A stretch of DNA of 24,607 nucleotides. Origin: an uncultured Legionella sp. (lineage in GTDB: Bacteria > Pseudomonadota > Gammaproteobacteria > Legionellales > Legionellaceae). Below the pieces are notes generated by a model. The model searched no databases and was not told the origin of the DNA. It saw only the letters and a list, made by a program, of their open reading frames with translations. Positions 1 to 24,607 of the stretch are shown here, one piece after another; the first letter of the stretch is position 1, and each line of letters begins with the position of its first letter. Location of the stretch: NCBI GenBank assembly GCA_964509745.1, contig CAZDYY010000001.1, positions 1-24,607 of the forward strand, written 5' to 3'. The position numbers and the translations under genes are program-made.

Positions 1-186
1 CTCGTTGCCTGAACACGTGTTGCATATTTTGTCGCACCGATAGGTAATTCGTGGCCCACAGGTTCGACATCCATAATAGGGGGTTTTGTAATTATTTTGA
101 TAACCGCAGCGCGTTTCAACTGCAACGCAGCCGGTGAAAAAAGTGGTGCAGAATAATCCAGTGATCAGGATACGGGTAATCTTCAT
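1..186 (-). CDS. Small Cys-rich putative lipoprotein, 3' end outside the window
   Basis: Not in the ORF track. Manual translation from ATG at 186 gives MKITRILITGLFCTTFFTGC-VAVETRCGYQNNYKTPYYGCRTCGPRITYRCDKICNTCSGNE, open to base 1. GGGAG RBS upstream, lipobox-like FTGC, 22 bp after the pilZ stop. Confidence 0.7.
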   Translation of the reverse strand, partial: MKITRILITGLFCTTFFTGCVAVETRCGYQNNYKTPYYGCRTCGPRITYRCDKICNTCSGNE

Positions 187-208
187 GAACAATATTCTCC
201 CTGGCTGT

Positions 209-565
209 TTACTTCCTTTTTGTATCTTCAATAATACCATAACTATAGCCGCCAATTTCACTGGCAGGATCAAGCAGTGCCTCAATCTGGCTGCAAACTG
301 ATTTTGCATCGCTGCCGGTGAATTGAATACCAATACCCGATACAACATGATAGAGCGAAATGGCCGGGATAATCCAGACTACGCTTCCTTCAATATGCAA
401 AGCCTCATTTTTTCCCGGCAATTGCAGGTTGACTATCACTTTGTCTCCCAGTATGAATGATTGCGAGGTCGGAATAAACAAACCACCGTCCTTGATGAAT
501 GGCATATAGGACAGATTTAATTCGATGGGGTCGTTGATCACCAAATCAAGTGTATTGTCTGGCAT
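209..565 (-). CDS. pilZ: Type IV pilus assembly protein PilZ (PA2960-type)
   Basis: LSYMPFIKDGGLFIPT...GDKV...VVWI.P...GIGIQF signature. Start moved from 649 to ATG 565 (AGGA RBS, removes the overlap with pilE). Confidence 0.88.
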   Translation of the reverse strand: MPDNTLDLVINDPIELNLSYMPFIKDGGLFIPTSQSFILGDKVIVNLQLPGKNEALHIEGSVVWIIPAISLYHVVSGIGIQFTGSDAKSVCSQIEALLDPASEIGGYSYGIIEDTKRK

Positions 566-576
566 AATTTTGTTCC

Positions 577-984
577 TTACTGAGGCCAGCAGGCGCTCGG
601 TGCTTGTGTAATAACCCCGCTTGCTACGGTTAACGTCAAACTGCTGCATGATGTTCCATTGGCAGTATCACTGGCCTGCGTTCCTACCGCTGTGGCTGTA
701 ATGACATATCCTGTGGCGGACACATTGCTGATTCCAATGGTGTAATAGCCTGCCGGAGAAGACGTGACTCCAGCCCACACTTGAGCCAGCGTGCCATACT
801 GTGAATTATTGGTTCGGTACCTTTCTTCAGCCAGCATGATAGACATGATGGTACTAATCCCATCAATACGCCGTCCTCTTTTTACATGGCTGGTAAATAA
901 ATTTACTGCGATGACGGTAATAATGGATACAATGGCGAGAACAACCAGCAGTTCGATTAACGTCACTCCCCGTGTTCTTTTCAT
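577..984 (-). CDS. pilE: Type IV minor pilin, PilE-like
   Basis: Prepilin site MKRTRG|VTLIELLVVLAIV with E5, KRGRRIDG helix, C-terminal Cys pair (SCSSLTL...SACW). ATG 984 has a GAGG RBS overlapping the pilC stop. Confidence 0.85.
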   Translation of the reverse strand: MKRTRGVTLIELLVVLAIVSIITVIAVNLFTSHVKRGRRIDGISTIMSIMLAEERYRTNNSQYGTLAQVWAGVTSSPAGYYTIGISNVSATGYVITATAVGTQASDTANGTSCSSLTLTVASGVITQAPSACWPQ

Positions 985-991
985 ACATACC

Positions 992-2224
992 TCAAAAAAG
1001 AGAGCCGATTTTAAATATTGGCAGGTACATTGCAATCACAAATCCACCAACAATGACACCAAGAATTACCATAATCAGTGGTTCAAGTAAACTGCTTAAA
1101 TTATCAACGACAGTATTGACTTCTTCTTCATAGTAATCTGCTACCTTGTTTAACATTTCTGTCAGTTTACCAGATGCCTCACCCACGCCAATCATTTGAA
1201 TTGCCATATTGGGGAACAGTTTTGTGGTCGCCATGGAGACCGACAACCCTTGCCCATTGATCAGATCATCATGAATTTTCATGACCGCATCACTGTAAAT
1301 TTTATTTCCCATGATTTGAGCCATGGCTTTCATGGATTCAACAATGGGCATGCCTGCCTCAAATGTTGTCGCAAGGGTACGGCTAAAGCGTGCAATAATC
1401 CCTTTACGAAGAATGGGTCCAATAATCACAATTTTCAAAGTCCAGCGCTCGATGGTCTGGTGTAGCTCGGGATATTTTTGTAACGCATATCTAAAACCGA
1501 AGAACGTCCCGGCCATGATCATGATCAGCAGCCACCAGTCGTTGCTGATAAAATTGGACGCATGAACAACCATTCGTGTGAAGAAGGGCAGCTCTGCACC
1601 AAATGACGAAAACAGGGTTTGAAATTGCGGGACAACAAATACCAGCAATATCAGGCTGACGAGCAGGGCAATACTGAGAATGGCAATCGGGTATACCAGT
1701 GCCTTTTTTAGTTTTCTTCGCAGCGTTTCACTTCTCTCAAGGTGTTTTTCCAGCCGGCTCAGGGTTTTGTCCATCGTACCTGACCGTTCACCTGTTTTGA
1801 TCAGGTTACAGTACAAGTCGCCAAACAGTTTTGGATATTGAGCAAAGGATTCGGCCAGCGTTTTACCCTCGGCGGTGTTGTTTTTGATGGTGACAATCAG
1901 CGATTGCATGGCAGGATTTTCCTGATCATGAGCCATAATTTCCAGCGCCTGAATGATAGGTAACCCTGCACTTAGCAGGGTTGATAAGTAGCGGGTGAAA
2001 ATAATAATATCTTCCTGTTTGACTTTTTTCTTTTTGGAAAGAAAACTTAATCCAGGCAGATTAATGCCTTTTTTTTCTTCCAGGGAAATAATTTCAATGC
2101 TCATCTTTTTCAGCTCGAGCTGGGCATTTTTCATGTCGACAGACTGAATGGTACCGCTGACGCGATTTCCCTGTTTGTTCAGACCAACCCACTTGTAGTT
2201 GTTCTTTGTCGTTTCAGCCATCAT
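992..2224 (-). CDS. pilC: Type IV pilus inner-membrane platform protein PilC (T2SSF family)
   Basis: Two T2SSF repeats (FTRYLSTLLSAGLPI; FSRTLATTFEAGMPI), GERSG/GEASG motifs, C-terminal EPLIMVILGVIVGGFVIAMYLPIF. Confidence 0.95.
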   Translation of the reverse strand: MMAETTKNNYKWVGLNKQGNRVSGTIQSVDMKNAQLELKKMSIEIISLEEKKGINLPGLSFLSKKKKVKQEDIIIFTRYLSTLLSAGLPIIQALEIMAHDQENPAMQSLIVTIKNNTAEGKTLAESFAQYPKLFGDLYCNLIKTGERSGTMDKTLSRLEKHLERSETLRRKLKKALVYPIAILSIALLVSLILLVFVVPQFQTLFSSFGAELPFFTRMVVHASNFISNDWWLLIMIMAGTFFGFRYALQKYPELHQTIERWTLKIVIIGPILRKGIIARFSRTLATTFEAGMPIVESMKAMAQIMGNKIYSDAVMKIHDDLINGQGLSVSMATTKLFPNMAIQMIGVGEASGKLTEMLNKVADYYEEEVNTVVDNLSSLLEPLIMVILGVIVGGFVIAMYLPIFKIGSLF

Positions 2225-2232
2225 CTAATCCA

Positions 2233-3939
2233 TCATTTAAATACGCGATTTAATTCAGTTAAACTGGTGATGCCCTTTAATACAGCTTGCAGTCCTGATT
2301 CGCGTAAACCCATAATCCCTTCCTGTCTGGCAAGGTTGGTAATTTCAATGGCGTTTCCTCCATCCATAATCAATTGCGCCATTTCCTTGCTGACGGGCAT
2401 GACCTCAAAAATCCCGAATCGCCCAATAAATCCATGTGCACAACGGGGGCAACCATTGGCCTTGTATAATTGATGTTTGCGAATCTCTTCAATGGTAAAA
2501 CCCTCTTTTATTAATATTTCATCAGGCAAATCATCTTTCTGTTTGCAAGCATCACACAGGGTACGTACCAGACGTTGAGCAACCACAATGGCAAGTGAAC
2601 TGGCAATGTTGTAAGCCGCAACGCCCATATTCATTAAACGCGTTATCGCTTCCGGTGCGCTGTTTGTATGCAGGGTGGATAGAACAAGATGGCCTGTCTG
2701 AGCCGCTTTGGCCGCAATTTCTGCCGTTTCCAGGTCTCTGATTTCCCCCACCATGATGATGTCGGGATCCTGACGTAAAAATGAGCGCAAGGCGGATGAA
2801 AACGTAAAATCGGTTTGTAAATTCACCTGAACCTGATTGATGCCAAGGATTGGGATTTCAACCGGATCTTCAACAGTGGATATATTTTTTTCAGGTGAGT
2901 TTAGATAATGTAATGCAGAATAAAGCGTTACAGATTTACCGCTACCGGTAGGGCCCGTGACCAGGATTAAACCCTGGGATCGATTCAGGGCATTGGTAAA
3001 ATGTTCCATTCGGATGCTATCCATCCCGATATGATCCAGGCCTTGCGTAACTTGCGAAGCATCCAGTATTCGCAACACAATTTTTTCTCCGAAAATGGTT
3101 GGGCAGATACTCACCCGGAAATCAACTGATTTTTTTCTGGAAATAATTAATTTGAATCGACCATCCTGTGGAACCCGGTGTTCGGTAATATCCAGATTGG
3201 ACATGACTTTTATCCGGGCCAGAATATAATTGGCCAGCTGGATAGACGGGGTGAGGACCGGGTTAAGAACGCCGTGCAATCGAAACCGGATTCGATAGCT
3301 GCTTTCATAGTGTTCAAAATGGATGTCAGATGCCTTTTTTTGTATGGCATCCAGCAAAACCCGGTTGACAAAATTCACAATCGGGGCACTTTCTACTTCA
3401 GTGATGCCCACTTCAACCTGTTCTTCTTCCGCCGCCTGGATTTCAATATTTTTCAGTGACTCATCGCTTGCCTCACCAATCTCGGATAAAACCAGCGTAT
3501 TCAGCAGTTTGTCGATGACGGTTTCCAGCTGACTGATCTCAACAATGATGAGCCGTGCATCAAAACCGGTTAAAAAACGGATTTCATTCAGGCGCTCAAT
3601 TGTCGGGTCAAATACGGCGATATATAGAAGATTGCTTTTTTTAATCAGCGGTAGAGCGAGGCGTTTTTTTACCAGCTGGAAATTCAGGAATTCCGAAGGC
3701 ACAAGCTCTGCATCAAATGCGGTGATATCGCACAAGGGTAAACCAAAATATTCCGAGGTTGCCATGGCAACCTGTTTTTCATCCAGTAAATTTTGTTTAA
3801 CAAGGTATTCAATGTAGGACTGGTTGCTTTTATTTGTTTGTTGCAGCGCATCCAGTGCGATTTGCTGGTCAAGAAATTGATGTTCTGCTAGATAATACGC
3901 ATAACCACTGAGTATTTTGTTTGGGGCAGATTCTTCCAT
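2233..3939 (-). CDS. pilB: Type IV pilus extension ATPase PilB
   Basis: Walker A GPTGSGKS, Asp box TVEDPVE, Walker B LRQDPDIIMVGEIRD, His box TGHLVLSTLHTN, tetra-Cys CDAC...CPRC, N-terminal N1 domain, 568 aa. Confidence 0.95.
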   Translation of the reverse strand: MEESAPNKILSGYAYYLAEHQFLDQQIALDALQQTNKSNQSYIEYLVKQNLLDEKQVAMATSEYFGLPLCDITAFDAELVPSEFLNFQLVKKRLALPLIKKSNLLYIAVFDPTIERLNEIRFLTGFDARLIIVEISQLETVIDKLLNTLVLSEIGEASDESLKNIEIQAAEEEQVEVGITEVESAPIVNFVNRVLLDAIQKKASDIHFEHYESSYRIRFRLHGVLNPVLTPSIQLANYILARIKVMSNLDITEHRVPQDGRFKLIISRKKSVDFRVSICPTIFGEKIVLRILDASQVTQGLDHIGMDSIRMEHFTNALNRSQGLILVTGPTGSGKSVTLYSALHYLNSPEKNISTVEDPVEIPILGINQVQVNLQTDFTFSSALRSFLRQDPDIIMVGEIRDLETAEIAAKAAQTGHLVLSTLHTNSAPEAITRLMNMGVAAYNIASSLAIVVAQRLVRTLCDACKQKDDLPDEILIKEGFTIEEIRKHQLYKANGCPRCAHGFIGRFGIFEVMPVSKEMAQLIMDGGNAIEITNLARQEGIMGLRESGLQAVLKGITSLTELNRVFK

Positions 3940-3966
3940 TATTGACCACCTCGATGACTCTGGCTT

Positions 3967-4001
3967 ATCTGTTATCCCTTGCTACAATCGGGATAACAGA
4001 T
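3967..4001. repeat. Perfect 12-bp inverted repeat (stem-loop) upstream of pilB
   Basis: ATCTGTTATCCC (3967-3978) / GGGATAACAGAT (3990-4001) with an 11-nt loop. No U-tract follows on the coding (-) strand. Confidence 0.75.
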
Positions 4002-4051
4002 CAGTCGTTAAGTGCGATCTTATAATCTGTAAATTAAATACAACACTCCTC

Positions 4052-4079
4052 TGGTGGGCTGATCATGCATTGCCCACCA
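4052..4079 (-). terminator. GC-rich hairpin downstream of pilA, possible weak terminator or mRNA-stabilising stem
   Basis: TGGTGGGC (4052-4059) / GCCCACCA (4072-4079), 25 nt past the pilA stop. Only an interrupted T-rich stretch follows. Confidence 0.4.
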
Positions 4080-4104
4080 TACAGGCTGTGCGTTTCTTCA
4101 GGGG

Positions 4105-4530
4105 TTATTTAGCATAACCGTTGGTCACGCCACCACCTGATGAAACCCAGGTTAATTGCCCGCTTGCATTCAGCGTTGGGGTCAGGACATAAGTGTCCGT
4201 TGCCAAAATACCGTGTGCAGCTACTGGAGTAACCGTGATCACACCATTTGCCACGGCAAGCGATGTAATCGCGCCAACGGCTGTTGAAATGGCAGCTGGT
4301 ATATTATTCGAGCCAGCATTACACCCGGTTAAAGTGCCAAGCGTTTGCGCGCATTCGGCAACCCCTACACTGTAAGGAGCTGTTGCAGATACGACCTCAC
4401 TATAATACGCACGGCGAGCATAGTTTTGGTAAGAGGGAATAGCAACTGCGGCCAGAATACCAATGATCGCAATTGTTATCATCAACTCAATCAAGGTAAA
4501 ACCTTGCTGTGAAGACTTGTAGCTTTTCAT
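4105..4530 (-). CDS. pilA: Type IVa major pilin PilA
   Basis: QQG|[27 protein letters not shown], strong GGAGG RBS, first gene of the pilA-B-C arm. Confidence 0.92.
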
Positions 4531-4609
4531 TTTGACACCTCCAATACTGCTTGTTGTGAATAGGTTTGTGATTCTGGTGGAAGCACATATTTTCCTGTAC
4601 TACAATATA

Positions 4610-4618
4610 ACTATAGCA
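4610..4618 (-). promoter_or_regulatory. Putative extended -10 promoter of pilA (TGcTATAGT)
   Basis: TG-N-TATAGT on the minus strand about 80 nt upstream of the pilA ATG, in the AT-rich divergent intergenic region. No convincing -35. Confidence 0.45.
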
Positions 4619-4737
4619 CCGTTTTTAAATAAGGGAATTCTTTTGTACAATTTATCTGTGTACATGACTATTTTTATAGTTGTCCCCGCGGGAAAGACTA
4701 AATTAATTTTTTGATATGTCTAACATGGAGTCTGGAC

Positions 4738-5949
4738 ATGACGACCCCGAAAACCCTGAATCGGGACATTACCATCCTGATTGTTGAAAGCAGCCAGACT
4801 CAAAGAGCCACGCTGGAGTACTTGCTTCAAACGCAAGGTTATCAGGTTATCATTGCGGACAATGGCAAGGACGCGATCACCCTGGCAAGGCAACATACAC
4901 CTCATCTGGTGATAAGCGATGCCGTGATGCCGGAAATGGATGGTTTCTCCCTGTGCAGATCCTTCAGGGAAGAAGCTACATTAAGTGATATCCCCTTTCT
5001 GCTGATGATTTCTCTGGACACTATCGAAGAGATCATTCGGGGCCTTGAATCCGGAGCCGATAATTTTATCTATAAGCCTTACAATTCCACTTCACTTGTC
5101 GATCGGATTGATACGATTTTTTTAAACCGGCAAATGCGCCGGAAAGTGGATAAACAGGAAGAAATTCAGATTATCCACAACGGGAAAAAATATTTGCTGA
5201 ATGTGGAGCCGGAACAAATTCTGGATTTCCTGGTGTCGTTTGTCAAAGACAGCATGGACATGAACAAGCGGCTAAAGGAACGTGAATCTGAATTGCAAAA
5301 AGTAAGAAAGGCGGCGGATTTGGCCAGTTTTGAAAAAAGTAATTTTCTCGCCAGTTTGAGTCACGAAATCAGAACCCTTATGACCAATATCCTTGGCTTG
5401 CTGGAGTTGCTGAATATGAGCAAGCTGGATGTTGATCAGCATAGCACACTGATGACAGCCTATGATTCGGCAAAATTACTCCTGAGAATTATTCATGATA
5501 TGCTGGATTATCCCAAAATTGAGTCCAAAACCCGGGAGGCAGCTTTTGATGTTGATTCGGACAGGGAATTGTGCGGGTTCCGGGGGCCTGTTCCGGTTTC
5601 CGACCCGGTTGACAGGCGTTTCCTGGTCGAGCTGGTGGGGGATGATACGGCGGCTCAATGGGAGATTCTTGTGGATTTTCAACATTCGAATGCAGAGGAT
5701 AGCGCGCTGCTGGTTGATGCGGTTCGAAATAATAATTTGACTGAGGCGATGAACATGGCTCACCGCATCAAAAGTGCCTGCATGCTGGTCGGAGCAGAAA
5801 CCCTTGGCATGATCTGTCAACAAATCGAGGCAGCGGGTGAACGGGAGGATGAGGAGGCCGTCAGGCTGTTTGCCGACAGATTCCAGCAGGAAGTGGAGCG
5901 TTTGAACGTCTGGTTTGATACTCATCAGGATGAAAAGGATGGACATTAA
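4738..5949 (+). CDS. Atypical phosphorelay protein: degenerate REC + coiled linker + HisKA (DHp) + Hpt, no HATPase domain
   Basis: ATG 4738 with GGAG RBS. REC (LIVESS, VISD61AVMP, YK113P), H-box FLASLSH209EIRT..IIHDMLDYPKIES, then about 40 aa linker, then Hpt AH342RIKSAC. No N/G1/F/G2 boxes. Confidence 0.85.
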   Translation: MTTPKTLNRDITILIVESSQTQRATLEYLLQTQGYQVIIADNGKDAITLARQHTPHLVISDAVMPEMDGFSLCRSFREEATLSDIPFLLMISLDTIEEIIRGLESGADNFIYKPYNSTSLVDRIDTIFLNRQMRRKVDKQEEIQIIHNGKKYLLNVEPEQILDFLVSFVKDSMDMNKRLKERESELQKVRKAADLASFEKSNFLASLSHEIRTLMTNILGLLELLNMSKLDVDQHSTLMTAYDSAKLLLRIIHDMLDYPKIESKTREAAFDVDSDRELCGFRGPVPVSDPVDRRFLVELVGDDTAAQWEILVDFQHSNAEDSALLVDAVRNNNLTEAMNMAHRIKSACMLVGAETLGMICQQIEAAGEREDEEAVRLFADRFQQEVERLNVWFDTHQDEKDGH

Positions 5950-7156
5950 GGATTTAAATGTTTTAGTGGTAGAGGATGATGATTTTCAGCGTCGTGTCCT
6001 TGTTCGGGTATTGAAGGTTATGGGGCTGGACCGTATTGCCGAGGCGAAGAATGGACAGGGTGCACTGGATATTATTCAAAACAGAAAAGCACCGTTTGAT
6101 ATCTTGTTGTGTGATCTGAGAATGCCGGGTATGGACGGCATGGAACTTATTCGTCATCTGGGTGAAAAACAGTCTAAAACAGCAGTCATCATTGTGAGCG
6201 GGCTGGAGAATGTGCTGCTCTCATCTATTGAAATCATGGCACAGGATTATGGTGCAAACATGCTGGGCCGGATTGAAAAGCCCGCTTCGATCAAAAAGCT
6301 TGAAATCCTGTTTAATAAATATCTGTCAATACAGACGAGTCTCAAGCAGGAAAAGAATACACCGGTTAGTCAGGAGTTTACCCAGCCCGAACTGGTTAAT
6401 GGCTTGACAAATGATGAGTTTGAGCCTTTTTTTCAGCCCAAGGTTAACATGGTGTCCGGAAACATTACCGGTGCCGAGGCGCTGGCGCGGTGGCGACATC
6501 CGCAGAAGGGCATGATTGCTCCGGACCTGTTTATTGCACAGATGGAAAACAGCAGCCTGATCGATGCGCTGACACTGCTGATGATAAAAAAAGCTACCCA
6601 TCACAGCAAGATCTGGAGGGAAAAGGGGTTGAATATCACCGTATCGGTCAATTTATCCATCAAGTCCCTGATGAATCCAGGGTTTGCCGACAGCATTATC
6701 GAGCTGGTGGCCAGTCAGAAATCTGATCCCCGCCACATGGTCCTGGAAATCACTGAATCTGCCATTACATCGCATGTGGGCCGTGTACTGGAAAATCTGG
6801 CACGCCTGAGAATTCACGGTTTTGGTTTGTCAATTGATGATTATGGTACGGGGTATTCTTCCCTGCAGCAATTGATGCGCATTGCCTATAGCGAGTTAAA
6901 AATTGACAAGTCTTTTATCACCCATGCATCAACACAGGATTCAGCACGGGTGATTGTGGCATCGTCACTGGAAATGGCGAGGAAACTGGCCATGACATCT
7001 GTGGCGGAGGGGGTTGAATATCAATCGGACTGGGATTTTCTGGCTACACTGGGGTGTGATGTCGCCCAGGGATACCTGATTTCCAAACCGCTGCCCGCAG
7101 ATGAATTTTATGACTGGGCTACAGAATGGTCGCGAGCTGGATTTTCCCGAAAATGA
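5939..7156 (+). CDS. REC-EAL response regulator, c-di-GMP phosphodiesterase (RocR-like architecture)
   Basis: Intact REC (VEDDD, CDLRMP, VSG, EKP). EAL motifs FQPKV, AEALARW, SVNLS, LEITES, IDDYGTGYSSL, LKIDKSF, VAEGVE, AQGY. Likely start ATG 5939, overlapping the upstream gene by 11 nt. Confidence 0.93.
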   Translation: MDIKDLNVLVVEDDDFQRRVLVRVLKVMGLDRIAEAKNGQGALDIIQNRKAPFDILLCDLRMPGMDGMELIRHLGEKQSKTAVIIVSGLENVLLSSIEIMAQDYGANMLGRIEKPASIKKLEILFNKYLSIQTSLKQEKNTPVSQEFTQPELVNGLTNDEFEPFFQPKVNMVSGNITGAEALARWRHPQKGMIAPDLFIAQMENSSLIDALTLLMIKKATHHSKIWREKGLNITVSVNLSIKSLMNPGFADSIIELVASQKSDPRHMVLEITESAITSHVGRVLENLARLRIHGFGLSIDDYGTGYSSLQQLMRIAYSELKIDKSFITHASTQDSARVIVASSLEMARKLAMTSVAEGVEYQSDWDFLATLGCDVAQGYLISKPLPADEFYDWATEWSRAGFSRK

Positions 7157-7214
7157 GGGGTGTTCACCGATGGTCGTGGATACTGCCGCAAACCGTTACG
7201 TTTTGTGAAAAATA

Positions 7215-7223
7215 TGCTATTGT
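7215..7223 (+). promoter_or_regulatory. Putative extended -10 promoter of pilM (TGcTATTGT)
   Basis: TG-N-TATTGT about 36 nt before the pilM ATG 7259. Near-identical to the pilA upstream motif. Confidence 0.4.
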
Positions 7224-7258
7224 AATTTTCTGTCCTGATAATGGGGGGTCCACTATAC

Positions 7259-8266
7259 ATGGCTAAAGTAGAATTTTTTGGATTGGATATCGGGACTGAT
7301 TTTATAAAATTATTGAAGATAAATGCTTCCCGGAATCCCTTTCAGATTGAACATTTACTCATTTCCCCCACCCCAAAGGACGCCATTGTCAAGGATGAAA
7401 TCAAGGATAGTGCGGCACTTGGATCGTTGCTGGGTGAAATGATTGAAAAAGCCAATATAGCCACAAAATTTGTTGCAGTGGCAATTCCTGGCTCTCTTGC
7501 CATTATCAAATCCACAATGATTGACAGCCGACTGACTGCTGATGAAATCGAATCCCGGGCATGGCTTGAAGCCAATCGATATTTCCCGGATTTAGTTGGT
7601 AATATCTATCTGGATTATGCAGTGACGGGTGCGCCGGTACAAAACCCCGCGCAAGCGGAGCTTCTGCTGGTTGCCTGCCGTAAAGATCAAATCAAGCCCT
7701 ATCTGGATATGCTGGATCAAGCGGGTCTGGTCGCAAAAATTGTGGATGTGAACTGTTATGCTCTGGCCCGAGCATTATCCATGACCCCGCAGCCACCGGT
7801 CATACAAACCATTGCGTTGCTCAATTTAAATGTTACCTTGAGCTCCTTGATTGTCGTGCAGAAAAACTATCTGCTCCATGCCCATGATCAAAGTTATAAT
7901 GGACAGCGCTTGCTCACGCAAACGCAGGCCTGGATTGCCAGCAACCCCTCCAGTGATTTGCTTGATGATATTGAATACCAGAAGATTATTAAAGAAAATC
8001 TGGTGTCTCACCTGCGACACACCATGCAATTTTTTTATACCAGCAAACCGGATGTCGGTATAGAAAAACTGTTGCTATCCGGTGATTTGGCCAATATTCC
8101 CATGTTATCATCATTTATTCAGCGGGAAATCGGGATTGAGACAGTCGTTGCCAATCCATTCGCCAATGTTACACTGGCACCGGAGATCAATGAGGATGAG
8201 ATCAAAAAATACGCCCCTTCATTTATGCAATGCTGCGGGCTGGCACTCAGCGACTTTCCCGGATAA
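7259..8266 (+). CDS. pilM: Type IV pilus alignment protein PilM
   Basis: Actin-like GLDIGTDFIKL, VAIPGS, LLVACRKD, KIVDVNCYAL, LLLSGD. First gene of the MNOPQ run. Start at ATG 7259 preferred over 7241. Confidence 0.92.
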   Translation: MAKVEFFGLDIGTDFIKLLKINASRNPFQIEHLLISPTPKDAIVKDEIKDSAALGSLLGEMIEKANIATKFVAVAIPGSLAIIKSTMIDSRLTADEIESRAWLEANRYFPDLVGNIYLDYAVTGAPVQNPAQAELLLVACRKDQIKPYLDMLDQAGLVAKIVDVNCYALARALSMTPQPPVIQTIALLNLNVTLSSLIVVQKNYLLHAHDQSYNGQRLLTQTQAWIASNPSSDLLDDIEYQKIIKENLVSHLRHTMQFFYTSKPDVGIEKLLLSGDLANIPMLSSFIQREIGIETVVANPFANVTLAPEINEDEIKKYAPSFMQCCGLALSDFPG

Positions 8267-8278
8267 GGAACACCTTTT

Positions 8279-8818
8279 ATGATTACAATTAATCTGTTAC
8301 CCTGGAGGGAGGAAGTAAAAAAGGCCCAGCAGATTCGTGCGGGAATCATTGCCGGAGTGTTTGCTGCCGTCGCCCTGTTTTTTGTATTTGTCTTGTACTT
8401 GTATCTTACCATTCTCATCGGGAATCAACAGGCGAGAAATGACTATTTGCAATCGGTGATTGCAGATGAAACCATGAAACTGGGGGCATTAAACCGGCAG
8501 AAGAAAGCGGTGATGGGTATTGAATCACAAATCCAGTTTCTTGTCTCGTTACGAAAAACCAGTTTCCAGACAGTCACGCTGCTCGATATGTTGCCCCGTA
8601 TCATCCCTTCAGCCGTTACGCTAACAAAAATTGTTAAAGACAAGAATGACCTTGCACTTTATGGGAAATCAAAATCCAATATACAAGTGACCTATTTAAT
8701 GGAGACCATTGGTAAAACACCAATGTTCAAACAACAGGAATTGACTGAAATCACTGAGGGAAAAAATGCGGGGATAGAAGGGCGATATTTCCAATTAAAA
8801 ATGAAGCAACAGGAATAA
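8279..8818 (+). CDS. pilN: PilN
   Basis: N-terminal INLLPWRE PilM-binding motif, single TM helix, coiled coil, PilN core. Confidence 0.92.
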   Translation: MITINLLPWREEVKKAQQIRAGIIAGVFAAVALFFVFVLYLYLTILIGNQQARNDYLQSVIADETMKLGALNRQKKAVMGIESQIQFLVSLRKTSFQTVTLLDMLPRIIPSAVTLTKIVKDKNDLALYGKSKSNIQVTYLMETIGKTPMFKQQELTEITEGKNAGIEGRYFQLKMKQQE

Positions 8819-8820
8819 GC

Positions 8821-9435
8821 ATGGCAAGTATGGATTTTAACAGGTTTTACGCATGGCCTTTCAGATTGCAACTGGTTGTCTTTGGTTTGTTATTTCTTGT
8901 TGTGTTTTATCTGGGTTATCAGTTAATTATTTCCCCATACTATAATGATTTGCTGAATGCACAGGAACAGGAAACAAATCTAAAAATCAATGTCCAGTCA
9001 ACCATTCACCGCAGTGCACTGTTGCAAGGCACGGCTGCGCAACTTCCCGCGTTGCAACAAAAAATTGATCAGCTCAGGAAAAACCTGATTGTTCGAGCCA
9101 ATGCGCCTGAATTGATCAAGGAAATTCTCACCAAAGGCAATGCCAATCATCTGCATTTCAGTGTATTTGATCCCTCGGAAGAAAAGGGGGATGGTGGATA
9201 CGAAAAAATCGTGATCAAGATTAGTGCTATTGGCAGTTATCATCAATTTGCCAATTTTATGAGTGAAATCGCCAATATGCCATGGATGATTGTTATTGAA
9301 CAATTTGTCATTTCCAGCGAAAATAAAACAGACGTCGCTCCTGGAGCCAAACCAGCGGTACCTGTTTTGTCAGGTGCGGCTTTGTCCGGGGAGCTTACGC
9401 TTGATGTCTATCAACTGCCAGAGACAAACCCATGA
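8821..9435 (+). CDS. pilO: PilO
   Basis: WP motif before a single TM helix, coiled coil, G.YHQFANFMSEIANMPW motif, located between pilN and pilP. Confidence 0.9.
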   Translation: MASMDFNRFYAWPFRLQLVVFGLLFLVVFYLGYQLIISPYYNDLLNAQEQETNLKINVQSTIHRSALLQGTAAQLPALQQKIDQLRKNLIVRANAPELIKEILTKGNANHLHFSVFDPSEEKGDGGYEKIVIKISAIGSYHQFANFMSEIANMPWMIVIEQFVISSENKTDVAPGAKPAVPVLSGAALSGELTLDVYQLPETNP

Positions 9436-10025
9436 ACAGGACCAGCAGGCTCAACAGGTTGTGTCAAAACGTCCCGGGGGTTGTTGACTGTTTATTTTCC
9501 GGGTCTTCCGGGATCCCGAAGAATACATCTCTGGCCAGGATTTTGTTTTTGACTTCATGCTGGACGCTGGCCATGCTGACGTGCTCATGCTCAAGTGACT
9601 CTCATCTGCAGGATTTGCAACAATTTGTCAGCCAGATCAAGCAGAGCGAGTCCAACAAGCCATTTACTGCATGGCAAATACCGACTGTTACTACCATCAC
9701 CTATCAGGCAAGCAGCCTGCGTTCGCCTTTTCAGGATATCGCTGCAGAAGGAACAAAAAAAACATATACTACTCCTCTGCAAGCATACCCCTTGACTACA
9801 CTGCGATTTACAGGAACAGTCATACAACCGGGTAGCGCATCTATTGCTTATGTCTTAACTCCTGATAATATGGTTTATCAGGTGAAGGAAGGTGATCCCG
9901 TTGGTGATCACGATGGCAAGGTAACAGGTATTCGTTCTGACCGGTTGATTGTTACGGAACAGGATACTGAAAATAACAAGCAGGAAACGCGCGTAATCAC
10001 ATTACGACTTAAGGACACACATTGA
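9432..10025 (+). CDS. pilP: PilP lipoprotein with extended N-terminus
   Basis: ATGA overlap with the pilO stop, lipobox-like LTCS-C, DLQQFV, RSPF, PLQAYPL..LRFTGT, VKEGD.VG...GKV..I motifs. Confidence 0.88.
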   Translation: MNRTSRLNRLCQNVPGVVDCLFSGSSGIPKNTSLARILFLTSCWTLAMLTCSCSSDSHLQDLQQFVSQIKQSESNKPFTAWQIPTVTTITYQASSLRSPFQDIAAEGTKKTYTTPLQAYPLTTLRFTGTVIQPGSASIAYVLTPDNMVYQVKEGDPVGDHDGKVTGIRSDRLIVTEQDTENNKQETRVITLRLKDTH

Positions 10026-11575
10026 AGATGATATTTCATGCATTCAAAAAGCGTAACGCCTTGCAGGTTGTTGCGGCATTGTTATTAGCGGGATTGAACC
10101 CCGTGCTTGCTGCGACGCTGGGTTCTTCTCCGGTAACCGAATCCCGGGATCTCAAAACGAACCGGTTGTCTTTTTACTTCCAGAACATTGAAACCAGGAT
10201 GTTGTTGCAGCTGATTGCCAAAAACTCGGGCGTGAATTTTATCATCAGTGATGCGGTCAAGGGCAGTATTACCCTGAATTTAAAAAATGTGAGCTGGCAG
10301 CGAGCGCTGGATATCATCATGAAGACGCAGAATCTGGCTTCCCGTCGCATCGGCAATGCGTTATATATCAGTACGATAGAGGACATGACCAGCACTGAGG
10401 CCAAACAGTTGCAACTGGCGGATACCATTGCCAACTCGGGTCGGCTGGAGTCGGTAAAAATTCATCTCAATTACATGAATGCCATGGATTTGGCAACGCT
10501 GTTGAAAGGACCACAAAGTGTATTGTTGACCCCGCGAGGGCAGGTTGCCGTGGACTCCAGAACCAATAGTCTGATTATCCGTGATACGAAGCAAAATATT
10601 CAGGACATCCTGCCGGAAATCCGATGGCTGGACGTTCCGGCACGGCAAGTGCTGATTGAAGCACGTATCGTTAATATAGATACGACATACGAGCGAGAAC
10701 TGGGTGTGCGGTTTGGTGTGAGCAATACCAGCACACTGTCAGGCACTTTGTCCGGTGCCAATCAGCTGAGCCAGGGGATTGCCCCAAGCCTTGTGACCCC
10801 GTTTACAGACCGGCTGAACTTTAATATTCCGGCAAATGCACTGTTTGATGGTGCCGTGCCTGGCAGCATTGCCCTGGCACTGGCCAAGCTGGGGCCGGTT
10901 CTTCTTGATATGGAATTATCGGCCCTGGAAGGTGAGCAACATCTCCAGGTCATCGCCAGACCACGAGTGATTACCGCCAACCAGCAAAAAGCGGTGATTC
11001 AAACGGGTGAGGAAATTCCCTATCAGGAAGCCAGTTCAAGTGGTGCGACATCCATTACCTTCAAGAAAGCGGTATTAAGCTTGACCATTGTTCCACAAAT
11101 TACGCCCAATAATAAAATTATCCTGAACCTGAAGGTGACGCAAGATTCACGTGGTCAGAATGTTGCGGTGGGTGCGACATCAACTGCGGGTTCAACCGGT
11201 GCAACCACCCCGGTTAACATCCCGGCAATCAATACCGAAGAAGTGGAATCCAATGTTTTATTAAATAATAATGAAACCATTGTTATTGGCGGGGTGTATA
11301 AAACAGTCAAGCAAAATTCAATGGATCGTATTCCGTTTTTTGGAACGTTGCCTGTGGTTGGTCATTTATTTACCCATGAAGGGGTCCATAATGAAAAGCA
11401 TGAATTGCTTATTTTCCTGACTCCAAAAATTATTACGCCCCAACCTGCAGTCAAGACAGTAGTAACCCGGGTCATGGAGTGTGATCCGGCCATTGCTCCA
11501 TGCGTAAAAAAGAAACCAGCGGCTGGATGCCGGGTATATCCCGGCATGCATTCTGTAAACCGGGATGAAAAGTAA
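10022..11575 (+). CDS. pilQ: Type IV pilus secretin PilQ, short form without AMIN domains
   Basis: Signal peptide, then directly STN/N0 (LSFYFQNI..LLQLIA), N-domain (GQVAVDSRTNSLIIRD), secretin core (QVLIEARIV, GEEIPYQ, ETIVIGGVY, RIPFFGTLP, ELLIFLTPKII). Confidence 0.93.
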   Translation: MKMIFHAFKKRNALQVVAALLLAGLNPVLAATLGSSPVTESRDLKTNRLSFYFQNIETRMLLQLIAKNSGVNFIISDAVKGSITLNLKNVSWQRALDIIMKTQNLASRRIGNALYISTIEDMTSTEAKQLQLADTIANSGRLESVKIHLNYMNAMDLATLLKGPQSVLLTPRGQVAVDSRTNSLIIRDTKQNIQDILPEIRWLDVPARQVLIEARIVNIDTTYERELGVRFGVSNTSTLSGTLSGANQLSQGIAPSLVTPFTDRLNFNIPANALFDGAVPGSIALALAKLGPVLLDMELSALEGEQHLQVIARPRVITANQQKAVIQTGEEIPYQEASSSGATSITFKKAVLSLTIVPQITPNNKIILNLKVTQDSRGQNVAVGATSTAGSTGATTPVNIPAINTEEVESNVLLNNNETIVIGGVYKTVKQNSMDRIPFFGTLPVVGHLFTHEGVHNEKHELLIFLTPKIITPQPAVKTVVTRVMECDPAIAPCVKKKPAAGCRVYPGMHSVNRDEK

Positions 11576-12209
11576 GATGTTGAAATCATGGCGATGCAGG
11601 AAAGGTTTTTTTTGTACCAAAGCCCTTGTGAAAATAATATCTATAGCACTCATGCTGAATCTGGGTGCTTGCAGTATTAAAAAGTCAGGCAAAGACAATG
11701 AGGACCGGAATCGAAAAATTCACACTGCAAAAATTAATGCCCAGCTGGGTATTGCCTATCTGGAAAGAAATGATGTCCAGCGTGCCAAACAAAAATTGTT
11801 ACTGGCGCTGGACCAGGCGCCCAATATTCCGGAGCCATGGTATTCAATGGGATATTTTCTTGAGGCCACCGGGAATACCCAGGAAGCAGGGAAATATTAT
11901 TTAAAAGCGATACAACTGGCGCCGAGACAGGGAGAGGCAAAAAATAACTATGGCACTTATCTGTGCCGTACCGGGCGGTATCAGGCGTCGATTCAACAGT
12001 TTTTACTGGCAGTACAGGACCCGAATTATATCAATCCGGCAGCGGCCTATGAAAATGCCGGATTGTGTGCTTTGAAAATTCCGGACAAAGCACATGCCCG
12101 GATTTATTTTGAACAAGCACTGTCGCGAGACTCAACCCGTTCGTTGTCTCGCCGGAAACTGGCTGAATTGAAAGGTGAGCCGCTACGAAATAACAGGAGC
12201 ACGTATTGA
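11565..12209 (+). CDS. pilF: TPR lipoprotein pilotin PilF (Pseudomonas) / PilW (Neisseria)
   Basis: Lipobox LGAC, AKINAQLGIAYL, TPR repeats, NNYGTYLC, AYENAGLC. The exact start is uncertain. Confidence 0.88.
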   Translation: MKSKMLKSWRCRKGFFCTKALVKIISIALMLNLGACSIKKSGKDNEDRNRKIHTAKINAQLGIAYLERNDVQRAKQKLLLALDQAPNIPEPWYSMGYFLEATGNTQEAGKYYLKAIQLAPRQGEAKNNYGTYLCRTGRYQASIQQFLLAVQDPNYINPAAAYENAGLCALKIPDKAHARIYFEQALSRDSTRSLSRRKLAELKGEPLRNNRSTY

Positions 12210-12640
12210 GTATGAAAACAGGAATAATCAGTAAACTGGGCATGGTCGCCGTACCAGGGCTGATGGCTTTTTTATTATTTATGAATTTTTCCTCCCATAA
12301 AACCCGTCCATTACCGGCTGCTGACCTTGTTAATGCAAGCATGCCTGCAGTCAAAATGAAAGTGGCTATTACGCCTGTTGAACCTGTCGCTGTTGCACCA
12401 GTGGCTGCCTTGCCTCTTCAGGAAGAAATCAGAGTGCAGTCCAGTCCGGATGATTTGGTGTTAAATGGGATATTTATTTCAGAACAATTTAAATCGGCCA
12501 TGATTAACAATCATTTTTACCAGGAAGGCGACACCATCAAGGGCATGAAAATTGTGTCGATTGAATATGAGCAGGTGAAATTAAACAATAAAATTTTAAG
12601 AATGGAACTGGCTTCAATCGGAGACAGTAATCAGGAGTAG
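12206..12640 (+). CDS. Bitopic protein with Pro/Ala linker and GspB/MshK-like C-terminal beta domain
   Basis: N-terminal TM helix, PVEPVAVAPVAALP linker, C-terminal LVLNGIFISEQFKSAMINNHFYQEGDTIKGMKIVSIEYEQVKL. AGGAG RBS, TTG overlaps the pilF stop. Confidence 0.55.
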   Translation: MSMKTGIISKLGMVAVPGLMAFLLFMNFSSHKTRPLPAADLVNASMPAVKMKVAITPVEPVAVAPVAALPLQEEIRVQSSPDDLVLNGIFISEQFKSAMINNHFYQEGDTIKGMKIVSIEYEQVKLNNKILRMELASIGDSNQE

Positions 12641-12645
12641 CACAA

Positions 12646-13206
12646 TTGCCAGAGATATTTCGCGATTTACTTGGTTTACGCTACAGGCCGCGCCACCTGG
12701 CGATTGCTCCCGGGAGCATGCGGGGGTATACCCTGATAGAGCTCATGGTGGCTTTGACGATTGTTGTTATTTTAGCACTAGTCTCGATTCCTTCGTTTGT
12801 TACCATTATCAAAAATTATCGTATTTCCGGTGTTGCAGATAATTTATATTACTTTTTACAAAATGCCCGCGCTGAAGCAGTCAAGCGTAATACCAATGTC
12901 TATGTTTCATTTACTCCAGGCGATTCATGGTGTTATGGTATGAATGCAGGCAGCAGTTGCAATTGCACAGTTGCCAACAGTTGTGGCCTGGGCACCTTCA
13001 GTGCCTCCACTTCTCAGCAAATAACACTGTCAACCACTCTTGGCAGTAATCAGGTGTATTTTGAAGGGACACATGCTGCAGCGAATGCGAGTGGAACGAT
13101 CACCTTCACACTCTATGGACAAACATCATTGATTACTCTCACGATAGGGCGACTGGGAAGTTTACAGGTGTGTTCAACCGGAATTGGCGGGTATACAGCA
13201 TGCTAG
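12646..13206 (+). CDS. fimT: Minor pilin FimT/FimU (GspH-like)
   Basis: MRG|YTLIELMVALTIV, LQNARAEAVKRN, six Cys. TTG 12646 has an AGGAG RBS at 8 nt; alternative start ATG 12718. Confidence 0.85.
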   Translation: MPEIFRDLLGLRYRPRHLAIAPGSMRGYTLIELMVALTIVVILALVSIPSFVTIIKNYRISGVADNLYYFLQNARAEAVKRNTNVYVSFTPGDSWCYGMNAGSSCNCTVANSCGLGTFSASTSQQITLSTTLGSNQVYFEGTHAAANASGTITFTLYGQTSLITLTIGRLGSLQVCSTGIGGYTAC

Positions 13207-13259
13207 ATTTTTTTAACCATCCATCACCTTAGTCCCGGCGTCCCACGGCTCGTCGGCAG

Positions 13260-13940
13260 ATGAATTGTCGATACACTCTGAACATGGCACGCAAACAATC
13301 AGGGTTTACCCTGGCCGAGTTATTGGTTGTTCTGGCCATTAATTTAATACTGTTTGCTGGACTCACCACACTGATTGTGGCGAATTTGAATCATTACCGG
13401 GTTGCCTTGAGTACCATGCGGCTGAATCAGCAATTACAATCAGCGCTGTTATTGATGGGTAACGATATACGCCGGGCAGGATACTGGTCGAATGCGAGCA
13501 GTGATGTTGGCGGGACGCAAAATAATAACCCGTTCATGACCAATGCAACCGATATTACCGTATCAGGCGGCAATTGCGTGTTATTCACCTATGATCAGAA
13601 TGGAGATGGTTCATTGCCGGCAATTGATGCGTCCATTGATGATGAGCGTTATGGATACCGGCTCAATGGTCAGGTATTGCAGGCAAGGCCCCCCGGTGCT
13701 TCATTTTCCTGTGGCGCGAATGCATCCGAGTGGGAAAATATAACCGATACACAAAATATCCAGATCACCAGTCTTGCTTTTACCTTAACGACAAGTACCC
13801 TGACAACAGGGCCTGGCACAAAAGGACTGGTTCAGCGTGCCATGGATATCAGCATCACAGGCCGGTTGGGCAGTGATAATACAATTACCAGAACCTTCAC
13901 CCAGCACATCAGGATCAAAAATGACAAGTTTGTTCCTTAA
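13260..13940 (+). CDS. pilW: Minor pilin PilW/PpdB-like (GspJ-type)
   Basis: QSG|FTLAELLV, LLLMGNDIRRAGY, Cys pair. Alternative start ATG 13284. Confidence 0.82.
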   Translation: MNCRYTLNMARKQSGFTLAELLVVLAINLILFAGLTTLIVANLNHYRVALSTMRLNQQLQSALLLMGNDIRRAGYWSNASSDVGGTQNNNPFMTNATDITVSGGNCVLFTYDQNGDGSLPAIDASIDDERYGYRLNGQVLQARPPGASFSCGANASEWENITDTQNIQITSLAFTLTTSTLTTGPGTKGLVQRAMDISITGRLGSDNTITRTFTQHIRIKNDKFVP

Positions 13941-15030
13941 TACCCGGCGGGGAGCCGCCACCCTGTTATTTACGGTGACCATGCTGGTGCTCAGTACGAT
14001 GGTCATTTTATTTGCTACCAATTTTGCTGTCATGCAGTATAAAACAGCTGCGAATCTGAATCGCAATACCCAGGCCTATGAGGCGGCGGAAGCAGGTCTC
14101 GAATTTGGTATTACCTACCTGCAGCAAAATTCCGCAACGATTCTGGCCAGCCCGAGTGGCGGCTATATTTTGCCTTATTCCAATGCCAGCACGACCAATG
14201 TGGTTCTGGCTAACAACAGTAAATTTTCGATTAGTTATACAAATCCTGTGGCTAATAATTACACGCTGATTAAAATAACATCAACAGGCACCAGTGACGA
14301 TGGATCATCCACCAGAGTCGTGAGCCAGCTGGTCGGGTTTGGTTCGATACTGGCCAACATACCCTCGACCCCCCTGACCACCAAGGGTGATGTGACGATG
14401 GGAGGGAATGCAACAATCAGGAACACAAACTCAAACACAACGGTCCAATCTGCAGGACAGGTAGACATCAGCGGCAGTGCAAAAACCGTGTTGTCATCGG
14501 GAACCAGCTCGACAGCTGCCCAGATCAAATCCGATGTTCAACAGAGTGTGTCATCCCTCCAGTCCATATCGACCAGTGATTTTTTTGCAACGTATTTTGG
14601 GGTGCCTGCTGCAACGGTTAAAAACAATATGGAACATTACTACAGCAACAGCAGTGATAAAAATTACAGCAGCTCGCTAAGCGGTATGTCGGGCACATCT
14701 ATCTGGATCGATCAAACCGGCGGTACGGCAACCATTAATGGAATCACAGTCATTGGTTCATCAACTAACCCGGTAGTGATGGTGGTTAATGGCGATCTGT
14801 CAATGAGGGGCATTGTAGTGATCTATGGCTTTGTTTATGTTGTTGGAGACTCAAGTTCCACTGACATTTTGGGGAGTGTGACGATTAATGGTGCGCTGGT
14901 GACGCAATCTGATTTAAAATTAACGGGTAATGTTACCGTAAATTATGATGCCACGGCATTAGGTAATGTGAAAAATCAAACCGCATTAACCTATTACGCC
15001 AAGGTACCTGGCAGCTGGAAGGACTTTTAA
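13921..15030 (+). CDS. pilX: Minor pilin PilX-like (GspK-type), long form, 369 aa
   Basis: ATG 13921 with AGGA RBS, RRG|AATLLF (no E5), QAYEAAEAGLEFG PilX N-terminal motif, long G/N/S/T-rich C-terminal region. Confidence 0.8.
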   Translation: MTSLFLNTRRGAATLLFTVTMLVLSTMVILFATNFAVMQYKTAANLNRNTQAYEAAEAGLEFGITYLQQNSATILASPSGGYILPYSNASTTNVVLANNSKFSISYTNPVANNYTLIKITSTGTSDDGSSTRVVSQLVGFGSILANIPSTPLTTKGDVTMGGNATIRNTNSNTTVQSAGQVDISGSAKTVLSSGTSSTAAQIKSDVQQSVSSLQSISTSDFFATYFGVPAATVKNNMEHYYSNSSDKNYSSSLSGMSGTSIWIDQTGGTATINGITVIGSSTNPVVMVVNGDLSMRGIVVIYGFVYVVGDSSSTDILGSVTINGALVTQSDLKLTGNVTVNYDATALGNVKNQTALTYYAKVPGSWKDF

Positions 15031-15031
15031 T

Positions 15032-15460
15032 ATGACAGCGCAACGCATGAAAGGGCAAACGCTGGTAGAAGTACTGGTTAGCCTGTTGTTCATCACCGTG
15101 GGTGCTCTGGCGTTAATCCGGTTTCAAAATTATCTGGCATATGATACGAGTATGGCCCAGCAAAAAGGCACAGCGATGTTGCTTGCCATATCACGAATTG
15201 AAACCCTGCGGGATTTTCAGGTATTGAATAACACCAGCGGCTATACGTCATATCAAAGCATTGCATCCGGGTCGTCAACCTCAGCCGTGAGTGATGCCAC
15301 CTATACCATTACCTGGACCGTAACAACCTTTACCAGTCCGGATTATAAAACAGTTGCCGTGACCGTCTCGTGGACAGATCATAATGGTAACACGCAATCC
15401 ATACAGCAAGTGTCGGATTTTGCAGGTATAGATCCGCAATATTCCGCAACGATTATGTGA
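15032..15460 (+). CDS. pilV: Minor pilin PilV/PpdC-like (GspI-type)
   Basis: MKG|QTLVEVLVSLLFITVG.L.L, RIETLR, KTVAVTVSWTD..G. Confidence 0.8.
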   Translation: MTAQRMKGQTLVEVLVSLLFITVGALALIRFQNYLAYDTSMAQQKGTAMLLAISRIETLRDFQVLNNTSGYTSYQSIASGSSTSAVSDATYTITWTVTTFTSPDYKTVAVTVSWTDHNGNTQSIQQVSDFAGIDPQYSATIM

Positions 15461-15475
15461 CAGGAGAGAACAGTC

Positions 15476-16024
15476 ATGAGATATATCATTGTAACGCTGA
15501 TTCTACTGACCGGGGCAATCAGCAATGCCGGGGTTTATGAGGAAGACACAAGCCAGGGCGGTGTTCTTTACACTGACACACCATCACCCAATGCCAAACC
15601 GGTGGATTCATCTGATGAAACCAGTTCAATTTCAGGTCCACCACCAGAGGCCCGGAAGGAAGGTTCAGCAAAGGAAGATCAAATAGTAGCTAACCAGATG
15701 TACAAGACGTTTGTCATTGTTTCACCCAAAGATCATGACACAACCCAGGGACAGTCACCGATTCCGGTGAAAATGAAACTGGAGCCAGCATTGCATGAAG
15801 GGGACACAATCCAGATCATGATAGATGGCAAGCCATTTGGCCCGGCAACCACTGATTTAAATCCATCACTCAGTGAGGTAGCGCGGGGCGTGCATCAGTT
15901 ATCAGCGGTTATTCTTGATGCAAGGCAAGCCATCATCAAGCAAAGCAACTCACTGACACTTTATGTGCATCGAACCAGTGCCCAGACATCACCTGCGCTG
16001 CGTCCATTGTCGCCGGCCAGGTAG
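15476..16024 (+). CDS. Exported DUF4124-family protein with Ig-like C-terminal domain
   Basis: Signal peptide, VYEEDTSQGGVLYTDTP (DUF4124-like), C-terminal RGVHQLSAVILD. AGGAG RBS 15 bp after pilV. Confidence 0.7.
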   Translation: MRYIIVTLILLTGAISNAGVYEEDTSQGGVLYTDTPSPNAKPVDSSDETSSISGPPPEARKEGSAKEDQIVANQMYKTFVIVSPKDHDTTQGQSPIPVKMKLEPALHEGDTIQIMIDGKPFGPATTDLNPSLSEVARGVHQLSAVILDARQAIIKQSNSLTLYVHRTSAQTSPALRPLSPAR

Positions 16025-16035
16025 TTGGTTATAAT
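16007..16035 (+). promoter_or_regulatory. Sigma70-type promoter for the FmdB-DUF502 unit
   Basis: TTGTCG (16007-16012), 17-bp spacer, TATAAT (16030-16035). Confidence 0.65.
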
Positions 16036-16072
16036 CACCCGCAATGAAAACATTGTTAACGGAGTTCTCCTG

Positions 16073-16393
16073 ATGCCAATTTATGAATATCAGTGCTCTA
16101 ATTGCCATCATCATTTTGATTTGATACAAAAAATGAATGACGAGCCTGTGAAAACATGTCCCACCTGTTCCAAAGATACAGCCGTCCGGCTGGTTTCTGC
16201 AGCAGGGTTTCAATTAAAAGGCACTGGCTGGTATGCAACCGATTTTAAAAACAAGGGATCACAGGAAAAAACCTCCGGTTCTGCAACCAAAACCGGGAAG
16301 AGTGAAGCCATAGTATCTGATACCACTGGTTCAGATAAAAAAAGCCCGGAGTCATCCGGTTCATCAACGACATCAAGCAAGGAATCAAATTGA
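16073..16393 (+). CDS. FmdB-family zinc-ribbon protein
   Basis: MPIYEYQCSNC...CPTC...GFQLKGTGWYATDF, low-complexity S/T/K tail. GGAG RBS supports ATG 16073. Confidence 0.92.
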   Translation: MPIYEYQCSNCHHHFDLIQKMNDEPVKTCPTCSKDTAVRLVSAAGFQLKGTGWYATDFKNKGSQEKTSGSATKTGKSEAIVSDTTGSDKKSPESSGSSTTSSKESN

Positions 16394-17016
16394 AAGGTAC
16401 CGCTTTTCGCAGCTATCTGTTTGCCGGCCTGGTGGTATGGGTGCCGGTGCTGGTGACGATTGCCGTTCTCCGATTTATTATCGATTTGCTTGATAGAACC
16501 ATGCAGCTGATTCCGCATGCCTATCAGCCTGAGCAATTGTTTGGTTACAGCTTGCCAGGTCTTGGTGTGCTCTTGTCTTTAATTTTGTTATTGATAACCG
16601 GTATTGTGGCAACCAATATTCTCGGGCAGCGACTGGTTAGCTGGAGCGAGGCCATTCTTGACAGAATTCCTCTGGTGAGAAACATTTATAATGGTTCAAA
16701 GCAGGTAATTCAGGCTTTTTTTGCAAGCAACAGCCAGGCGTTTCGCAAAGTGGTGTTGATTGAGTATCCACGCAAGGGTATCTGGAGTGTTGCCTTTCAA
16801 ACCGGTTACAGTCACCCCGAAATTGCTGAACACGCCGGAGCGGAGCTCGTATCGGTTTTTATTCCCACCACGCCCAATCCAACCTCCGGATTTTTAATGA
16901 TGGTGCCTAAAGCGGAGGTGGTTGAATTATCCATGACCACGGAAGAGGCGTTAAAATTTATTATTTCACTAGGGGTGATGCAGCCTGTGATGCCTGGGAA
17001 AAATCCTGCGGTGTGA
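16390..17016 (+). CDS. DUF502 membrane protein
   Basis: RSYLFAGLVVWVP, RIPLVRNIY, FRKVVLIEYPRKG, VFIPTTPNPTSGFL motifs. Confidence 0.9.
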   Translation: MKGTAFRSYLFAGLVVWVPVLVTIAVLRFIIDLLDRTMQLIPHAYQPEQLFGYSLPGLGVLLSLILLLITGIVATNILGQRLVSWSEAILDRIPLVRNIYNGSKQVIQAFFASNSQAFRKVVLIEYPRKGIWSVAFQTGYSHPEIAEHAGAELVSVFIPTTPNPTSGFLMMVPKAEVVELSMTTEEALKFIISLGVMQPVMPGKNPAV

Positions 17017-17072
17017 ATTCCCCGACGATATGTTATGCTCGGGTAGACGTGGAATTTTTCAAAGAGAACATT

Positions 17073-19964
17073 ATGCGATTTTTTCTGTTGCCATGTTTGC
17101 TGTTATCTTTTTTTACAACCCCTGTATTTCCGGCATCAAATGACAGCGTTGATAAACTGAATACGTTCCTTGCCCGGGAAAAAGTAAATTTAACCCAGGC
17201 TCTTCATGCAGAAGAGCTGTTGTCCAAATCAGACAAGATACTGAATCAAGCCGCATTAACCACGCGTAAACAGCAAAATGCCGACATGCTGGCACTTGTT
17301 CGAGTAAAAATAGCTACACTCAATGATTTTAATTTCAATCAGCGCAAGCGACAGCAAAACCTCGCCCGCCGGCTGAAAGCACTGCAACAATTACCTTTGG
17401 AAAAGACGCAAAATACCCAGGCGATTGATGAGCGCATGAAGTATATTGAGGCACTAAAAATAGAAAATGGAAATACCATTGATTTGATTGGTGAAAACCT
17501 CGAGCTTGCGAAAGGGTACGAAGCAATGCTGGTGGCTACGCAAAATCGGCTGGCCATGCTGCAAGCGAATATGACAGAGCAGCAGCATCTGGATCAGTTG
17601 CAGGAAAAAATTCATCAACTCAAACGGGAACGCGACAAGCTGTATCAGAAAAGCCTCGATCTTCAGCAGGCAAAAAAAGCCAATGGCTCCTTTGGCGATA
17701 ATTTGAATCATGAGGCCGAGCTATTGTTGAATAACCAGGCCATCATTCTTCTCCAGCAGCAAATTATTGAACTGGGGTCGCAAAAAAAACTGCTGGCTGC
17801 TGATTATTTGCTGTTGAACAATCAGGATATCAAAACCATTTCTCAAGCTATTGATCTGTATAGCCTGGCTATCAGGCAATTAAGTGGAATAGAGCAATCC
17901 CTGAAAAAAATGCAGGAATTGCTGGATAATGAGCAGCATTTTCTCTCAAATGCCCGGTTTGAAAAAAACCGGCTTTTGCTGAAGAAAACGGTTGCGTTGC
18001 GTTTGAAGCAAGTCAGCAAGCAACATGATTTCTTGCAAAAGGAGCTTGAGAAAAAGCAGCATCAGTTAAATCAAAAGCTGGCCTCGCGTCAAGGTTTAAC
18101 GGAGTATCATCTATACAGCTGGCCTGCTCTCACCAGTCAGTTATTGCATGTTCCGGCACAATTTTATCATTACCTGAAATTGCTTGCATTGAAGGTCAGT
18201 CATAATTATTTGCAGCTGGATGCCTGGTCGGCAGTGAGGGTGTGGGGAAGTCTTTGCTCAATCCTGCTGGCAGGACTGGCTTTGGGGCGTGGTTTGGATG
18301 CGGTGGTGCAAGGTAAACAGCGATCCAGTATGTCAGGCCATCTGTTTGATGGTGCGTTGATGCTGCTGTATCGAAATATACCGCATCTGACCATTGCGGC
18401 CATGCTGATGACGATGTTTTTTCTTAATCATATTGTCTTTGAAAACTATCAGTTGCTGGTGAATCTGTTTCTGGTCTGGCTGGGATTTCGCAATATCATC
18501 CTGATTGCACGCCTGATGTTTCTCGAGCGTATCAGTGATTCTTCCGGCAAGGATGTTAAATTGTATTACCGGTTGTTATGGTTGTTGCTTGCAGGCGGAT
18601 GGGCTACTGCACTGATGGTGTTGAGTCATCAGATGCCATTGTCGCTTTTGCTTCAGGATATTTTTAACCGGCTGGTGATGCTGTTTTTGCTGGCGGTTTC
18701 TCTGGTGGCATGGAAAAGCAAGGATGTGATTCGCTATTTACTTGCGCCGTTGTTAAAAAAGCGGAAAAAGCGCTATTTGCGCAATGCCATTTCACTTCTG
18801 GCCGTGCTGGTACCGCTGACGTTGCTTACCACGGCGATTATCGGGCTTGTCGGGTATATTGATTTGGCATGGACAATGAGTCGGTATCAGGCGTATGTCT
18901 TGCTGGTCATGATCTGTTATGTTCTTGGACGAGGTCTGGTGCTGGATGGTCTTGATGCCTTGTCGAAATGGATGATCACATCGCTGCATAACGGGTGGCT
19001 GTGGATCGAGGTGATTCTCAAACCACTCGACGCCATTGCACGGGTACTTCTGGTGTTATTGGCCATCGTGACCTTGTTCCAGTTGTTTGGCTGGACAGCC
19101 GATTCCCAGGTCGTGAGTGTGTTGCAAACCATAGGGAAATATCCGTTTGTGAATTTGTCCGGAGCACGTATCACCGTGTACAGTGCTCTGGAATTTATCG
19201 TGCTGTTATTTGTATTCATCTGGTTCGCAAAATGGACACGCGAGTTTTGTTTTCGCTGGTTGTATCGCCATGTGATGGACTCAGGTGTTCGCAACAGCCT
19301 TTCGGTGTTCACCCAGTATGCTGTGATTATCCTCGGAGGTTTGTTGACCCTGCGGGTATTGGGGATTGATTTTACCGGTATGGCAATTGTATTTGGCGGT
19401 CTGGCTGTAGGGATGGGATTTGGCTTGCGGGATTTTGCCAGTAATATTGTCGGCGGTATCATGCTGTTGATTGAACGACCTGTACGTGAGGGGGATTTGA
19501 TTACCCTTGGTGAATATGAAGGACGCGTTGCACATATCGGTATTCGATCCATGCGGGTGTCGTCGTGGGATCATATGGAAGTGTTGATCCCCAATGCCGA
19601 GACCTTTAACAAGCCTTTTACCAACTGGACACATCAGGACAGTATTGTCAGGACGGTCGTGCCGATCAAGGTCAATCGTGCAGATGATCCGTGCGTTGTG
19701 CAACAATTGATTATGGATGTTCTGGTGATCATTCCCGAGGTATTGAATGACCCACCGCCCCAGGTGTTGCTAAAGCAAATTGATGATGTTCTGATTGATT
19801 TTGAAATCCGTTATTTTGTTAACGTACAACATCATACCCGCTTTGAGATTCGTTCAAAGGTATTGTTTGCAATCATGGCGCAGTTCAAGGCTGCAGGTAT
19901 CAGGACACCGGTTCCATCATTGAATGTTGAATTAAATCATGACACGCACCCCGCCAGCGAGTGA
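17073..19964 (+). CDS. Large mechanosensitive channel, MscS family (MscK-like)
   Basis: Signal peptide, long coiled-coil periplasmic region, many TM helices, MscS core GFGLRDFASNIVGGIMLLIERPVREGDLI. Start ATG 17073, or GTG 17013. Confidence 0.9.
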   Translation: MRFFLLPCLLLSFFTTPVFPASNDSVDKLNTFLAREKVNLTQALHAEELLSKSDKILNQAALTTRKQQNADMLALVRVKIATLNDFNFNQRKRQQNLARRLKALQQLPLEKTQNTQAIDERMKYIEALKIENGNTIDLIGENLELAKGYEAMLVATQNRLAMLQANMTEQQHLDQLQEKIHQLKRERDKLYQKSLDLQQAKKANGSFGDNLNHEAELLLNNQAIILLQQQIIELGSQKKLLAADYLLLNNQDIKTISQAIDLYSLAIRQLSGIEQSLKKMQELLDNEQHFLSNARFEKNRLLLKKTVALRLKQVSKQHDFLQKELEKKQHQLNQKLASRQGLTEYHLYSWPALTSQLLHVPAQFYHYLKLLALKVSHNYLQLDAWSAVRVWGSLCSILLAGLALGRGLDAVVQGKQRSSMSGHLFDGALMLLYRNIPHLTIAAMLMTMFFLNHIVFENYQLLVNLFLVWLGFRNIILIARLMFLERISDSSGKDVKLYYRLLWLLLAGGWATALMVLSHQMPLSLLLQDIFNRLVMLFLLAVSLVAWKSKDVIRYLLAPLLKKRKKRYLRNAISLLAVLVPLTLLTTAIIGLVGYIDLAWTMSRYQAYVLLVMICYVLGRGLVLDGLDALSKWMITSLHNGWLWIEVILKPLDAIARVLLVLLAIVTLFQLFGWTADSQVVSVLQTIGKYPFVNLSGARITVYSALEFIVLLFVFIWFAKWTREFCFRWLYRHVMDSGVRNSLSVFTQYAVIILGGLLTLRVLGIDFTGMAIVFGGLAVGMGFGLRDFASNIVGGIMLLIERPVREGDLITLGEYEGRVAHIGIRSMRVSSWDHMEVLIPNAETFNKPFTNWTHQDSIVRTVVPIKVNRADDPCVVQQLIMDVLVIIPEVLNDPPPQVLLKQIDDVLIDFEIRYFVNVQHHTRFEIRSKVLFAIMAQFKAAGIRTPVPSLNVELNHDTHPASE

Positions 19965-20604
19965 GGCAGAGCTTCTGGAGCGTTGTCAGGCGATAGAGGG
20001 GTTAAGTTTGTCCCAGCTGGCAGCGCAACTTGATTTGTCTATTCCAGAGCATCCTGTGCAGCGCAAGGGTTGGGCCGGCCAGGCGATTGAGCGGGCATTG
20101 GGAGCGAGTGCGGGCAGTCGATCGGAGCCGGATTTTGTTGATTTGGGGATTGAGCTGAAAACCTTGCCCGTCAATCATTTGGGCAAGCCTGCCGAGTCAA
20201 CGTTTGTCACCACCATTCCACTGCTTACAGTGCACAAACAATCCTGGCAGACATCCCAATGCCTTGCCAAGCTGCGACGTGTACTGTGGCTGCCAGTTGA
20301 GGATGACGCCATGATTCCATTTCAGCATCGGCGCATTGGCCGGGGGGTGTTATGGTCTCCGTCAGCAGAGGAGGAGGCTGTTCTTGCCAATGACTGGTCC
20401 GAATTAACCTTGATGATTGGTACCGGGCGCCTGGCTGAAATAGATGCAAGCATGGGAGATTACTTGCAAGTCAGGCCGAAGGCTGCGAATGCCAAATCAT
20501 TGTGTTATGGTTTTGATGAGGAAGGGAATAAAGTGTTCACCTTGCCCCGGGGATTTTATTTGCGCAGCAGTTTTACCGGCAAGATCGCACTCAAGCTTCT
20601 GTAG
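19939..20604 (+). CDS. mutH: DNA mismatch repair endonuclease MutH
   Basis: PP.SE.ELL, KGWAGQAIE..LGA.AGS..EPDF..LGIELKTLP, ESTFV, LWLPVE, YLQVRPKAAN, LPRGFYLR. Confidence 0.93.
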   Translation: MTRTPPASEAELLERCQAIEGLSLSQLAAQLDLSIPEHPVQRKGWAGQAIERALGASAGSRSEPDFVDLGIELKTLPVNHLGKPAESTFVTTIPLLTVHKQSWQTSQCLAKLRRVLWLPVEDDAMIPFQHRRIGRGVLWSPSAEEEAVLANDWSELTLMIGTGRLAEIDASMGDYLQVRPKAANAKSLCYGFDEEGNKVFTLPRGFYLRSSFTGKIALKLL

Positions 20605-20643
20605 TCAAAATTTTATTGGGAATATATACTGATTTACCGTTGA

Positions 20644-20689
20644 CTCGACTTTATGAAATTCGGCGGTGGGGATTTTTCACAAAGTCGAG
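20644..20689. repeat. Imperfect long hairpin in the mutH-downstream intergenic region
   Basis: CTCGACTTT (20644-20652) / AAAGTCGAG (20681-20689), plus inner TGAAA/TTTCA pairing. Confidence 0.6.
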
Positions 20690-20763
20690 GTTGAGACTAT
20701 TTGTATTTTTCGGACATGAGCACATATGTTCAGGAAAAGACAACACACGTTGGGACAATTGAT

Positions 20764-21303
20764 ATGTGGCTTGCATTATTCAGGCAATACTGGGGCGTCA
20801 GCATGTTCAGGCAATCACCTGAAAACACTCCATACTCTCCGTTACTGTCAGGGATTGTGGCTCTGGCGTTTCTTGCGCTGATTGTTTTGCAATGGATGAT
20901 GACGGATGTCAGTCAGCAGTTGACCTTTGCTACAGCATTACTGATCGCCGGTTCACTGGTGTTGTCGTACGTTGTGTATACCTGGGTGTTATTATTGTTG
21001 TATCGATTGAAAGCACGGTTCGTACAAACCCTGACCTGTCTTTTGGCAGGCCACACCGTTGTGCATCTGGTGGCGTTTCCCTTGTTGCTGGTGATGCCGG
21101 TACTGCTTAACGCCCAAACCATCCCGGTGCTGGCTTCCCTGTTCGGGATTGTTTATCTGGTTTTGACGCTGGTTTTGGCAATTTGGCAATTTATGGTGTC
21201 AGCCTATATCTACAAATATGCCCTGTCTGTGAACTGGCTTTCGGCGGTGCTGGCAGGATTCGGCTTGCTGGCATGTAATATATTAACGGTTTCATTTTGG
21301 TGA
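20764..21303 (+). CDS. Hypothetical multi-pass membrane protein
   Basis: About five hydrophobic helices, P.NTPYSPLL N-terminal motif. ATG 20764 with GGGA RBS. Confidence 0.75.
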   Translation: MWLALFRQYWGVSMFRQSPENTPYSPLLSGIVALAFLALIVLQWMMTDVSQQLTFATALLIAGSLVLSYVVYTWVLLLLYRLKARFVQTLTCLLAGHTVVHLVAFPLLLVMPVLLNAQTIPVLASLFGIVYLVLTLVLAIWQFMVSAYIYKYALSVNWLSAVLAGFGLLACNILTVSFW

Positions 21304-21310
21304 TAGGTAT

Positions 21311-22687
21311 ATGCATTTACATATTCTTGGATTAAGTGGCACATTCATGAGTGCGCTGGCTTTGCTGGCTCGTGAAGCAGGGTTTCAGGTGACGGGCAGT
21401 GATGCCAATTGCTATCCGCCGGTGAGTGATTTGCTGGCTGCAAAAGGGATTGCCTGGACGGAAGGATATGACGATACAACGCAAGCCCTGAAAGCGGATT
21501 GCGTAATTGTGGGCAATGCCATCAAGCGCGGCATGCCGGTGATGGAGGCGGTACTGGATGCAGGCAAGCCTTATACCTCGGGTCCGCAGTGGCTGGCTGA
21601 ACATATTCTGCCCGGCCGGCGCGTGATGGCTGTTGCAGGTACACATGGGAAGACCACCACCACATCGATGCTGGCGTTTATTTTGCATCAGGCAGGACTG
21701 GAGCCTGGTTTTTTGATTGGCGGTGTGGCAACCGATTTTAATACCAGTGCCGGTTTGGGAAAAGGTGCATGGTTTGTGATTGAGGCCGATGAATATGACA
21801 GTGCGTTTTTTGATAAACGTCCGAAATTCATGCATTACCGTCCTGAAGTGGCTATTTTAAATAATCTGGAATTTGATCACGCGGATATTTATGCTGATCT
21901 TGCGGCAATTCAGCAGCAATTTCATTATCTGCTGCGAACCATTCCAGGCTCGGGACTGGTGATTAAACCACGTGATGATGCTGCGTTAAATGCTGTACTG
22001 GAGCGAGGTCAGTATAGTCGCCTGGAAGAGCTGGCCTTGAACGGTGATGCCGCCTGGCGTGCGGAAATTCTCGATGACAAGGGCCAGTCATTCAGGGTTT
22101 GGCAGCAAGGCAGGCAAGTCGCTGAGGTGAACTGGTCCCTGATTGGCTCATTTAATGTGGAAAATGGGCTGGCTGCACTGGCGGCCAGCGTTGCCGCGGG
22201 TGTCAAACCTGCTGTAGCTGCGGCTGCCCTGGAAAAATTTTCTCCGGTCAAGCGCCGTCTTGAGGTCAAGTCCAGTCGTCATGGCGTGGTGGTGTATGAT
22301 GATTTTGCCCATCACCCTACAGCCATTGCCAAAACCATTCATGCATTAAAGCAAAGCGGCCGGCATCAGCGCATTTTAGTGGTGCTGGAGTTTGCATCAT
22401 ATACCATGCGCTCGGGCATTCATGGCGAAAAGATGGTTCATGCTCTGGATGGTGTGGATTTTGCCTGGGTACTGAATCCTGCGCAATTTTCCCTTGAGGA
22501 TATTACCCGTCACTGGCAATTTCCTTACCATGTCCTGCCCACAGCCGGTGCGATTGTGGATTCAATAGCCAGCACGGTGCAGGCAGGGGATGCGGTACTG
22601 GTGATGAGCAATCGTGGTTTTGACAATATCCACCAGCAATTGATAGCTAAAATTGACGAGCGGTTTGCATTGTCTGTGCAATCATAG
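21311..22687 (+). CDS. mpl: Murein peptide ligase Mpl (peptidoglycan recycling)
   Basis: MHLHILGLSGTFM, GSDAN.YPP.S, GTHGKTTTTSM, EADEYDSAFFDKRPKF, NNLEFDHADIY, DDFAHHPTAI, LVMSN.GF. Confidence 0.93.
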   Translation: MHLHILGLSGTFMSALALLAREAGFQVTGSDANCYPPVSDLLAAKGIAWTEGYDDTTQALKADCVIVGNAIKRGMPVMEAVLDAGKPYTSGPQWLAEHILPGRRVMAVAGTHGKTTTTSMLAFILHQAGLEPGFLIGGVATDFNTSAGLGKGAWFVIEADEYDSAFFDKRPKFMHYRPEVAILNNLEFDHADIYADLAAIQQQFHYLLRTIPGSGLVIKPRDDAALNAVLERGQYSRLEELALNGDAAWRAEILDDKGQSFRVWQQGRQVAEVNWSLIGSFNVENGLAALAASVAAGVKPAVAAAALEKFSPVKRRLEVKSSRHGVVVYDDFAHHPTAIAKTIHALKQSGRHQRILVVLEFASYTMRSGIHGEKMVHALDGVDFAWVLNPAQFSLEDITRHWQFPYHVLPTAGAIVDSIASTVQAGDAVLVMSNRGFDNIHQQLIAKIDERFALSVQS

Positions 22688-22700
22688 GTACAGGAGCTGC

Positions 22701-23504
22701 ATGAGAAAAAAAGCACGGTTTATGCATTTTGTGATACAGCATTTTATTCGGGATGAATGCCTTTATGTTGCCTCTGCACTGGCATTTACGACCTTGCTTG
22801 CCATCGTTCCCCTGATGTCAGCAGGGTTTGCTGTATTCTCTACCTTTCCGGTTTTTCAAAGTCTGAGTGAGCGGGCGCAGACGTTTATTTTCGAGAATTT
22901 TATCCCTTCCACAGGGAAAGTTGTTCTTTCTTACCTGCAGCAATTTTCAGCACAGGTGACAAAACTTTCAGTGGTCGGGGTGATTTTTCTCGTCATGAGT
23001 GCATTGCTGGTCATGTTCACCATTGAGCAAACCATGAATAAAATCTGGCGAGTCAAAGTATCACGGAACGGGATTTCTGCCTTTTTGCTTTACTGGGTTA
23101 TTTTGTCCCTGGCTCCCGCGATTCTTGGATTTAGTCTGGCAGCCAGTTCGTATTTATTTTCCTTGCCGTTTTTAATTGATCATCCGTCTCCTTCATTTTT
23201 TCTCCATGTGCTTCCCTTTCTTTTTTCCCTGACAGGATTCTGGTTTTTATATGCCATTGTTCCCAATTGTCCGGTTAAAACCAGTCATGCATTCGGGGGA
23301 GGATTGTTTGCAGCCATATTATTTGAAATGACCAAACAGGGGTTCGCTTGGTATCTGAGTATTTTTAATACCTATGAGTTATTGTATGGCGCCTTTTCGT
23401 TTGTACCCATCTTTTGTATCTGGATTTATCTGGTCTGGGTTATCACGCTGCTGGGTGCGGAAATCAGTTATGCGTTTTCTGCATTCCATTCAAGGCAGCG
23501 TTAA
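22701..23504 (+). CDS. yihY: YihY/BrkB-family inner membrane protein
   Basis: ASALAFTTLLAIVP, IEQTMNKIW, LYAIVPN, YELLYGAF..VPIF.IWIYL.W...L.GAE. AGGAG RBS before ATG 22701. Confidence 0.88.
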   Translation: MRKKARFMHFVIQHFIRDECLYVASALAFTTLLAIVPLMSAGFAVFSTFPVFQSLSERAQTFIFENFIPSTGKVVLSYLQQFSAQVTKLSVVGVIFLVMSALLVMFTIEQTMNKIWRVKVSRNGISAFLLYWVILSLAPAILGFSLAASSYLFSLPFLIDHPSPSFFLHVLPFLFSLTGFWFLYAIVPNCPVKTSHAFGGGLFAAILFEMTKQGFAWYLSIFNTYELLYGAFSFVPIFCIWIYLVWVITLLGAEISYAFSAFHSRQR

Positions 23505-23512
23505 CCGGTGGC

Positions 23513-24607
23513 TTATTGCACTGAGTATAACAGATCCAGACCGTTGCCAGCGTCGCTGGCGGACACCTGGATGGTAAAGAATTTGTTTAACAGGTATTTA
23601 ATAATGAATACATTACTGTCTTTCTGTAGTAAGCCTATGTTGTAACTCAGGTATATTCGTTTCGACAGTGCCTTGCCTACGCCAATTGCGGTATTCTCTG
23701 TGGTTTGACTGGTTTTCTGGTTAAATTGCGAGGTATTCTGCAAATTAATATCAAGCCCCAGGCTTTCCTTCAGCTCTGACCACAATTGTGTTCCCTTGGT
23801 TCCTGTATCCAGATTCATTGCTGAAAAGGCAGCCAGCAGCAGCTTGCCGCCGGATTGACTGGCCTGATTGGCTGGCTTTCCAAGTAACAGCATGGACAGG
23901 ATGTCCGCCTGGGATAAACTGGACGGAATGGAGAACAGTTTGATTTTAGGTGTGGTTAGATGGCCTGTGACCGCAACCCCTACAGTTAAATGATTTCCAA
24001 AATCAATGGATTGCAGGTTGGTCGAGCTAAAATCAAACAGTTGATTTGATCCTGAAAACCCGGCGGTATTGTTAAAGTTGCGAACGGCACGCAGATTGAT
24101 GTCAGGATTTGTAATGAGCCCTCCGGTGAACAACAGCCGGCCCTGGCTAATGTCGAGATTCTGTCCATATGCGCTATAGGTTCCATCGCGGATGGTTAAC
24201 TCACCGGTGGAACGCATCTGCGCACCGGGTGATTGTTTGAGTTGTATTTCACCGTCGAGAAACCCGTGCAATCCCTGCACATCAATCCGGACATTATCTC
24301 CCATTCTGATCGAGATGTCGGTGTTAACCTTCATTGCCATGGGGGAGACGGGTTTTTCATCGCTGACAAATACCACATCATCCGTCAGGTTGACGGTGTT
24401 GGCGAACGACATGGGTTTCAGTTTTGCCTCAGGAACAAGGATCTGGCCTTTGACCGCCAGCGTGTCAGGTTGAATCTCCAGAATGAGCCGGGGTGAAAGA
24501 CTGACGCTGTACTCAGCAGTCTGGACTGCAGGAAAATGATCGCCATTTATTGCAATCTGTCCTGATATCCTGGGTGAAAATTCACCTTGTCCCTTTATTT
24601 CCAGAGC
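23513..24607 (-). CDS. tamB: Translocation and assembly module TamB (DUF490), C-terminal part; 5' end outside the window
   Basis: Frame is open from the window edge (ALEIKGQGEFSPRISG...) to the stop at 23513. GTYSAYGQNL.I..G.L.F.G, NPDINLRAVR, LSQADILSMLLLG, GKALSKRIYLSY motifs. Confidence 0.88.
   Translation of the reverse strand, partial: ALEIKGQGEFSPRISGQIAINGDHFPAVQTAEYSVSLSPRLILEIQPDTLAVKGQILVPEAKLKPMSFANTVNLTDDVVFVSDEKPVSPMAMKVNTDISIRMGDNVRIDVQGLHGFLDGEIQLKQSPGAQMRSTGELTIRDGTYSAYGQNLDISQGRLLFTGGLITNPDINLRAVRNFNNTAGFSGSNQLFDFSSTNLQSIDFGNHLTVGVAVTGHLTTPKIKLFSIPSSLSQADILSMLLLGKPANQASQSGGKLLLAAFSAMNLDTGTKGTQLWSELKESLGLDINLQNTSQFNQKTSQTTENTAIGVGKALSKRIYLSYNIGLLQKDSNVFIIKYLLNKFFTIQVSASDAGNGLDLLYSVQ

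Follow-up and report, generated by a model that had tools for sequence, protein, structure and literature searches.

Sequence comparison shows that P0001, a REC-DHp-Hpt protein encoded by an uncultured Legionella sp., arose by in-frame deletion from a kinase with the architecture REC-HisKA-HATPase-REC-Hpt. Its gene and the REC-EAL gene that follows it make up a two-gene cassette, flanked by pilA and pilM, in a type IV pilus locus that lies in a 24,607-nt stretch of DNA referred to here as the window (Table 1). Given the alignments and structure models described below, we assign about an even chance to the proposal that P0001 acts as a DHp-dimerized, kinase-less Hpt adaptor that would feed the REC-EAL enzyme.

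Table 1. Positions in the window of the cassette genes, the modules of P0001, and the flanking pilus genes (G004 is a same-genus genome)
Feature	Position	Strand	Details	Evidence
pilA (major pilin)	4105..4530	-	Left flank of cassette; 79% identical to G004 ortholog
pilA-to-cassette intergenic region	4531..4737	.	207 bp	Alignment to G004 pilA-pilM intergenic region
REC-DHp-Hpt gene (P0001)	4738..5949	+	403 aa	ORF, Pfam, alignments, AlphaFold2
REC1	4774..5109	+	Residues 13-124; D61 at 4918-4920, S18 at 4789-4791, I91 at 5008-5010	Pfam, residue check
Linker	5137..5334	+	Beta-hairpin (residues 142-155), then long helix entering DHp helix 1	AF2 model, predicted homodimer
HisKA/DHp	5335..5526	+	Residues 200-263; H209 at 5362-5364	Pfam, genome HisKA scan
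Deletion junction	5530..5613	+	Residues 265-292	Alignments, AF2 model, Logan contig
Hpt four-helix bundle	5614..5940	+	Helices 293-401; H342 at 5761-5763; Ser346 = H+4	Pfam, AF2
REC-EAL c-di-GMP phosphodiesterase (P0002)	5939..7156	+	Predicted acceptor Asp D59	Pfam EAL E 7e-68, REC E 2e-20
pilM (first of pilMNOPQ)	7241..8266	+	Right flank of cassette; 84 nt past REC-EAL stop; 74% identical to G004 pilM

The reading frame of P0001 is unbroken, with neither a stop nor a frameshift within its 403 codons. Pfam searches recovered Response_reg (E = 6e-22), HisKA (E = 1.6e-15, with the H-box histidine H209 in SHEIRT), and Hpt (residues 309 to 389, E = 7.6e-10), and all three matches far exceed their cut-offs. 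The original prediction, which had read a receiver, a DHp/H-box, and an Hpt domain in one uninterrupted frame, is confirmed by the ORF and Pfam results, and every residue that it named is present (E17-S18, D61, I91-S92, K113, H209-E210, T213-L214 within RTLM, H342, and S346). HATPase_c was not found by Pfam at E values of up to 1, and the CA domain is missing in the alignment gap described below as well. Pfam likewise did not detect a second receiver (REC2), the single receiver stretch being the N-terminal one. Hybrid kinases are usually viewed as self-contained H1-D1-H2 relays, and the internal receiver (D1) that lies between the kinase core and Hpt in such a relay is missing from P0001. The AlphaFold2 model of P0001 has a mean pLDDT of 88.5 and consists of three folded modules, in the order receiver, beta-hairpin, helical hairpin (residues 158 to 226 and 232 to 270), disorder (residues 270 to 285, pLDDT of <50), and helical bundle (residues 293 to 401). 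No CA remnant is seen in this model, where only the disordered stretch separates DHp helix 2 from the Hpt bundle. Domain scan, alignment gap, and model thus all agree with the earlier claim that P0001 has neither a HATPase domain nor a second receiver.

In a search of 5.8 billion proteins, the nearest full-length homologs of P0001 were REC-HisKA-HATPase-REC-Hpt proteins of Legionella species (663 to 699 aa) that are 47 to 54% identical to it. Eight to ten full-length homologs from the Legionellaceae (688 to 711 aa) align end to end with P0001 save for the CA-REC2 block. More distant outgroups (728 to 746 aa) also carry the full architecture, which indicates that the short form is derived. The top matches of P0001 are all members of this family, and P0001 is nested inside it in an outgroup-rooted tree. 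Alignment with the full-length homologs runs from residue 1 to ∼274 and resumes from ∼284 to the end of P0001, and ∼300 residues (CA and REC2) are missing in frame at the junction. The left side of the junction pairs with the first post-DHp residues of the homologs, and the right side, PVPVSDPVD, pairs with their pre-Hpt linker, PLPTAPPID. Alignment of both sides shows that the junction had been placed correctly at about positions 5527 to 5610, and ∼9 residues inside it have no counterpart in the homologs. An early alignment set REAAFDVDSDRE against the pre-REC2 linker, giving a two-deletion model. Because better alignments put REAAFDVDSDRE after DHp, this model was abandoned for one with a single gap, in which nine residues cannot be assigned. 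The short GTTCCGG repeats that had been noted at the junction are indeed present in two copies (positions 5577 and 5590), but they were rejected as a deletion scar, a 7-mer pair of this kind being at chance level.

A 2.34-Mb MAG of 506 contigs, 86.8% complete with 6% contamination, has the window as its longest contig. The short form is a singleton, known from this one MAG at a depth of ∼5×. Low depth, contamination, and the number of contigs would suit an assembly artifact, in which a chimera or collapse produced the short form and the true locus carries a full-length kinase. We find this barely credible. An independent assembly of the source sample (Logan) contains a 736-nt contig covering positions 5233 to 5968 with zero differences and no joint, so that a second assembler yields an identical path over the junction without variants; the word depth of this contig is only ∼5, and the support comes from assembled contigs. 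Furthermore, CA and REC2 are not collapsible repeats, the reading frame is kept, and the missing part was not found on any other contig of the genome. Collinearity of the contig with the pilus locus of the same-genus genome G004 was also counted toward the reality of the sequence, which is present in two run records of one groundwater sample.

On the minus strand, the pilus locus in the window encodes a PilZ-domain ORF, a ComP-like pilin, PilC, PilB, and PilA, and on the plus strand it encodes PilMNOPQ, a TPR protein, and minor pilins. Gene content and order are the same in G004 (49 to 79% identity), where pilA adjoins pilM, with 238 bp between them. The 207-bp region upstream of the cassette aligns over most of its length with this 238-bp spacer, including a conserved block at about positions 4609 to 4631, which places the two-gene cassette between a shared regulatory region and pilM. 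Base composition does not clearly point to a foreign origin (GC3 of 0.52 to 0.54 versus a window range of 0.38 to 0.57). Promoter and terminator scans returned matches at chance level only, among them a weak promoter-like site at positions 4624 to 4651. Words sampled from the window did not occur in the study's one transcriptome-labeled run. A Shine-Dalgarno sequence, GGAG, is found at positions 4726 to 4729, 8 nt ahead of the ATG at 4738, and the REC-EAL start overlaps the P0001 stop by 11 nt; both features were counted in favor of a retained function for P0001. The REC-EAL protein P0002 has every receiver and EAL hallmark residue and is 53 to 57% identical to the products of the REC-EAL genes that follow full-length homologs in the four genomes compared. 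Its best NCBIfam match is the PvrR model NF052596, with a score of 338.5 bits that falls below the equivalog cut-off of 580 bits, which indicates that P0002 is not PvrR.

Full-length genes of the family are preceded by a Che-type cluster (CheW, CheR, CheW, MCP, CheA, CheB) and followed by an orthologous REC-EAL gene wherever the context was available, i.e., in four genomes and four metagenome contigs. REC-EAL directly follows the family gene in loci L115, L117, L118, and L119. The upstream neighbor of P0001 is pilA, not a Che cluster. CheW, CheR, MCP, CheA, and CheB were not found by tblastn or by a CheW family search in the 86.8%-complete genome, where their absence is not proven, and on this basis the ancestral input appears to be missing. 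The genome contains five Hpt and ten HisKA matches in total. On C89, a HisKA-HATPase-REC hybrid kinase without Hpt is followed by a paralogous REC-EAL gene, and this kinase was counted in favor of a retained relay function for P0001. Among 206 same-family genomes, the gene occurs in only three others and is full-length in all three. No relative closer than 54 to 55% identity was found in the searches of 5.8 billion proteins, 1.84 billion representatives, metagenome contigs, and the 206 same-family genomes, and a scan of genome contigs with the family alignment, which picked out generic receiver motifs, returned unrelated receivers only. P0007 of L. feeleii and P0006 of Legionella sp. 29fVS95, both uncharacterized Che-linked kinases, are orthologous to P0001 in REC1, linker, DHp, and Hpt. 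Compared with kinases of this type, P0001 lacks CA, REC2, and the upstream CheW-CheR-CheW-MCP-CheA-CheB genes, lies among pilus genes, and carries a REC1 that is a pseudo-receiver.

Two short members of the family, P0155 and P0132, came from the exhaustive search of 1.84 billion representatives. P0155 (256 aa), which is known from a single 1-kb contig (run SRR22387992), consists of a canonical REC1 fused almost directly to Hpt, without DHp, CA, or REC2, and is 50 to 55% identical to P0001. In trees built from REC1 and Hpt, the two proteins form a clade (SH-aLRT/UFBoot of 90.3/85 unrooted and 92.9/91 with outgroups) that is nested within the family beside P0004 and P0005. They have derived states in common (SDPVD opening the pre-Hpt linker, Y392W, and GAE), and the Hpt of P0001 is 50% identical to that of P0155 versus 36 to 46% for all others. 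We infer that the deletion is common to P0001 and P0155. Under a shared loss, the two frames would have stayed open over ∼0.4 to 0.5 substitutions per site. A second homolog search, seeded with P0155, returned no further REC-Hpt relatives. P0132 (441 aa) has the architecture REC1-linker-REC2-Hpt, with DHp and CA deleted, and keeps the usual synteny (MCP, CheA, CheB, P0132, REC-EAL). P0009 (688 aa, from two samples) retains all of the domains, but Asn stands in place of the H-box His and the G2 box is missing. Since P0132 and P0009 are located elsewhere in the tree, kinase function has been lost at least three times, and the independent losses in these two proteins point to REC1, Hpt, and REC-EAL as the conserved core. 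The original prediction had considered that all close homologs might be full-length kinases, whereas P0155, P0132, and P0009 are reduced or kinase dead. The family seems to make up a natural deletion series that comprises the full form, the His-less P0009, the REC-REC-Hpt protein P0132, the REC-DHp-Hpt protein of the window, and the REC-Hpt protein P0155.

Evolutionary rates were compared between the terminal branch of the window protein and three kinase-competent deep lineages on a fixed eight-taxon tree, with the REC-EAL partner as an internal clock. Relative to the kinase-competent lineages, the rate on the P0001 branch was 1.02-fold for REC1 and 0.78-fold for Hpt, while that for DHp was 2.18-fold (site bootstrap 95% interval, 0.99 to 7.4; 3% of replicates were ≤1). 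The same pattern was found for P0009, whose DHp rate was 3.3-fold. Because only DHp is accelerated, the release of constraint appears to be specific to the dimerization/phospho-acceptor helix and not gene-wide. P0001 departs from the rest of the family at 12 of the 80 positions on which all other members agree (D18S, T91I, P214L, and G346S among them), versus 5 to 7 for other deep lineages.

These data bear on the main rival to a functional Hpt adaptor, namely, that P0001 is a nonfunctional relic. In that case, the deletion would have killed the relay, the frame would remain open through youth or through polarity on REC-EAL and pilMNOPQ, and REC-EAL would be unphosphorylated or fed by another protein. 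The number of altered invariant positions and the loss of hallmark residues in REC1 and the H-box are consistent with a relic, as are the Che input genes that were not found and the singleton status of the window form in all databases searched. The location of the cassette, with the shared pilA-pilM spacer on one side and pilM on the other, is a further point in favor of a relic, as it makes it plausible that read-through is needed for the downstream genes. However, decay of the whole gene should affect all three domains, and a raised rate is seen for DHp but not for REC1 or Hpt. A relic is also at odds with the same loss in the sister protein P0155 at 50 to 55% identity, with an intact Hpt, and with an open frame of this length. 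The relic explanation is weakened by P0155 and by the confinement of the acceleration to one domain, and we judge it to be somewhat unlikely. The same two points also qualify the earlier suggestion of a recent in-frame deletion of a REC-HisKA-HATPase-REC-Hpt kinase. The proposed ancestor is supported by the homologs, but "recent" is not, given that P0155 is also reduced and that only DHp is accelerated. The deletion is probably not recent decay, as far as these sequences indicate.

REC1 retains D61 and K113 but has Ser (S18) where the metal-binding Asp is expected and Ile (I91) at the site of the switch Thr. In the alignment, D18 and T91 are invariant across all other family members, and their retention in P0155 indicates that D18S and T91I are particular to the window lineage. 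The canonical receiver set (DD, D, T/S, K) is therefore incomplete in REC1, with the second acidic residue and T/S missing. [quoted passage not shown] Despite this, REC1 could in principle drive a shorter relay, in which an unlinked kinase phosphorylates D61 and the group passes directly to H342 and then to REC-EAL. Such a route is suggested by the sister P0155, where a canonical REC1 is fused to Hpt, and by the relative P0132, where REC1, REC2, and Hpt stand behind CheA-CheB; the retained D61 and K113 and the normal rate of REC1 would fit it as well. It is opposed by the loss of the metal-binding Asp and of the phosphoryl-contacting Thr/Ser, by the resulting pseudo-receiver status, and by the failure to find CheA in the genome. 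In CheY, phosphorylation is abolished or much reduced by substitutions of D13, and T87I prevents activation, which was likewise counted against phosphate entry through REC1. We consider this route improbable.

The DHp of P0001 retains H209, E210, and T213, so that its H-E-x-x-T motif is intact, while the H-box Pro is changed (P214L) and the X-box Ser is missing. Residues 135 to 282 were predicted to form a homodimer with a score of 0.56 versus 0.00 for the best control, and heptad-like contacts start at residue 165 of the predicted dimer. In the benchmark of this score, the mark was attained by 21 of 30 solved homodimers and by 0 of 23 monomers. The score of P0001 may reflect resemblance to solved DHp dimers. 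The CA-less DHp might instead serve as a phosphatase or phosphate sink that uses H209, E210, and T213 to dephosphorylate the REC-EAL receiver or to take its phosphate by reverse transfer, comparable to EnvZ domain A and RedE. The intact motif and the predicted dimer are consistent with such a role, and there is a precedent in the non-autophosphorylating RedE, whose DHp His accepts phosphate from a receiver and which acts as a phosphatase (PMC2755868). However, RedE has a CA domain, and its phosphatase activity required an adenine nucleotide cofactor (PMC2755868). The DHp of P0001, moreover, is the single domain with relaxed constraint, has lost the H-box Pro and the X-box Ser, and has been wholly discarded in the sister P0155. 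A phosphatase or sink role is thus very unlikely in our view.

The Hpt bundle of P0001 is modeled by AlphaFold2 with pLDDT values of 93 to 98, and the only hallmark residue altered is the Gly at H+4, which has become Ser. Among Hpt domains, 10% carry Ser there, and the G68S variant of Ypd1 shows 94% phospho-acceptance and 81% of relay activity retained (PMC6341664). These published data suggest that G346S is harmless and that Ser is a natural active variant (PMC6341664). Judged from its sequence and model, the Hpt of P0001 looks intact. The Hpt adaptor is favored because Hpt is the only module of P0001 that appears intact, evolves normally, and has canonical chemistry. As an Hpt adaptor, the P0001 product would still work, although not as a kinase. 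Its dimer would be held by the surviving DHp and coiled coil, and H342 of the Hpt would take the phosphoryl group from the receiver of a hybrid kinase encoded at another locus and deliver it to Asp59 of the translationally coupled REC-EAL protein. Through this transfer, the hydrolysis of c-di-GMP would be matched to the expression of pilus genes. The N-terminal pseudo-receiver would most likely be a docking or regulatory module and not a phosphoryl carrier, and the DHp His is probably vestigial. The singleton form, the 12 altered invariant positions, and the Che input that was not found were counted against the Hpt adaptor. The original prediction had also offered a dedicated phosphotransfer hub with two His sites fed by an unlinked kinase. 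Kinase-less phosphotransfer is upheld by an Hpt that looks intact and by the activity of Ser at H+4, but two His sites go beyond the evidence, with DHp relaxed and REC1 a pseudo-receiver.

The nearest functional analog of P0001 is RcsD (YojN) of the enterobacterial Rcs phosphorelay, a likeness in described function. RcsD is kinase derived and does not autophosphorylate, and its Hpt relays phosphate from the receiver of another protein to a response regulator. It is a membrane protein with degenerate DHp and CA folds from which the His is missing, whereas P0001 has physically lost the CA domain, retains the DHp His, and carries a pseudo-receiver at its N terminus. The proposed output of P0001 resembles that of RocS1-RocR and PvrS-PvrR of Pseudomonas aeruginosa, in which the Hpt of an unorthodox kinase acts on a REC-EAL protein to control surface appendages. 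The kinases of the Roc and Pvr systems, however, are full membrane-bound sensors, and their targets are Cup fimbriae rather than the type IV pili encoded at the window locus. Spo0B, ChpT, and RedE resemble P0001 in having a DHp module without autokinase activity. All three retain a CA-like domain and lack Hpt, whereas in P0001 the DHp appears relaxed and the Hpt carries the conserved His site. The ESM Atlas contains many clusters of at least 50 members with REC and HisKA but no HATPase_c, and one 645-aa cluster of Bacillota also has Hpt. These clusters are uncharacterized, feature-based look-alikes, some of which may be fragments, and neither kinship to P0001 nor descent from a Che-linked kinase is implied.

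The case made here is modest, as kinase-less Hpt carriers such as RcsD and pseudo-receivers are already known and the short form comes from one low-coverage MAG. Its main interest lies in the deletion series within one family and in a cassette inserted at a pilus operon. One small family has lost kinase function at least three times yet has kept REC1, Hpt, and, where the context is available, REC-EAL, and its deletion series provides ready natural constructs for studying the phosphate entry point in relays and the use of a CA-less DHp. We raise as a tentative possibility that the DHp-CA core is dispensable in this family, with phosphate normally coming from outside (CheA or another kinase), and that the window protein is a DHp-dimerized Hpt adaptor that was captured together with its phosphodiesterase and would gate c-di-GMP at the head of the type IV pilus operon. 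A c-di-GMP phosphodiesterase cassette directly before pilMNOPQ would offer a simple, testable link from phosphorelay signaling to pilus biogenesis in an uncultured lineage of the Legionellaceae.

The nearest relative of the kinase-less window protein P0001 is P0155, in which both the receiver and the Hpt domain are canonical. A 68-amino-acid gene fragment lies upstream of P0155 and ends 3 nt from its start. A second reduced family member, P0132, lacks both the DHp and CA domains, each of which is cleanly gone, and it sits in the usual family gene order of MCP, CheA, CheB, P0132, and REC-EAL.

Features discussed in the text, with their locations
Feature	Location	Strand	Length	Description
P0155	1025-nt contig, Logan run SRR22387992		256 aa	REC-Hpt
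P0132	L119:5476-6801		441 aa	REC-linker-REC-Hpt
P0009	L115:3193-5259, also L116		688 aa	Full-length family member
Hybrid kinase, then REC-EAL gene	C89:1-2356 (L123)			Kinase is HisKA-HATPase-REC
PilZ-domain ORF	window 209-649	minus		
ComP-like pilin ORF	window 577-1035			

In the full-length member P0009, the H-box histidine is replaced by asparagine (SNEIYKPM), and the G2 box position is a gap. The P0009 protein sequence was identical in two separate runs, and its gene is flanked by CheA directly on the 5′ side and by REC-EAL on the 3′ side. The DHp domain of P0009 evolves ∼3.3 times faster. P0009 looks like an independent kinase-dead lineage.

The genome containing the window (G000) encodes further relay components. 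Contig C89 carries a hybrid kinase that is cut by the contig end and lacks an Hpt domain, followed by a second REC-EAL gene whose product is 37% identical to the REC-EAL protein of the window; this pair has no Hpt of its own. A membrane HisKA-HATPase kinase on contig C211 reaches the contig end just where a receiver begins, and contig C88 ends in a receiver-Hpt fragment. These two pieces may be a single LetS/GacS-type gene that was halved by assembly.

As listed, the PilZ-domain and ComP-like pilin ORFs share 73 nt. The true start of the PilZ-domain ORF is probably further downstream, because the orthologue in the same-genus genome G004 is shorter (120 aa). For several ORFs within or past the pilus locus (window 12206-12640, 13837-16024, and 20701-21303), Pfam gave no match. 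Orthologues of the first four are present at the collinear G004 locus, with 53 to 70% identity. GC skew rises to about 0.2 across the Hpt/REC-EAL region (window 5001-6500) and rises again, with strongly negative AT skew, in the MscS-to-Mur region (window 18000-22500).

The pilA-pilM intergenic region is kept in both same-genus genomes (window 4531-4737; L122:9043-9280 in G004). Around window positions 4609-4631, the two regions are almost identical over a block (ACTATAGCAC...AAATAA) that is possibly a regulatory site common to the divergent pilus operons.
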